From Bacilli bacterium (GTDB lineage Bacteria > Bacillota_I > Bacilli_A > RFN20 > CAG-826), in the NCBI GenBank assembly GCA_024408335.1, contig JAKSVB010000008.1, positions 12,967 to 76,966 of the forward strand: a stretch of 64,000 nt of DNA. Reading direction: 5' to 3'. Both the position numbers and the translations under genes were made by a program. Every line of letters begins with the position of its first letter. Position 1 is the first letter of the stretch. Shown here one piece after another: positions 1 to 64,000 of the stretch. The notes under the pieces are model-generated. The model worked only from the letters and a program-made list of their open reading frames with translations. It was not told where the DNA came from and did no database searches.

Positions 1-1
1 T

Positions 2-172
2 TCTCATAGGGAAGATGGCGAAGTCATGGTCGCGTTAAGAAAAGACGTAAGAAAAGGAAACGTCCCTGGTCAAGCGGTCGTAAAAACCTTCAAAACGGTA
101 CGTATAAACAAGGTTTCAAAAGAAACAAAAGATATGGTCTTAAAAGCCACGAAATACAGATTCCAAAAATAA
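2..172 (+). CDS. 3' end of a CDS running in from the left edge (hypothetical)
   Basis: Open frame from base 2 (SHREDGEVMVALRKD...KYRFQK) ending TAA at 170-172, 2 nt before the next ATG. Confidence 0.6.
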   Translation, partial: SHREDGEVMVALRKDVRKGNVPGQAVVKTFKTVRINKVSKETKDMVLKATKYRFQK

Positions 173-174
173 GC

Positions 175-942
175 ATGAAAAAGTTAAATTTGTTCTCTCT
201 TCTCCCTCTCTTATGTTTGTCATCATGCGGCAAAGAGGCTTTTTCATATTCGAAAGTTAACGACTTGACCAAAGACTATTTGCTTTTTAGAAATGATAGA
301 ACCGCTTATTGGGGCAAAGAGGTTAAGGCTAATGACATCATCTATCGAGCAAGCAAAGGCGAGGGCGTTTTATTTGTTTTCCTTTCAGACACTTGTAGCG
401 CTTGTAACATCGCAAAAACAACATATAAAGAAGCTCTTAGACCATACGATCTCGATGTTTCTATCATTCTTAATAACACCAATAGCGAGGCGGATGCCAT
501 CAATAGCTACGTTGCAAGAAAGGGTATCGAAAAGAGACTTACTAACCCTGTTATGAGTGGCGCTACCCCTAGCATGTATCTCCTAAATGACAAAGTCCTA
601 ACCGAAGTCATCTATGGCACTGAAGAGAATCAAGAAAAAGACAGCAAGAAAATCAGAAACACCCTTAAGGCATATACCAGCATCACCACGATCTATAGAG
701 CGAAGGAATACGAGTCACTCAAAGACCTTACTTATTTCTTCGATAGCAGCGTTTCTAGCGAAATCGATTTCTTTTATGATGTCGTTTTCCCAAAAGCCCT
801 AACAAGTACGCGCGAAATCTCCTATGTCGACATCAAAGGTTACTCAATGGACGATATCGATTTCATCTCTGGACAAATCGGAGAAAGCGCCCAAGACGGC
901 TTAATCTATAACAAAAAGACGAAATTAGGCGATCACTACTGA
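175..942 (+). CDS. Lipoprotein with thioredoxin-like CxxC
   Basis: Lipobox LSSC; VFLSDTCSAC and ATPSMY (cis-Pro-like) motifs; ends in TGA followed by 13 more open codons. Confidence 0.7.
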   Translation: MKKLNLFSLLPLLCLSSCGKEAFSYSKVNDLTKDYLLFRNDRTAYWGKEVKANDIIYRASKGEGVLFVFLSDTCSACNIAKTTYKEALRPYDLDVSIILNNTNSEADAINSYVARKGIEKRLTNPVMSGATPSMYLLNDKVLTEVIYGTEENQEKDSKKIRNTLKAYTSITTIYRAKEYESLKDLTYFFDSSVSSEIDFFYDVVFPKALTSTREISYVDIKGYSMDDIDFISGQIGESAQDGLIYNKKTKLGDHY

Positions 943-1061
943 ACCTCAAAAGGAATCGAAATCCTTAACAGTTACTTCGCTTAGTTGTTTGTAGCTTAGG
1001 CTTGAGTATCAATTTTTGAAAAATTTCTAGCGCTTCTTTAACGGTACATATTGTAAATATG

Positions 1062-1089
1062 TTGCTTCAGCATCAATTTCGGCTATAAT
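1062..1089 (+). promoter_or_regulatory. sigma-A promoter of the riboswitch-controlled operon
   Basis: TTGCTT-16 nt-TATAAT immediately upstream of the aptamer. Confidence 0.65.
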
Positions 1090-1090
1090 T

Positions 1091-1168
1091 TGGCTGTAAA
1101 AAGCAAACCTAGAGTAATCTAGCGACGCAAAACTATAGGGCCCTTCCGGGGCAGCCAGCTGCCATCGT
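1091..1168 (+). ncRNA. Cyclic-dinucleotide riboswitch, c-di-GMP-I/GEMM-I class, A20 variant
   Basis: GCAAACC-TAGA-GTAA-TCTAG-CGACGCAAA...TAGGG-CCC..GGGGCAGCCAGCTGCC matches GEMM-I consensus elements (GCAAAC, GNRA-capped P2, GACGCAAA, CAGCCAGYTGCC); A at 1102 precedes GCAAA. Confidence 0.85.
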
Positions 1169-1181
1169 GAGCTGGTTTTTT
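1153..1181 (+). terminator. Riboswitch expression-platform terminator overlapping the aptamer 3' strand
   Basis: GCCAGCT-9 nt loop-AGCTGGT followed by a T-run. Confidence 0.75.
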
Positions 1182-1203
1182 GTGACTATCAAAGGAGAAG
1201 AAA

Positions 1204-2049
1204 ATGGAAAGGAAGTACAAGGTCAAAGCGTTAGCACTTGTGTGTCTCAACGTTCTTTCGTGTACCACCATGTTCGTCTCCGTTACCGCCGCATGGTTTA
1301 CCACTGTCAAATCCGCTGAAGCTGCAGCCCAAGTCTTCAAAACACAAAGCGACGATAGGCTTGATGTATCTTTCGAGATCTATGACTACGACCTCGATAA
1401 CATGACTGGCAAAGTCGCAACGGATTCAATCACCAAAGATGATAAAGGAAGAGATGTTTTTGTCTCCAAATTCGCTCTCCCTCAATACGACTCTTTCATT
1501 CCAGAAAGAAACACATACAACAACAAGATCCTCAGAATCGAAATTCTTTCGAAGACGAGTATCGATTCGACTTCTAAATTCTCTTTGAGCATCCCTTGCT
1601 CAGGTTCTTTCCTTGACGGCGAGTCCAATGTCACAAGGAATATGTCCAACATCATCGGTTTCAAGTACTTCTTCAAGCATGAGCTCCCAAACCCAGCTTC
1701 TTTGAACGAATCATCTCCAGACTCAATATATGCTGGAGCGTATAGAGTCTTTAATGGCATCGAAGAATCTAGAAGTTATGTCACCATTAACGATGAACCT
1801 AATGGCAGCAAAACCGGAGGCAAGATCCAAGAAAACGCCATACTTTTCGATGAGTTAGATCTTGATGAGAATGCCTCGGATGCAGTCACTGTCATGTATC
1901 TTGAATACTTCTATAAGGAAGACCTCGTTGATTATTACTTCGACCACTCAACAGATAAGAAAGCGACCGCAGATGATCTTGCATCGTATTCGGTTTCTTT
2001 TGCTTGCGATATCGTAAAGCTTCAATTCAATGTAGGAGGTAATGACTAA
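1204..2049 (+). CDS. Exported protein with SipW-type signal peptide (TasA/CalY-like N-terminus)
   Basis: SD AAGGAG; hydrophobic N-terminus ending VTAAWFT. Confidence 0.7.
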   Translation: MERKYKVKALALVCLNVLSCTTMFVSVTAAWFTTVKSAEAAAQVFKTQSDDRLDVSFEIYDYDLDNMTGKVATDSITKDDKGRDVFVSKFALPQYDSFIPERNTYNNKILRIEILSKTSIDSTSKFSLSIPCSGSFLDGESNVTRNMSNIIGFKYFFKHELPNPASLNESSPDSIYAGAYRVFNGIEESRSYVTINDEPNGSKTGGKIQENAILFDELDLDENASDAVTVMYLEYFYKEDLVDYYFDHSTDKKATADDLASYSVSFACDIVKLQFNVGGND

Positions 2050-5000
2050 TGGACAAAGTCAAAAAGTCTAAGTTTACTCTCCTAATCACTTCTCTTTGCT
2101 CTGGAGCCCTTCTTCTTTCAAGCGGTTTCTCTTTAGCCTGGTTCTATAACGAAAAGAAGATCGATATCGATGATGGCCTTACTGGTTCAGTCCTTCAAAA
2201 GTATTTCCATAGCGGCACTGGCAAAAGCACAGATCCTTTCATCATCACCCGTCCTAGACATTATGAAAACATGGTCCTTCTCCACTACAACCTTGAAGGT
2301 TTTGCGGAGCATGAATTCTACTACGAAATCGGCACCGATATGGATGGTGACGGAGTCAAAGAAGTCTATAACTACAGCAAAGGCAGAGTCGAATACGTTA
2401 ATGGAAGCCCATACTCCACCACTCTAAACTGTGACCGTATTGCTTCTTTAGCGCCTCTTGGCTCAAAAGAGCTTCCTTTTAACTCCCACATTCAAGGTAA
2501 CGGCATGACCGTCTCAGGCTTCAAGATCGACGCGACTAGAGGCCAGTATTCAGATATCGGAATTTTTGGATTCGTTGGATATGGTACATGCTTAAATACA
2601 TATTTCAGCAATTTCGAGATCGATACGACGGGCACACATTACGATGAGCCTACCGATGAAGAATTGGCTTCAGGAACTGAGCACCTCCATAATGACGGCG
2701 CGATCCATATGGGCTATATCGCAGGTCACTTAGACCAAACAGAAAACTTCCAAAACGTCTATGTCAATAACTGCACCCTCAAAGGCACAACAAACGGACT
2801 TCACGTTAATAACTATGGTTATTATGGAAGAGCGGAACAAGACGCATTAGGCGGTGGTTTAGGCTATGGCCGTGACTACACTTTCTCTTTGAATTCGCAA
2901 TCCGTTTTCAATTACTTTAACTCGACCTATAACTCCATTAAAGACGATCAACTCGTTCTCAAAAACACAAGAGAAACAGCTGATGTAGCGCCTAATAAAG
3001 ATGGCGACAAAATCAAGAGAATGACCGCAAACGATCAAACAGCAGTCCCATTCTCTACAGCTGTTAGCCCTGATTCTGCAGCAGGCTCAGGAACGTATGT
3101 CATCAACAACGGTTATTCATTGTCCACTGCAGGTTATACCTCACCTGAGTTTGTTGAAAACAGACACGAATATAACGTTTACTACCAAGACAGGGAATAC
3201 GTTGATAAAGACGATGGAGATCATTCTCATAACGGACAAAACAAAATCCCTGCGAGCACACCACTCTATTATGACCACTCTTTAAAAGGCGCTGGCGAAG
3301 GTTTAATTGTCGACAATAGCGATCCAGAAAACAGAAAAGAATATCCAACCGCTTATTATTTTTGGGACTCCGCGTCTAACAGTTATAAATACGGCGAATC
3401 ATACGATAGAAAAGTCATAAAAGATGTTGATGTGTATCCTGTTAAGTTAACATTCAATGACTTTACGTCAGAGCCTTTCACATCAGCCGTCACCCCATCC
3501 ATAAATTCGCTTAACATTGATGCAAGACTGTTTTTTGATGATCCTGGAATCAACGGAAACGCTTATAACTTTATAGCGTTGACGGTGCATCCGACCATTT
3601 CATCAAATGGAATATCCCGTACAATAAAAATGAGTTTTGACCCAATTCAGTTATCAGATGTTCAAGAAGGCATCCATCATTTTTCAATATTGCTTTCGTT
3701 TACATTTGGCACTTGGTTCACCGGAACACATAGAAGCATCTATCTTTATCCAAAAGGAGGCTATGACGAAACGGCAAACACTTTGGAGCAAGACGCAATC
3801 ACCGTCAATGACGCTAAAGCAGGGAAACAGCTAAATCTAAGTGACAAAAGCGCTTTTTGGTTTAAAGATTACGGCGATATTTCAAACACAAAAACCCCTT
3901 ACAACGACTTAATCGACGCAAGCAAAAACCTAATCCGAAGAATCCCTTTCTCCTTCGAGGATTCAAAAGACATTATTCACGTTGACCCAAGAACATTTGA
4001 AACTCCACTTAAATATAAAGAAGTCATTGATGGGGTCGAGCAAGAAGAGTTTATCGAAGTCGGTGGTTTAACGTCGGATAGTCACACTAACTTCAACTAC
4101 GTTCCTGGTGTGGGCGAAAACCATGGGACTTGGAAATTGATAGTAGTTACAAGAGACGTCGTCGACAATCCAGACACGTTAGATTACTTCCCGTCCGAAG
4201 ACAGCATCATCTATGGGTCCGGATACCGGTCTCGAAACATAGACGTTGTTGGAGGAGGCGCCGAATTCTATTACCGCAAGATCGGCAACACAAACATAGC
4301 CGTACTAGCATTAAAATCCGAACAAACAGCAGGGCAAAGAGTTGGTTTGCCTCCAACAAAAGGCCAACCTTTCTATGCAAACGAGCAATGTTCAAGTTCA
4401 ATCGTCGTTTACCTCAAGAACACTTCGAACGCGATAGACGATAGAGATGACCTACTTGGTAAAATCTCATTTACCTATGTCCAGGTTTCTTTCTTTGGAA
4501 ACGGCATCGAAGTCGTTGATCCAACCTTCAAAAAAGGCGATGGTTTTATGTCGCTTAAGAGTGCTGGCACAAACACAGTTGAATCGAACGATGGAGGGTT
4601 CATCAACCTCACCCACACCATTTCTCTTGACCTTCTTGAAAGCGATGTCAAAAAGGTTGCGTACTGTGGCTTAGACGCTGATGGCAACGTTGTCGGAAGA
4701 TACACGAGTAGCGGCGTTTGGGATCCCCTAACATCAGAACCGCAAACAGATGAACAGAACGAAAGAGATCAAGCAAAGATTGATACATATGTTCTTGTTC
4801 TTGGAGGCCAATCGAATAACGCTAATAATGATACATGGATCACAAACATTGACTTCGAGTACAAAGCTCAAGATGGCTACGGCGGTACTTTCGGTTCAAT
4901 CGGATATCGCAGTGCTACAGATGAAAAAATCGAAAACACCATCCTTAACTACTATCTTTCCAACCCAACAGCACAAGGAAAGCCTGCTGACTTTAGCTAC

Positions 5001-5231
5001 TATGTTAACGTTAAATACGTGAGCAAAGATCCAGAGGATACCGAATATACAAAGAAGGGAAGATACTATATCACATGTTATAGCGATACCGATGTTAAGC
5101 TTAAGATATTCAACTATTACCCTGAGCTATACGATGTGTATGTGAAATCTGACCCCGACGGGGACTTTGTTCAAGCGACAGGTTCTAAACCAGAAGTGAC
5201 AATTGAAGCGTCAACGATACCAACGAGTTAG
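2049..5231 (+). CDS. Large exported protein with SipW-type signal and GLUG-like/beta-helical N-terminal region
   Basis: SLAWFY cleavage motif; SGTGKSTDPFII, IGIFGFVG and MGYIAGH motifs; TAATG coupling with upstream gene. Confidence 0.7.
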   Translation: MDKVKKSKFTLLITSLCSGALLLSSGFSLAWFYNEKKIDIDDGLTGSVLQKYFHSGTGKSTDPFIITRPRHYENMVLLHYNLEGFAEHEFYYEIGTDMDGDGVKEVYNYSKGRVEYVNGSPYSTTLNCDRIASLAPLGSKELPFNSHIQGNGMTVSGFKIDATRGQYSDIGIFGFVGYGTCLNTYFSNFEIDTTGTHYDEPTDEELASGTEHLHNDGAIHMGYIAGHLDQTENFQNVYVNNCTLKGTTNGLHVNNYGYYGRAEQDALGGGLGYGRDYTFSLNSQSVFNYFNSTYNSIKDDQLVLKNTRETADVAPNKDGDKIKRMTANDQTAVPFSTAVSPDSAAGSGTYVINNGYSLSTAGYTSPEFVENRHEYNVYYQDREYVDKDDGDHSHNGQNKIPASTPLYYDHSLKGAGEGLIVDNSDPENRKEYPTAYYFWDSASNSYKYGESYDRKVIKDVDVYPVKLTFNDFTSEPFTSAVTPSINSLNIDARLFFDDPGINGNAYNFIALTVHPTISSNGISRTIKMSFDPIQLSDVQEGIHHFSILLSFTFGTWFTGTHRSIYLYPKGGYDETANTLEQDAITVNDAKAGKQLNLSDKSAFWFKDYGDISNTKTPYNDLIDASKNLIRRIPFSFEDSKDIIHVDPRTFETPLKYKEVIDGVEQEEFIEVGGLTSDSHTNFNYVPGVGENHGTWKLIVVTRDVVDNPDTLDYFPSEDSIIYGSGYRSRNIDVVGGGAEFYYRKIGNTNIAVLALKSEQTAGQRVGLPPTKGQPFYANEQCSSSIVVYLKNTSNAIDDRDDLLGKISFTYVQVSFFGNGIEVVDPTFKKGDGFMSLKSAGTNTVESNDGGFINLTHTISLDLLESDVKKVAYCGLDADGNVVGRYTSSGVWDPLTSEPQTDEQNERDQAKIDTYVLVLGGQSNNANNDTWITNIDFEYKAQDGYGGTFGSIGYRSATDEKIENTILNYYLSNPTAQGKPADFSYYVNVKYVSKDPEDTEYTKKGRYYITCYSDTDVKLKIFNYYPELYDVYVKSDPDGDFVQATGSKPEVTIEASTIPTS

Positions 5232-5242
5232 AGGCTACGAAT

Positions 5243-5515
5243 ATGAAATCAAAGAAAATTATTTGGGGAGTTATTTTTGGTCTCGATATCGGCCTTACTC
5301 TCTTTTTCCTAATCACCACGATAATAATGCTTGCTACTATGCCTAGTAACATTGATATCGCGCTTAATTATTATCAAGACAATTACATTGGTTATCTTCA
5401 AAAGAACTCCAATATGTTTTTAGTGCTCATTGTCATACCGATGTTAGTTTTGTTTGTCGCTAACGCGGTAGGGTTAGTTATCTACGCTTTAAAGACAAGA
5501 AAGAGAACCGCGTAA
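5243..5515 (+). CDS. Small 2-TM membrane protein
   Basis: Two hydrophobic segments; GAGG SD; 11 nt downstream of the large exported protein. Confidence 0.7.
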   Translation: MKSKKIIWGVIFGLDIGLTLFFLITTIIMLATMPSNIDIALNYYQDNYIGYLQKNSNMFLVLIVIPMLVLFVANAVGLVIYALKTRKRTA

Positions 5516-5604
5516 AATCGTATGAAGTAATCTGACAAGGTCGGTCGGTAATTATTCAATCACTATCGAAAACTGATTAAGACCCAGTCAAAGAAACATA
5601 AACA

Positions 5605-5636
5605 AAAACTGCCTGACACTTTTATCAGGCAGCTTT
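5605..5636. terminator. 32-nt hairpin, boundary site 1 of the tandem cassettes
   Basis: AAAACTGCCTGA-CACTTTTA-TCAGGCAGCTTT between convergent genes. Confidence 0.7.
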
Positions 5637-5680
5637 CATCTATTGCATATTCAAGCTACGCCAGTATAAGCGGCAGCTCT

Positions 5681-6169
5681 CTATCCTGTGCACCCGTAAT
5701 AGACGGTGACATCGGAGTAGACTTGGTATCCATATGGAACTTCTTGGGTTCTTTCTGGATCAAAGCATATTTGCGCTATGAAATAATAACCATCGCCTTT
5801 GACTTGGTATTTGGGTTTAATCTTCCTAGCAAAATCTGAATCAACTTTAAGCACGGACCCTCTTGCGTATTCGATCGCGCAATCGAACCTAGGATCGCCC
5901 CATCCTCTGTCATTTACATAATAGGATTGATACACGGTAACTGTGTAGAAATCCTTGATTTCGGCAGGTTCGGAAGAAATCGAAATATTGGAACTTGAAG
6001 AATCCAACGTGGAAAAGGAAGAAGCCGTGTCTTCGCTTGAAGCGACCGAAGTGGAATGCTCCGATGGGTCGGTTGGGTCACTAACCGGCTTAGAGCAGGA
6101 CGCTAACGAAAAGATGATGGATGCCATCGCGGAACTTGCGATTATTGATCTAAATATTTCAAACCTCAT
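5681..6169 (-). CDS. Ser-rich lipoprotein A, copy 1 (chimeric signal peptide)
   Basis: Lipobox LASC; mature part near-identical to 8139-8612; N-terminus resembles that of 8618-9946. Confidence 0.75.
   Translation of the reverse strand: MRFEIFRSIIASSAMASIIFSLASCSKPVSDPTDPSEHSTSVASSEDTASSFSTLDSSSSNISISSEPAEIKDFYTVTVYQSYYVNDRGWGDPRFDCAIEYARGSVLKVDSDFARKIKPKYQVKGDGYYFIAQICFDPERTQEVPYGYQVYSDVTVYYGCTG
5682..6105. repeat. Direct repeat A copy 1 (copy 2 at 8140-8563)
   Basis: Base-by-base match at offset 2458; differences cluster in the C-terminal-coding part. Confidence 0.95.
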
Positions 6170-6260
6170 CTAAGCGCCCTCTTTAATTCTCTTTATAGTA
6201 GATAGTTTTTTTGCAAAGTCAAGAATTATACGATGCGCGTAGAAGCTTGATTGCCATTAC
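6121..6260. repeat. Diverged promoter + signal-peptide module copy 1 (copy 2 at ~9898-10040)
   Basis: Shared AATTATACGATGCGCGTAGA, TGCGATTAT and GCCAYTACTT blocks; contains a minus-strand TTGACT...TACTAT promoter. Confidence 0.85.
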
Positions 6261-7474
6261 TTTGCCCTAAGTTTTTTGTCGAATAGAAGTCCTTCGTCAA
6301 GATCGTCCCATCTCGAATACAAATAATAGTCGCCCATTGCGTCGCTATATCCTTTTGGGTATGTCCCTTCGCACATTATGTGCTCCTCGTATTCTTTCCT
6401 TAATTCATTGATGTCGTTTGAGTATTGAAGGTTGTTCCTCTTTGATGAGGCGATCGCATAATACTTTTCTTTGCTTAGGTCCTGACTATTTACACCATCG
6501 ACGATTATGTCGGCGTACACATCATATATCGACGCGTTTAAAGCGATGCTATAAAGATCAGTGGTATTTCCTCCGCAAGGCCTCATGTTGCATTCAAGCC
6601 CTACGAATTCGCCTTTTTTCCCTAAGCCTTCCTTATCCTTATTAAGAACGAAGAACTCGATATGGAAGAATCTTTTCTTGATCCCAAAAGCCTTGATGGC
6701 TCTTTTCCCTGCTTCTAGGAAGGAGGATGCGTCGATGTCTTTCATCGGGAGATCAAAAGGAGCGATGTAATAAGAATCGTCACTCTGCTCTTCCACCATA
6801 TCGCTGGAATTTGTATCAAAATGATTGCTTAAAGCGATCACGCAGTCACTATTAGAGTCGCAAAGACCATCGAAAGAAACGATGTTCCCATCAACATACT
6901 CTTCCATGATATATGTTTCTGGGAGTTTCTCTTTTAAGAATCCTCTTAATTCGCACTCATTATTTAATTTAAATGAATCGGTCGCCCCTACTCCGACGTT
7001 AGGTTTAACGAAAACGGGATAAGATACGCCATTTGCAAAAGAGATGGCAGCATCTAAATCCTCTGGCCCACCAACGAGGACGAATCTCATCGTTTTTATG
7101 CAAGCGGCTTCAAAGCACTTCTTCATTTCGCTTTTGGCTTTGATCTTTGCCATCTCGAAAGGAAGGAACCCTGAAGTAACCCCTAAGTCTTCTCTTAGCT
7201 TTGAATCTTCTAAAAGCCACCACTCGTTATTGCTTTCAATATAATCAATATGCCCATATTTGGATTCGTAATACCTACAGGTATCAAGCATATGCTGATA
7301 GACCGCCATATCATTGACTCTCGCATATTCAGTAAGGGCATCTTTGAGTTCGTCTTTTAGAGTATCGTAAGGAGCGTCACCAATCCCTAAGACAGTTACA
7401 CCTTTGTTTTTAAGGGACACCGCTATCTTGTAGAAGGTTTCAGGGAAGTTTGGCGAGATGAAAATGTAATTCAT
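6257..7474 (-). CDS. ATP-grasp domain protein (carboxylate-amine ligase family)
   Basis: NYIFISPNFP start; YPVFVKPNVGVGA, YIMEEYVDG, FFHIEFF and LECNMRPCGG motifs; ATG at 7474 appears leaderless. Confidence 0.85.
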   Translation of the reverse strand: MNYIFISPNFPETFYKIAVSLKNKGVTVLGIGDAPYDTLKDELKDALTEYARVNDMAVYQHMLDTCRYYESKYGHIDYIESNNEWWLLEDSKLREDLGVTSGFLPFEMAKIKAKSEMKKCFEAACIKTMRFVLVGGPEDLDAAISFANGVSYPVFVKPNVGVGATDSFKLNNECELRGFLKEKLPETYIMEEYVDGNIVSFDGLCDSNSDCVIALSNHFDTNSSDMVEEQSDDSYYIAPFDLPMKDIDASSFLEAGKRAIKAFGIKKRFFHIEFFVLNKDKEGLGKKGEFVGLECNMRPCGGNTTDLYSIALNASIYDVYADIIVDGVNSQDLSKEKYYAIASSKRNNLQYSNDINELRKEYEEHIMCEGTYPKGYSDAMGDYYLYSRWDDLDEGLLFDKKLRAK

Positions 7475-7631
7475 AAACGTATTGTATGAGGACAATCTCA
7501 ACTATTCAAAATGAAACCGCTTTAAAAGATAAAAAGCCCGTTTCGTATATCATAAAACATGGTTTAATCGAAAAACTCAGATTTGACATCATATGAATAT
7601 GTATATATATTGTTTATATACGAGGTAATTT

Positions 7632-8042
7632 ATGAAAAACAAGGGCTTTAAATTATTCGCTTTAACGGCAGCCGTTCTTGGGGTTTTAATGTTTTCTTCC
7701 TGCTCTAATGCCGAAAACAATCGAGACAAAGAAATCGTTGATAGCTTGGAATTTGGCATCAAAAAAGAACACGAGAAAGGCGAGCTAATCGTCGGGCTTG
7801 ACACTGGCACCAGCAAAGATATCGCCAGCAAAAAGACATCAGAAGCAGAGTACTTCAAAGGCACAAAGCTGAGGATCGAGGCATATAGTTGTTTGACTGG
7901 TACCCAGGTATACGACGATCTAATGTATCTTATTACTCTGGAAGATAAGAGCGACGCTTATTTGATCGAAAGCGCGAAAACCCTCTCTAATTACAAAGGG
8001 GTCACGTTAGTCTCTTTTAACTATATTGCGTACCCTGCCTAA
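7632..8042 (+). CDS. Lipoprotein B copy 1, resembling a stand-alone subtilase pro-domain (I9-like)
   Basis: SD GAGGT, lipobox FSSC; GELIVGL...VTLVSFNYI pattern. Confidence 0.65.
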   Translation: MKNKGFKLFALTAAVLGVLMFSSCSNAENNRDKEIVDSLEFGIKKEHEKGELIVGLDTGTSKDIASKKTSEAEYFKGTKLRIEAYSCLTGTQVYDDLMYLITLEDKSDAYLIESAKTLSNYKGVTLVSFNYIAYPA

Positions 8043-8064
8043 AAAATAGCAAGCACAATGAAAA
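7673..8064. repeat. Direct repeat B copy 1 (copy 2 at 10042-10433)
   Basis: Near-identical at offset 2369. Confidence 0.95.
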
Positions 8065-8092
8065 CTGCCAGGCGTTTCCGCTTGGCAGTTTT
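8061..8092. terminator. 32-nt hairpin, boundary site 2 (bidirectional terminator-like)
   Basis: AAAACTGCCAGGCG-TTTC-CGCTTGGCAGTTTT. Confidence 0.75.
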
Positions 8093-8138
8093 TAGCGCTC
8101 GCAAAATCTCGTAAGCATTCCCGAGAAGAGAATCGAGA

Positions 8139-8612
8139 TTATCCCGTGCACCCGTAATAGACAGTGACATCAGAATAGACTTGGTATCCACGTGGAACTT
8201 CTTGGGTTCTTTCTGGATCAAAACATAGCCGCTCTATGTGATAATAACCATCGCCTTTGACTTGGTATTTGGGTTTGATCTTCCTAGCAAAATCCGAATC
8301 AACTTTAAGCACGGACCCTCTTGCGTATTCGATCGTGCAATCGAACCTAGGATCGCCCCATCCTCTGTCATTTACATAATAGGATTGATACACGGTAACT
8401 GTGTAGAAATCCTTGATTTCGGCAGGTTCGGAAGAAATCGAAATATTGGAACTTGAAGAATCCAACGTGGAAAAGGAAGAAGCCGTGTCTTCGCTTGAAG
8501 CGACCGAAGTGGAATGCTCCGATGGGTCGGTTGGGTCACTAACCGGCTTAGAGCAGGACGCTAGGGCGAATAGAGTCGATGCCATTAATACTAATGTTTT
8601 CGTCATTTTCAT
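8139..8612 (-). CDS. Ser-rich lipoprotein A, copy 2
   Basis: Start MKMTKTLVLM at 8612 with GAGGT SD; lipobox LASC. Confidence 0.8.
   Translation of the reverse strand: MKMTKTLVLMASTLFALASCSKPVSDPTDPSEHSTSVASSEDTASSFSTLDSSSSNISISSEPAEIKDFYTVTVYQSYYVNDRGWGDPRFDCTIEYARGSVLKVDSDFARKIKPKYQVKGDGYYHIERLCFDPERTQEVPRGYQVYSDVTVYYGCTG
8140..8563. repeat. Direct repeat A copy 2
   Basis: Matches 5682-6105. Confidence 0.95.
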
Positions 8613-8617
8613 CGTTT

Positions 8618-9946
8618 TTACCTCAAAGGCCAAGAATTTGAGAGAACCTGATGGCAGTAAATGCATTCTTCTTGCCAAATGCCGAACCTTCTCCGTATGT
8701 GGTTTTCATCGGCCACATAACCGCACATGCAGTAATTTCTGTGCACCGTGTTGCTGCCAATTGGGTACGCCGTATACGAATGCCTATGACTGCCGAGTGT
8801 GCAACTGCATACATTTTGCCCATTGACCGAAAATTGATCGTTGTGAACGTGCGGCATGTCGTGGAAATCAAGATAGCAGAAATCGTCTATCTCATAGAAC
8901 ATGTCCATGAGGTTCGAGTATGAACCGGATCTGTATCCAGTGTGGCCATATAGGTCTTCGGTGATCTCCTCATAATCATAAGCGACCGTAATATGTCCTG
9001 ACAAGCCATTAGTATTGTCCACCGTACCAAAAATGTAATTGCCTTGATCATCCTTAGGCCTCAGTCTTCCACCAATGATTAGAGGCTTCCCTTTGTCAAT
9101 GAGAGTAAGCATATCATACAACATGTTTGCTTTTTTGGACTCTTCGGTGGAACCTTCATAATCATCTACATCTTTTGTATATACGCTTACTTTGTCCGAA
9201 ATGTTAAGCCGAGAAAAGAGAACACACAAAATATCTTTGACCTGATGCAAATTTGATGCCGGATCAGCGCGTTCTTGTCTATCCCAAATCCCTTCGTCGA
9301 CGGCTAGTTTGTATAGGTAAGCGATAAAAGAGCTATCTAGTTGCCCCATCTTATCGTTGTAATATGAGTCATAGAGTCTTCTGAATTCATCACTCCCCAC
9401 GCCATAACTATTTGCCCTATCGTAGGGGAAACTAATATCCTGGTCCACGGCACAAGGGGAGTTGAATTGACTGGAAGGAGAGTCCAGGAAAGTCTTGCTA
9501 GATTGAAGGTATTGGGAAGGCAAAACGGAAAGATTCCAGTAATAAGCGTAATAGCTGAGCATCATCGATATGGCTACATAGCCACAGTTTCCCACGTTGT
9601 TTTTCGGAAGATTGCTAGAAAGCCCTCTAAAATAATCTTTGCAGAAAAGCGGAGAATCTGAAAAAGCCGCCGTTCTGTTCGGAAGCGGAACGTTGATTAT
9701 CGGAGGCAAACCCGCGAAATCGGGTTGATCGACACGATCAGATTCGCATACATGTTCCTCAAATTCGATAAGTCCATAATCGGCAGCAGTTTCATCTCCT
9801 TCGGCGGCTCCGCATAGGTAATTCGCTGTGTTGTCATCTGTCTGGTTTTTGCCAGCGTTTGCAAACCAAGATGTGCAGACGCAAGAAAAACTGGCAGACG
9901 CGATCGCAGACCATGCGATTATCGACTTTAACAATTTAAATTCCAT
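8618..9946 (-). CDS. Secreted papain-fold (C39/C10-like) cysteine peptidase with C-terminal Cys/His-rich domain
   Basis: GNCGYVAISMMLSYY (catalytic Cys), KGKPLIIG, GHITVAYDY (His); C-terminal CSC..H.H..CMC..H..CIYC. Confidence 0.65.
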   Translation of the reverse strand: MEFKLLKSIIAWSAIASASFSCVCTSWFANAGKNQTDDNTANYLCGAAEGDETAADYGLIEFEEHVCESDRVDQPDFAGLPPIINVPLPNRTAAFSDSPLFCKDYFRGLSSNLPKNNVGNCGYVAISMMLSYYAYYWNLSVLPSQYLQSSKTFLDSPSSQFNSPCAVDQDISFPYDRANSYGVGSDEFRRLYDSYYNDKMGQLDSSFIAYLYKLAVDEGIWDRQERADPASNLHQVKDILCVLFSRLNISDKVSVYTKDVDDYEGSTEESKKANMLYDMLTLIDKGKPLIIGGRLRPKDDQGNYIFGTVDNTNGLSGHITVAYDYEEITEDLYGHTGYRSGSYSNLMDMFYEIDDFCYLDFHDMPHVHNDQFSVNGQNVCSCTLGSHRHSYTAYPIGSNTVHRNYCMCGYVADENHIRRRFGIWQEECIYCHQVLSNSWPLR

Positions 9947-10041
9947 ATATTTGCCCCATTTATTCCCTTTATACTACACAATCTATTTTGCTAAATCAAG
10001 CAATTATACGATGCGCGTAGACGCTAGATCCGCCACTACTT

Positions 10042-10411
10042 CGTTCTTGGGGGTTTAATGATTTCTTCCTGTTCTAATGCCGAAAACAATCGAGACAAAG
10101 AAATCGTTGATAGCTTGGAATTTGGCATCAAAAAAGAACACGAGAAAGGCGAGCTAATCGTCGGGCTTGACACTGGCACCAGCAAAGATATCGCCAGCAA
10201 AAAGACATCAGAAGCAGAGTACTTCAAAGGCACAAAGCTGAGGATCGAGGCATATAGTTGTTTGACTGGTACCCAGGTATACGACGATCTAATGTATCTT
10301 ATTACTCTGGAAGATAAGAGCGACGCTTATTTGATCGAAAGCGCGAAAACCCTTTCTAATTACAAAGGGGTCACGTTAGTTTCTTTTAACTATATTGCGT
10401 ACCCTGTCTAA
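10042..10411 (+). pseudogene. Lipoprotein B copy 2, 5'-truncated (no start/SD, most of signal peptide lost)
   Basis: Homology to copy 1 begins inside the signal peptide; in-frame TAG at 10025. Confidence 0.7.
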
Positions 10412-10429
10412 AAAATAGCAAGCACAATG

Positions 10430-10461
10430 AAAATTGCTCGACACTACTATCGAGCAATTTT
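10430..10461. terminator. 32-nt hairpin, boundary site 3
   Basis: AAAATTGCTCGA-CACTACTA-TCGAGCAATTTT. Confidence 0.75.
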
Positions 10462-10462
10462 T

Positions 10463-10729
10463 TTATACGTTTTCGTAATGCGACCAAGCACTGACGATTT
10501 TTACTATCTTCTCTTCTTCGTAGACTTGGTAAACGAGGCGGTGCTTCAAATTGATTCTTCTTGAATAAAGACCTTCCATATCACCGATCAATTTTTCATA
10601 AGACGGAGGATTTTGGAACGGGTTTTCTTTTAGAAGTTCAATTGATGCTTTGGCCTTTTTGGCAAGGCCGGCCGAGGAAAGATTCGGAAAATCTTTTATT
10701 GCCTGCTTTGAAACAACGATCTTGTACAT
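10463..10729 (-). CDS. yoeB: Txe/YoeB family toxin
   Basis: NPFQNPPSYEKLIGD...YSRRINLKHRLVYQV...WSHY. Confidence 0.92.
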   Translation of the reverse strand: MYKIVVSKQAIKDFPNLSSAGLAKKAKASIELLKENPFQNPPSYEKLIGDMEGLYSRRINLKHRLVYQVYEEEKIVKIVSAWSHYENV

Positions 10730-10978
10730 TTACCACTTTACCTCTTCAAGGCTTACGCAATCGTCTAGTTTTTCTTCCTTTCCCGCTATGATTTTGTTAC
10801 GCAACGTGGCATTAGAACTAAGCTCAATAGTTGCGATCATGCCGTTATATTCTTCTTCGGAGATGATAAATACATTACCATCCTTAGTGTTTACGTTGAT
10901 GGTTTCGTTATACTTGATTGTGTTGCCAAGCATACCAAATAGATTCTTACGAAGCTTAGTTGCATTTGTGTTAACCAT
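10730..10978 (-). CDS. yefM: Phd/YefM family antitoxin
   Basis: NATKLRKNLFG...TKDGNVFIISEEEYN; directly upstream of the toxin. Confidence 0.9.
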   Translation of the reverse strand: MVNTNATKLRKNLFGMLGNTIKYNETINVNTKDGNVFIISEEEYNGMIATIELSSNATLRNKIIAGKEEKLDDCVSLEEVKW

Positions 10979-11002
10979 AGTTTTTTCCTCTTGTTTTGTA
11001 TA

Positions 11003-11035
11003 TGTACATTATAGCGTACACAAATCTTTTTTCAA
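11003..11035 (-). promoter_or_regulatory. TA promoter with YefM-type operator
   Basis: Minus-strand TTGAAA-16-TATAAT overlapped by TGTACA (11003-11008) and CGTACA (11015-11020), 12 bp apart as in yefM-yoeB operators. Confidence 0.75.
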
Positions 11036-11126
11036 TATATCCCATCTTTCTCTTTTAAAATGTCGCCAAAAAGAAAAGCATAGCGATAGTTCGCCATGCT
11101 TCTAAGCATCATATTACTTTGATTTC

Positions 11127-11446
11127 TTATTTTATTTCTTCTTCCACTTCTTCTGGAGCAAAGATGCTTAATGCCTCTTCTTCGGAAAGCGCCTCTTTTG
11201 CCTCGCCTACGATGATCATGACCTCATCATCAGGTTTGACTTCGATAGCGCCATGAGTAAGAGCGAAATAAATTTGTCCTTCGCTGGTTCTTGTTTTTAG
11301 GACGCTGCGCTCGAGAATCTCACCAACAAAGGTCGTATGCCCAGGGAAGATTCCGATCGGGCCGCCTTTGCAACGGACGAATAGCTCAGAAACGTCACCT
11401 TTAAAGGCCGTTCCGTTAGGCGTGAGGATTTGGAGATGGAGCCCCA

Positions 11447-11447
<1 letters not shown>
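11127..11447 (-). CDS. atpC: ATP synthase epsilon subunit (short)
   Basis: LQILTPNG...GIFPGH; last gene of the atp operon. Confidence 0.88.
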
Positions 11448-13736
<2,289 letters not shown>

Positions 13737-13737
<1 letters not shown>

Positions 13738-15242
13738 TAGCGTCTACTTTCCTTGAATTCTTTGATGGCTTTTGAGAGGCGGTCCATTAAATCGCCTTCG
13801 AAGATTTTCTTCGTTTCGAGTTCATCAACGATCTCTTTGTGTGAGTCTTTGATGTATTCGTACATATCGTTGAGGAATGGGTTAACCTCAGGTAATTGAA
13901 GATCATCGAGGAAACGCTTATTAACAGCGAAGAGCTCAATGATTTCTCTTGTCATGTTCATTGGGGCCCAGTTTGTTTGTTTGAGGGCTTCGGTAACGAC
14001 CGCACCATGAGTGAGGATACGTTTCGTTTCTGCGTCAAGGTCACTGCCAAACTGCGAGAAGCTAAGGTTCTCACGGTAGTTGGCAAGTTCGATCTTTAAG
14101 CCTGATGCGACTTGCTTCATGGCTTTGACTTGAGCGCTGCTACCGACACGGCTGACTGAAAGGCCTGAATCGACTGCAGGACGTTGGCCGCTTGCGAAGA
14201 AGTCAGCGACTAAGAAGATCTGACCATCGGTGATGGAGATGATGTTTGTTGGAATATAGGCTGAGATGTCGCCTGCTTGGGTCTCGACGATTGGAAGAGC
14301 GGTGATTGAGCCTCCTCCGAAAGCTGGAGCAAGACGGCATGCCCTTTCGAGAAGTCTTGAGTGGAGATAGAAGATGTCGCCAGGGTATGCTTCACGTCCT
14401 GGGGCACGTCTAAGAAGAAGTGAAAGGGCACGATATGCGACAGCGTGCTTGGAAAGGTCATCAAAGATGATGAGGACATCTTCTCCGTTTTCCATCCATT
14501 CCTCTGCCATAGCCATGCCAGCGAATGGAGCGATGTATTGTTGTGGAGCGCTTTGGGAAGCACTTGCGTTGACGACTGTGACGTAATCCATGCAGCCTCT
14601 AGCTTTGAGCTTGGCTACGATGTTAGCGACAGTTGAATTCTTTTGACCGATAGCGACATAGACGCACTTAACGTTTTTGCCTTTTTGATTGATGATCGTG
14701 TCAATGGCGATGGAGGTTTTGCCAGTTTGACGGTCACCGATGATAAGCTCACGTTGTCCGCGTCCGATTGGGATCATTGAGTCAATTGCTTTGATACCTG
14801 TTTCGAGAGTGACGTTGACTGATTTTCTAGTCATGACGCCTGGAGCGATTCTTTCGATTGGGCGGGTATTCTTGTATTCGATTGGTCCAAGTTCATCAAG
14901 CTGGGTGCCTAAAGGAGAGACGACTCTTCCTAAAAGGCCATCGCCAACTGGAACTTCGACGACTTTGTGGGTACGTTTGACGGTGTCGCCTTCTTTGATT
15001 TCGAGGTCGCTTCCAAGAAGGACAGCGCCGACGTCATCAAGGTTGAGGTTCATGACCATGCCATATACATCATGAGGGAAAAGGAGAAGCTCGCCAACCA
15101 TGGCGCCTTTAAGTCCGAAGATGGTTGCAATGCCATCACCTACGGCGATAACGGTACCGACATCACTGTTTTCGATCTCGTTTTCGTATCCTTTGATTTG
15201 CTCTTTGATGAGAGCGCTTATTTCGTTTGGATTCAATTTCAT
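13737..15242 (-). CDS. atpA: ATP synthase alpha subunit
   Basis: [17 protein letters not shown]. Confidence 0.99.
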
Positions 15243-15257
15243 AAAATTCCTCCCTCA

Positions 15258-15791
15258 TTATTTGAGAAGGGCCGAACGAAGTCGTTCAACCTTTCCTAGG
15301 ACGGTGCCATCAAACACTTTATCGTCCACATAAACCTTTACGCCGCCAATAAGGTTATGGTCGACGTGGTTGGTTAACGAAAGCGCGGAACCGATACGTT
15401 TTCCCATCGATTCCTCGATTTTCTTAATTTCTTCTTTTGTTAGTGGCGAAGCACTATATACGAGTCCTTCTTTGATTCCTAAGCGATCATTGCAAAGCTT
15501 ATTGAAGCTTGAGGCAATGATATCGAAATGTATGACTTCATGCTTGATGATGAGAAGTCTGAAGAAGGCTGGTACTTCTTTGTTCTTTAGCGTAGCGAAT
15601 GCTTTGTCAGCTAAGCTAAGTTGCGATTCATTTGGCAAAGAATAGGATGAGAGAGTAGCTAAAAGATCTGGATTAGCCTCCAGTAAAGCAAGAGCCTCTT
15701 TCATATCCTTTTGGAATGATTCGACTTTGCCTAAGTCCACTGCTAGCTTGAATAAGCCAGCTGCGTATGAATTAGCTTCTGCTCCTAACAT
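15258..15791 (-). CDS. atpH: ATP synthase delta subunit
   Basis: YAAGLF, LIGGVKVYVDDKVFDGT. Confidence 0.95.
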   Translation of the reverse strand: MLGAEANSYAAGLFKLAVDLGKVESFQKDMKEALALLEANPDLLATLSSYSLPNESQLSLADKAFATLKNKEVPAFFRLLIIKHEVIHFDIIASSFNKLCNDRLGIKEGLVYSASPLTKEEIKKIEESMGKRIGSALSLTNHVDHNLIGGVKVYVDDKVFDGTVLGKVERLRSALLK

Positions 15792-15802
15792 TCTTTGCTC
15801 CT

Positions 15803-16351
15803 TTAAGCGTCAACTTCCTCAATGAAATCATTAAGGAGTTTTTCGTTATCCTCGCGACTGATTTCCCTTCCAAGAACTTGTTTTGATGCCTCAAGAGCGA
15901 CATTGACGATTTCGTCATGGATGGCGCGTCTTGATTTTTCTTCGGCTTGTGCGATCGCTTCATCAGCGGCAAGTTGACGGGCTTTTGCAGCTTCGTCTGC
16001 CTCTTTGATGATGTTTTGCGCGCTTACTTCTGCATCTGCTTTGGCTTTTGAGATGATCTCACTAGCTTCTGCTCTTGCGTCTTTTACCATATCTTCGGTA
16101 AGGGCAAGTTTGCTTTCGTAAGTGGCTTTTGCCTCTTCGCTGTCTTTGATGTTTTTCTCAACGTAGTCTTTTCTTGCGTCGAGGTATTTCTTTACTGGCT
16201 TATAAGCGACGAAATAAAGGAATACGAAAAGAACGATCAAGGCCAAGAGGTTGATGACTAAGCTCCAGAAATTAGGGAAGAGCTTGTCTAAGAAATCTTT
16301 GGCGGTGAAAGGAGGATTTGAATCGTAAACGGTAATTCTTAATCCTTCCAT
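15803..16351 (-). CDS. atpF: ATP synthase Fo subunit b
   Basis: Single TM followed by a coiled coil; operon position. Confidence 0.93.
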   Translation of the reverse strand: MEGLRITVYDSNPPFTAKDFLDKLFPNFWSLVINLLALIVLFVFLYFVAYKPVKKYLDARKDYVEKNIKDSEEAKATYESKLALTEDMVKDARAEASEIISKAKADAEVSAQNIIKEADEAAKARQLAADEAIAQAEEKSRRAIHDEIVNVALEASKQVLGREISREDNEKLLNDFIEEVDA

Positions 16352-16357
16352 AAACTA

Positions 16358-16603
16358 TTAAGCTGCGAGAGCTGGCATACCCATCAAGAAGATGATGAGA
16401 ATAGCAACGACGAGTGAGTAAATAGCGGTTGATTCGCAAAGAGCGACAGCGACGATCATATTTGAACGAAGTTGACCGACCATTTCTGGGTTGCGGGCCA
16501 TACCGTCGATAGCGTGGCTACAGACTAAGCCTTCACCGATGGAACAGAGACTGCCTAAACCGACAGCGATGCCTGCTCCGAGAGCACATAATCCAGCGTC
16601 CAT
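16358..16603 (-). CDS. atpE: ATP synthase Fo subunit c, Na+-type motif
   Basis: ARNPE loop; SIGEG and ESTAIY. Confidence 0.95.
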   Translation of the reverse strand: MDAGLCALGAGIAVGLGSLCSIGEGLVCSHAIDGMARNPEMVGQLRSNMIVAVALCESTAIYSLVVAILIIFLMGMPALAA

Positions 16604-16631
16604 AAAAAACCTCCTAATGTAAGCTGATTTT

Positions 16632-17528
16632 CTATTCTTTTACCATCGCTTGCTCGACTCCTGCTTCTTTCTTTTCTGAAGCGCCGCTTGGCATCTCTTG
16701 AGAGATCCAGATTGCGGAGAGCGAAGCGAAAACCAAGGTTTGGATAAACCCGGAGAATAGCGAGAAATAAATCTGGAGAATGCCGACAGGGATTGGAGAA
16801 AGGAAGATGCTTGTCCAAGTCCAAGGTTGGTTCCAGAAGACTGACCATGCAGCGCTCGTTTGGATGGTTCCAGCGATGCCCATGGATACGAAGATGTTAC
16901 TGCTGAGGTTACCTAATACCCATTGGATAAGGCCAATGAGGATAGTTCCTGAAAGGGCGTTACCGAACATACGCATGGTAGTTGAGATTAATGGCGCCCA
17001 GAAAGTAACAAGGTTGATTGGCAAGAAGATGAAGATCGGCTCGGTGAAACGTTTGAAGTAGCCGAATTTACTATATTTGATGCCTTTGACTTGGATGATT
17101 GTGAACATGATGATGGCAAGGCAAAGAGGGCAAGCAAGCCAGTCAACAAGTGAAGGGAAGGCAAAGAGGGAGATGGTGAAGGCTAAGAAGAGATAGGCAA
17201 GAAGAGTCCAGAAATAACCACCCCAGGTGATTCTTTCTTCGCCCATGTTGCTGACTGCGAAATTATTACAGGTGTTGTAATAGATCTCCGCTAAAAACAT
17301 GATGCCTTTTGGTTTCTTAAGATATGTTTTCTTCTTTAAGCCGATTCTTGCTTTGACACCGATTATGATGCCAAGGATTGCAAGGATGACCATGACGATG
17401 AGAGATGTTAAAAGTGGGGCGTCGATTGATTCCCAACCATCCCAATGGAACATCGTAGCCATCTTCTCTTCGAAAGATGAAGCCGATGCGCTTGTTAATG
17501 TTCTTTCGTAGACATTAAGGACACTCAT
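16632..17528 (-). CDS. atpB: ATP synthase Fo subunit a
   Basis: MRMFGN, GFIQTLVF. Confidence 0.95.
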   Translation of the reverse strand: MSVLNVYERTLTSASASSFEEKMATMFHWDGWESIDAPLLTSLIVMVILAILGIIIGVKARIGLKKKTYLKKPKGIMFLAEIYYNTCNNFAVSNMGEERITWGGYFWTLLAYLFLAFTISLFAFPSLVDWLACPLCLAIIMFTIIQVKGIKYSKFGYFKRFTEPIFIFLPINLVTFWAPLISTTMRMFGNALSGTILIGLIQWVLGNLSSNIFVSMGIAGTIQTSAAWSVFWNQPWTWTSIFLSPIPVGILQIYFSLFSGFIQTLVFASLSAIWISQEMPSGASEKKEAGVEQAMVKE

Positions 17529-17965
17529 AATTTAGCCTTAAGCCCTTTCTTTGTTTTAAGCGAACGAACAAGAACAATTATCTGAGCTGGGAGAAGTCCA
17601 GCGAATGTAGCGAAGAAATTGAAAGCGGCCCAGCCACCGAACCATTCTGGTTTGAAGGTGCAAATGCCTGCTAAGACCAAAGCGATGACGTAGACTGCAA
17701 AACGGATAGCGACGAAAAGGATAATCTTTTTAGCGTCTCTTTCTTGACCTTCTTTTGGAAGAAGGGCTTGCCCCATTTTCATGATTGTCCAGAAACCGAT
17801 GATCTCAGCGACCGTTCCAAGAAGCCAACCTAAAGGATATGAATAGCCTTTGCTATGGTAGAAGAAAAAGAGAGGACAAAGACCGACGAAAACCACTGCT
17901 CCTATTGCTAGAAGCCACACTAATGTTTTTTGTTCGTCGTTTAGTTTTAAGTACTTATCAATCAT
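17525..17965 (-). CDS. atpI: ATP synthase protein I-like 4-TM protein
   Basis: 4 TM segments, first in the operon, AAGGA SD before ATG 17965. Confidence 0.7.
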   Translation of the reverse strand: MIDKYLKLNDEQKTLVWLLAIGAVVFVGLCPLFFFYHSKGYSYPLGWLLGTVAEIIGFWTIMKMGQALLPKEGQERDAKKIILFVAIRFAVYVIALVLAGICTFKPEWFGGWAAFNFFATFAGLLPAQIIVLVRSLKTKKGLKAKL

Positions 17966-18007
17966 GGTTGGTCCTTTAATCTTCGATATTATACTTTTCT
18001 TTATATA

Positions 18008-18032
18008 AAAGAAAAAGGGCATAACGCCCTAA
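18008..18032 (-). terminator. Intrinsic terminator after the addAB-containing operon
   Basis: Minus strand AGGGC-GTTAT-GCCCT followed by a T-rich run. Confidence 0.6.
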
Positions 18033-18051
18033 GAGACTAAATTTTACGTAA

Positions 18052-19197
18052 CTAGTCTTTCTTTTCTAACGCTTTGTTATCGTTTCCAGTGATTTGATTG
18101 AGCCTATTTTTCTGGAGGTTATAGCAAGAAAGGAGCTCTCCATAATAGAGGTTCTTCATGCTGTTGTACTTGACTTGGGCCTCTTCTGGGATCGAAGAGA
18201 AATAGACAAGTTTGAAGGCTTTCTCTAGGCGGAAGAAGGATTCGTAGAGATTAAGGATCGTGACAAGGTAGAAGTAAGTCTTTCTTGAATAGATCAAAAG
18301 AGGCGATGAGTGAGCGATCTCGCTAGACATCTCATACACTTTTGCGTAGTTTCTAAGCCCTGCGCAACGTTCAACGCCATCGCGGAAATTGAATTTGAAA
18401 TCAGGGACTTCTCCGTTTTTGACTTCAGGGATTGCAGCAAGCCATCCATATTCGATGAATCTCTTCATATCCTTTGACTTGAGGTCATTGGCTTTCATTC
18501 CTTCCTTGATTTCAAGGAAGACAGCATCTGTTTCTTCTTTTGAAGGGATGCCACCGCGGAATGCGAGAGCGTATTTCATGTGCTGGATATAAGCCTCAAC
18601 GACAGGCTTGCCGTTTTTCATGAGGACTTGAAGGATGCATTCGTTTTCGTGGAGGGTTCTCCAGGTTGAGAAGGCTTCTGTTTCATATCCGTTTTCAAGG
18701 AGGTTAAGAATGCACTGGGCCATCGAGAAACCTTTTTTCATGACGTCGATGAAGAGGGTTTGATTTGGGTTTCCTGATGAATAGCGGCTAAGCATTCCGA
18801 GGATGAAATTGAGATAAAGGGAAAGAGTTGAGATGGTTGGATCGAAACGGTTTGCGAAGTTTTGGTTCTTAAACGCAAAATGTTCATTTGTGTAATATTT
18901 GTCTAGCGCCAAAGAAAGAAGAAGCTGCTCATATCCTTCGTCTTTTATGAGTGATTCTTGTGAGCTTTCTGGGTGGCTAACCAAATAGAAATGATGTTCG
19001 TTAACAAGGTATAAAGCTAAGGTGAGAGGGTTAAGATTCATCTTCTCGATGACTGGTGCCTCTTCCTTAATATATTCGGTGGAATCGAGAGCATCGCAAA
19101 AACATTCATAGAGGAAATCTCTACTTAACTCTGGGCTTGCCTTTATGGCGTCTAAGAGCTGGTTGAACTGTTCTTTTGAAATGCTGTACTCTGTCAT
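18052..19197 (-). CDS. DUF5677-like (HEPN-like) protein
   Basis: WRTLHE and YEMSSEIAH motifs in a helical protein. Confidence 0.6.
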   Translation of the reverse strand: MTEYSISKEQFNQLLDAIKASPELSRDFLYECFCDALDSTEYIKEEAPVIEKMNLNPLTLALYLVNEHHFYLVSHPESSQESLIKDEGYEQLLLSLALDKYYTNEHFAFKNQNFANRFDPTISTLSLYLNFILGMLSRYSSGNPNQTLFIDVMKKGFSMAQCILNLLENGYETEAFSTWRTLHENECILQVLMKNGKPVVEAYIQHMKYALAFRGGIPSKEETDAVFLEIKEGMKANDLKSKDMKRFIEYGWLAAIPEVKNGEVPDFKFNFRDGVERCAGLRNYAKVYEMSSEIAHSSPLLIYSRKTYFYLVTILNLYESFFRLEKAFKLVYFSSIPEEAQVKYNSMKNLYYGELLSCYNLQKNRLNQITGNDNKALEKKD

Positions 19198-19206
19198 ATT
19201 TATATA

Positions 19207-22200
19207 TTATGCCTCTTTTGTGGTGCCTTGGGATATAGAAAGTAGATACGCCTTGGTGTCAAAGCCAAAGACACGGTGCACGTAATCTTTATAAATGGCC
19301 ATTTGTTTGTCGTATCCTTCATCGTCTATATGGCTTGATTTGTAATCGATGATGATGGCTTGTCTCTTACTTTTATTAACGAGAAGAAGGTCAATTGAAC
19401 CATGCACTTCATTCACTTCGTCATAGTATGAATACTCATGGTATTCTTTGAAGCCTGAAAGATCATTAAACAATGAATTAGCAAGAACCTTCTCCACTGC
19501 TGCTTTGTCTTTCTCATCTTTGATGAATGATATGTCTTTGGTTATGAAAGACGTGACCTCAAGAAGTCTATGCATGCGGTCACCATAAACGAGTTTTCCT
19601 TCATCAAGAGGATCGAGGGAGGACTTTGAGGCCCTTTTCGCTTCTTTGATTATCGGGGTGACTTCAATGCTCTCATAGAGATGAGGCTCATCCATGTATT
19701 CGATGTCGTTTCCTTTAACGAAAGGAACAGGCTTTTCAACTGAGCCATCTTTCCTAAGAAGTTTCTTGCCTAGGAAGTCTGGTCCTAAAAGATTAATGAA
19801 GTCAGCGAAAGTGTTTGGATTAACAAGAGAATATTCATCGCTCTTGCCTTCTTTCGTTTTCTTTCTGGCGAGGATTGTTCTATTTAAGGAAGGGATAGCG
19901 AAAGACTTATATTCGCTTCCTTCTTCTTTTGGAAGCAAGAAGATGATTTGGTCAGAGGCTCTAGTGAGTTCGACATAGAAGAGTCTCATGTATTCGCTTA
20001 AGCCCTTTTCCGCATCTTCTTTCTTAATAAGGTTATATAGGAAATTGTCGCTTCTTTCATCGGTTCTGTTTTTTGGAAGAAGGACGCCGTACTTATTTGA
20101 GACAAGGTAAAGTCCAGCGGTTGAACTTTTTGAAAGCTTTCTCTTGTTGTGAGGGCAGTAGATGATAGGGAACTCTAGACCCTTTGAAGCGTGGATGGAC
20201 ATGATTCTTGCTGCGTCTCCATCCGCGGAGTCTCCTCCCATCGCATAATCGATATTGTATTTCTTGATGTCGTCAAAGTGTCCGACATACGCTTCATAGT
20301 CGAGGGCCATTTGATCTGCCATGAAGGCGTTATTTATGAACAAAGCGATTTTCTTGAAATTGGATTTAACATCGCCAATTCGAACAAGCTTATCCACCAT
20401 CTTATACTTTTCGATCAAGAAGGTGACTGCCTTATAGATTGGAGATGAAAGAAGGAAATCCTTGTCTTTCTTCATCTCGAGAATGAGAGGGTCATTCATG
20501 TATGAACCATCGATGAGGCTAGAGAAAAGCTTGTCATCGTTCTCTTCATAAAGGTAGCTACGTTTGATTGAGGCGTAGCAGTGTTTGGTTGCTTTCTCAT
20601 CCACTCCAATGATGACAGGAAGCTTAAGGAGTCTCATGAAAAGAAGGTTGAGGTCATTATCGGACAAGTCTTCTTGGATTGTTGCGATTAACGGAATCTT
20701 CGCTTCGCCAAAAACCTTCTGATAGACAGGGATGGCTTTCTTGACCGGGACAAGGATAGCGAAATCCTTCCAAGAGACTTTGCGAGGTCCCACTTCTCCT
20801 TTGACGTCAACCATGAAGCCTTTGACCACTTTGTCGATTATGTCGTTAGCGATTACCCTTGCTTCATTTTCATGAAGGGAAAGACTCTTATCAGCGTCAT
20901 AGCTAAGAATCTCGGTGGTGTATTCTGGTTTTGGCGAATCGCCATAAAGCCAAACGTTACCGAATTCCAAAGCGTGTCCTTTTGGATAATCGACGTCCCC
21001 TAAAGAAGGAGTCATTATTCTTTCGAAGATGCTATTGATGTCACTAATGACTTCCATTCTCGAACGGAAGTTCTTTTGAAGGCTAAAAGCCTTGCCGCCT
21101 TTTAGAAGCGAGAAGTCTCTAAGCTTGCCTGCGAAAATATCAGGGTTTGCGTTTCTGAAACGGTAGATCGATTGCTTGATGTCACCGACCATGAAGAGGT
21201 TGTCGTTAGCGATCTTCGAGATGAAGAATTCTTGGAGGTCACTGGTATCTTGATATTCATCGACCATGATGAATTTGTATTTGTGCTTAATCGACTCAAG
21301 GATGTCGCTGTTCTCCTCTTCATTAACGAGCTTTCTAGCAATAGAGGCGATATCGCTAAAAGTGTAAGCCCCACGTTCTTTTTTGTATTCGGATAAACGG
21401 GCATCGACTTCTTTGGCGATATCCACTAAAAGGGAGACGAAAGGTCTAGTGAAAAGATATTTCTCTTTTTGTTTGTTGATATCACCAACCTTATACAAGG
21501 TTTCTTTGACGCCTCCGATGAGCTCTTTGATGATGGCGCGTTTATAGTTATCGCTTTCGGTTAAGCCGTATTTCGGGCTATTTCTTTCAAAGCCTGCTGT
21601 CGCTTCTTTTCCTTTGAAGGTTATCTTGTCTGTTGACTTATGGTCTTCTTCTGCTTTAAGGCGGTCTAACATCGTTTCATAATCGCCTAAGTCCAAATAC
21701 GAATTAGCTATTGCGGTGTCTTTTTCTAAAAGCTCATTTGAGCTATCCATTCCTAAATAGTAAGCAGCCTTAACGTCATCATTAAGGGTTTCATAAAGTT
21801 CCTTTTTCCTTGCTTCAAAGTACTCATCACTAAAGAAACGTTCCTTTAAATCCAAATAGAATTCTTCTTTGGAAGGAACAAGATCCGCTTTATCCATGAT
21901 TCCAAGGATGACATCGGTTATCTCGTTATCGTTCTTTAAGACGTAGTTCTTAGCCAAAGCCTCGAAAGTTGGATCAGGGTTTTCATATTTCTCGTTTAAG
22001 ATGGCTTCGAGAATCTTTCTCTTCTCGCTTAAGATGAAGTCGTTGCTAGCGATGCCGATATTTGGGTCAAGGCCTAAACGGTAAGCGTATTTCTTAACGA
22101 GCTTTAAGAAGAAAGCGTCGAATGTGGTGATGTCTGAGAATTCGACTTCTGGTGAAAGATCCTGATCTAATTCGCCGCCATAAAAAGCGCTTACGAGAGC

Positions 22201-22425
22201 CTCTCTTGTACGGGTTTTCATTTCAGCGGCCGCTTTATTGGTGAATGTCAAAACTAGTAATTCGCTGACTTTTGTTGGATTGGTTTTATCACAGACGATA
22301 CGTTTTATACGCTCAGTCAAAACAGCGGTTTTGCCGCTTCCTGCGCCTGCGCTAACAAGGTAATTGCCCTTCTCTTGGTAGGAGTTAATAGCGGCTAGTT
22401 GTTCGTCATTAAATTTCATAGCCAT
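19207..22425 (-). CDS. addA: AddA-like UvrD helicase with C-terminal RecB-type nuclease
   Basis: AGAGSGKT, VDEYQD, GDIKQSIYRFR, SIHASKGLEF, GSIDLL..IIDYKS. Confidence 0.88.
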   Translation of the reverse strand: MAMKFNDEQLAAINSYQEKGNYLVSAGAGSGKTAVLTERIKRIVCDKTNPTKVSELLVLTFTNKAAAEMKTRTREALVSAFYGGELDQDLSPEVEFSDITTFDAFFLKLVKKYAYRLGLDPNIGIASNDFILSEKRKILEAILNEKYENPDPTFEALAKNYVLKNDNEITDVILGIMDKADLVPSKEEFYLDLKERFFSDEYFEARKKELYETLNDDVKAAYYLGMDSSNELLEKDTAIANSYLDLGDYETMLDRLKAEEDHKSTDKITFKGKEATAGFERNSPKYGLTESDNYKRAIIKELIGGVKETLYKVGDINKQKEKYLFTRPFVSLLVDIAKEVDARLSEYKKERGAYTFSDIASIARKLVNEEENSDILESIKHKYKFIMVDEYQDTSDLQEFFISKIANDNLFMVGDIKQSIYRFRNANPDIFAGKLRDFSLLKGGKAFSLQKNFRSRMEVISDINSIFERIMTPSLGDVDYPKGHALEFGNVWLYGDSPKPEYTTEILSYDADKSLSLHENEARVIANDIIDKVVKGFMVDVKGEVGPRKVSWKDFAILVPVKKAIPVYQKVFGEAKIPLIATIQEDLSDNDLNLLFMRLLKLPVIIGVDEKATKHCYASIKRSYLYEENDDKLFSSLIDGSYMNDPLILEMKKDKDFLLSSPIYKAVTFLIEKYKMVDKLVRIGDVKSNFKKIALFINNAFMADQMALDYEAYVGHFDDIKKYNIDYAMGGDSADGDAARIMSIHASKGLEFPIIYCPHNKRKLSKSSTAGLYLVSNKYGVLLPKNRTDERSDNFLYNLIKKEDAEKGLSEYMRLFYVELTRASDQIIFLLPKEEGSEYKSFAIPSLNRTILARKKTKEGKSDEYSLVNPNTFADFINLLGPDFLGKKLLRKDGSVEKPVPFVKGNDIEYMDEPHLYESIEVTPIIKEAKRASKSSLDPLDEGKLVYGDRMHRLLEVTSFITKDISFIKDEKDKAAVEKVLANSLFNDLSGFKEYHEYSYYDEVNEVHGSIDLLLVNKSKRQAIIIDYKSSHIDDEGYDKQMAIYKDYVHRVFGFDTKAYLLSISQGTTKEA

Positions 22426-22427
22426 AT

Positions 22428-24866
22428 TTATTCCTCTCCTTCCTCTTCTTCGTTACCTACATCTTTGCTTAGGCTTTGCTTCTTGATGCTTCCTTTATCA
22501 ACGAAACAGACATCATGGAAAGGACAAGATGAACATGCGTCATATCTGTTATGGGTAAGGACAAGAGGGTCAACAAGGAAAAGGCCATTAGATATTTGGT
22601 CATTAGCCAAGGCGATCCAAGCTTCTGCTCTATTAGCAAGATCAAGGAATTCCTCTTGTGTTCTAACGCGTTTTGAGGCTGCAGCCGTCCAGGAACCATC
22701 GTTTTTGACTCCAAGGCTTCCAAAGAATTTGCTGCTTTTCGCTAATTCTCCTTCAATGACCGAATAGAGCATCTTGTCATTATTAAAGATGCCGCCCATC
22801 TTGCAGGCTTCATTATCGAGCTCTTCTAGTTCTTTGCCATCAGGGTTTTCAAGTCCATAGTGGCATATTGGAGCGATGTAGATACCAGCGATTTCGGTGT
22901 CGCTAGCGAGATCTTTGTCGTGCTTTAAAGCGTATGCGTATAAAGGGAGTTGAAGCGAGAGGCCAAATTCCTTAAAGAGATCTTCGTCAAATGATTCGGT
23001 TCCTGATTTGAAGTCGATGATGAATGAGCTTCGTTTATCAGCATTATCAAACTGAATGACTTTGTCATAATAACCGCTTAAAGAGAAGCCTTTGTCGCTA
23101 GAGAAATCAAAACGCTTCTCACTATAGAAGTAAGGGTTCTTGAGATTCTTTTCAAATGATTTTTGGAATTCTAATGAAGTCTTGCAGTATTCCTTGAGGT
23201 TAAGAAGGATGATTCTCTCTTTCGCGGTAAATGGTAGTTTCTCTTCGCTTCTTCTTGAAGGGTCAGATATTTTTCCTTCTTCGATATCCATCGCTAAAGA
23301 ATAAGCTTCATCAAAATCAAGGGAAGGCTTGGTGTGGCTAAGCTCAAGGACCTTATGGAAGACGGTTCCTATTCTAGCTGGGAAACCGATTTCGCTTTCG
23401 TCTAGATATAGGACGTTATTAAGAAGGTATTTGAAAGGGCATGAGCGGTAATTCTTCAAAGCGGAAGCACTGTATTTCTTGTTGGTTTTGAATGCTTTGG
23501 TCCCAGTGTATTTAGGGTCGTATTTAGCATATTCATCAAGGATGCCGCTAAGAGTTTGGTAGCCGATCCTTCTAGGGTCGTCGGTGCGATATTTGACAAA
23601 TAGATCAAGCATCGAAGAAGCTAAGAACGCTCCTTTATCGTGAGCGAATTCATATGCTTCCCCTTCTTCGTTTAAAGCAATAGGGTTTTCATTAACGACT
23701 AAGGCCATCTTTTTAGCGAAGCCAGAAACGAATTGGCTCTCGCCAAAGATCTCTTCGCTATAAGTGATTGAGACTACGCTTCGGTTAAGGAGGAACCTTT
23801 CAAGTCTAGCGTTATCCCATAATGATCTATCTTTTGAGGTCGGTATTCCTAAGCGAGCTTTCTCTTCATCACTAAAGAATCCTTTTTCGGTGACGACGGT
23901 TGGATAAACACCCATTGAGAAACCGATGCAGTAGACGTGTCCATGGAGAGGAGACACTGCTTCTTTAAGCACCCTTACCACCTTCTCTTTTCTAGGCTCG
24001 TAAGGCATGATGGTTTTTGCGATGTCCTTATATAACGCTGCAGTTTTTTCTTTGGAATCAGGGAAAACGGAAGCGAACTGGCGAGCAAATTTCTCAATTT
24101 TGTCCGCGTTTTTGTCGTCATCGTATTTCCTCATTTCCTTTATCGCTGTCTCTAAGTCGCTAGCAAGGAAAGAAGAGATGAAATTTCTAAACGCTCTAGT
24201 GTCAAATATCCTTAACCTGTAATCGATATCGACAACAAAACCATATGCTTTTGAATATTCGTGGATGAGAGGGATGTGCGTAGAAGAGACGCCATAAAGA
24301 TAAATCTCATCTATTGGGGTGCCGTTTTTTATGTCATAGGCGATTTTGTTAAAGACATAGTGAAGCTCTTCAAAAGGATCCTTGAAGGTATCGAGAGTCG
24401 TTCCAACTCCATTCTCTTCATCTTCGTTTTCTAATACTGGTTCAATATCGAACCCTGACTTATTTAGGTATGTCTTGATTAGAGGAATCTCACCATAATA
24501 ACCGCTAACAAGGACAATGACGTTTTCGAATGTCTTTTCTGGGTGAGGGGTTTTGAAAAGGAAGCCTTTTTCTATGAGTTCGTTCCTAAGATATTCGTAG
24601 CTTTTTGCTTCGACGGCATTCTCAAAAAGGTCGCTAGAAAAAGCGGCTAACATATCTTTCGAAACGCCATAGCTGAAACCTTTCTTAAGAAGATATTCAA
24701 GGGCACGGTTATCGTAATTGTAATCGAAAAGAGAACGCAACTCATCAAGCGTATAAACGCTTAAATCAAGGAAAGGGTTCTCCTTCTTTTTAAGAAGGTA
24801 ATAGTCTTTTCTTGATGGATGCGAGATGACGACATATTTCTTTTCTGAAACGAATTCGAATAACAT
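22428..24866 (-). CDS. addB: AddB-like PD-(D/E)XK nuclease with Fe-S cysteines
   Basis: SASAL..Y.SCPFKY, GYYDKV..IIDFKSG, QLPLY, CSSCPFHDVC; adjacent to addA. Confidence 0.8.
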   Translation of the reverse strand: MLFEFVSEKKYVVISHPSRKDYYLLKKKENPFLDLSVYTLDELRSLFDYNYDNRALEYLLKKGFSYGVSKDMLAAFSSDLFENAVEAKSYEYLRNELIEKGFLFKTPHPEKTFENVIVLVSGYYGEIPLIKTYLNKSGFDIEPVLENEDEENGVGTTLDTFKDPFEELHYVFNKIAYDIKNGTPIDEIYLYGVSSTHIPLIHEYSKAYGFVVDIDYRLRIFDTRAFRNFISSFLASDLETAIKEMRKYDDDKNADKIEKFARQFASVFPDSKEKTAALYKDIAKTIMPYEPRKEKVVRVLKEAVSPLHGHVYCIGFSMGVYPTVVTEKGFFSDEEKARLGIPTSKDRSLWDNARLERFLLNRSVVSITYSEEIFGESQFVSGFAKKMALVVNENPIALNEEGEAYEFAHDKGAFLASSMLDLFVKYRTDDPRRIGYQTLSGILDEYAKYDPKYTGTKAFKTNKKYSASALKNYRSCPFKYLLNNVLYLDESEIGFPARIGTVFHKVLELSHTKPSLDFDEAYSLAMDIEEGKISDPSRRSEEKLPFTAKERIILLNLKEYCKTSLEFQKSFEKNLKNPYFYSEKRFDFSSDKGFSLSGYYDKVIQFDNADKRSSFIIDFKSGTESFDEDLFKEFGLSLQLPLYAYALKHDKDLASDTEIAGIYIAPICHYGLENPDGKELEELDNEACKMGGIFNNDKMLYSVIEGELAKSSKFFGSLGVKNDGSWTAAASKRVRTQEEFLDLANRAEAWIALANDQISNGLFLVDPLVLTHNRYDACSSCPFHDVCFVDKGSIKKQSLSKDVGNEEEEGEE

Positions 24867-24874
24867 CTATTCCC

Positions 24875-26362
24875 CTATTTGTGTTTTGGTTTGAAGGCTC
24901 TTGTGGCTTTGACCGCTTCTAACCAGCCTTCATAAAGCTCATCGGTTTCTTCTTTGGTGATTTGCGGTTTATAGGAAGCGCCTGTTTGATGGCTTGCCTT
25001 AATATCATCAAGGCTCTTAAAGAAGCCACATCCTAAGCCTGCGAGATATCCAGCGCCTAAGGCTGTTGTCTCAATACGTTTTGGAAGAGAGACTTCGCAT
25101 TGGAGGATATCGCTTTGGAACTGCATGAGCATGCGGTTTGCACTGGCTCCACCATCGACTTTGAGGACCTTGAGTTCGAGTCCTGCGTCTTTGACCATGG
25201 TATCGATGACGTCTTTTGATTGATATGCGACGCTATAAAGAGATGCTCTAGTGATGTTGTGTCTATCAGCGCCACGGGTAAGACCGAAGATAGCGCCTCT
25301 TGCATCATCATCCCAGTATGGGGTTCCTAAGCCAACGAAGGCAGGAACGACGTAAACGCCATTGGTGTCGCTCTTTCTTGAAGCGTATTCTTCGCTCATG
25401 CCGCTTTCCTTAAACCATGCCATTTCATCGCGAAGCCATTGGACGATGGCTCCACCAATGAAGACTGAGCCTTCTAAGGCGTATGTGGTTTCGCCATTAA
25501 GTCTCCAAGCGACGGTTGTAAGGAGGCCATTTTTGGAAAGGACTGGTTTCTTGCCGATATTCATAAGCATGAAGCAGCCTGTTCCATAGGTGTTTTTGCT
25601 ATCGCCTTCATTAAAGCAGCACTGTCCAAAGAGAGCAGATTGTTGGTCACCAGCGACGCCATAGATGTGAATGTGTCCTGGGAAGAAGGAAGCTTCACCA
25701 AAGTCCGCTGAGTTATCAAGGACCTTTGGTAGCATATTTTTATTAACTCCCCAAATGTTACAAAGTTCATCATCCCAATCCATATCGAAGATGTTGAAGA
25801 GAAGCGTTCTTGAAGCGTTACTGACATCTGTGTAGTGGCTATTTCCTCTAGTCATCTTGTAGATGAGCCAGCTATCGACGGTACCGAAAAGAAGATCGCC
25901 TTTGGCCATCTTTTCTTCTGCTCCAGGGACTGCTTCTAAGATGAAGCGAATCTTTGAAGCGCTGAAATATGGGTTGATTCTTAAGCCTGTTTTGGCTCTG
26001 ATCGTTTCTTCTTTGTCACTAAATCTAGCACAGATTGATTGGGTTTCCTTGGACTGCCAAACGATTGCGTTATGGATGGCTTTGCCAGTGTTCTTATCCC
26101 AAACGATTGTGGTTTCACGTTGGTTTGTGATACCAAAGGCAGAGACTTGTTCATAGGAAACGCCTGTCTTGATGAGAAGCTCATTAATGACATCGACGGT
26201 GCTGACCCATAATTGGTCGGCATCTTGTTCAACCCATCCTGGTTCTGGATACAAACAATCCACAGGTCTTTGGGCTTTAGCGACTTCGTCACCTTTCTCG
26301 CTAATGAGAATGGCTCTAGTTGAGGTTGTGCCTTGGTCGATGGCGATGATGTATTTCTCCAT
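24875..26362 (-). CDS. glpK: Glycerol kinase
   Basis: DQGTTSTR, GITNQRET, GDQQSAL, KVDGGA; GGAGG SD before ATG 26362. Confidence 0.97.
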   Translation of the reverse strand: MEKYIIAIDQGTTSTRAILISEKGDEVAKAQRPVDCLYPEPGWVEQDADQLWVSTVDVINELLIKTGVSYEQVSAFGITNQRETTIVWDKNTGKAIHNAIVWQSKETQSICARFSDKEETIRAKTGLRINPYFSASKIRFILEAVPGAEEKMAKGDLLFGTVDSWLIYKMTRGNSHYTDVSNASRTLLFNIFDMDWDDELCNIWGVNKNMLPKVLDNSADFGEASFFPGHIHIYGVAGDQQSALFGQCCFNEGDSKNTYGTGCFMLMNIGKKPVLSKNGLLTTVAWRLNGETTYALEGSVFIGGAIVQWLRDEMAWFKESGMSEEYASRKSDTNGVYVVPAFVGLGTPYWDDDARGAIFGLTRGADRHNITRASLYSVAYQSKDVIDTMVKDAGLELKVLKVDGGASANRMLMQFQSDILQCEVSLPKRIETTALGAGYLAGLGCGFFKSLDDIKASHQTGASYKPQITKEETDELYEGWLEAVKATRAFKPKHK

Positions 26363-26378
26363 TTTCGGTTCCTCCTGA

Positions 26379-27659
26379 TTATCTATTGGCAAGAATTGCT
26401 TCGATGTCTTTGACTTCTTTGACGATGTCTTTGCTTAAGACTTCGCATCCGTCTTTGGTGATGAGAAGATCGTCTTCGATTCTGATGCCGATTCCCCTGT
26501 CGGCCATGTAGAGACCTGGTTCATCGCTGATGATCATGCCTGGTTCGAGTTTGATGGTTTTGGATTCTCTTCCAAGAGGGTTGAGATATGGGTCATGGGT
26601 ATCTAAGCCGATGAGGTGAGAGACGCCATGGAAATAGTATTTGGTGATGTCTTCTTTCTTCTCAATATAACCATAACGGAGACATTCGCTTGCAAGATAT
26701 TCGACGGTTGCTCTTTGGAGCTCTTCGATGGTGACGCCAGGTTTAGCCATCATCGCAACCATCTTGTTAGCCCCAAGAACGATTTCATAGACGTTCTTTT
26801 GGAAATCGGTGAATTTGCCATTGACTGGGACGGTTCTTGTGATGTCGGCGCAGTAGTAATTACATCTAGCGCCTAAATCGCTAAGAAGGAGTTCGCCATC
26901 ATTTAATGTTCCTTGAGGGTTTGGGTAATGAAGGATTGCCGCGTTTTTGCCACACGCCATGATGGTGTTGAATGAAGTGCCTTGATAGCCGTTGTTGTCA
27001 TTGATGACGTGATGGAAGATGTCAGCGGCTTCGTATTCTTTCATGCCAGGTCTCATCTTTGCCCAGAACGAATAGATGCCAAGTCTAGTGGTTTTGATGG
27101 CCTCTCTTAATTCTGCGACTTCTCTAGCGGATTTACGTAAACGAAGCGTGGTTACAAGACCATATGCGTCATTAACCACGACATCGCTATATGTCGTTTC
27201 GATATTGCGTTTAAAATCACGGGTTGTGGTTTCGTCTGCGATCTTGAGTTCTCTATCGAGGTCGAGATACAAACGTCTAATTTCGCCATAGCTATCTTCG
27301 CGGAGGATCATGTCGAGTTTTGCTTCTAAAGAAGAATTGGTCATGATGTTTGAAATGCCGCTTATGGAGCTAGCCTCTTCTGGTTTGAGGCGCTTTCCAT
27401 ACCACTTCTCTTTTCTTTCGTCGAATGGGGAGATGAAAAGGAATTCCTTCATTTCGCCATCGCTATTGACGATGAGGAGAGCGCTGTCGGATTGGTCGAT
27501 GCCGGTTAAGTAATAGAAATTGCGGTTAACTTCGAATGGGAAATTCTCATCTGCGCTTGAAACCTTCTCAACGCCGCTATGGATAAGCAAGACGCTTGGG
27601 GATTCCATTAAGTTAAGAAGCATCTGACGACGCTCTGAATATTCGTTTGGACTGATCAT
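26379..27659 (-). CDS. pepP: Xaa-Pro aminopeptidase (M24B)
   Basis: NFYYLTG, DITRT, HGVSHLIGLDTHD, EPGLY, GIRIEDD. Confidence 0.92.
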   Translation of the reverse strand: MISPNEYSERRQMLLNLMESPSVLLIHSGVEKVSSADENFPFEVNRNFYYLTGIDQSDSALLIVNSDGEMKEFLFISPFDERKEKWYGKRLKPEEASSISGISNIMTNSSLEAKLDMILREDSYGEIRRLYLDLDRELKIADETTTRDFKRNIETTYSDVVVNDAYGLVTTLRLRKSAREVAELREAIKTTRLGIYSFWAKMRPGMKEYEAADIFHHVINDNNGYQGTSFNTIMACGKNAAILHYPNPQGTLNDGELLLSDLGARCNYYCADITRTVPVNGKFTDFQKNVYEIVLGANKMVAMMAKPGVTIEELQRATVEYLASECLRYGYIEKKEDITKYYFHGVSHLIGLDTHDPYLNPLGRESKTIKLEPGMIISDEPGLYMADRGIGIRIEDDLLITKDGCEVLSKDIVKEVKDIEAILANR

Positions 27660-28261
27660 TATTGTCTCCTCCTTTTAACGGTTATTAGTTTTTCTTCGAT
27701 TATTTTGATTTGGTTTTGATATCTCGTAACGAGAGGCTTGGCTTTTTCTTCGTCGCCTTTTACTGTCAAAGTCACTTCTTCTTCGAATGAGGTGTCGGTG
27801 ATTTCAACCTCTCTTCTTGCCGCGTCTTTCTCAAATACCGAGAAGTCGCTATAGGAGAGAGATAGCCTTGCTTCGTAACCCGTGACAAAGTCACACCACG
27901 AAGCTTCTTCAATGGCTTCGAGTCCCACGTCCCTATAGGTTCTAGTAAGACGCCCTAAGCCAAGTTTCGTGCCACCGAAATATCTAATGACGACAAGGAG
28001 TACGTGATCCACTTCTCTTCCTCGAAGGATTTCTAGAAGAGGGAGGCCAGTGCTTCTTGCAGGCTCACCCTCGTCGCTACACCTTTCGAAAGGAAGGAGT
28101 CTAGCGGCGTATGGGTAATGGGTGGCTTTTGGATAATCTTCCCTGACTCTAGCTAAAAGGGATGGGAGTTCCTTTTCATCATCGAAAGGAATCACTAGCC
28201 CAATAAAGCGAGAGCCTAAAATAACGAACTCGTATTTGTTAGGAAGGTATGGGTAATTCAT
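27659..28261 (-). CDS. yigZ: YigZ/IMPACT family protein
   Basis: SRFIG, ATHY, SDEGEP, RYFGGTKLG. Confidence 0.9.
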   Translation of the reverse strand: MNYPYLPNKYEFVILGSRFIGLVIPFDDEKELPSLLARVREDYPKATHYPYAARLLPFERCSDEGEPARSTGLPLLEILRGREVDHVLLVVIRYFGGTKLGLGRLTRTYRDVGLEAIEEASWCDFVTGYEARLSLSYSDFSVFEKDAARREVEITDTSFEEEVTLTVKGDEEKAKPLVTRYQNQIKIIEEKLITVKRRRQ

Positions 28262-28263
28262 CT

Positions 28264-31200
28264 TTAGCTGTTAGCGATGTTAGCTGCGGCGTGATAGTAG
28301 CCTGATGCTCCAAATGGAGTCATGCTGACAAGTGATGATGCGGCAAGAGGGCTCTTAGCAAGGAGTGCTTCAAAGATAGCCTTTTCAAATGTGACGACAA
28401 GGACATCTCTTAAGGCGCCGGTTGCGCTGTAATTTGCTGCGCTTTCGAGGATAGAAATGTTTGTGGCTCCATTATCGACACCGGTCAAACGGTTGTATCT
28501 AAGAAGTGGGATGATTGTTTCTTTATTCATGTTAACGAAGTCAGCGAACGTGGTTTCTGTAACTTCGAAGGCTGAAGCACTGATGTTATTTTGGGTGAAA
28601 CGAGCATCAGCGATTGCTGCTTCTCTAAGGTCAGTGTAGAGGACATTACAGAATCCGCTCTTGAAGTAGCTTTCGAATGACTCGTATCTAGCGCCTGGAG
28701 TAAGAGCGAGATAGTCATCGATTGTTAACGATCCAATAGCGAAATCGCCGATTGCGTTGGCTCTAGCTTGGATATTTGGAAGGAGGCTATAGAAGCCATA
28801 GAAGGCTGCAGCGTTAGCGATGTTGCCATCTAACCAAGCGCTTGCCTCGGCGATTGTGACTCCTTCGAATACGCTACGAACATCGGCGTATGCAGGCTTG
28901 AGATCATTCTCATCAAAATGAGGCATGTAGCTAAGGAGGTTCATGGTGCCGGCTGCTGTATGGAAGTTAAGGATTCCTGCGACTGTGACGTCACCTGCTG
29001 TGAAGCTTGGGTTGTTACTGCTCTTGAACGCTAAATCATAGCCTGAAGCGAAGAATGAGTGCTCGTTTTCGATGAAGTTAACGATCTTGGTCAAGTTGCC
29101 AGGAGTGGTGAAGACATTAGCCAAGGCGTTTGGATCGGATTCGAGATTGATGTAGTCGCTTCCGTCATAGAGACAGCCATTGACGACTTTGATGAGTTCA
29201 GCGATAGCGCCAACGTGTTCGCCAGCAACGACGGTGTCATAAGCTTCGCGAGTGAGAGAGATCTCATTATCGACAGTGAATGTTGCTTTGACACTTGTGA
29301 TGTTAGTGCCGTTTTCGATGGTGATAGCGTTAGCGAGAGGTCTATCTTTGATAGCTGAGCCATCGTAAAGAGTGTAAACGTATGGGCCAGTTCCGCTTGG
29401 AGTGATTACGTTAACGGAACCTGCGACTTTGTATGAGACTGTTGGAGCAGCGCTTGCTTCGATTTCGAGGGTGTAAGTTGGTAAAGCAAGGTCGATTGTG
29501 TATGAAGATGCACCTGCGGTTGGAACAAATGAAGTGGTGACCTTACTGAAGTTCTTGAAACCGATTGTGTCATCAAGGACATCCATGATTTGATACTTAA
29601 CGAGGTCTGAGACGATTGTGCTTCTATTGACGGCGTAAAGGAGGTTTCCTAAAGCTGTTGGAGTGATGCTCATGAGGTTATCGCTTGAGATGGAGTTATT
29701 GCCACCATCGAAGAGATGGATGCCATGGGCTGTGCCAAGAAGTCCATTGCCACCACCATAGATAAGGGTTGAGACTTCATTTGACCATAAGTCATCTGAG
29801 AGGTTTTTGACCATTGATAAGGTTTTGGCTGAAGCACTAGCGTAGTTGCCATCATATACGGCGTTATAAGCAAGATCGGATAAGCCAGTCTTGGTGTAAA
29901 GCGAGTACATGATTTGCTCGAAGACTGAGAGGTTATTAGCGACGATTCCACTTCCTGGGGTAGCATCAAGCAAATCAAAGCCTGCGTCTGCCATATGGAA
30001 GACATAGGATTCGTTAAGGGTTAAGAGCATCGTCTCAACGCCTTGAAGTTTGGTGACGTCAGTGAAGCTTGAGACGATGTCGCTATTATCTTTGACGAGT
30101 TTGATAAGCTCAGCGACAAGAGACATTTCGGCGTCGTCATAACGGTTTGTATAATCCTTCTCTGCTAAGAGGGTGCCTGAGTTGTAGTAGGTTGAACCAG
30201 TCTTAGTGATGTCATAGCCATAACAATAGAATGGGTTGACTCTTCTAAGCTCAATCTCAGCGATGTTGAGGTTTTTAGCGGTATCAGCGATAGCGTTTGG
30301 AACAAGGTCATATGTCCAGTCACATGCGTTAAGTGACTTAAGGAGGCCATCGAGTTTAGCGCTATTGAGGGTATCCATCGATCCGCTTGAGAGAACGTCT
30401 GTCAAATCTGAATCGAGAATGAGTGATTTAAGGAGCGTTCTAAGAGAATCGTTACCATCGCCATTGAGGTTTGAAGTATTGCTATTTGAGTTAAGGTTAC
30501 TCACGACTGGGTACATTGAACCAGCAAGGTACATAGCCTTTGATTCTGCATCGGTATACAAAGCGAGGTTGGCTTTGTCTTTTGGAGAAACCGATGAATA
30601 GAAATACTTTTTGATGGCGTCATTTGAAAGGACTTTGCCCATGACTGATTGGAAGACGGTTGAAGAAGCTCCGCTCTTCTTGGAGTTAAAGATGTTTGAT
30701 TGAGCGAATAAAGCCAACATATCGGTAAGGGTATCGATGGTTTCTCCAGCAAGGGCTGTGAAGTCGCCAAAGTCGACTGCTGTTAAGGCCGATGAATAAC
30801 GAATAGTCATAACAAGCTTAAGTGTTTCTTCGTCATCGATAGCGACATTAGCGTATTTGTGTGAACCAACATCACTTAGAGCTGAGCCCATGTAGTAGAT
30901 GTTAGCGCCAGAGAGACTGATTCCGCTTGTTGCGAGGGTGCCGTTTTGTAAGGCCTCGAGAGCGGATTCAAGCTTGACTGGGAAACCTGGGAAGAGGATG
31001 TAGCTACCGTTGATGTCTTTGAATAAGTCATAAACGATATCGATACCGAACTTCTCTTCGGTGAAGAATGAGCTGAAGTCGAGGTTTGCATCAAGGGAAA
31101 GGTTCATGACTTGGAGGTCATCAACTACTTCGATGAAGTTGTCGATTTCTGCGTCCCATCCACCAGTAGAGGTTTCGATCATTTCTTGGATGTGAGGGAA

Positions 31201-34200
31201 AACAGCGTTTGTCACGTCGTCATCTCCGTACCAGGAAGCTGCTCTTAAAGCGGTTTTGATAAGTCCTGTGAAGGCTGTGTCTTTTAAGCCTGCAGTATTT
31301 TTTTGGAATGGAGTTAAGGTTGAGAAGATAGGTGAATCGTTAAGGGTGTGAAGGAGAGGAGCAAGGAAGCTCTTACCACCTAAATTGATGACGTTTGAAA
31401 GGATTGTGGAATCGATCTTTCCATCGCTTGCCAAAATACCTGAAACTGGGTCCATGACGATTTCGAGCATATCGGAAATGCTATTGGCAACGCTTTCGCG
31501 GTTTGCGGCGTTAGCTTGGTTATACGCAAACATGACGTTGCAGTTTGCGAATGAGTCGTTGCTCTCTTTGAGGACGTCGACTAGGGTCTTAACGATTTGA
31601 GCTAAGCCAGTCTTTGAGAGAAGCATGCTGTTAGAGATATCGAGAAGGAGGTTACGGAAATATGGGGTCTTGAGTTTGCCAAGATTGACGTCGCTTCCAT
31701 CTGATACGAGGTCGAATGCGCCACTATAGCTAAGTCCGCCAATGATGGAGGCAAGGACTTCGCCTTCTTGAACGAAGAGGTCTTTGCATTCGGCGATTGT
31801 TGCGTTTTGTTTTGCTTCTAAGAGAGTGTCAACAAGAACGCTATAAGAAGAATCAAGTGATGGGTCAGCCGCTTTTACTTCATAGACGCCACCTTCATAT
31901 GTTTCGATGAGGTTGGTGAAGAATTGTCCTGCTGAACCTGCGCCTTTAAGAATCTTGACGAGTTTGTTGGCGAGGTAATCAGGGAAGACATAATCTTTTG
32001 TTCCGTCTTCGAGTGTCTTCACGAAGAGGTCTGATTTTGCAAAGCATCCAAAGACGCTTGAAATCATTTCTGGGTTGAGGCTTGCCAAATCAATGTTGGA
32101 GATATCGCCGATTTCTGATGCGTATTTCATCATCGCATCAAGAGCTTCGCCTTCTGTCGTCCAATCTTCGATGGACTTGAAGGAGATTTGAACGGTTTCA
32201 CCGCCTTGGTCGATATAAGTGAAGATCGCATTATCTTTGAGGCTATTGTCAATGACGCTTCCGATAACGGTTTGAAGGAGTTCGCTGCCGGCAACGTGGT
32301 TAAAGAGAGTGCCGAACGAAATCTTTCCTAAAGAATCGATGCTAAGTTCGCTAAGTGAGCCAAGGATGTTTTCTTCGCAAAGATATTTGACCATGCCGAT
32401 GAGGCTTTCGAATTCGTTTGATGCATCGAAATTCTCATCCATGACGATGTCTTTGATTTCTCCTTTGAGGTCTTCGCCTGTTAAGCCAAACATCTCAAAG
32501 AGGCTTCCGAAGAGCTCACTGATGTTCTTGTTATAGACTGGGTGTCCATTCTCTTCGAAGACTGGGTTGAAGATTTTGTTGTTTGCGATTGAAGAAAGGA
32601 GAGTGACGATTTGGCTTTCTCCACTGCTTGTCTTGTACTTTGTCATCTCAAGGAAGGTCTTTTCGATGGCTCCGAAATTGGATGAGCCGCTGGTAAGAGA
32701 CATGACGCATGAGAGAGCTTCTTGGCACTCGTTATATGAACGGATGAGGTTTGCGAGTTCTCTACCGAAGTGTGATTTGCCATCGGTGCCAATGCAGTTA
32801 AGGTCGAGAGTGATATCAAGGCCCATTGAGCCAAGGACGCCTTGATCTCCGATGAGGAATCCTTCCATGGTCTTAGGAAGGACGTTAGTGAAGATGATTG
32901 ATTTATCGAGGTTTGAGACAGCAGAAGCAAAAGCGTCTAAGAGTTCTGGTTTAGCGCCTAAGAATCCGCCTTTGTCATCAAAATAGATTCCAGGTAATGT
33001 GTCGAAATGCAAGACGAGGTCTTTGCCTTCTTCTGAGTCGAGAAGTGGGTCTAGGACTTGGAAGATCGAATGAACTTCTTCTTTGACGGATGAAATTCTA
33101 TCTGCGGTTTCTTTTTCTTTGTAATCGGTAATGACTTCCTCAAGGCTAATGGCCTTTTCGTCGCTTAATGAAAGAGCGTCGTTCATTGCAGATTCGATCA
33201 TCTTGAGGATTGTTGGGATGGCGTTAGATAAAAGTTTGGAATCGAAAAGACAATAGTTTTCAGTAATGCCATCGACAGGTGTTCCATCAAGCCAGTGTTC
33301 AATGGAGTCTGCGTTTTCGAAGACGAGAGAGATGATGTCGTTAATCGCATTATCGCCTAAGCCATTTGAGTCTTCTTCAAAGAGAGGGTCGATGATAATG
33401 TTTAAGAATCTAGCATCCACGTTCACGATTTGGATAAGTGAGTCGAGAACGAGAGCGAGTTCGCTTGCAAGATCGATGTCTTTGATGCAGCTAGGAACTG
33501 CGAGAGGGACACCATTTTCATTTGTTTTCAAATCGTCCTCTGTAAGTTCTGGGAAAAGGTCTTTTAAGCCAAGCTTCACTTCTTCGCTATCTGCGTCCGC
33601 TTGGTATTCTTTGACGAGTTTGACATAGATGGCACTCTTGACGATATCGTTAAGGAGAGCGAGTTTGCTTGGTGATAAGGTTGAAACGACGTCATTGAAG
33701 AAGCTGATGTTACTGACTTTGAAGAGCTTCTTAATGCTTTCAGCGCCAAGAGAGATCTTTCCATCTTGGTCGATCATGTCGCCGATTATGCCTGATTCTT
33801 GGACCGTTTCGAAAAGGGAAACGAGTTCTTCTAAGGTTTTGGCAGTGTCGTAACTTGAAACATCAATGCCTTCAGCGGTTCCGATCATTTTGAAGACTTC
33901 AGCGTTATTAAGAGCGACTTCAAGGGCGAAAGGAAGGATTGCTTGGACAAGGCCGCTGTTACCGATGGCGTTAAGGAGTTTGGTTGATTGCTCGCCAGCG
34001 ACGAAGGCAAGAACTGTTTCTGCTGTAATGGCGTCTTGTGAAAGAAGACCAGAATTAACAACGTAGCTTCCCATCTTAGCAACGTTACCAAGTTCTTTGA
34101 TGAAGCTGACTTGCATATCTTTGTCGACTTCGATTGTGGAAATGAAGTTAAGGAGGGCTTGATCATAGCTCATGCCATTTGAATCGACATACCATGAGAA

Positions 34201-34956
34201 GAAAGCCTTATTGAAAAGTGAGTTTTCGTAAGTGTCAAAGACGGAATAGAGAAGACCGATTTGCTCGTTACCTACGACAACTGAGCTATAGTTTTCATCA
34301 TTTTCATCAAGGCGTTCAAAGCCTCTGTTAAGTGTGTTGACTAGTCCTGTAAGAGGAGTTAAGAACATTGCAAAGACAAGAACCGCAGTAACGGCTTCTT
34401 CAAAACCAGAAATAACTCTCTTGGTCTTCTTTTTGCGTTTTTCTTTTGGGGTGATGAATTTGAAAGCGACGTGCCAAAGGAGGAAACAGAGGAGGTTGCC
34501 GACGATAATGACAAGAAGCGCTTCAATAAGAAGGAGGAGGACTGCTGCAATTGATGTCGCAAAACCGATTGTGTAATTTGCGATGGTTGTAGGGTCAGCA
34601 TTGATGTTGGCTGCAACCATGAGGTCGGAAAGGAAATTCGAAACAGTCTCTTTTAGTGAGGTCACGTTAATCCAAATTTCCGCTGGAGTTCCTGTTCCTA
34701 GGTCCACCGTCATGGATGTAGAGATGTTAACGCCAAACGCTCTTAAATCAAGGCTTGCAAGTGCTCCTGCCAAAGGTTTGACAGTAAGAACGCAAACAAG
34801 AATTAAGATTGTCATGAAGATGATACGGTAAGTACCATATCTCCAGCCAAGAAGAAGGCCTCTGAGGAAGCCTAAAAGGAAGATAGCGAACACCGACCAA
34901 AAAGCAACGGTAAGGGCTATATTCGTAATGTTGATGATTTCAGCAATGTTTCCCAT
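28264..34956 (-). CDS. Giant (~2230 aa) membrane-anchored helical-repeat protein
   Basis: Four N-terminal TM segments (CvpA-like layout), long acidic helical ectodomain; GGAGG SD before ATG 34956. Confidence 0.8.
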   Translation of the reverse strand: MGNIAEIINITNIALTVAFWSVFAIFLLGFLRGLLLGWRYGTYRIIFMTILILVCVLTVKPLAGALASLDLRAFGVNISTSMTVDLGTGTPAEIWINVTSLKETVSNFLSDLMVAANINADPTTIANYTIGFATSIAAVLLLLIEALLVIIVGNLLCFLLWHVAFKFITPKEKRKKKTKRVISGFEEAVTAVLVFAMFLTPLTGLVNTLNRGFERLDENDENYSSVVVGNEQIGLLYSVFDTYENSLFNKAFFSWYVDSNGMSYDQALLNFISTIEVDKDMQVSFIKELGNVAKMGSYVVNSGLLSQDAITAETVLAFVAGEQSTKLLNAIGNSGLVQAILPFALEVALNNAEVFKMIGTAEGIDVSSYDTAKTLEELVSLFETVQESGIIGDMIDQDGKISLGAESIKKLFKVSNISFFNDVVSTLSPSKLALLNDIVKSAIYVKLVKEYQADADSEEVKLGLKDLFPELTEDDLKTNENGVPLAVPSCIKDIDLASELALVLDSLIQIVNVDARFLNIIIDPLFEEDSNGLGDNAINDIISLVFENADSIEHWLDGTPVDGITENYCLFDSKLLSNAIPTILKMIESAMNDALSLSDEKAISLEEVITDYKEKETADRISSVKEEVHSIFQVLDPLLDSEEGKDLVLHFDTLPGIYFDDKGGFLGAKPELLDAFASAVSNLDKSIIFTNVLPKTMEGFLIGDQGVLGSMGLDITLDLNCIGTDGKSHFGRELANLIRSYNECQEALSCVMSLTSGSSNFGAIEKTFLEMTKYKTSSGESQIVTLLSSIANNKIFNPVFEENGHPVYNKNISELFGSLFEMFGLTGEDLKGEIKDIVMDENFDASNEFESLIGMVKYLCEENILGSLSELSIDSLGKISFGTLFNHVAGSELLQTVIGSVIDNSLKDNAIFTYIDQGGETVQISFKSIEDWTTEGEALDAMMKYASEIGDISNIDLASLNPEMISSVFGCFAKSDLFVKTLEDGTKDYVFPDYLANKLVKILKGAGSAGQFFTNLIETYEGGVYEVKAADPSLDSSYSVLVDTLLEAKQNATIAECKDLFVQEGEVLASIIGGLSYSGAFDLVSDGSDVNLGKLKTPYFRNLLLDISNSMLLSKTGLAQIVKTLVDVLKESNDSFANCNVMFAYNQANAANRESVANSISDMLEIVMDPVSGILASDGKIDSTILSNVINLGGKSFLAPLLHTLNDSPIFSTLTPFQKNTAGLKDTAFTGLIKTALRAASWYGDDDVTNAVFPHIQEMIETSTGGWDAEIDNFIEVVDDLQVMNLSLDANLDFSSFFTEEKFGIDIVYDLFKDINGSYILFPGFPVKLESALEALQNGTLATSGISLSGANIYYMGSALSDVGSHKYANVAIDDEETLKLVMTIRYSSALTAVDFGDFTALAGETIDTLTDMLALFAQSNIFNSKKSGASSTVFQSVMGKVLSNDAIKKYFYSSVSPKDKANLALYTDAESKAMYLAGSMYPVVSNLNSNSNTSNLNGDGNDSLRTLLKSLILDSDLTDVLSSGSMDTLNSAKLDGLLKSLNACDWTYDLVPNAIADTAKNLNIAEIELRRVNPFYCYGYDITKTGSTYYNSGTLLAEKDYTNRYDDAEMSLVAELIKLVKDNSDIVSSFTDVTKLQGVETMLLTLNESYVFHMADAGFDLLDATPGSGIVANNLSVFEQIMYSLYTKTGLSDLAYNAVYDGNYASASAKTLSMVKNLSDDLWSNEVSTLIYGGGNGLLGTAHGIHLFDGGNNSISSDNLMSITPTALGNLLYAVNRSTIVSDLVKYQIMDVLDDTIGFKNFSKVTTSFVPTAGASSYTIDLALPTYTLEIEASAAPTVSYKVAGSVNVITPSGTGPYVYTLYDGSAIKDRPLANAITIENGTNITSVKATFTVDNEISLTREAYDTVVAGEHVGAIAELIKVVNGCLYDGSDYINLESDPNALANVFTTPGNLTKIVNFIENEHSFFASGYDLAFKSSNNPSFTAGDVTVAGILNFHTAAGTMNLLSYMPHFDENDLKPAYADVRSVFEGVTIAEASAWLDGNIANAAAFYGFYSLLPNIQARANAIGDFAIGSLTIDDYLALTPGARYESFESYFKSGFCNVLYTDLREAAIADARFTQNNISASAFEVTETTFADFVNMNKETIIPLLRYNRLTGVDNGATNISILESAANYSATGALRDVLVVTFEKAIFEALLAKSPLAASSLVSMTPFGASGYYHAAANIANS

Positions 34957-35058
34957 GGAAAATCGTCCTCCGAAAATACGCTCCTTAATTATGGAATAGA
35001 CAACCATTAATTTTCAATTAAAATATAGTCGTTAGCCATCGGCCTAGAAAGAAAAAGA

Positions 35059-35856
35059 ATGAAGTTCAGTAACCCTTTTGCCAAAAAATGCTGCGAAATC
35101 TGTAAGACAGAATATGACGCTTATGCGTCAAGCTGTCCTGAGTGCGGAAAGAAAAATTCCAGGAAAGATGGGGTTCTACCTTTTGCTGAAGATAAGATTC
35201 TCGGACCTTATAGAGAGCTCCTTTGCTTCATTGTTGGATGGGCCCTTTTTCAGTACCTTGGATTCGTTGTTTCTCTGATATTCCAAGCCTTTGGAATGAA
35301 GCCTATTGGAGCGTCATTTATTTCTGCTGTTAACTATACCGTTTACGGGGTTTTGTTCGTTTTTCTTCTCTCAATCATCGCTCCAAAAATACCTTCTCTT
35401 TTCTCAAGATTCTTGACGAAAGACACCTTGCGAGGCCTCTTCGTTTTTGCCGCCATTGTGGCTTTCGATACCATTTGGGGAAGCCTCATTATTAGGATTG
35501 GCGCTACGACAAATAAGAACCAATCTGCCGTCAATGACATCGTTTCTTATTCTCCACTTCTCTCGCTTCTTTTTGTCGGAATCGTTGGTCCGATCTGCGA
35601 AGAAATCACCTATAGGCTTGGCCTCTTCACATTTTTAAAAAGAATCAACAAAGTGCTAGCGTTTATTGCCGTGACTATTTTCTTCGGGGCGATTCACCTT
35701 CATGATATAACGAGCTTAAATGAGTGGCTTTCCCTCCCTTCCTATATTTTTGCTGGATTCGCCTTCACTTACGCTTATGATAAATGGGGTATCGGAGCGT
35801 CAATTATTGCCCACGTTTTGACAAATTCCCTTGCTGTACTGGTGTCACTATTATGA
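35059..35856 (+). CDS. CPBP/CAAX (Abi) intramembrane protease with N-terminal zinc ribbon
   Basis: CEIC..CPEC; EEITYR, FGAIH, HVLTN. Confidence 0.9.
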   Translation: MKFSNPFAKKCCEICKTEYDAYASSCPECGKKNSRKDGVLPFAEDKILGPYRELLCFIVGWALFQYLGFVVSLIFQAFGMKPIGASFISAVNYTVYGVLFVFLLSIIAPKIPSLFSRFLTKDTLRGLFVFAAIVAFDTIWGSLIIRIGATTNKNQSAVNDIVSYSPLLSLLFVGIVGPICEEITYRLGLFTFLKRINKVLAFIAVTIFFGAIHLHDITSLNEWLSLPSYIFAGFAFTYAYDKWGIGASIIAHVLTNSLAVLVSLL

Positions 35857-36758
35857 AAGAAAAAATGCAGGTCCTTAATCAACTTCCGTTAAAGATAATC
35901 GCTCTTTTAACGATGACTATCGACCACATTGGTTTCATGATGCGCGCTTTCGGTGCGTTCCCAGCGGGATCACAAGCACTAATCATGTCGGATATCTTCA
36001 GAATGGTTGGTAGAATCGCCTTCCCATTATTCATATTTATTCTTGCGGAAGGACTTCACAAAAGCCATGACCGTCTTAATTATATATTAAGACTTTCCAT
36101 ATTCTGGGCAGGTATTGCCATTGCCGAACTCATCATTAGCGCTGCGATGCCAAACATCTATTTTGACGCCCAAGCATTCACTGATCTAATCATGTTTGCG
36201 CTTGTGATTTACCTCATCGAGCACCCTAAAAAACCATTGCGTTTCCTGGCTATTATGCCTTTTGCCTATATCATTTTGAGCTTTGTTGCAGGACTAAGCG
36301 AAGCCTATGCCTATAGCGCGGGCCAGATCTCTGTTTGGTCTTCATACTTCCCAACATTCATGAGATGCGGCTATTCGCTATATGGCTTCCTCATGTTCTT
36401 AGGAATCTACTACGCACCAGTCCTCGTTAAAAAGGTCACGAGCCACTTCATGAAAGGGACAGACATTGATCTTTCCGAATGGACCGAAGGACCGAAATAC
36501 CAAGGGCTTATTAACTCAATCGCAAACAGTTCAATCATCATTGTGACCTTGATTTTCTGGTTACTCCAAAAGATTACAGGCCTTAACGCTTTCTTATATT
36601 TAGGAACAATCCAAAGCTACTGCGTCATCGCTTGTTTGTTCATCACGTTCTATAATGGCAAAAGAGGTTGGGACAGAAAATGGTTCCGCTACTTACAATA
36701 CTTCTATTATCCATTGCATATGGTTTTGATTTATGGAGTATTTGCATTATTCTTTTAA
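35853..36758 (+). CDS. TraX family membrane acyltransferase-like protein
   Basis: LKIIALLTMTIDH, GRIAFPLF, YNGKRG, YFYYPLH; ATGA overlap. Confidence 0.85.
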   Translation: MKEKMQVLNQLPLKIIALLTMTIDHIGFMMRAFGAFPAGSQALIMSDIFRMVGRIAFPLFIFILAEGLHKSHDRLNYILRLSIFWAGIAIAELIISAAMPNIYFDAQAFTDLIMFALVIYLIEHPKKPLRFLAIMPFAYIILSFVAGLSEAYAYSAGQISVWSSYFPTFMRCGYSLYGFLMFLGIYYAPVLVKKVTSHFMKGTDIDLSEWTEGPKYQGLINSIANSSIIIVTLIFWLLQKITGLNAFLYLGTIQSYCVIACLFITFYNGKRGWDRKWFRYLQYFYYPLHMVLIYGVFALFF

Positions 36759-36776
36759 TGTAGAAAGGAAAACACT

Positions 36777-37085
36777 ATGATCATCGAAATTAAAGATATC
36801 GCTCAATTTGAGGAAGAAACCAAAGAAGGAAAAGTCATCGTCGACTTTAACGCTACCTGGTGTGGACCATGCAAAATGCTTGCTCCAATCTTAGAAAAGA
36901 TTTCAGAGGAGCACAAAGAAGTCAAAATCCTTGGAGTCGACTGCGACGTCAACGGACAGCTCGCTGCAAAATACAACATCATGAGCATTCCAGCCCTTAT
37001 CCTCTTCGAGGATGGAAAACCAGTCGACATGAAAGTTGGTTTCATGCCAGAAGACAATGTTCTTCGCTTTGCAAAGTTAAAATAG
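36777..37085 (+). CDS. trxA: Thioredoxin
   Basis: WCGPC. Confidence 0.97.
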   Translation: MIIEIKDIAQFEEETKEGKVIVDFNATWCGPCKMLAPILEKISEEHKEVKILGVDCDVNGQLAAKYNIMSIPALILFEDGKPVDMKVGFMPEDNVLRFAKLK

Positions 37086-37168
37086 TAAAGACAATTAGAG
37101 CAAGAAATACAAAAAATCTTGCTCTTTTTATTTACCATCACTTCAAAGAGTGTTATATTTTCTACCAC

Positions 37169-37243
37169 GGGCCGTTGGTCCAACGGTTATGATGCTAGCC
37201 TGTCACGCTTGAGACACGAGTTCGACTCTCGTACGGCCCGCCA
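37169..37243 (+). tRNA. tRNA-Asp (GTC)
   Basis: GGGCCGT/ACGGCCC acceptor stem, loop CTGTCAC, TTCGA, encoded CCA. Confidence 0.93.
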
Positions 37244-37250
37244 AATAACT

Positions 37251-37324
37251 GCAGGTGTAGTTCAATGGTAGAACATCAGCCTTCCAAGCTGAATACGCGG
37301 GTTCGATTCCCGTCACCTGCTCCA
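37251..37324 (+). tRNA. tRNA-Gly (TCC)
   Basis: GCAGGTG/CACCTGC acceptor stem, loop CTTCCAA, TTCGA, CCA. Confidence 0.96.
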
Positions 37325-37335
37325 TTACAATAAAA

Positions 37336-37360
37336 ATCCCGACGAAGCGGGACTTTTTTT
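37336..37360 (+). terminator. Terminator after the tRNA pair
   Basis: TCCCG-ACGAAG-CGGGA then C and T7. Confidence 0.7.
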
Positions 37361-37402
37361 GTATTTAGGTGACGGGAATCTATATTATTCCTCGTATTGG
37401 AT

Positions 37403-38047
37403 TTACTTTTTTACTTCAGAAAAACCAAGCCAAATGAGAATGCCGTCCATGATCAATCTGAAAAGTGAAATCACGGAGTACATTTGGTACGAATGCGTGA
37501 AGATCGTGAGTGTGAAATAAATCGAAAAAACAATTGTAAGAATAATCCACATGTACCTATACGATTTGTCGTTTTTTCTATAATAGAAAAGAATAACTAA
37601 TATTCCGATTATTAACGCATTAGGGATTGTTACTATAGCGGACCTGAGGTTAACGGACATATCACCCCAGAGGCTATCAGGCAACAGAGTTAATACAACT
37701 TTTGCCAAAAACAAACCAAAGAACGTTATTCTTAGAGGCCAATTCTTGGTTTCGTACCTCATTTCATAGAAAACATAAATCATCGGGAAGAAGAGAGCGA
37801 GCGATACCGTTCCTATCTCGTGTTCAAAAATGAGTCTGACTACGTTATCCTTAAACAAATTGTAATCTAAAATGATTTTCGAAATGAACCAGTACGTAAT
37901 TCCGAGGACCATGATCAACGTCATGACTCCGAAGAAGATGAATTGTTTCTCACCTTTGCTGTTTTTTAGAATAAGCACCCCAATGACGGTTCCAAAACCC
38001 ATAAAGAGGATGCCGAAAATCGTTTCAATTATTGCTAATGCGCCCAT
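37403..38047 (-). CDS. Multi-pass membrane protein, hypothetical
   Basis: About 7 hydrophobic segments; AAGGAG SD. Confidence 0.75.
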   Translation of the reverse strand: MGALAIIETIFGILFMGFGTVIGVLILKNSKGEKQFIFFGVMTLIMVLGITYWFISKIILDYNLFKDNVVRLIFEHEIGTVSLALFFPMIYVFYEMRYETKNWPLRITFFGLFLAKVVLTLLPDSLWGDMSVNLRSAIVTIPNALIIGILVILFYYRKNDKSYRYMWIILTIVFSIYFTLTIFTHSYQMYSVISLFRLIMDGILIWLGFSEVKK

Positions 38048-38154
38048 ATGTTGTCTCCTTGACTTTTCAAATGATATCAGCCAAAACGCTACTCAACAAT
38101 CCGAAACCGCAATCACGAAAAAGAAAGGCGAGCAATAAGCCCGCCTAATTCGTT

Positions 38155-39357
38155 TTACGCGTTAACTTGATGGATGATAGGCTTAATCTCGCAGTTGCCT
38201 TGGATTGTAACTTTGCCGCCAGTAGGGACATTATTAGAATCCTTCTCGAGTGAGAAGCCAAGTTTTCTTCCTTCAATTAATTCTGAGTGAGGATTGGTGA
38301 TTCCAGCTGTTGCGTTTGTGTATGTACCTTCAAGAAGGTAAGTGACATTAGCTACACCACCGCTGGTATTTGCGACTGAATAAGTGTATTTGGAAACGCC
38401 ATTATATTTGACTTCGAGAGTTGTTGAGTTTGTTGAGACAACTCTTTCGTAAGTAATTTCATCACCGTATTTGACGTTAAATGACACGTGGTTTCCGCCA
38501 GTTGATGTCAATGTGACTTGGAAATCTTTATATTCGGTTTCGTATTTTGAAGTGAATTCGAGTTTGAGCTTATCTCCAAGGAGATTTCCGACTTCGATCC
38601 ATTTTGTGCCATCTGAAAGATAAGCTGGATATGTTGGCATGTGATCTGTGAGTGTCTTATCGAGATAGATAACGCCGCAGTTGCCTGTTGCTTTAGCATC
38701 ATCTGGAGCGCCTAAACCCCATGCAGGTCCGCTTGTTCCGTCTTTCCAGGTGTTGGTTAATGCATTGGCGCTAGTGAAAGCAACTTTTGTATTAGAAGTA
38801 TCTTTATCGAGGGTCCAGCCTTCGAAATTGTAGGCGTTGTAATATTCTGGATGTTCCTCGCTTGGGTTTGTTGCTGGGTAAGCAATGGCTGCTCCGAAAT
38901 CAACGGTTTTCTCTTCGTATGTTTTGCCGCAATTTTTGAAAACCGCACTCATTTTGTAGGCCTTTTCCTTGAATGAGGCAACGACTTTGCAATCGCCTTT
39001 TATGTGTTCGAGATCGACTTCTTGGCCATCAAGAGCTGCATCGACTTTGTTGCTAAACGAAGCGTCATAGGTACCAACCCATTTGTCAAAGACAAATCTT
39101 GCGCCTGGGGTGGTTAAATCCATATCGGTATGAGGGAGCCAGTCATAATTTTCTCCATCCATCGATCTGAATGAAGCTGCTCTATTCTCTGGGACATAGG
39201 CGTAACCTACTTGGGTGCCATCCTCATCGAAATAGTTGACTGTATATACTGGAGATCCTTTTGCTGGTCCATCTTCACCGCCTGCACAGCTGAAAAGCAT
39301 TGGTCCACTAGCGATCAAACCAATAAGCAAAAGATTCTTAAAACTAATTTTTTTCAT
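38155..39357 (-). CDS. Lipoprotein with InlB-B-repeat-like modules
   Basis: Lipobox LFSC; YTVNYFDEDG..FDKW and YNFEGW modules. Confidence 0.7.
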   Translation of the reverse strand: MKKISFKNLLLIGLIASGPMLFSCAGGEDGPAKGSPVYTVNYFDEDGTQVGYAYVPENRAASFRSMDGENYDWLPHTDMDLTTPGARFVFDKWVGTYDASFSNKVDAALDGQEVDLEHIKGDCKVVASFKEKAYKMSAVFKNCGKTYEEKTVDFGAAIAYPATNPSEEHPEYYNAYNFEGWTLDKDTSNTKVAFTSANALTNTWKDGTSGPAWGLGAPDDAKATGNCGVIYLDKTLTDHMPTYPAYLSDGTKWIEVGNLLGDKLKLEFTSKYETEYKDFQVTLTSTGGNHVSFNVKYGDEITYERVVSTNSTTLEVKYNGVSKYTYSVANTSGGVANVTYLLEGTYTNATAGITNPHSELIEGRKLGFSLEKDSNNVPTGGKVTIQGNCEIKPIIHQVNA

Positions 39358-39530
39358 AACAAGATTATGGTCTAAAACTTCCTTTTAAGGAAGAAAAATT
39401 ATTACAAAAGATGAACTAACCCTTAAAAATGGTGGAAAAAAATCTTATGGAGTATAAAATACTCATTGCAGCCCCCTTTCAATATAGGCGAGGCTTAGGC
39501 TAAAATTCATTAAAGGTTAGGTAAAAGTCT

Positions 39531-39995
39531 ATGAAAAAATCAAGATCCGCAACTCGTATTATCTCAGTATTCGTTCTCATCTTTGGCTTCGTTGCTATGA
39601 TGTGTATGTTCGCTGACGCATTCGCTGGTGAAAACGGATGTCCACGTGGCAACCTCTTCAACGTCATGTTCGGCCTTAGAGAAGGCATGAACCCAGTCGC
39701 TCTCTTAATTGTCGGCTTCGCATTCGTCGTTCTTCTTATGATCAGCGGCCTCGCTGGTATCATCGTCGGTGAAGCATCAGGAAAAACATTAGCATTCACA
39801 AACATCGCTCTTGGCGTTGTTGCTGGTGTCCTCTTCCTCTTATCCATGGTCTTCTATGGAATGTCAAACCCACAAGTCGATATGGCAGCAACCGCAGATA
39901 ACGCATTAGGCAGTGGCTCAATCACAGTCGCTATCTTCTCATTCCTCGCAGCAGGATTTGGCGTCATCGATCTTCTTGTTCACTCAAAGAAGTAA
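39531..39995 (+). CDS. 4-TM membrane protein, hypothetical
   Basis: Hydrophobicity pattern; followed by a terminator. Confidence 0.8.
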   Translation: MKKSRSATRIISVFVLIFGFVAMMCMFADAFAGENGCPRGNLFNVMFGLREGMNPVALLIVGFAFVVLLMISGLAGIIVGEASGKTLAFTNIALGVVAGVLFLLSMVFYGMSNPQVDMAATADNALGSGSITVAIFSFLAAGFGVIDLLVHSKK

Positions 39996-40013
39996 TTCCC
40001 TAAACGAAAACAG

Positions 40014-40042
40014 AAAAGCCTTCCGGTCTTCGGAAGGCTTTT
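40014..40042. terminator. Bidirectional terminator
   Basis: AAAAGCCTTCCG-GTCTT-CGGAAGGCTTTT. Confidence 0.85.
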
Positions 40043-40469
40043 ATTTTGCGTATTTGTATCCCCTGCTATCTAGGCCTTCGATAATCTTATTAACACATTC
40101 GTCTAAGTGTTTGTTAATCTCGTTTCCCCAAAACCTATATATAAGATATCCTTCGCTTGCTAGCTTGGCGTTAACCTCATTATCCCTTTCGATGTTGCGT
40201 TTTATCTTAGGGATCCAGTAATGACGGTTGGAGGATATCTTTTTCTCATTCTTCTCAAAGTTATAGCCATGCCAGAACTCGGAATCACAAAAAACAACGA
40301 CTTTATAGGCTTTAAAGGAAATGTCTGGATGGCCAAAGATGTATTTGCTGTTGCAACGGTATCTGCATCCTTTTTCATATAAGGCTTTTCTAAGCTTCAC
40401 TTCGATCGAGGTATCTTTGCCTCTAATTCTACTCATCGTATATGAGACGGTCGCTTCATCACGCTTCAT
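40041..40469 (-). CDS. vsr: Very short patch repair endonuclease
   Basis: MSRIRGKDTSIE, GHPDI, FCDSEFWHG, YWIPKIKRNIERD. Confidence 0.93.
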   Translation of the reverse strand: MKRDEATVSYTMSRIRGKDTSIEVKLRKALYEKGCRYRCNSKYIFGHPDISFKAYKVVVFCDSEFWHGYNFEKNEKKISSNRHYWIPKIKRNIERDNEVNAKLASEGYLIYRFWGNEINKHLDECVNKIIEGLDSRGYKYAK

Positions 40470-41265
40470 AGACAAAACCTACTTTGATTAGTCCTGAAAG
40501 AGGAAGTTCTTTGCCATCTATTTTGATGGTGCTATTAGGATAAGAGTATTTGGATTCGTATGAGTCCACTCGCTTGTTAGTGGAACTGACTGAGAACGAC
40601 TCAATTTCGACGTCTCCTGGCATATTAGGATCTTCATCATAGAGATTGTTAACGGAAAGGGATTCGCCAGTGAAGGTCAAAACAAAGTCATCTTTGCCGC
40701 TAGAAAGAGCCTCAAAAGAAGTTAAGGCGTTTGGCTTACCAATTGAGTTCATGTACTGCTCAGCTATATCTAGCGAGGCGATGTTATTTGAATTAATGAG
40801 GTTTGGAAGATTCATGAAGTTTGTGAGGAACGAGTCTGCCGATGGAGTATAGACGTGCTCAAAATTGTTGTTCTCTTTGACGATGTAGCTATTTTCTTCT
40901 TTGGTTACGGTAAAGACCTTACGAGAATTCTCCGTTTGGTTATATGGGGAGTTGATGATTAGTTCGTATTTGAGGACAAAAGGCGTTTTCTCGTCGCTTA
41001 TGAGGTATGGAGCGTCATAGGTCACTTTCAAATCGGAAGTCTTGACTGACTTCGACATCCAACCATCGAATGCGCTGATGGTAATGGATGAAGTGAATTC
41101 ATAATGGGTTGATTTGACTTCGAACGTAGATTGGTTTTCTTTGGTTGCCGAAAGAAGTGACTTCGCCGTGTCTAAAGATACCCCTTTGAGGGCGTTATTC
41201 GCGCATGCCCCTAAAGTGGAGGCAAAGGCTATGACCACAAATATCTTTCTTCTAATCTTCTTCAT
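40459..41265 (-). CDS. Lipoprotein, hypothetical
   Basis: Lipobox LGAC. Confidence 0.75.
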   Translation of the reverse strand: MKKIRRKIFVVIAFASTLGACANNALKGVSLDTAKSLLSATKENQSTFEVKSTHYEFTSSITISAFDGWMSKSVKTSDLKVTYDAPYLISDEKTPFVLKYELIINSPYNQTENSRKVFTVTKEENSYIVKENNNFEHVYTPSADSFLTNFMNLPNLINSNNIASLDIAEQYMNSIGKPNALTSFEALSSGKDDFVLTFTGESLSVNNLYDEDPNMPGDVEIESFSVSSTNKRVDSYESKYSYPNSTIKIDGKELPLSGLIKVGFVYEA

Positions 41266-41266
41266 A

Positions 41267-42991
41267 CTAATTAAACTGGGCGTTAAAGAGATCGTAATAG
41301 AATCCCTTCTTCTTCATAAGCTCATTATGGGATCCGCTTTCCATTATCGCTCCATCTTTCAAGACGACGATGAGGTCGCTAGAGATGATCGTGCTTAAAC
41401 GGTGAGCGACCACTAACGACGTCCTTCCTTCGAAAAGCGATTTGAAAGAGTCGTTTAGGAGTTTCTCGGTTCTGATATCGATGTTTGATGTTGCTTCGTC
41501 TAGAATGACGATTTCTGGTTCAAGCATCATGACGCGGGCTACGCAGATGAGTTGCTTTTCACCGACTGAGAGTCCACTGCTATCGCTGATGAACGTGTCA
41601 TATCCATTAGGAAGACGCTCAATGAAACCTGCGGCTTGAGCTTTCTTGGCTGCTTTTTTGACCTCTTCAAGCGTGGCCCCTTCTTTCGCATATGCGATGT
41701 TCTCGAATACCGTTCCGGAGAAAATCCAGGTTTCCTGAAGAACCATGCCGACATGCTCACGAAGGGATTTCTTATCGATTTCTCTTGTAGGCACGCCATT
41801 GATTTTGAAGTCTCCCTTTTGAGGGTCAAAGAACCTCATCAAGAGATTGATGATTGTGGTTTTGCCACATCCCGTAGGGCCAACGAAAGCGATCTTTTGT
41901 CCTTTTTTGACCTCTAACGAGAGGTTACTAATGATTGTGCGTTTGCCGTCATATGAGAAAGTGACGTCTTCTGCTTCAAGGGTCTCGATTTCTTTTTCGA
42001 TTTTCTTTTTGCCGTCATTAATGTCTTTAGGCATATTGACCGCTTCATTAATGCGGTTAAATGACGAAAGGGCATAACCGATTTCGCTCATGACGTTACT
42101 CACTTCGTTGAAAGGTTGCATAAAGCTTGAGGCGTATGTGAGGAAAGCGCTTAAATCGCCTACTAAGAAGACCATGCCTAGATTCACATCTTTGACGATG
42201 AAAAGGGCTCCAACGAGAATAAGCGTTGCGTTTATAAGAGCATTGATGAGTCTTGTTGAAGGGTTAATGAGCGCAGCTCCTAGATTGGCCTTGAAGGTAT
42301 TCTTGCGGTATTCATCGCTTAAAGCATCGAATTCCTTTTCTCTTTCCTTACTTACTCCAAGAGTTTGGATGGCTATCGAATTGTTGAGGGTTTCATTGGC
42401 AAAGGCGCTTGCCAAACCGCTTGCTTTAGCTTGCGATTTGAAGTGCTTTGTATTGAATCTCGAAACGAAACGGCTAACAAGAAGAGACAATGGGGTAAGA
42501 AGAACAACGATAAGCGCAAGAGCCCAGTTGAGGATGAACATGAAGACGATTGTTATGGCGATTGCGACTATGCCGTCATAAAGGGCAGCGAATCCGCTAA
42601 GAAGACCCGTTTGGACGTTTTCGATATCGTTCACAAGACGCTGGGTGAGATCTCCGCGACTCTTCTGGTCGATGTCTGCGATCGATGTTTCAAGATATGA
42701 ATCGAATAAGGATTTTCTCATATCCTTAATGACTCTTTGACCAACTACTGCGGTTGTTATATCAAAGATATAGCGGAAGAGCGTGCCTATAGCTAAGAAG
42801 AGACACATGAGAATTAAATAGATCGAAAGATCGACTCCCACCCCTTCGCTAATGATGACGTTAACTGCTTTGCCAGCAATAAAAGGAATCGCCAGTTTTG
42901 AAGTCGTTGAAAGGAAAGCGAAAGCAAGAGAGAGAATGGCTAAACCCTTTGAGCCTTTTAGCCATGGGAGAAAGGCTTTGAAATTCTTCAT
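41267..42991 (-). CDS. ABC exporter subunit (TMD+NBD)
   Basis: GPTGCGKT, LSVGEKQ, ILDEATS, AHRLST. Confidence 0.95.
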   Translation of the reverse strand: MKNFKAFLPWLKGSKGLAILSLAFAFLSTTSKLAIPFIAGKAVNVIISEGVGVDLSIYLILMCLFLAIGTLFRYIFDITTAVVGQRVIKDMRKSLFDSYLETSIADIDQKSRGDLTQRLVNDIENVQTGLLSGFAALYDGIVAIAITIVFMFILNWALALIVVLLTPLSLLVSRFVSRFNTKHFKSQAKASGLASAFANETLNNSIAIQTLGVSKEREKEFDALSDEYRKNTFKANLGAALINPSTRLINALINATLILVGALFIVKDVNLGMVFLVGDLSAFLTYASSFMQPFNEVSNVMSEIGYALSSFNRINEAVNMPKDINDGKKKIEKEIETLEAEDVTFSYDGKRTIISNLSLEVKKGQKIAFVGPTGCGKTTIINLLMRFFDPQKGDFKINGVPTREIDKKSLREHVGMVLQETWIFSGTVFENIAYAKEGATLEEVKKAAKKAQAAGFIERLPNGYDTFISDSSGLSVGEKQLICVARVMMLEPEIVILDEATSNIDIRTEKLLNDSFKSLFEGRTSLVVAHRLSTIISSDLIVVLKDGAIMESGSHNELMKKKGFYYDLFNAQFN

Positions 42992-44706
42992 CTTCCTTCT
43001 CCTTTCTGCATCTCGTAGATCTCCTTATAGATATCACAAGATTCGACTAGGGTTTCGTGGGTTCCGTTAGCGACGATTTGACCGTTATCGTACACAAGGA
43101 TTTGGTCGCAATCCTTTAAGGATGTCGCTCTTTGGGAAACGATGATTTTGGTTAATCCGTTTATTTTCGAAATGTTAGCTCTGACCTTTTGATCGCTAAG
43201 ATAATCGAGAGCGCTTGTTGAATCGTCGAGAATCAAAATCTCGCCTTTGGCTAAAAGGGCTCTTGCGATCAAAAGTCTTTGCCTTTGGCCACCAGAAAGA
43301 TTCGTTCCGCCTTCCTCGACTTCGTAATCGAGGCCTTCTTTCCATTTCGAAACGTATTCATAGGCTAAAGAATCCTTTAAGGCTTTAATCATCTCTCCTT
43401 CTGTCGCATCGCTTCTAGCGATAAGCAAATTGGAGCGGATTGTTCCTCTAAAGATCGATGACTTTTGTAAGACGATTGATATCTCTTTTCTCAAGGCGTT
43501 CAAATCATATTTTTGGAGAGGGACTCCCTTGTAGAGGATTTCGCCTTCTGTTGGATCATAAAGTCTTAAAAGCAAGGAAAGTGTTGTGGTCTTTCCTGAT
43601 CCAGTTCCGCCAATTAAGCCGATCCATTGACCCTTCTCAAGAGTAAATGAAAGACCACTTACGGCAGGCTTTTCGCCTTTTTTACCATAGGTAAGCGATA
43701 CGTTTCTAAACTCCACTAAAGGAGATTTCTCATTACCTTTCTCGCTTCCCTCGTTAACGATATCAGGGACGATTTCAAAGAATGAGTCGATACGTTTCTT
43801 TGAAGCGGCGGCTTTATTTAGCGAGACGATCATTCTCGAGAACATGACTAGCGCTCCAAGAGACGAGGTCAAATATGAGATGAGCGATACGATTTCGCCA
43901 GTCGTTAATAACGATCCTTCTGGGGTGGAGATGTTACCTAGATACACGACTAATATCAAAGCGAGATTAACGAAGAAGAAGGTCAAAGGGTTGATTAACG
44001 AATTCCATTTGGCCATATCAAGGCTTCTTTTTGTATATGTTTCAACGGATTTTCCAAATTTTTCGCTCTCGTAGTCTTCTTGGTTGAAGGCTCTTACAGG
44101 CTTCGCACCAGTAAGCGAATCGTGTGACCTAAGCGATATTTCATCTAAAGATGACTGAATGGCTGCGTATCTCTTAGGAGAGACAATCATGACGATGGCT
44201 ATGATGATTGCGCTTCCTGTTAATGCTCCAACGAAGATAAGACCTGTTCTCCAATCGATAAGGAAGCTAAGGATTGAAGCGCCTACGAGAAGGAATGGAG
44301 GCCTAAAGATCAAACGCATGAACATGTTGACCGCGTTTTGCATCATGAAAGCGTCATTGTTAACGAGGGTTAATGCCCTTTGTTTTCCAAAGGAATCGAG
44401 TTGCTTTTCGCTAATGGAGTTGATTCTTGAAAAGATTTCTTTTCTAAGATCATAGCAATAGTCGCTTGCAACCCTAGCGGAAAGATACTGGGCGCCCATC
44501 GTGAATAAGAAACCAAGGATGGCGATTCCAAAAAGAATGAGCGAGAGTCTCCAAGTGAATTCCCAGTCCTTATTCTTGATGCCTTTATCAATGATGTATC
44601 TCACCAAAAACGGAGAAAAGAGTTCGGCAGCGACTTCGAAAAGCTTCAAAGTCGGAGCGAGAATGACTTTAAAACGGTATTTCTTAAGCAAAGACAAACT
44701 CTTCAT
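42988..44706 (-). CDS. ABC exporter subunit (TMD+NBD, degenerate-site partner)
   Basis: GGTGSGKT, LSGGQRQ, LDDSTS, SQR instead of the H-loop. Confidence 0.95.
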   Translation of the reverse strand: MKSLSLLKKYRFKVILAPTLKLFEVAAELFSPFLVRYIIDKGIKNKDWEFTWRLSLILFGIAILGFLFTMGAQYLSARVASDYCYDLRKEIFSRINSISEKQLDSFGKQRALTLVNNDAFMMQNAVNMFMRLIFRPPFLLVGASILSFLIDWRTGLIFVGALTGSAIIIAIVMIVSPKRYAAIQSSLDEISLRSHDSLTGAKPVRAFNQEDYESEKFGKSVETYTKRSLDMAKWNSLINPLTFFFVNLALILVVYLGNISTPEGSLLTTGEIVSLISYLTSSLGALVMFSRMIVSLNKAAASKKRIDSFFEIVPDIVNEGSEKGNEKSPLVEFRNVSLTYGKKGEKPAVSGLSFTLEKGQWIGLIGGTGSGKTTTLSLLLRLYDPTEGEILYKGVPLQKYDLNALRKEISIVLQKSSIFRGTIRSNLLIARSDATEGEMIKALKDSLAYEYVSKWKEGLDYEVEEGGTNLSGGQRQRLLIARALLAKGEILILDDSTSALDYLSDQKVRANISKINGLTKIIVSQRATSLKDCDQILVYDNGQIVANGTHETLVESCDIYKEIYEMQKGEGR

Positions 44707-46082
44707 TACGCTAGCCCCTTGCTGTCATCTTCCTCTTCGGCAGTCGCTGGATCTCCAAGAATGAATTCCGCGACGACTTCTTCGACTCCATCCGTGACCA
44801 TTAGGAATCTAAAACCTTCATCAGTGTTGCCGATTATTTGATTGAAAGGGATTTGGCCATCGTTTTTGATAGCGGCCGCACTGATGACTTCATTGAAATT
44901 ATATGTGACTGGTTCTGCAACGAATCCCGTGAAGAGATTTGCTGCGTCAACTATCAGTTGAGGTTTTTCGGTAACCATAGTAAATGATGCCGTTTGTGAT
45001 TCTTCGTCGTAAAACACGTCGGTTAAGTATGAGCCTTCGAAACCTCCGCGGTTGCCATATGAATTGAGCTCAAGGCTCTCACTAAAAGTATCGACATCGA
45101 AATTAGGTTGGTCTTGTTTGTAAGAAAGGATATTGGCGAGTTTATTGATGCGATAGAAATTGTCTTGGAACTCAGATTTGATTTCGCCATCCATAAGGTT
45201 CTCACCATAAAGAACGAATGCGGTATCGGCCATGAGGTAGAAACGTATGGCGTTATAGGCACTTCTAGTTACTCCTTGTCCCTCTTCGTACATCTTTCCC
45301 ATGCGGTAGCAAAGGGAGGCAAAGATCATGGATTCCTTGCCGGTTGTAGCGACGAATCTGGAATAGCAATCCGTATAGAAATTCGAATAGATTTCATAGG
45401 CAAGGGTTGGGTTTTTCTCAACAAACATGCCTTTAACATAGCAATCCGCAAAATGAAGAAGTCCGTTCGCCGCTCCAAAAGCCATAGCTTTGCTATAGCA
45501 TTCATATGCGCCTTTTGGGTCTTCTTTTCCTAAGACTCCGCTTTCGCAAAGAACGCCCATTCTCGTAAGGGCTTGGCCATCGCCTTCAAGGCACTTTGAC
45601 ATATAGTATGAGAAAGCCGTTTGTGGATCGGCCTCAGTGAATTCGGTTCCGTATTCGAGCAAAGAAGCCAAGTCATATGTGGCATATGCGTTTCCTTGTC
45701 TGCTTAATTGGGCGAGATACTGAATGTATAACAATTCGTTTGATTTTTTATGGGTGATCTTGCCTTCTTTGTATCTTTCGCAATATGTTTGAGCGGCTTC
45801 TGGATGGTGCTCCATATAGTCCTCTCCATAATATTCGAGGTTGATTTCTTTTAATGTGTCACGGTCGATTTGGAAACCTGATGCATCGCCGACCAAAGAA
45901 TCCATGCCACATTCAGGACAAATGGCCGTAACGCCTTTTTCATCGCTGATCCAATCTTGAACGCTTCTTGCGTCGAATGTGTGTCTGCAAAAAATACAGC
46001 TACATTTCTCGCTGTTCAAAATCTCTATATCGTTGTTTGTCGTGTGTTGGAATATCTCTTCGAAAGCCGGATTCTTTTTCAT
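44706..46082 (-). CDS. Sel1-like repeat protein with N-terminal Cys-rich zinc-finger domain
   Basis: CSCIFC...CPECGMDS; LA..Y..G..V repeats; leaderless-type ATG at 46082. Confidence 0.75.
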   Translation of the reverse strand: MKKNPAFEEIFQHTTNNDIEILNSEKCSCIFCRHTFDARSVQDWISDEKGVTAICPECGMDSLVGDASGFQIDRDTLKEINLEYYGEDYMEHHPEAAQTYCERYKEGKITHKKSNELLYIQYLAQLSRQGNAYATYDLASLLEYGTEFTEADPQTAFSYYMSKCLEGDGQALTRMGVLCESGVLGKEDPKGAYECYSKAMAFGAANGLLHFADCYVKGMFVEKNPTLAYEIYSNFYTDCYSRFVATTGKESMIFASLCYRMGKMYEEGQGVTRSAYNAIRFYLMADTAFVLYGENLMDGEIKSEFQDNFYRINKLANILSYKQDQPNFDVDTFSESLELNSYGNRGGFEGSYLTDVFYDEESQTASFTMVTEKPQLIVDAANLFTGFVAEPVTYNFNEVISAAAIKNDGQIPFNQIIGNTDEGFRFLMVTDGVEEVVAEFILGDPATAEEEDDSKGLA

Positions 46083-46228
46083 GCTGAAATGATACCACAA
46101 AACTTAAGTTTTGCGTGTACCAGTTGAATATCTTTTAGCTTTTTGTAGGTTCTGAAAATGAAAAACAATACATAAAGTTTCTTTATGTCCGATAACAATG
46201 TATGATATGAGCACAAGGAGGCCTAAAC

Positions 46229-47128
46229 ATGAAAGCTGTCAAACTCACATGGTGGATCCCAGTCGTTGTCTTGTTAGTCGTAGGACTCGTCATGGGTGCC
46301 CAATATGATTTACAAGTTTCTACCGCTTTATACCATGAGAATAGCGTTTTTTCTCAGCTCATGGCCGTCCTCGGTTCTCTCCCTGCATATGTGCTTCTTG
46401 GTTTTGTTGGACCGCTCTTTTTCATCCACTACAAAGGCACGCAATCAAAATTCGCTAAATTCTTCGCTTGGAGCTGCTTATTTGGCATGCCATTCGTTGC
46501 AGGACTTGGCTTTGGCTTAGACGCTCTTCACGATGTCACATCAAACAAGCTCGTCGCTCTTGCAAACGGCGTCATCATCATGGAGCTTTTGGACTTCTGC
46601 CTCTACTTCTTCCTTTTCGACAAAGGAACCAAAAGAGACACACTTAGAGACGCTCACATCATCGGTTTCACCATCGGATTCACCGTCTTAGTCGGTCTCT
46701 TCTTCAAGGAAGTCATCGCTAGACCTCGCTTCCTTTATGTCGCAAGAGAATTCGCCGAAAGAAGATACCTTCACGTTGAGGACTTCTATCGCTTCTTCGA
46801 CGCATCTTGCCGTCTTACCGCAGAAGACGTTGGAAGACAATATTACCTCGACTCTTTCCCAAGCGGACACGCTGCACTTGCAGGCGCTACGATGATTCTC
46901 CCAATCCTTGCGAAATATAATGACAAAACAAAAGGAAAAGAAGTCCACTTCTTTATCGGCGCTGCAGTCTGGATGTTCATCTCAATGTTTAGCCGCATTT
47001 GGGATGGCCACCACTACTTAAGCGACGTCTGCTTTGGAGCCTTGATTGGAGTCATCTTGGCAATCGCATTTGCCCTAACAATCAATTTCGGAAAGAAATA
47101 CGAAATAACTGAAGAAAAGACCGAATAA
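46229..47128 (+). CDS. PAP2 family membrane phosphatase
   Basis: KEVIARPR, SFPSGH, SRIWDGHHYLSDV. Confidence 0.9.
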   Translation: MKAVKLTWWIPVVVLLVVGLVMGAQYDLQVSTALYHENSVFSQLMAVLGSLPAYVLLGFVGPLFFIHYKGTQSKFAKFFAWSCLFGMPFVAGLGFGLDALHDVTSNKLVALANGVIIMELLDFCLYFFLFDKGTKRDTLRDAHIIGFTIGFTVLVGLFFKEVIARPRFLYVAREFAERRYLHVEDFYRFFDASCRLTAEDVGRQYYLDSFPSGHAALAGATMILPILAKYNDKTKGKEVHFFIGAAVWMFISMFSRIWDGHHYLSDVCFGALIGVILAIAFALTINFGKKYEITEEKTE

Positions 47129-48096
47129 TGGAAAAGATTCTTAAGCCATTGAGATCCTTTTCTAGAAAGGAAAAGAAAGGCGAACGAATAATCGAAATCG
47201 ATTTTCTTCGTGGTTTTTCTTTGACTCTTATGGTTTTGGTCCATTTGGCGTGGGCCATAGGTTTCGTTCCTTCTGATTTCTTTGGTTTATCTTTTACCGA
47301 AGGCCCTCTTTGGATGCAAGAAACCAGCAAATTCTTTAGAAGCGTCTTCATCGCAATCGTTACGCCTAATGGAGTTAACGTATCTCAAATTGTTCACAAC
47401 TACTTGTACCCTAGCATCATTAGCCTCTATTGCTTAGAGGTAATATTCTCGGGCTTATTTGTCTTTCTTAGCGGCATTTCATGCGCCTTCTCGAAAAACA
47501 ATTTCGAACGTGGCTTTAAGCTCTTCTTTTTGGCAAACCTCATGTCCATATCCCTAGAGATTTATAGTGATATCGCTTGTGGGGCTGGGAACACTCCGCT
47601 ATACGGAGGAGGGACGCATATATGGTGTGGCATCCTTCACGCTATATCGATTGGCATAATGCTCTATTCGTTATTTGAACACTTCTTCAAGAAATGGTGG
47701 CAAACGTATATCGCAGCAATCGTTTTATCCATTCTTGCGTGCATTACCGTCTACTTCGGTTACAAAGATACTGGCGATCTTATTTCGATAACCCCTGTCG
47801 TCGATAATGCTGGCGATTTCTTTAAGAACATGTTCTTCCTTTTTACTGGTTTAAGAGGATATGGTGACGATTATTTCTCACCGCTTCTAGTCACTGCCGT
47901 TATCTTTTTTGGCGCAACACTAGGCAAAACCATCTACAAAAAGAAAAAGAGCATCCTCCCTCATTCATTTAAGACAGGTTGGATGAAGCCCTTTGCCTTT
48001 ATGGGAAGATATTCCCTGATCATTTATTTAACCCACACTTTCATAGCGATGGGTTTAGTGTCACTAGTCCTAATATGTATGGGCTATTCCCTATAA
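47128..48096 (+). CDS. HGSNAT/DUF1624-like membrane acyltransferase
   Basis: RIIEIDFLRG...MVLVH, FVFLSGIS, GILHAI, GRYSLIIYLTH. Confidence 0.8.
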   Translation: MEKILKPLRSFSRKEKKGERIIEIDFLRGFSLTLMVLVHLAWAIGFVPSDFFGLSFTEGPLWMQETSKFFRSVFIAIVTPNGVNVSQIVHNYLYPSIISLYCLEVIFSGLFVFLSGISCAFSKNNFERGFKLFFLANLMSISLEIYSDIACGAGNTPLYGGGTHIWCGILHAISIGIMLYSLFEHFFKKWWQTYIAAIVLSILACITVYFGYKDTGDLISITPVVDNAGDFFKNMFFLFTGLRGYGDDYFSPLLVTAVIFFGATLGKTIYKKKKSILPHSFKTGWMKPFAFMGRYSLIIYLTHTFIAMGLVSLVLICMGYSL

Positions 48097-48498
48097 ATCT
48101 AATCCTTTTGATGTGATCTCAAGAACCTTATCGAAATCGACGGATATCTGATATTTCTCTATGTCTTCTTTCCTAATCCAAAATACCTTTCCTTCCTCGG
48201 AAGAGATAATCTCCCCATCGAAGTCTTTTGATCGGAAAAGAATGGCAAGGTGCCTTACATTCTCACTAGGAACGTTCCATTCGAAATAGCCTACGTTCTC
48301 TAAAGAATGAACGTTTAAGCCAGTCTCTTCTTTCATCTCTCTTATGGCGGATTCGACTAGGCTTTCTTCGTCTTCGACGTGCCCCCCAGGAAAGTTGATG
48401 CCTGGCCAATCTTTCTTAAGGCGGTCGACAACGAGGAACTCGCCGCTATCCTTATAAAGCATGACCATGTTGGTTAATATTACTTTGCTATTTCTCAT
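48091..48498 (-). CDS. NUDIX hydrolase (MutT-like)
   Basis: Nudix box GGHVEDEESLVESAIREMKEETG. Confidence 0.92.
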   Translation of the reverse strand: MRNSKVILTNMVMLYKDSGEFLVVDRLKKDWPGINFPGGHVEDEESLVESAIREMKEETGLNVHSLENVGYFEWNVPSENVRHLAILFRSKDFDGEIISSEEGKVFWIRKEDIEKYQISVDFDKVLEITSKGLDL

Positions 48499-48549
48499 AT
48501 TCTTGATTCTAGTCTTTCGCATGGGCGAAAGAAATCATAAAATCTAATT

Positions 48550-49533
48550 ATGAAAATTCTCTTTAATGAACGTGACGCAAAAGAATTTGAGAAATTAGTT
48601 CTTCAGATGGATGACAACGAAGCCGCTGCAAGCTTCTATAACATCCTTCTTCAGGGACAAGAGGAAGTTAATGAGATGACTCTTCCTTATCCTATCAAGA
48701 AGCTTTCTTTAGGCGAATATAAATCAAACCCATATTTCATTAATGTTAAGCCAAAAAGAAAAAAGGAAGGCAAGGTCAGAATCGATTATCTTAAGACCCC
48801 TGCTAACCATGGCTTTGTTTATGACGAGATGATTGAGCAAGGGAAATACTATGAAGAGGTAACGCCATTTGGCTTCTTCGATAAACCTTTCGAATTCCTT
48901 GCCTTACTTGATAAGGAGCGCATCTGGATGAGCGTCACTCCTCACGAGATCAATACGATGAAAGAGGCGATAAATCACGCTCATGGAAACGTCATCACCC
49001 TTGGCTTAGGAATTGGCTACTATGCATATATGTGTTTGCTTAAAGACGATGTCTCTAGCGTCACCGTCATCGAAAGGGATCCTCGCGTTATTTCCGTATT
49101 CAAAGAGAACATTCTCCCTTTCTTCCCTAACGCCGAAAAACTAAGAATCATTGAGGCTGATGCAATAAAATATATGGAAAATGCAGGGGATTTTGACTAT
49201 TTGTTCGCGGATTTGTGGCACTTTGCGATAGATGGACTTCCTCTATATCTCAAGATAAACAAGTTTGAAAATAGCTATCCAAATAGCGAATTCGAATACT
49301 GGATTGAGCCTTCGATGTTAATCCTTATAAGAAAGGCTCTTATCATCTTGGCGGAAGAAGAACTCCATGGAACAACCGACTTCGATTATCAAGAAGCTGC
49401 GACAGTAAGCGACGAGATAATTAACGCCCTCCACTTCTTGTTAAAAGAAAAAGAAATCAAAGACTTTGATTCATTATTAAAAATGCTTGAGCTCTCCTCC
49501 TTAAAGGAATTAGCGAAATCACTTAATCTATAA
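48550..49533 (+). CDS. Class I SAM-dependent methyltransferase-fold protein
   Basis: LGLGIGY, VTVIERD, IIEADA, FADLW. Confidence 0.75.
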   Translation: MKILFNERDAKEFEKLVLQMDDNEAAASFYNILLQGQEEVNEMTLPYPIKKLSLGEYKSNPYFINVKPKRKKEGKVRIDYLKTPANHGFVYDEMIEQGKYYEEVTPFGFFDKPFEFLALLDKERIWMSVTPHEINTMKEAINHAHGNVITLGLGIGYYAYMCLLKDDVSSVTVIERDPRVISVFKENILPFFPNAEKLRIIEADAIKYMENAGDFDYLFADLWHFAIDGLPLYLKINKFENSYPNSEFEYWIEPSMLILIRKALIILAEEELHGTTDFDYQEAATVSDEIINALHFLLKEKEIKDFDSLLKMLELSSLKELAKSLNL

Positions 49534-49539
49534 TAGAAA

Positions 49540-49561
49540 ATCCTCTGCGGTCGCAGAGGAT
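49540..49561. terminator. Terminator hairpin between convergent genes
   Basis: ATCCTCTGCG-GT-CGCAGAGGAT. Confidence 0.7.
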
Positions 49562-49564
49562 CTA

Positions 49565-49978
49565 TTATTCTTCTTTCTTCTTTGTGAGGTAAACGTAGGT
49601 CATCGTAACGCCATAGATGAGCATAAGTATGGCGACGATTAGGAAACCATAAGCAAGTCTAACGTCAATACTATTTTCAAATTTGACTTGAGCAATCTCA
49701 TATATGCCTTCTAGAGCTTGGAAGACCATTAAGGTAGCCACTCCAGCGCCTAAACCAAATCTTGCCCATTCTCCAATATCCACTTCTTTCCAGAAGAGAA
49801 CAATTAAGTAGATTAGCGATAAGACGAGAGGCGGAAGCCAAACTAGGGTTATGAAGGTGCTATAAACATGGTGTGACAAAGCATAATAGATGGACATGAA
49901 TAACACTCCGAAAAGGGTGACACCAGTCCAAATCAGAGTATGCTTAAGTCCTTGTTTCTTCCTAGGCGTCAACGACAT
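49565..49978 (-). CDS. 4-TM membrane protein
   Basis: Hydrophobic; overlaps the upstream glycosidase gene end. Confidence 0.75.
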   Translation of the reverse strand: MSLTPRKKQGLKHTLIWTGVTLFGVLFMSIYYALSHHVYSTFITLVWLPPLVLSLIYLIVLFWKEVDIGEWARFGLGAGVATLMVFQALEGIYEIAQVKFENSIDVRLAYGFLIVAILMLIYGVTMTYVYLTKKKEE

Positions 49979-51134
49979 AAATCATATCTCCTAATTCTCT
50001 TTGTTTTGCTTCGGCAGGGTATTTGTATTTTGATTCTTTGCCGTCATATCTCTTCGTGACGATGGTGCTTGATCCACCGCCATCGAGGTTATAAGCAAGA
50101 ACGCACCCTGCTTCTACTGCTCTATTAGCTAAATCGTATAATGAGAAACCATCTCTTTCGCCAACGGTTCTTCCTTGGCTAACAAGCATCCAATAGTGGT
50201 ATGGCTCGATATAGCCAATAACCGTTCTTTGGTTGCCGCCAGCGCTTGATTTGCCTGAAACGATTTCGTCTGTTTCAGTGACGTTGATTTGGCCGTTCTT
50301 GACAAGTGTTGGGCCAAACATCCAAGTTTGCCAAACGCCTGCTGCGATAAGCTGATCGGTTGTGTAATTTGCTTCCATGAAGGTTGACATTGTGCCATCT
50401 CTCCAGAGAGCAAGATCTTCATATTGAGCGTCTTCGTTGTTTCTTAAGGTCGAACGGAAAACTGTTGCGTTACGGATAACGTATCCTGGTCTATGGGTGA
50501 ATGAGAAACCGCTGTCACCAGAAATAGCGCCTAAGACATCGAGGTTAAAAGTTTGTTCAACGTGATTGACTTGGTTGCTGACTTTGTCAGTTATGGCATC
50601 GCCTGGATATCCTTGAGCATCAAGGACAAGGTTGGTTCTAAGGTCTGTGATCTTTTTGATTTTGACGTCGAGTGTGTAATAGATGACGTGATACCCCCTT
50701 GAGTCATAGTTATCAGGGTGTTCATCTATTCCATATTCGTCATGTCTAACGAAAGTTACCGTTGTGGTTGTATATGGGCTTCTTCCTGGTTGGTTTTGTG
50801 AAGATGAAGATGAAGAGTTTGACGAAGAAACGCTGCTTGAAGAAGATTCAGAAGACGATTCTTGTGACGAACTTAAAGAAGCTGATGATGACGATGAAGA
50901 GGTTTGGCTTAATGAACCGACCGATGAAGAGACTGATGAGCCTGAACCGACTGATGGTAATGGCAACGAAGCAACGCTATCATTTTCGAATTCGTCAAAA
51001 ATGTTGTGGTTGAATTGCTGCTCACCACGTCCGACTCCACCGAGGAAGTTGTGCAAAAGATTAGCCGTTGCAACACCTGCAATGACAACTGAATAAACTA
51101 ACGCGAAAATCGTCACCAAACGAAACTTTTTCAT
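49962..51134 (-). CDS. Phosphodiester glycosidase (NAGPA-like) with Ser-rich linker
   Basis: FGPTLVKNG, QRTVIG, AYNLDGGGSST. Confidence 0.85.
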   Translation of the reverse strand: MKKFRLVTIFALVYSVVIAGVATANLLHNFLGGVGRGEQQFNHNIFDEFENDSVASLPLPSVGSGSSVSSSVGSLSQTSSSSSSASLSSSQESSSESSSSSVSSSNSSSSSSQNQPGRSPYTTTTVTFVRHDEYGIDEHPDNYDSRGYHVIYYTLDVKIKKITDLRTNLVLDAQGYPGDAITDKVSNQVNHVEQTFNLDVLGAISGDSGFSFTHRPGYVIRNATVFRSTLRNNEDAQYEDLALWRDGTMSTFMEANYTTDQLIAAGVWQTWMFGPTLVKNGQINVTETDEIVSGKSSAGGNQRTVIGYIEPYHYWMLVSQGRTVGERDGFSLYDLANRAVEAGCVLAYNLDGGGSSTIVTKRYDGKESKYKYPAEAKQRELGDMIYVVDA

Positions 51135-51139
51135 AGTTT

Positions 51140-52222
51140 TTAATCTCTTTTGATTTTCTTTCTAGCGAAAACGAATGCTTTGCTAATGAAGAAGTTGATG
51201 ATGAAGATGATGATCTCAACGACGATCTTAAGAAGGACAAGGCCGAAGTTCTTGTCGATGATTGTGTACAAGCAGTAGTCGAATAAGTAAAGGATGCCAA
51301 GGCCAAGAAGCATATTGAGGACACAGATTACCGTGTACTTCAAAGCCTTCTTTCCTAAGCCTTCGCTATTTGGGAAAACAATGAAATTGTTCATTAAGAA
51401 ATTGAATGGGCTACTGATGATTCTGCCAGAGATATATGGGATTATGACGATAAGAGGAAGGCCAATTTCCGCTCTTGCAAAGAGAGTCTCGGCAAGGGCG
51501 AAAACACCAGTATCAATTAAGAAACTAGCGATAGCGATTAAGATATAGGTGATTGGTTGTTTGAAGATTCTAAGACTATCTCTAATCGCTCTGAAATGAG
51601 AGTTTTCGTTGTTGTCATAGATTGTGTTGATGACGATTTGGGTGACGCCTTCCGCCACTCTTACGGCTTCGGCTAAGAAATTCCATTCATATTCGTAACG
51701 ATCGCCATGAACGTCGAGAGCAAGATCAAAAAGTGATGATGGGATGCCACGAAGTCCGGTTTGAGTGTCTTTGACTTCGACACGGTTAACGAGTTTGAAA
51801 TACTTTCTTGAGAAGTTATTGCCTGCTTTGTTTCTCGGTGGGCAATCAGGAGAATCAAAATCTCTGATGCCTAAAACAAGATGTCCTTTGTTTTCGGCAA
51901 TACCATCGCGGACTTTGAGAATATCTTCAAGGGTGTGTTGGCCATCGCCATCAGCGGTGACAATGCCATCGATTTCTGGGTAATTGTCCTTGATGTGTTT
52001 GAAAGCGTACTTTAAAGCGTATCCCTTACCATGGTTTTGAGGATATGAAAGAACCTCAAAATTCTCTAGGGATGCGATGCGATCAAATTCTTCTTTGAAA
52101 TCTGCTCCTGAACCATCATCGACGACGATTATCTTTTCAAAAAGATCAGGCGAGATTGTGCTTAAAAATGGATAAGCTTTGCCACAAGGCTGGTATATAG
52201 GAATTACTAATGCGAACTTCAT
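51140..52222 (-). CDS. GT2 glycosyltransferase fused to a GtrA-like domain
   Basis: VIPIY, VDDGSG, TADGDGQH, DTQTGLR; C-terminal 4 TM. Confidence 0.9.
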   Translation of the reverse strand: MKFALVIPIYQPCGKAYPFLSTISPDLFEKIIVVDDGSGADFKEEFDRIASLENFEVLSYPQNHGKGYALKYAFKHIKDNYPEIDGIVTADGDGQHTLEDILKVRDGIAENKGHLVLGIRDFDSPDCPPRNKAGNNFSRKYFKLVNRVEVKDTQTGLRGIPSSLFDLALDVHGDRYEYEWNFLAEAVRVAEGVTQIVINTIYDNNENSHFRAIRDSLRIFKQPITYILIAIASFLIDTGVFALAETLFARAEIGLPLIVIIPYISGRIISSPFNFLMNNFIVFPNSEGLGKKALKYTVICVLNMLLGLGILYLFDYCLYTIIDKNFGLVLLKIVVEIIIFIINFFISKAFVFARKKIKRD

Positions 52223-52675
52223 TTGACTCTAGGAAAAACGGATTTAGCTGAAAATGTTCATCTATCCATGGGTTTATAATATCTTATCTAAGCCTAAAGT
52301 AAACAAAAACTTTGAGAGTATCTTTAGATAAGGCCTACAAAATTCGCCTATTTTTTCACTTTGTATTAACCGAAAGGCGATCAAAATTTGCCGTTTATCA
52401 AGCGCTTCAACAATCTTCATCGCCAATCTAATCGACCAAAAAATGGACATTATCATCTCAATAGTTTTGAAACAAGAATTAATGGAGCCATATTAGCGCA
52501 TACGTTTGCGGTCATTCCTGAAATTACAACATTTTAGACAACGTTTGTTTTGCCATTCGATTCATGCGTGCACGTTAACGAGCGCCTATATGCGTTCTCT
52601 TTCTGTTTTGCGGTCATTGACCCCTACCACCGTTTCTTAACAAAAATACAAAAAAATAATTATTTGGTTGCAAAC

Positions 52676-52703
52676 AAAAAGGGAGCGGTTTTATCCGTTC
52701 CCT
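52676..52703 (-). terminator. Terminator of lipoprotein gene 52733-53800
   Basis: Minus strand AGGGAACGG-ATAAAA-CCGCTCCCT followed by Ts. Confidence 0.7.
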
Positions 52704-52732
52704 AATGCTAGCGATTACTTAAACGTGGCTGT

Positions 52733-53800
52733 TTAGAGGTAAGCAAGAAGTGGGCTGTAGGTCTCAGCTGGTTTTTCTGCTGTTGGAGCAGTGATTTCGT
52801 GAGAAGCGCCACCGTTTGACTTGTGCCAGTGTAATTGATCGTATGGGTCATTTAACTCGCCGCCAATACGGTCTTCCTTAGCGTATAAGTTGTATTCGTC
52901 AGTGCCTGGAACTGCACCTTCTTTAGCAAGGATGTCGTCTAAAGTGATGACAAGGTTGCCTGCTGTTTCAGCCTCTGTAACTGTGCAGGTTATAAGATAT
53001 GAATCTTTTTGGTGTTGTGTTTCTTCGTATGACCATGTGAACATAACGACTGCTTTGGTCATGTCGCCGCTTAATGCAACAGTAACCCATGCATCTGCGT
53101 CGAGTGAGTTGTTCCATTCACGATCGCCTTCTGCTTGGATCCAGAAGCTTGCTTTAGCAAGTTCGAGAGCGCCAGCAGCGGTTTTACTAAAGGTAAGGTT
53201 TTCAGCAAGAGCGTTGTAGAGGTCATCGTCGCCTGAGGTCTTAGCACCTTTCTTAGCGCCGAGGATTGCACCGCTTTCGCCTTGGGTGATTGCGAAGACG
53301 CAGGTCTTTGTGCCTGCAGTTGCTGTAGCTTGTGTACGGCTGTTAAGAACGATTGTGACATCGGTATCAGTGTCAGCGATTTTGACTTGACCAGTGATGG
53401 TGTTGTTTGCAGCAGCTGTGTCGAGAGTGACGTTGATTTCAGCAGTTGTTTTGCCATCTGGTGCGGTGACAACAATCTTTGTCTTGTCAGCGTTCCAAGC
53501 GCCTTTGACTTGAGCGCTTACATCGGTTTCAGCATTTTTGCTGGTGTTGATGGTGTGGGTTTCGATTTTTTTGCAGACGACACCGGTAAGGTCGGTGCCT
53601 TCCCAGATCTTGTAGCTGGTTTTTGCGCCAGCGACGTTGAGGGTGTAGGTAGTAGTTGTGCTATCCTTTGGTCCGCTTGATTTTGGAGCTGATGCAGATT
53701 TGCTTGCGGATGGCTTTGAATTTTCGGTGGTTCCACCACAGCTAGCTAACATTAAGCCAGCAGCCATACCTGCAGCTAATAAGATTTTTGAAACTTTCAT
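52733..53800 (-). CDS. Lipoprotein with Ig-like (Big_3-like) N-terminal module
   Basis: AAGGAGG SD, lipobox LASC, AKTSYKIWEGTDLTGV motif. Confidence 0.8.
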   Translation of the reverse strand: MKVSKILLAAGMAAGLMLASCGGTTENSKPSASKSASAPKSSGPKDSTTTTYTLNVAGAKTSYKIWEGTDLTGVVCKKIETHTINTSKNAETDVSAQVKGAWNADKTKIVVTAPDGKTTAEINVTLDTAAANNTITGQVKIADTDTDVTIVLNSRTQATATAGTKTCVFAITQGESGAILGAKKGAKTSGDDDLYNALAENLTFSKTAAGALELAKASFWIQAEGDREWNNSLDADAWVTVALSGDMTKAVVMFTWSYEETQHQKDSYLITCTVTEAETAGNLVITLDDILAKEGAVPGTDEYNLYAKEDRIGGELNDPYDQLHWHKSNGGASHEITAPTAEKPAETYSPLLAYL

Positions 53801-53820
53801 GTTTCCTCCTTAACTGTCTT

Positions 53821-53876
53821 GTCAAGACATACTGTAGTAAACTAATGGTAAGTTATCCATAACAGTATATCTTGAC
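53821..53876 (-). promoter_or_regulatory. 15-bp inverted repeat / candidate 5'-UTR hairpin
   Basis: GTCAAGACATACTGT-26 nt-ACAGTATATCTTGAC; the single mismatch is a U.G wobble on the minus strand. Confidence 0.55.
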
Positions 53877-54218
53877 TTTCTTGCGTTTTTTCTAGGACTT
53901 TGTTTGCTTTTTACTTCAAAATGAATTTAAAATTTTTCGAGTTAAATTATCAAAGAAACAATTTTTGAACCCCAAATAATAGCGAAAGATTTTTTCACGA
54001 TTAACGATTTGCCTCGATTGGCTGTGACTTATTTTGTTTTTGCGCGAAAAAGTGAAGGCTCGTAGCTTTCTCCATCAAAGACCAAAATATTGCCCCCGTT
54101 CACTTTTATTTTGATTCTAGCGTTACTTATAGCGTTTTAGCGGAACATTCCCAAAACCTCACGTTTCTTTTAAGAAAAGTAAACAAAAAAGGCGCCTATT
54201 GGCACCATTGTTTTGATA

Positions 54219-54309
54219 TGGCGGAGGCGTCGAGATTTGAACTCGAGCTCGGGTTGCCCCGACTAACGGTTTAGCAAACCGTCCCCTTCGGCCTCTTGGG
54301 TACGCCTCC
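54219..54309 (-). tRNA. tRNA-Ser (GCT)
   Basis: GGAGGCG/CGCCTCC acceptor stem, ACGGT-TTGCTAA-ACCGT, long variable arm, CCA. Confidence 0.95.
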
Positions 54310-54352
54310 ACGCAATGAGTAATATACACCTAATTTTCTATTTTGGCATTAC

Positions 54353-55198
54353 TTAATTTTCGAAATTGCTATTAACGCTTGATCTAGGCATTGAGGTGGC
54401 CTTGCTAAGATCAGGATATATGTATTTAACTGAATTCCAATTGAAGGACATCGTTTCAGATCCGTTTGCCCAAACTTTTTCATATTGTTTGACTAAGAAA
54501 TCATCAAACGAAGCGCTCATTGAGGTTTCTTGACCATTTTCATTGGTTACTATGTATAACTCAAGATTTCCTTCTCCAGTTGTCTGATAGAGGGATGATT
54601 TAACGTAGACGTTTGGTTTATAGGAAAGTCCTTTAAGGAAAGCGTCAATTGATGAAGGAATGGAAGAGATGGAACTAACGAAAACGTTGTCGCCTTCCTT
54701 TTCCACCGCCTCTTCAAATAAAGACGATGCGTCATCTCCTTTCACTTCGATAAACGAAGCAGAAGGTTCGGCCTTCTTTGAAGAAGATGCATTAGATGAT
54801 ACGTTTTCCTCTAAAACCGATGTGTAAGATATGAATGTTTTTTCTGAAGCGAGAGGATCAAGATAAAAGAACGAATCTATTGTGGATACCATATAAGGAA
54901 CCTTGTCTCCTGATTTAGGATCACTTTCATATGTTTTTGAGACAGATTTCGAATGGATGTAACGGTTCTTTGCCGTGTTAGCGATATCAAGGCTGACTTT
55001 TCTTTCGGTAAAAGAAACCAAGTCAATTACTTGGTATGAAGCAGAATATGTCTCAGGAGCTTTGAAAGACTTCTCTTGAACTTTAAGAACTATTCCATCT
55101 AACGTTTCTATTGCTTCAACTCTTCCAAGGCTTTTGGAACAGCCAACTAAAAAAGAAGAGAGGCATAGCAATGAGATGATAGGCTGTTTCTTTTTCAT
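54353..55198 (-). CDS. Lipoprotein, hypothetical
   Basis: Lipobox LVGC. Confidence 0.78.
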   Translation of the reverse strand: MKKKQPIISLLCLSSFLVGCSKSLGRVEAIETLDGIVLKVQEKSFKAPETYSASYQVIDLVSFTERKVSLDIANTAKNRYIHSKSVSKTYESDPKSGDKVPYMVSTIDSFFYLDPLASEKTFISYTSVLEENVSSNASSSKKAEPSASFIEVKGDDASSLFEEAVEKEGDNVFVSSISSIPSSIDAFLKGLSYKPNVYVKSSLYQTTGEGNLELYIVTNENGQETSMSASFDDFLVKQYEKVWANGSETMSFNWNSVKYIYPDLSKATSMPRSSVNSNFEN

Positions 55199-55199
55199 A

Positions 55200-55784
55200 T
55201 TACAAACTATTGTCTTTTAATAAATCGATGGCAAGATCGCCTTGTGTCTGAACGGAATGGCTTAAGAGGGCCTCTTCTGCTTCTTCCTTGCTAGCAAAGA
55301 AGCTCCAGGTGAGGGAATAGAAGAAGCTTGTGGTGAAATCCATAAGGTTCATTGATGCCGCATTCAAATCCGAATCATTAGCAAGGGCCTCGGTAAGTTC
55401 ATATACGGCAGCAGAGAATTCTGAGAAGAAGATAGGGTCAAGGGATTGATTTGCAAGGCTAGACGCCATTGCGAGGATGAAAGTCTCCTGAAGGCCTTTC
55501 ACTGAAAAGCCATCGGTGTTCATTTCATCGCTTTCATATTCGTGATAGAACTGTTTGGCGATTAAAACATCAAGCAAGAAGTCGACGAGGTCGTTCTTGT
55601 TCTCGCTCCAAACCCAACCAGTTTTATAACCATCTATATCCCTCTTGATGAAGTAAAGGAAAGAGGTCTTTTCTGTAATAGGGTCTTTTTGGAGATCGGA
55701 TTCGCTAGTAAAACGGATTTCAGGTTCAGCGCCTGTTTTCATTTTTCCAAATCCCAAGTCTTTTAAAACGTCAAACTTAATCAT
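55200..55784 (-). CDS. Hypothetical protein
   Basis: Open frame; TATCAT 6 nt before ATG 55784. Confidence 0.7.
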   Translation of the reverse strand: MIKFDVLKDLGFGKMKTGAEPEIRFTSESDLQKDPITEKTSFLYFIKRDIDGYKTGWVWSENKNDLVDFLLDVLIAKQFYHEYESDEMNTDGFSVKGLQETFILAMASSLANQSLDPIFFSEFSAAVYELTEALANDSDLNAASMNLMDFTTSFFYSLTWSFFASKEEAEEALLSHSVQTQGDLAIDLLKDNSL

Positions 55785-55858
55785 ACGAGTATGATAATAC
55801 AACAAAAGAATGAGAAGGAAAATTGATTTGCTCGCTTCTTGACTTTAAAATACTAGGC

Positions 55859-56380
55859 ATGGAGAAAAACTTTTATATCCGCATACCAGGCGAATCATAT
55901 TACTCAAACCCTCTTAACAAAGACTCGGTTTGCTTTGTTTTCGATCTTGAAAACAAGACGATCGCTTTGAATAGAAGGTCTTTGGTTAATGGCGAATTCG
56001 TCACTAAAAGCAAGAGTTTTTCCATTTCTAGAGAATGGCTCAAAATCATTGAAGACACATTAAAAGGTGAAGAGAGATTCTTCAAAGAATATCTTCCAAA
56101 ATATGATGCCGCGGATGGCCAGCGTTTCGTCCACAGCATCTTCTCATATGGAGAGGCGACAATACTCTTCCCTGATTACCTATCGAATTTTGGCAATCAA
56201 GACATATTCAAAAGATACCGCTACTACCCTGAGGCGGACAGAGTGAAATTCTATTCGATTCTTAGAAGCCTCATCTATATCGCTTTCAAAGTCACGATGC
56301 ATTACCACAAAGACTTCCCAACTTCAGGAAAGGCTAATGGAGTCATCAAAACACGTGGCGAAAAGCTCTCGTTAGAATAA
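55859..56380 (+). CDS. Hypothetical protein
   Basis: Open frame; TTGATT-17-TAAAAT-7 nt-ATG. Confidence 0.7.
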   Translation: MEKNFYIRIPGESYYSNPLNKDSVCFVFDLENKTIALNRRSLVNGEFVTKSKSFSISREWLKIIEDTLKGEERFFKEYLPKYDAADGQRFVHSIFSYGEATILFPDYLSNFGNQDIFKRYRYYPEADRVKFYSILRSLIYIAFKVTMHYHKDFPTSGKANGVIKTRGEKLSLE

Positions 56381-56383
56381 AGG

Positions 56384-56412
56384 AAAACGCTTTGCGAAAA
56401 ACAAAGCGTTTT
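56384..56412. terminator. Bidirectional terminator
   Basis: AAAACGCTTTG-CGAAAAA-CAAAGCGTTTT. Confidence 0.8.
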
Positions 56413-56425
56413 TTCGTTATGTCTA

Positions 56426-59400
56426 CTATCTAATTCCAACGGTTTCGCCTTTATCTAAGAACAAACCGTTTCTTCTAGAGCAGTTCCACATGATAGCGGA
56501 CTTGATGTAGTCGTGGCTCGTCTTTTTAAGGACACTGTAACCGAGAGCGATATTCACCTCATGGCAAAGATCCTCTAAGCTCATTTGCCCTTGCTCACTA
56601 ACGATGTCTGCAGCGCAATTACCGATTTCGATGAAGGAAATGTCCATGATCTTTCTGACGTCCCCTTCTTCCGTACTTCTCCAATACCTATGGGCATTAG
56701 GAGTCATACCGCGTGGATAAAGGAATGAACGGCCACCGCAAGTTTCGGTAACGACGTTTCCGAAATTGTTTAAGGCAAGAAGGTATTTGCTTCTGACGTT
56801 CGATCCGATTCTCGATATTCCAAAGGATTCGCGGAAACGGGCTTCGAGAAGGTCGCTTGAGATTGGGTATTCGGTACCGATTGTCTCAATGAAGAAGCCG
56901 ATGATATCTGATTCAACGAAGAAATCCTTGCCGAAACGTGGGTCATATTTGGCTTTGTTATATGGTCTCTTGTTAGGGTTAGAGATAACGACTTTCTTCA
57001 CGAAGAGAGGGTTATTTGGATTCGCTTTCTCTTCTTCGAACTTCTCACCTGCTAAAGACCTGTTATATGAGTTAACGATGGATTTGATGACTTCCTCTTT
57101 GTGGTCAAGGTACTCGACGCTGTAGAGGCGGTGTATGTTCCAGCCAAGTCTAGAAAGGACGCTTGGCTCATTGATATGGCGGTCGCGGCAAGTGAGTGAG
57201 CAATTCTTTTTGTTATCGATGATGACGCCAAGGACGTAGTCATTAGGCGATTCTTTGCTAGCGATGGCAAGATCGATTTTGAAAGTGGATGAACCAAGGT
57301 TTTCTTTTACGACAAAACCGATTTGCTCCAAGTCATTCTTGATGAAGCTTGCAATCGAAAGAGGCTCGTCACCCATTTCGTTAAGGTTACGGTTAGCAAG
57401 GGTATCTACGCCTTTTTGAGCGAAGAGGAGGAAGTCTCTTAGGTATGAAGCGCCCATGTTTTTAGCGCGTTCTGCCATGATCTCCTCAGGTTTGATTGAA
57501 CTATAGACGATCATCTCTTCTCTAGCGCGGCTAACAGCGACATTAAGTCTTCTTTCGCCTTTCTTTTGGGAAAGAGGACCGAAATTGAGCGAGATGCGTT
57601 TTTCCTTGTCTGGTCCATAGGTGACGCTAAAGAGGACGACGTCTCTTTCATCACCCTGTACGTTTTCGAGGTTTTTGACGAAGATCTTTTCTCCACCAGG
57701 CATCGATTCGAGGTTTGGATTCTTTGCAAGTTCCTTTTCGAGCATATCTTCGATGATGTTTTGTTGAGCCTCGTTAAAAGTAACGACGCCGATTGAATGC
57801 TCTCTAAGCTCTTTGTTCTTTAAGCGCTTAATGACTTCTTTAACGACTTCAACGGCTTCAGGTTTGTTGATGCCTCTTCCTCTTTCGTATTCGCCTTTCA
57901 CATATTTGAAGGAAACTGATTCAAGTTCCTCTTTTGGTGAAGGGAAAGTGAGAAGGGAATTGTCATAGAAACGGTTATTTGAGAAAGCGATAAGCGATTC
58001 GTGACGGCTTCTATAGTGCCATTCAAGTCTTTCGCGAGGGAAAGATAGGGATATCGCATCATCTAGAAGCGAATCAAGGTCCTCATCAACGCTGCTTAAG
58101 GAAGTGAGTTCCTCACCACCAAGAGTGAGGCTGCTCGTGAAGAAGTTAGTTGGAGGCATCTGTTGCTCATCGCCCGCGATGATGACAGAATCCGCCCTTG
58201 CCATTGCGCCAACGGCTTCAGATGTCGGGATTTGTGAGGCTTCATCAAAGATGACGACATCGAAATGGTATTTGTCCATGCTAAGGTACTGAGCAACTGC
58301 GACAGGCGACATCATAAAGCATGGGGTAAGAGTAAGGATGAGGTCTTTGAATTCATCAAAGATATAGCGAAGGCTTGCTCCTCTACCGCCGTTTTTGGCA
58401 AGTTTCGTAAGCTTATAAGCGCTGGTGCTTGAAGCAAATGATGAAGCGTTGCTTGGATACTTCTCAGTGATTTTGGCAGCAACAACGTTAACCGCTAATT
58501 CTTGGAGTCGGCTTACTTCGCTAACATAGTTTTTAGAGAGTTCTTCAGTTGAGGCTTTGCTAAGCGATGAGAGGCCTTTTTCTGGGAGAACATACCCTAA
58601 GAAAGCATAATATAGGTCGGCTTTGAAGGAGTTAATGAGGTCTGCCTCACTGATCTTTCCATCCATATAGTTGGCGTAGAAATCCTTAGGGAGGTATTTC
58701 TTCATGCGGTCATGGTAGGAAAGGAGGTTACACCATTCGCTAAGGCGTCCTGCGCTTCCGATGGCGTCGCTTACTTTGCCATGGAGGTATTTGAAATAGT
58801 CGTGGGTGTCTCCATATAAAGCAACGTCAAATTCATACTGGTATTTGAGGTCTTCGACTTTCTTTTCGAAAAGCTCGACGAAGGATTTGAGTTTGTTATT
58901 GAATTCGCTAAATATCGCACCTCTTCCGACGGCTTTGATGTACTCAGCAAAAGCTTCTCCGTTTCCAGAAACGAATTCCATTTGTTGCATGTTTTTAGCG
59001 ATATCGATGGTTGTTTCGAATTCGCTTAATCTGGAATCTGATTCCGCTAAAGTGGAGAAATCGTATGTTCCTAATATGTAACGGCTATAGTCATCGCATC
59101 CCTTGATCTTCTCTTGATCGAATTTGATTTCCTTAAGGATATCGATGTATTTTTTGACCCCGTCATTCTTGACTAGGTCTTTGTTTTTGGTGAATGGCTT
59201 GAATTTCTTTTTGAACTTAGAGAAGGCGAAGAGCTTCTTGAAGAAAGGAAGCTTCATGATCTCATCGTATTCGTTTGATAAGGATATTGGGTCTAATCTC
59301 GTTAAGACGTCAGTTGAGAATGCAGCAAGGACCTCATCTCTTTCCTTTGCAAGCTTAGTCTTAAGAAGCGATAACGAACGAAGTTCCTCTTCGTGAGAGA

Positions 59401-62266
59401 CGAATTCCGAATCAAGGAAGAAGTCGCTCCAGCAAGGAACGCCTGCTCTAAGGTCTTCGATGATTTTCACATAATGCTTAACGTTGTTATATGTTTCGAA
59501 CAAAAGGCCTTGTTTATGGAAGGCGTTATAAGAAGCTAATTCGCATTCCTTGATTAACGGCAAGAAGCTTTCTAATTCTTCGAAGATCTTCTCACGGTAA
59601 ACGAGGTTATAGTCTCTTTTTTGGAAGGCGATGAATGGAGAGCGAACAAATGAGCCAAAAGAAGCCGAATAATCGACATAAGCTTGAATTGCCTGAAGCT
59701 CTTGGATGTATTTTTGGACGCTTAGGGAGTCGATGAATTTCTTGGTTATCTCACTCTTAGTGTGATATTTCTCAAGTTCGAGGTAGCCAACTATTGCGTC
59801 ATAAGGCGAGACGAAATAGGAGCCATTCTCATGGAGGGAATTCATGATGCTATTGAGCTCTGCTCTCTTATCGAGAATGGATTTTCCAAGCTCGGCGTAG
59901 TTCTCACTATTTTCTAGAGGCCCCATATTCAAGAGTTCTGTATATCCTGAAAGGATATCGCTCTTATTCTTGCTTAATGAAGCGATCTCCAAACAGAATT
60001 GACCAAGATGAAGATCATCAAGTCTCTTTTTGACGACATCGAGAGCGACTTCTTTTTCGGCGACGAACAAAACCTTTTTGCCATGATATAAGAAGTTCGT
60101 GATCATGTTTGCGATGGTTTGGCTCTTGCCAGTTCCTGGAGGGCCATCGAGAATGAACGATTCGCCTTTTTCAGCATCCACTATCGCCTTGATTTGCGAA
60201 GAGTCAGCTGGAAGAGCGATGGCTAAATCCTTTGGCTTGATATGGTTATCCATTTCAAGAGGATCAATAAGGTTTTCCTTGTCGTTCCACTTCTTCTCGC
60301 CATAGACGAAAGAAGCGACGAGTTTGTTGTTCATCACGGTATTGCGGTGGTTTCTAAGATCACTCCACATGACAAAGTGAGAGAAGTTGAAAAGAGAAAG
60401 GACGCTGCGGTTTTCGAATAGCAGCCAGTTCTTCATCGGGGCAATGATGTTTCTGATTTCGTTATAGATAAGACGGATATCAATTTGGCCGTTATTTAAA
60501 CGAGGGAGAGGATATAGGCGTGAGAAGTCCAAAGAATAGTTTTGTTTGAGGTATTGGAAGAAGGTGTTATTGAGTCCAATTTCATCGAAATCGTATTCGA
60601 TGGTGTAGAAGAGTCCACTCTTGCGGCGAGGCATCTTAACCTTCAAAAGGAAGATTGGGGCATACATCGCTCCGGTACCACGTTCAGCGGCTTTTTCATT
60701 ATCGAACCACCTGATTTCGCCTAGCGTCATAAAAAGAGGGTTACAACCGCTTTCTTCGATAGCGGTGTTGCTCTTTCTAGCTAATAATTTGAGCGATTCT
60801 TCAACATCATCGTTTCTAGTGACGGCGATAAGGGAATCCTTGGAATAGCCTTCTTTGATTGAAGGTCCGTGGATTTTTTCATCGAAGCTAAGAACGTCTT
60901 TCTTTGCTTCATCGGAAAGCTTGAGTTTGGTTGGTATTACATTGACCTTTTCCTTTTTGCTTAAGAAGGAAATGAGATCAGTTGGATTAACGGTTTCGAA
61001 TTCGATTCCGCGAAGGCCGCCTTTGTAATTGACGAGGCGGTTTCTTAAATTGAGGTCAAGAAGCTTGTCTTGCCAGTAGTCATAACGGTTCTTTTCGCCT
61101 TTATGATCTTCTGGAAGGAAACGTCTAGAAGAAAGATCGACGGTAGGGACCACGTATCTAGATGACTCGATGGTTGGGAAGTCAAAGGAGACTTCTCCAT
61201 CTTCGTTAATTTTTGCAGTTGGGACAGGAAGAATCCATTCCTGACGGCACTTCTTGATATCTAAAGCGAAATAGAAATGGCTAGCTTTCTCAAGGAATTC
61301 TTTAGCGCCTTTAACGCTGTCGGCAAAATTGATTTGGTTGCCCTCTGCTCCTGTTACGATGTTAACGAGAACGAGATGGTTGAAGCCTTCTGCAGCGTTA
61401 TTGATGAGAGTTTGCATATTCTCTTCTTTGCTATTAGCAAAAGACATTTCTTCAAGCCAAACACCAACAAGGGCGTGAGATTCAGCGCAAATAAGAATTG
61501 GTCTAAGTCCTACTGATTCGATCATCGAAGCAAAGAGGAGAGACATATCTAAGCAGTTTCCCACCCTCTTTGTTGCGACTTCATGAGGGAGTCTTACACG
61601 TTGGAAGATTTTTCTAAATGAGGCTGGGGTTGTGCTGTATCTGATGTTTGCAGATTGGAATGCAAGGTATAAAGCGTCAAGGTCCTCGATTACCCCATTA
61701 GGGTCACGGGTTTGATATTCATCGAAAGCACTGCTTCCGTATTTTTCGCTTTTGATCTTCGCGGCTTTTTCAACGAGTTCCTTAACGTATGGATCATTAG
61801 GCGTAACAAATGAAGCGAGGATTTCTTCAATCCATTCGCTTGATGCGCTTTCTTCGATTGGAAGGAATGAGAGATTCACGGTTGAGACGGCTAAAACCTC
61901 TCCTTCGCTTGAATACACTGTAGCGGTTAAAGATCCAGGAAGAGCTTCATTTAGGCCATAAAGTCTTTCTACGTCGAGAATGACTTGGAAAGAATCGACG
62001 ATGGTCGTTTTGTTCTTTTCAAGGCATGTGATATGAGTTGAGGAAATCTCAAAGAATTCAGGTGAGGAGCTATATTTGACAATGACATCACGGATATCTT
62101 TGTCGGTTTTGTTCGTAATGGAGACGTTACGCAAAAAGGAGAAGGAATTCTGTTTCCCTCCAAAGGCCTCTTTCAAAAGGGATTCGGCCTGATAATTAAC
62201 ATAATTGACGCTTTTTGAAGCGGATATGTCTAAAGAGACACCTAAATTTTCTAACTCAATACTCAT
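56426..62266 (-). CDS. DUF4011 / SF1 (Upf1/DNA2-like) helicase / Vsr-like nuclease / DUF3320 protein (Hhe-like)
   Basis: WQDKLLDLNLRNRL, GPPGTGKSQT, FDEASQ, GDEQQMPP, WHYRS, VQGDERD, RLNVAVSRAR, RDR..VLSRLGW. Confidence 0.88.
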   Translation of the reverse strand: MSIELENLGVSLDISASKSVNYVNYQAESLLKEAFGGKQNSFSFLRNVSITNKTDKDIRDVIVKYSSSPEFFEISSTHITCLEKNKTTIVDSFQVILDVERLYGLNEALPGSLTATVYSSEGEVLAVSTVNLSFLPIEESASSEWIEEILASFVTPNDPYVKELVEKAAKIKSEKYGSSAFDEYQTRDPNGVIEDLDALYLAFQSANIRYSTTPASFRKIFQRVRLPHEVATKRVGNCLDMSLLFASMIESVGLRPILICAESHALVGVWLEEMSFANSKEENMQTLINNAAEGFNHLVLVNIVTGAEGNQINFADSVKGAKEFLEKASHFYFALDIKKCRQEWILPVPTAKINEDGEVSFDFPTIESSRYVVPTVDLSSRRFLPEDHKGEKNRYDYWQDKLLDLNLRNRLVNYKGGLRGIEFETVNPTDLISFLSKKEKVNVIPTKLKLSDEAKKDVLSFDEKIHGPSIKEGYSKDSLIAVTRNDDVEESLKLLARKSNTAIEESGCNPLFMTLGEIRWFDNEKAAERGTGAMYAPIFLLKVKMPRRKSGLFYTIEYDFDEIGLNNTFFQYLKQNYSLDFSRLYPLPRLNNGQIDIRLIYNEIRNIIAPMKNWLLFENRSVLSLFNFSHFVMWSDLRNHRNTVMNNKLVASFVYGEKKWNDKENLIDPLEMDNHIKPKDLAIALPADSSQIKAIVDAEKGESFILDGPPGTGKSQTIANMITNFLYHGKKVLFVAEKEVALDVVKKRLDDLHLGQFCLEIASLSKNKSDILSGYTELLNMGPLENSENYAELGKSILDKRAELNSIMNSLHENGSYFVSPYDAIVGYLELEKYHTKSEITKKFIDSLSVQKYIQELQAIQAYVDYSASFGSFVRSPFIAFQKRDYNLVYREKIFEELESFLPLIKECELASYNAFHKQGLLFETYNNVKHYVKIIEDLRAGVPCWSDFFLDSEFVSHEEELRSLSLLKTKLAKERDEVLAAFSTDVLTRLDPISLSNEYDEIMKLPFFKKLFAFSKFKKKFKPFTKNKDLVKNDGVKKYIDILKEIKFDQEKIKGCDDYSRYILGTYDFSTLAESDSRLSEFETTIDIAKNMQQMEFVSGNGEAFAEYIKAVGRGAIFSEFNNKLKSFVELFEKKVEDLKYQYEFDVALYGDTHDYFKYLHGKVSDAIGSAGRLSEWCNLLSYHDRMKKYLPKDFYANYMDGKISEADLINSFKADLYYAFLGYVLPEKGLSSLSKASTEELSKNYVSEVSRLQELAVNVVAAKITEKYPSNASSFASSTSAYKLTKLAKNGGRGASLRYIFDEFKDLILTLTPCFMMSPVAVAQYLSMDKYHFDVVIFDEASQIPTSEAVGAMARADSVIIAGDEQQMPPTNFFTSSLTLGGEELTSLSSVDEDLDSLLDDAISLSFPRERLEWHYRSRHESLIAFSNNRFYDNSLLTFPSPKEELESVSFKYVKGEYERGRGINKPEAVEVVKEVIKRLKNKELREHSIGVVTFNEAQQNIIEDMLEKELAKNPNLESMPGGEKIFVKNLENVQGDERDVVLFSVTYGPDKEKRISLNFGPLSQKKGERRLNVAVSRAREEMIVYSSIKPEEIMAERAKNMGASYLRDFLLFAQKGVDTLANRNLNEMGDEPLSIASFIKNDLEQIGFVVKENLGSSTFKIDLAIASKESPNDYVLGVIIDNKKNCSLTCRDRHINEPSVLSRLGWNIHRLYSVEYLDHKEEVIKSIVNSYNRSLAGEKFEEEKANPNNPLFVKKVVISNPNKRPYNKAKYDPRFGKDFFVESDIIGFFIETIGTEYPISSDLLEARFRESFGISRIGSNVRSKYLLALNNFGNVVTETCGGRSFLYPRGMTPNAHRYWRSTEEGDVRKIMDISFIEIGNCAADIVSEQGQMSLEDLCHEVNIALGYSVLKKTSHDYIKSAIMWNCSRRNGLFLDKGETVGIR

Positions 62267-62311
62267 GCCTAAATTATAGAAAGAAACCTTCCTTAAAGGA
62301 AGACAGAAACG

Positions 62312-62341
62312 AAAAAAAGCCTCCCTTTTTTAGGGAGGCTA
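62312..62341 (-). terminator. proS terminator
   Basis: Minus strand AGCCTCCCT-loop-AGGGAGGCT followed by a T-run. Confidence 0.8.
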
Positions 62342-62355
62342 AGTGTCGGTTTCGA

Positions 62356-63798
62356 TTAATATGCTCTAGCAAAATATGCAATTTGAATAGCTTTCTTGCC
62401 GCTAACGACGTCAACGATGTCGGTATCTTCTGGAAGCATTTTGTAAATGCATCTTGCGGTTCCGCCTTTAGTGAGTTCTTTGATTTTGAGCTCGGTTTCT
62501 GGGGTTCCATCATAAGCAAGAAGAGCGTAGCCACCAACGTTATCGAGAGCTGCATTGAGTTCGTCGATTGTCTTGACTTCGGTGATGTGTGCTTCAAGCA
62601 TCTTTTGGGCTTTTTGGTACATATCGTTATGTATTTCATCAAGAAGTGGAGCGACTGCTGCTTCGAGTTCTTCGATCTTCATGACTTTCTTTTCGCCAGT
62701 GACACGTTTGGTAAGGACGGCTTCACCGTTAGCGAGGTCTCTAGGACCGACTTCGATACGGAGTGGGACACCCTTCATTTCGTATTGGGCAAATTTCCAG
62801 CCTGGGGTTCTTGCTTCATTGTCATCGAGTTTGACTCTGATGCCTTGTTTCTTTAAGTTTGCTGCGATTTCTTTGCATGCATCAAGGACGCCTTCAGCTT
62901 GTTGTCTTACTGGAACGATGACGACTTGGGTTGGAGCGACTCTTGGAGGGAGGACTAAGCCATTGTCATCGCCGTGTACCATGATAAGAGCGCCGAGAAG
63001 TCTAGTTGAGACACCCCATGATGTTTGGTGTGGGATTTGGAGTTTGGTATCTCTGCCTTGGAATTGGATGCCATATGCTTCAGCAAATCCTTGACCGAGG
63101 TAGTGTGAGGTTCCGCTTTGGAGAGCCTTTCCATCTGGCATAAGAGCTTCGATGGTGTATGTTGCAACAGCGCCGGCAAATTTCTCTTGTTCACTCTTCT
63201 TTCCTTTTAAGAAAGGAATAGCGAGTAAGTCACGGCCTAAATCATCATAGATCTCAAGGGCCTTACGGACGTTTTCTCTTGCTTCTTCTTCTGTTTCGAA
63301 TAAGCAGTGTCCTTCTTGCCAGAGGAATTCTGAGCCACGGAGGAATGGACGGGTTGTCTTTTCCCAACGGACAACTGAACACCATTGGTTATAAGCGATT
63401 GGGAGATCACGGTATGATGAGACGATGTTCTTGTATAAGTCACTGAAGAGGATTTCGCTTGTTGGACGGATGACGAGTGGGTCTTCGAGGGTTTTAGCAC
63501 CGCCGATCGTGGCGATAAGAGCCTCTGGAGCAAAACCTTCAACGTGTTCTTTTTCCTTGTTGAACATGCTCATAGGGATGACAAGAGGGAGGTAGACGTT
63601 TTGAGCGCCGAGTTCTTCCTTGATTCTCTTGTTGAAGTAGTTTTGGATTTCTTCCCAGATTGCGTATGAATATGGGAGATAGTTAATGAAGCCTTTGACT
63701 GATGAGTAGTTCATAAGCTCTGCTTTACGAACGACATCGGTATACCATTGGGCAAAATCTTGGGATTGTGATGTGATTGCGTTGTTTTTGTTTTCCAT
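62356..63798 (-). CDS. proS: Proline--tRNA ligase, archaeal/eukaryal type
   Basis: HVEGFAPE, IRPTSE, VVRWE..TRPFLR.SEFLWQEGH, SWGVSTR, C-terminal ARAY. Confidence 0.97.
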   Translation of the reverse strand: MENKNNAITSQSQDFAQWYTDVVRKAELMNYSSVKGFINYLPYSYAIWEEIQNYFNKRIKEELGAQNVYLPLVIPMSMFNKEKEHVEGFAPEALIATIGGAKTLEDPLVIRPTSEILFSDLYKNIVSSYRDLPIAYNQWCSVVRWEKTTRPFLRGSEFLWQEGHCLFETEEEARENVRKALEIYDDLGRDLLAIPFLKGKKSEQEKFAGAVATYTIEALMPDGKALQSGTSHYLGQGFAEAYGIQFQGRDTKLQIPHQTSWGVSTRLLGALIMVHGDDNGLVLPPRVAPTQVVIVPVRQQAEGVLDACKEIAANLKKQGIRVKLDDNEARTPGWKFAQYEMKGVPLRIEVGPRDLANGEAVLTKRVTGEKKVMKIEELEAAVAPLLDEIHNDMYQKAQKMLEAHITEVKTIDELNAALDNVGGYALLAYDGTPETELKIKELTKGGTARCIYKMLPEDTDIVDVVSGKKAIQIAYFARAY

Positions 63799-63800
63799 GT

Positions 63801-64000
63801 TTATTTTCCTTTCCCGATTACAAATGTTGATTGCATATCTTTGATCTTGGTTTCGTTCTTCTTGTTGACGCCTTGGAGTTCTTGGCTAAACGGTGCAAAG
63901 ATATCGCTTGTGACATAGTCGAGGCCACTTCCTACGACAAGCTCGATCGCATTCCAGTTCTTAAGGTTGCTGGCAATGATTGGTCGCTTGTATTTTAGGA
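63801..64000 (-). CDS. 3' end of a CDS with a degenerate EAL-like C-terminus (partial)
   Basis: Manual translation ...IIASNLKNWNAIELVVGSGLDYVTSDIFAPF...GKGK*; aligns by eye with EAL VVAEGVE..GCDYxQGYxF.P. Confidence 0.55.
   Translation of the reverse strand, partial: LKYKRPIIASNLKNWNAIELVVGSGLDYVTSDIFAPFSQELQGVNKKNETKIKDMQSTFVIGKGK

Follow-up and report, generated by a model that had tools for sequence, protein, structure and literature searches.

An A20-type GEMM-I riboswitch of predicted ON design ahead of a putative surface-protein operon in an uncultured gut Bacilli bacterium

The closest described relatives of the element reported here are the GEMM-Ib riboswitches of Geobacter, such as Gs1761/pgcA, Gm0970, and pilM, which combine the GEMM-I fold with adenine at position 20 while retaining A47 and C92. 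As reported in PMC6456294, Gs1761 is approximately 1200-fold selective, and the A20G substitution in the Gmet_0970 switch shifts it from cGAMP to c-di-GMP. The Geobacter elements are transcriptional ON switches, and PMC9262584 describes the pilM cGAMP switch as having a mutually exclusive aptamer/terminator design. Vc2 of Vibrio cholerae, which is captured by the same covariance model (RF01051), carries G20 and has a P1 helix, a long P3, and a GAAA loop with its receptor. Mutation G20A gives Vc2 the pocket found in the element described below, and the mutant binds c-di-GMP, via a stably protonated adenine, as well as cGAMP; in the same paper, 'a number of' natural GEMM-Ib riboswitches are stated to be bispecific (PMC6140456). 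Cd1 of Clostridioides difficile represents a GEMM-I switch from the Firmicutes that lacks a P1 helix, and its equivalent of G20 is G11, mutation of which to A or C (G11A and G11C) leaves c-di-GMP binding in place; in contrast to the Geobacter switches, it works as an OFF switch in which aptamer and terminator form side by side (PMC9262584). Given that an adenine permits c-di-GMP binding in both Vc2 G20A and Cd1 G11A, A20 alone is no predictor of cGAMP sensing.

The DNA analyzed here, referred to as the window, is the whole stretch of 64,000 nucleotides from an uncultured gut Bacilli bacterium, a host that differs in phylum from Geobacter. A cmscan search of the whole window yielded three Rfam matches in total, one to RF01051 (c-di-GMP-I) and two to tRNAs, the latter corresponding to two adjacent tRNA genes at 37169–37321 (+) with Rfam scores of 56.5 and 77.5 bits. 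The RF01051 match spans 1092–1166 (+), covers model positions 1–87 in full, and, at 48.6 bits (E = 1.9e-6), exceeds the gathering score of 35; RF01051 was still the top family of its clan for this interval in E-value mode. An earlier note, made from the sequence alone, had named here a GEMM-I aptamer with A at the specificity position, a GUAA tetraloop, and a very short P3, and each of these four points is borne out by the covariance match. The A lies at 1102, which cmscan aligns to position 11 of the model, and is unpaired, immediately 5′ of two G-C/C-G pairs formed by the GC of GCAAA with the GC of GACGC; by Vc2 numbering, we take it to be the equivalent of Vc2 G20. The canonical pocket base G20 is thus replaced by A, which places the element in the A20 subtype and leaves its family membership unaffected.

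The remaining parts of the aptamer, all on the + strand, are those expected of the family. The P2 hairpin occupies 1108–1123, with the GUAA tetraloop at 1114–1117, and the short P3 hairpin, whose insert is 7 nt here versus 19 in the RF01051 model, occupies 1131–1160 with an AG bulge at 1153–1154. The core motifs GACGCAAA (1124–1131) and AGCCAG (1153–1158) are present along with the tetraloop. Within GACGCAAA, A1129 is placed by the cmscan alignment as the intercalating adenine, presumably the equivalent of A47 by Vc2 numbering, and its column is nearly invariant in an alignment of 75 related sequences. The base that pairs with the guanine of the ligand, C92, is assigned on the same assumption about numbering to the first C of GCC, C1162. 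Compared with Vc2, therefore, the window element has a GUAA loop instead of GAAA, a short P3 without a receptor, and a P1 that is cut to approximately one G-C pair. At the foot of P2, the window has a C/C mismatch (C1108/C1123), whereas position 1123 is G, restoring a C-G pair, in related-strain contigs of all four public runs (4/4). It should also be noted that a small local hairpin is possible at 1150–1163 (GGCAG-CCAG-CUGCC), which appears in the minimum free energy (MFE) fold of the aptamer alone and rivals both P3 and the terminator.

Comparison with related sequences indicates that the fold is more than chance. In 61 genomes (the host itself, 36 members of its genus, and 24 members of its order), RF01051 had 80 hits distributed over 29 genomes, and the 75 distinct sequences among them were aligned and scored against the Rfam structure supplemented with a trial P1. 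Paired cells amounted to 89.0%, compared with 77.0% in shuffles, and none of 500 shuffles reached either this value or the observed covariation score; when the partners were slid by 1–3 columns, pairing fell to 21–38%. Changes on both sides were found in 13 of the 21 pairs, including all six pairs of P2 and three of the six upper-P3 pairs, and helices 4 and 5, which belong to P3, were 92.7–96.7% paired. By contrast with these helices, the trial P1 holds in its innermost pair alone (columns 5–88: GC in 54, UA in 8, and unpaired in 13 of 75), as the two pairs outside it are formed by 42 and 26 of the 75 sequences, respectively. The window element is thus a genuine GEMM-I riboswitch of the A20 kind that has already been described.

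The weakness of P1 goes together with the position of the promoter. Reading of the sequence places a −10 box, TATAAT, at 1084–1089 (+), ending 12 nt before A1102, and a −35-like hexamer, TTGCTT, at 1062–1067 (+), 16 nt 5′ of the −10 box; this pair scored 9/12 in our own promoter scan. A simple consensus scanner did not call the promoter at 1062–1089 because the −35 hexamer matches at only 3/6 positions. Of 79 related leaders with enough upstream sequence, 73 scored at least 8/12, and 43 of these 73 good promoters have 12–13 nt between the end of the −10 box and position 20. The transcription start usually lies approximately 7 nt from the −10 box, and the start of the window transcript is accordingly predicted at ~1095–1097, most simply at G1096, which is the G of the single closing pair (partner C1163). 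The proposal that transcription starts near 1096 and leaves an unusually short P1 agrees with this shared spacing, with the start itself remaining a prediction. Taken together, a start at G1096 and a −10 spacing common to the related switches make the short P1 a trait of the whole lineage; the window aptamer would begin ~6 nt before position 20 with almost no closing P1 helix, a difference from the Geobacter switches. In a public RNA run (X20) of a relative that is ~96% similar, contigs cover 1193–1509 and 2139–2400, although neither transcription nor the ends of a transcript can be read from contigs of this kind.

Downstream, the aptamer runs into a predicted intrinsic terminator at 1153–1181 (+), composed of a stem formed by 1153–1160 and 1170–1177, a 9-nt loop, and a T-run at 1176–1181. 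The hairpin is common to the MFE folds of 1092–1190, 1096–1186, and 1150–1186, and folded alone it has an energy of −11.4 kcal/mol, with an 8-bp stem that includes six strong pairs followed by T6; relative to shuffles, this energy is not unusual (z = −0.99). The simple scanner used for the window did not call it because the loop of 9 exceeds the limit of 8 in that program. The 5′ arm of the terminator is the 3′ strand of P3 (8 nt in common), which means that the aptamer and the terminator cannot coexist. The energy model assigns −26.6 kcal/mol to the terminator-containing fold and −9.7 to the aptamer secondary structure, a value that drops to −14.0 if the remaining sequence may fold as well; it follows that the switch is 'off' by default and that bound ligand should let transcription read through. 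The shared strand had been pointed out in the earlier note together with an ON switch in which the ligand prevents termination; the former reappears in the MFE folds, and the latter is well supported as a prediction from strand sharing, with termination itself inferred. The wiring would thus be that of the Geobacter switches and the opposite of Cd1, and the base that had to be introduced into Cd1 by mutation is natural here. Different expression platforms compete for the same aptamer strand in related leaders: the closest orthologue (h38, whose downstream protein is 63% identical) has by eye a different terminator-like hairpin and U-run over C92 and the 3′ flank, and in at least seven further leaders (h27, h42, h58, h59, h61, h67, and h74) the aptamer strand AGCCAGUUGCC pairs with the start-codon region.

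The genes that follow are arranged as an operon on the + strand. A ribosome-binding site, AGGAG, at 1193–1197 lies 6 nt before the ATG at 1204, which opens gene 1 (1204–2049; 281 aa, predicted to be exported, with an N-terminal hydrophobic segment followed by A-W-F). Gene 2 (2049–5231; 1060 aa) has the same kind of N-terminus (SLAWF), gene 3 (5243–5515; 90 aa) encodes a small membrane protein, and a two-way terminator hairpin called on both strands (5609–5632) closes the operon, with the next gene (5681–6169) being convergent. No Pfam or NCBIfam family was found for any of the three proteins. Residues A30, W31, and F32 of gene 1 are invariant in 16/16 homologs, and the hydrophobic/A-W-F pattern recurs at the N-terminus of most genes located 3′ of the 80 related switches. 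These N-termini resemble, in our estimation, the signal peptides of TasA-type, SipW-dependent proteins; a candidate assignment to the SipW-cognate signal peptide family TIGR04088 was rejected, as N-terminal pieces of 30–90 aa from four proteins gave no NCBIfam match even at E up to 10. An Atlas lead points to PF12389 (Peptidase_M73) at 0.90, in 26% of members. The AlphaFold2 model of gene 1 is weak (mean pLDDT 63.5) and had no Foldseek match in the PDB at E ≤ 0.001. A search for related loci with a single protein returned one locus. The riboswitch probably switches on a surface-protein operon, with three exported or membrane proteins.

The host genome (1.35 Mb in 18 contigs, 96% complete) contains three GEMM-I copies, and the two others lead genes of a similar kind. 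One of them, RS1, also A20, stands at the head of a same-strand gene row of ~12 kb (G000:C15:64652-77079; L113 2653-15080). The products of this row include two EAL proteins, whose presence behind the switch suggests feedback on the dinucleotide pool, proteins that begin with the A-W-F type of N-terminus, and a SipW-like signal peptidase that matches weakly (23.3 bits, below the cut-off). The third A20 switch (G000:C12:88275-97198; L114) leads an operon built like that of the window, in which 332-aa and 1119-aa proteins with similar N-termini are followed by a 1474-aa protein.

While all three copies in the host genome have A at position 20, this base varies among relatives. The 63 hits of the same genus comprise 42 with A, 13 with G, and 8 with C, and the 17 hits from seven other genera comprise 5 with A, 12 with G, and none with C. 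At the level of genomes, 9 of the 21 genus members with hits have A only, 4 have A, C, and G, 3 have A and G, and 3 have A and C. The orthologues of the window switch in two other species (h38 and h13) are both A20, and A1102 is not among the differences listed for three DNA runs with contigs across the site. When genes behind switches were paired across genomes as orthologues at a protein identity of 50% or more (n = 42), position 20 was the same in 34 and flipped between A and G in 8. This conservation, together with the coexistence of A, G, and C types in single genomes, suggests that the identity of position 20 matters. Mutual information revealed no second-site signature separating A20 from G20 aptamers; the only differences are P3 length and one flanking column, both confounded by relatedness.

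The C20 hits, which are absent from the host genome, form a group of their own (h20, h21, h23, h30, h33, h48, h49, and h55), with examples at L026 1501-1582 (−), L027 1501-1581 (+), and L031 1501-1580 (−). Seven of the eight read GGCGCAAAG instead of GACGCAAAG, and all eight share a promoter of the form TTGACA-17-[GC]ATAAT. A rescan of three of them (L026, L027, and L031) gave RF01051 as the family. C20 combined with GGCGCAAAG may be an undescribed pocket variant.

The enzymes that could supply the ligand were surveyed in the same genomes. Within the genus, a GGDEF domain accompanies GEMM-I in 21/21 switch carriers, two genomes have GGDEF only, and 14 have neither; SMODS/CD-NTase domains exceeded the cut-off in 0/61 genomes, with 0 hits in the host genome. 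A GGDEF enzyme is therefore the source of the ligand. Hypr enzymes, which make cGAMP, are recognized by Ser/Thr at the position of PleD D344 (GacA Ser348, nine residues after a conserved Asn) together with GGDE[F/Y], and their share of all GGDEF domains is reported to be 0.17%. The host genome has five GGDEF domains, three with an intact motif and two degenerate. The intact ones are an Asp-type enzyme (C13:33863-34966), a Val-type enzyme fused to Peripla_BP, a LacI-type sugar-binding domain (C13:18975-20828), and a Val-type C-terminal domain of a 2344-aa protein (C11:153025-160059), in which a degenerate GGDEF and an EAL domain are found as well; the Val was read by gapless alignment and is kept in the orthologues of G017 and G004. 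The degenerate domains read GAAEF with Ser and DMGDIF with Gly at the D344 position, so the Hypr signature, which joins Ser/Thr to an intact motif, is found in 0/5. It does occur in two other genomes of the genus, G027:C3 (Ser with RVGGDEF) and G006:C16 (Thr with RFGGDEF), but orthologues of these two enzymes were not found in the host genome (<35% identity). Across the 45 domains read from the genus and near relatives, in which Ser/Thr with GGDEF thus occurs in 2, the residue nine positions after the Asn is D in 8, E in 4, N in 8, K in 9, V in 4, S in 3, T in 1, and others in 8. The register of this residue is uncertain in several domains, some of which have D at +10, and given this variability and uncertainty no link between the GGDEF specificity residue and switch type is supportable across genomes. 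In addition, the host genome encodes five EAL domains and one HD_5, and neither PilZ nor GEMM-II was found in it. With an Asp-type GGDEF and five EAL domains but no PilZ or GEMM-II, the A20 switches are therefore the only recognized receptors of an otherwise complete c-di-GMP system.

On this basis, the suggestion of the earlier note that the organism may use cGAMP or mixed signaling finds no support in that form: A20 is present, whereas the search of the 96% complete genome for cGAMP synthases turned up neither a CD-NTase of the DncV type nor a Hypr GGDEF, which also sets the locus apart from the Geobacter systems. By analogy with the characterized pockets, A20 makes cGAMP binding in vitro likely; the ligand in the cell is not given by it. 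That the window switch is a selective 3′,3′-cGAMP sensor of the Geobacter kind, fed by an atypical GGDEF of the lineage and turning on surface-protein operons, is unlikely, although a good deal recalls such a system. By Vc2 numbering, the triplet A20/A47/C92 is that of Geobacter GEMM-Ib, A20 predominates in the genus and is the sole type in the host, and the predicted wiring is ON, as in pilM; moreover, A20 is the selectivity determinant in the Geobacter switches. As for an enzyme, two of the three intact GGDEFs of the host have the conserved Val at the guanine-reading position, the two Ser/Thr enzymes in 45 domains compare with the 0.17% quoted for all GGDEF domains, and a synthase could have been missed in an assembly that is 96% complete. 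These points are countered by the fact that the only Ser at the specificity position in the host lies in the degenerate GAAEF domain, by the uncertain register of that residue, and by the A/G flips in 8/42 orthologous pairs, and no known receptor would be left for the Asp-type cyclase and the five EAL domains. Furthermore, the one switch of G031 (91% complete) is A20, and the one GGDEF found there is of the Asp type. This pairing and the GGDEF/EAL inventory of the host favor c-di-GMP, which we judge, at slightly better than even chances, to be the physiological ligand of the window switch, possibly with cross-binding of cGAMP alongside it.

Other readings give position 20 a different role. Perhaps A20 aptamers answer both c-di-GMP and cGAMP, with A, G, or C setting the thresholds or ligand mixtures to which individual operons respond. 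The behavior of Vc2 G20A and of the natural bispecific representatives, as reported in PMC6140456, fits such a scheme, as do the coexistence of the three types in single genomes and the lack of a second-site signature beyond P3 length and one flanking base; since it needs a source of cGAMP, of which none was found in the host genome, and since a genome with A20 only offers no contrast in thresholds, it is held to be rather improbable. Still more doubtful is the idea that the A/G/C split marks separate channels, each fed by GGDEFs diversified in base recognition (Asp, Asn, Ser/Thr, Val, and others), in which case the window switch would be the first cGAMP-responsive riboswitch system in the Firmicutes and C20 with GGCGCAAAG a further specificity. 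Finally, the aptamer could be real and the platform non-terminating, with control being translational or absent or the element being a decaying copy. The ordinary energy and long loop of the terminator, the C1108/C1123 mismatch that is C-G in related strains, and a score that is the lowest of the three GEMM-I copies of the host would be accounted for in this way. However, pocket bases and helices are all intact, six T directly follow six consecutive strong pairs, and the orthologues in two other species retain an A20 aptamer with a platform overlapping its 3′ part, which makes this the least credible of the explanations and a very improbable one. As a whole, the locus is best explained, with a confidence only a little above even, as a working A20 GEMM-I ON switch that is driven by c-di-GMP in the cell. 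In this explanation, the family match, the pocket bases, the covariation, and the incompatibility of the aptamer with the terminator are demonstrated, and the transcription start, termination, and the identity of the ligand are what we infer.

The switch would then operate as follows. Without ligand, the 3′ strand of P3 (1153–1160) would pair with 1170–1177, so that the terminator forms and transcription stops before the operon. Once a cyclic dinucleotide supplied by a GGDEF enzyme is bound, P3 would be held in the aptamer and the terminator blocked, allowing the genes at 1204–5515 to be transcribed. The dinucleotide in the cell would most probably be c-di-GMP, read with an affinity altered by A20, and 3′,3′-cGAMP would likely cross-bind in vitro.

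A20-type GEMM-I is already known as a kind of switch, and what is new here is one further member. Its meaning depends on the ligand. Should the A20 switches of gut Bacilli respond to cGAMP, the range of cGAMP signaling through riboswitches would extend from Deltaproteobacteria of the Geobacter type to Gram-positive gut bacteria, and a new kind of cGAMP-making GGDEF would be indicated. If they read c-di-GMP, which is judged likelier, they would provide a natural case in which A20 tunes affinity while the ligand is unchanged, and a warning against annotating the ligand from one base. In either case, the organism offers a compact test bed, as its three switches stand beside three candidate cyclases and five EAL domains in a genome without PilZ; the pathway seems to act mainly through the switches, which would control exported surface proteins.
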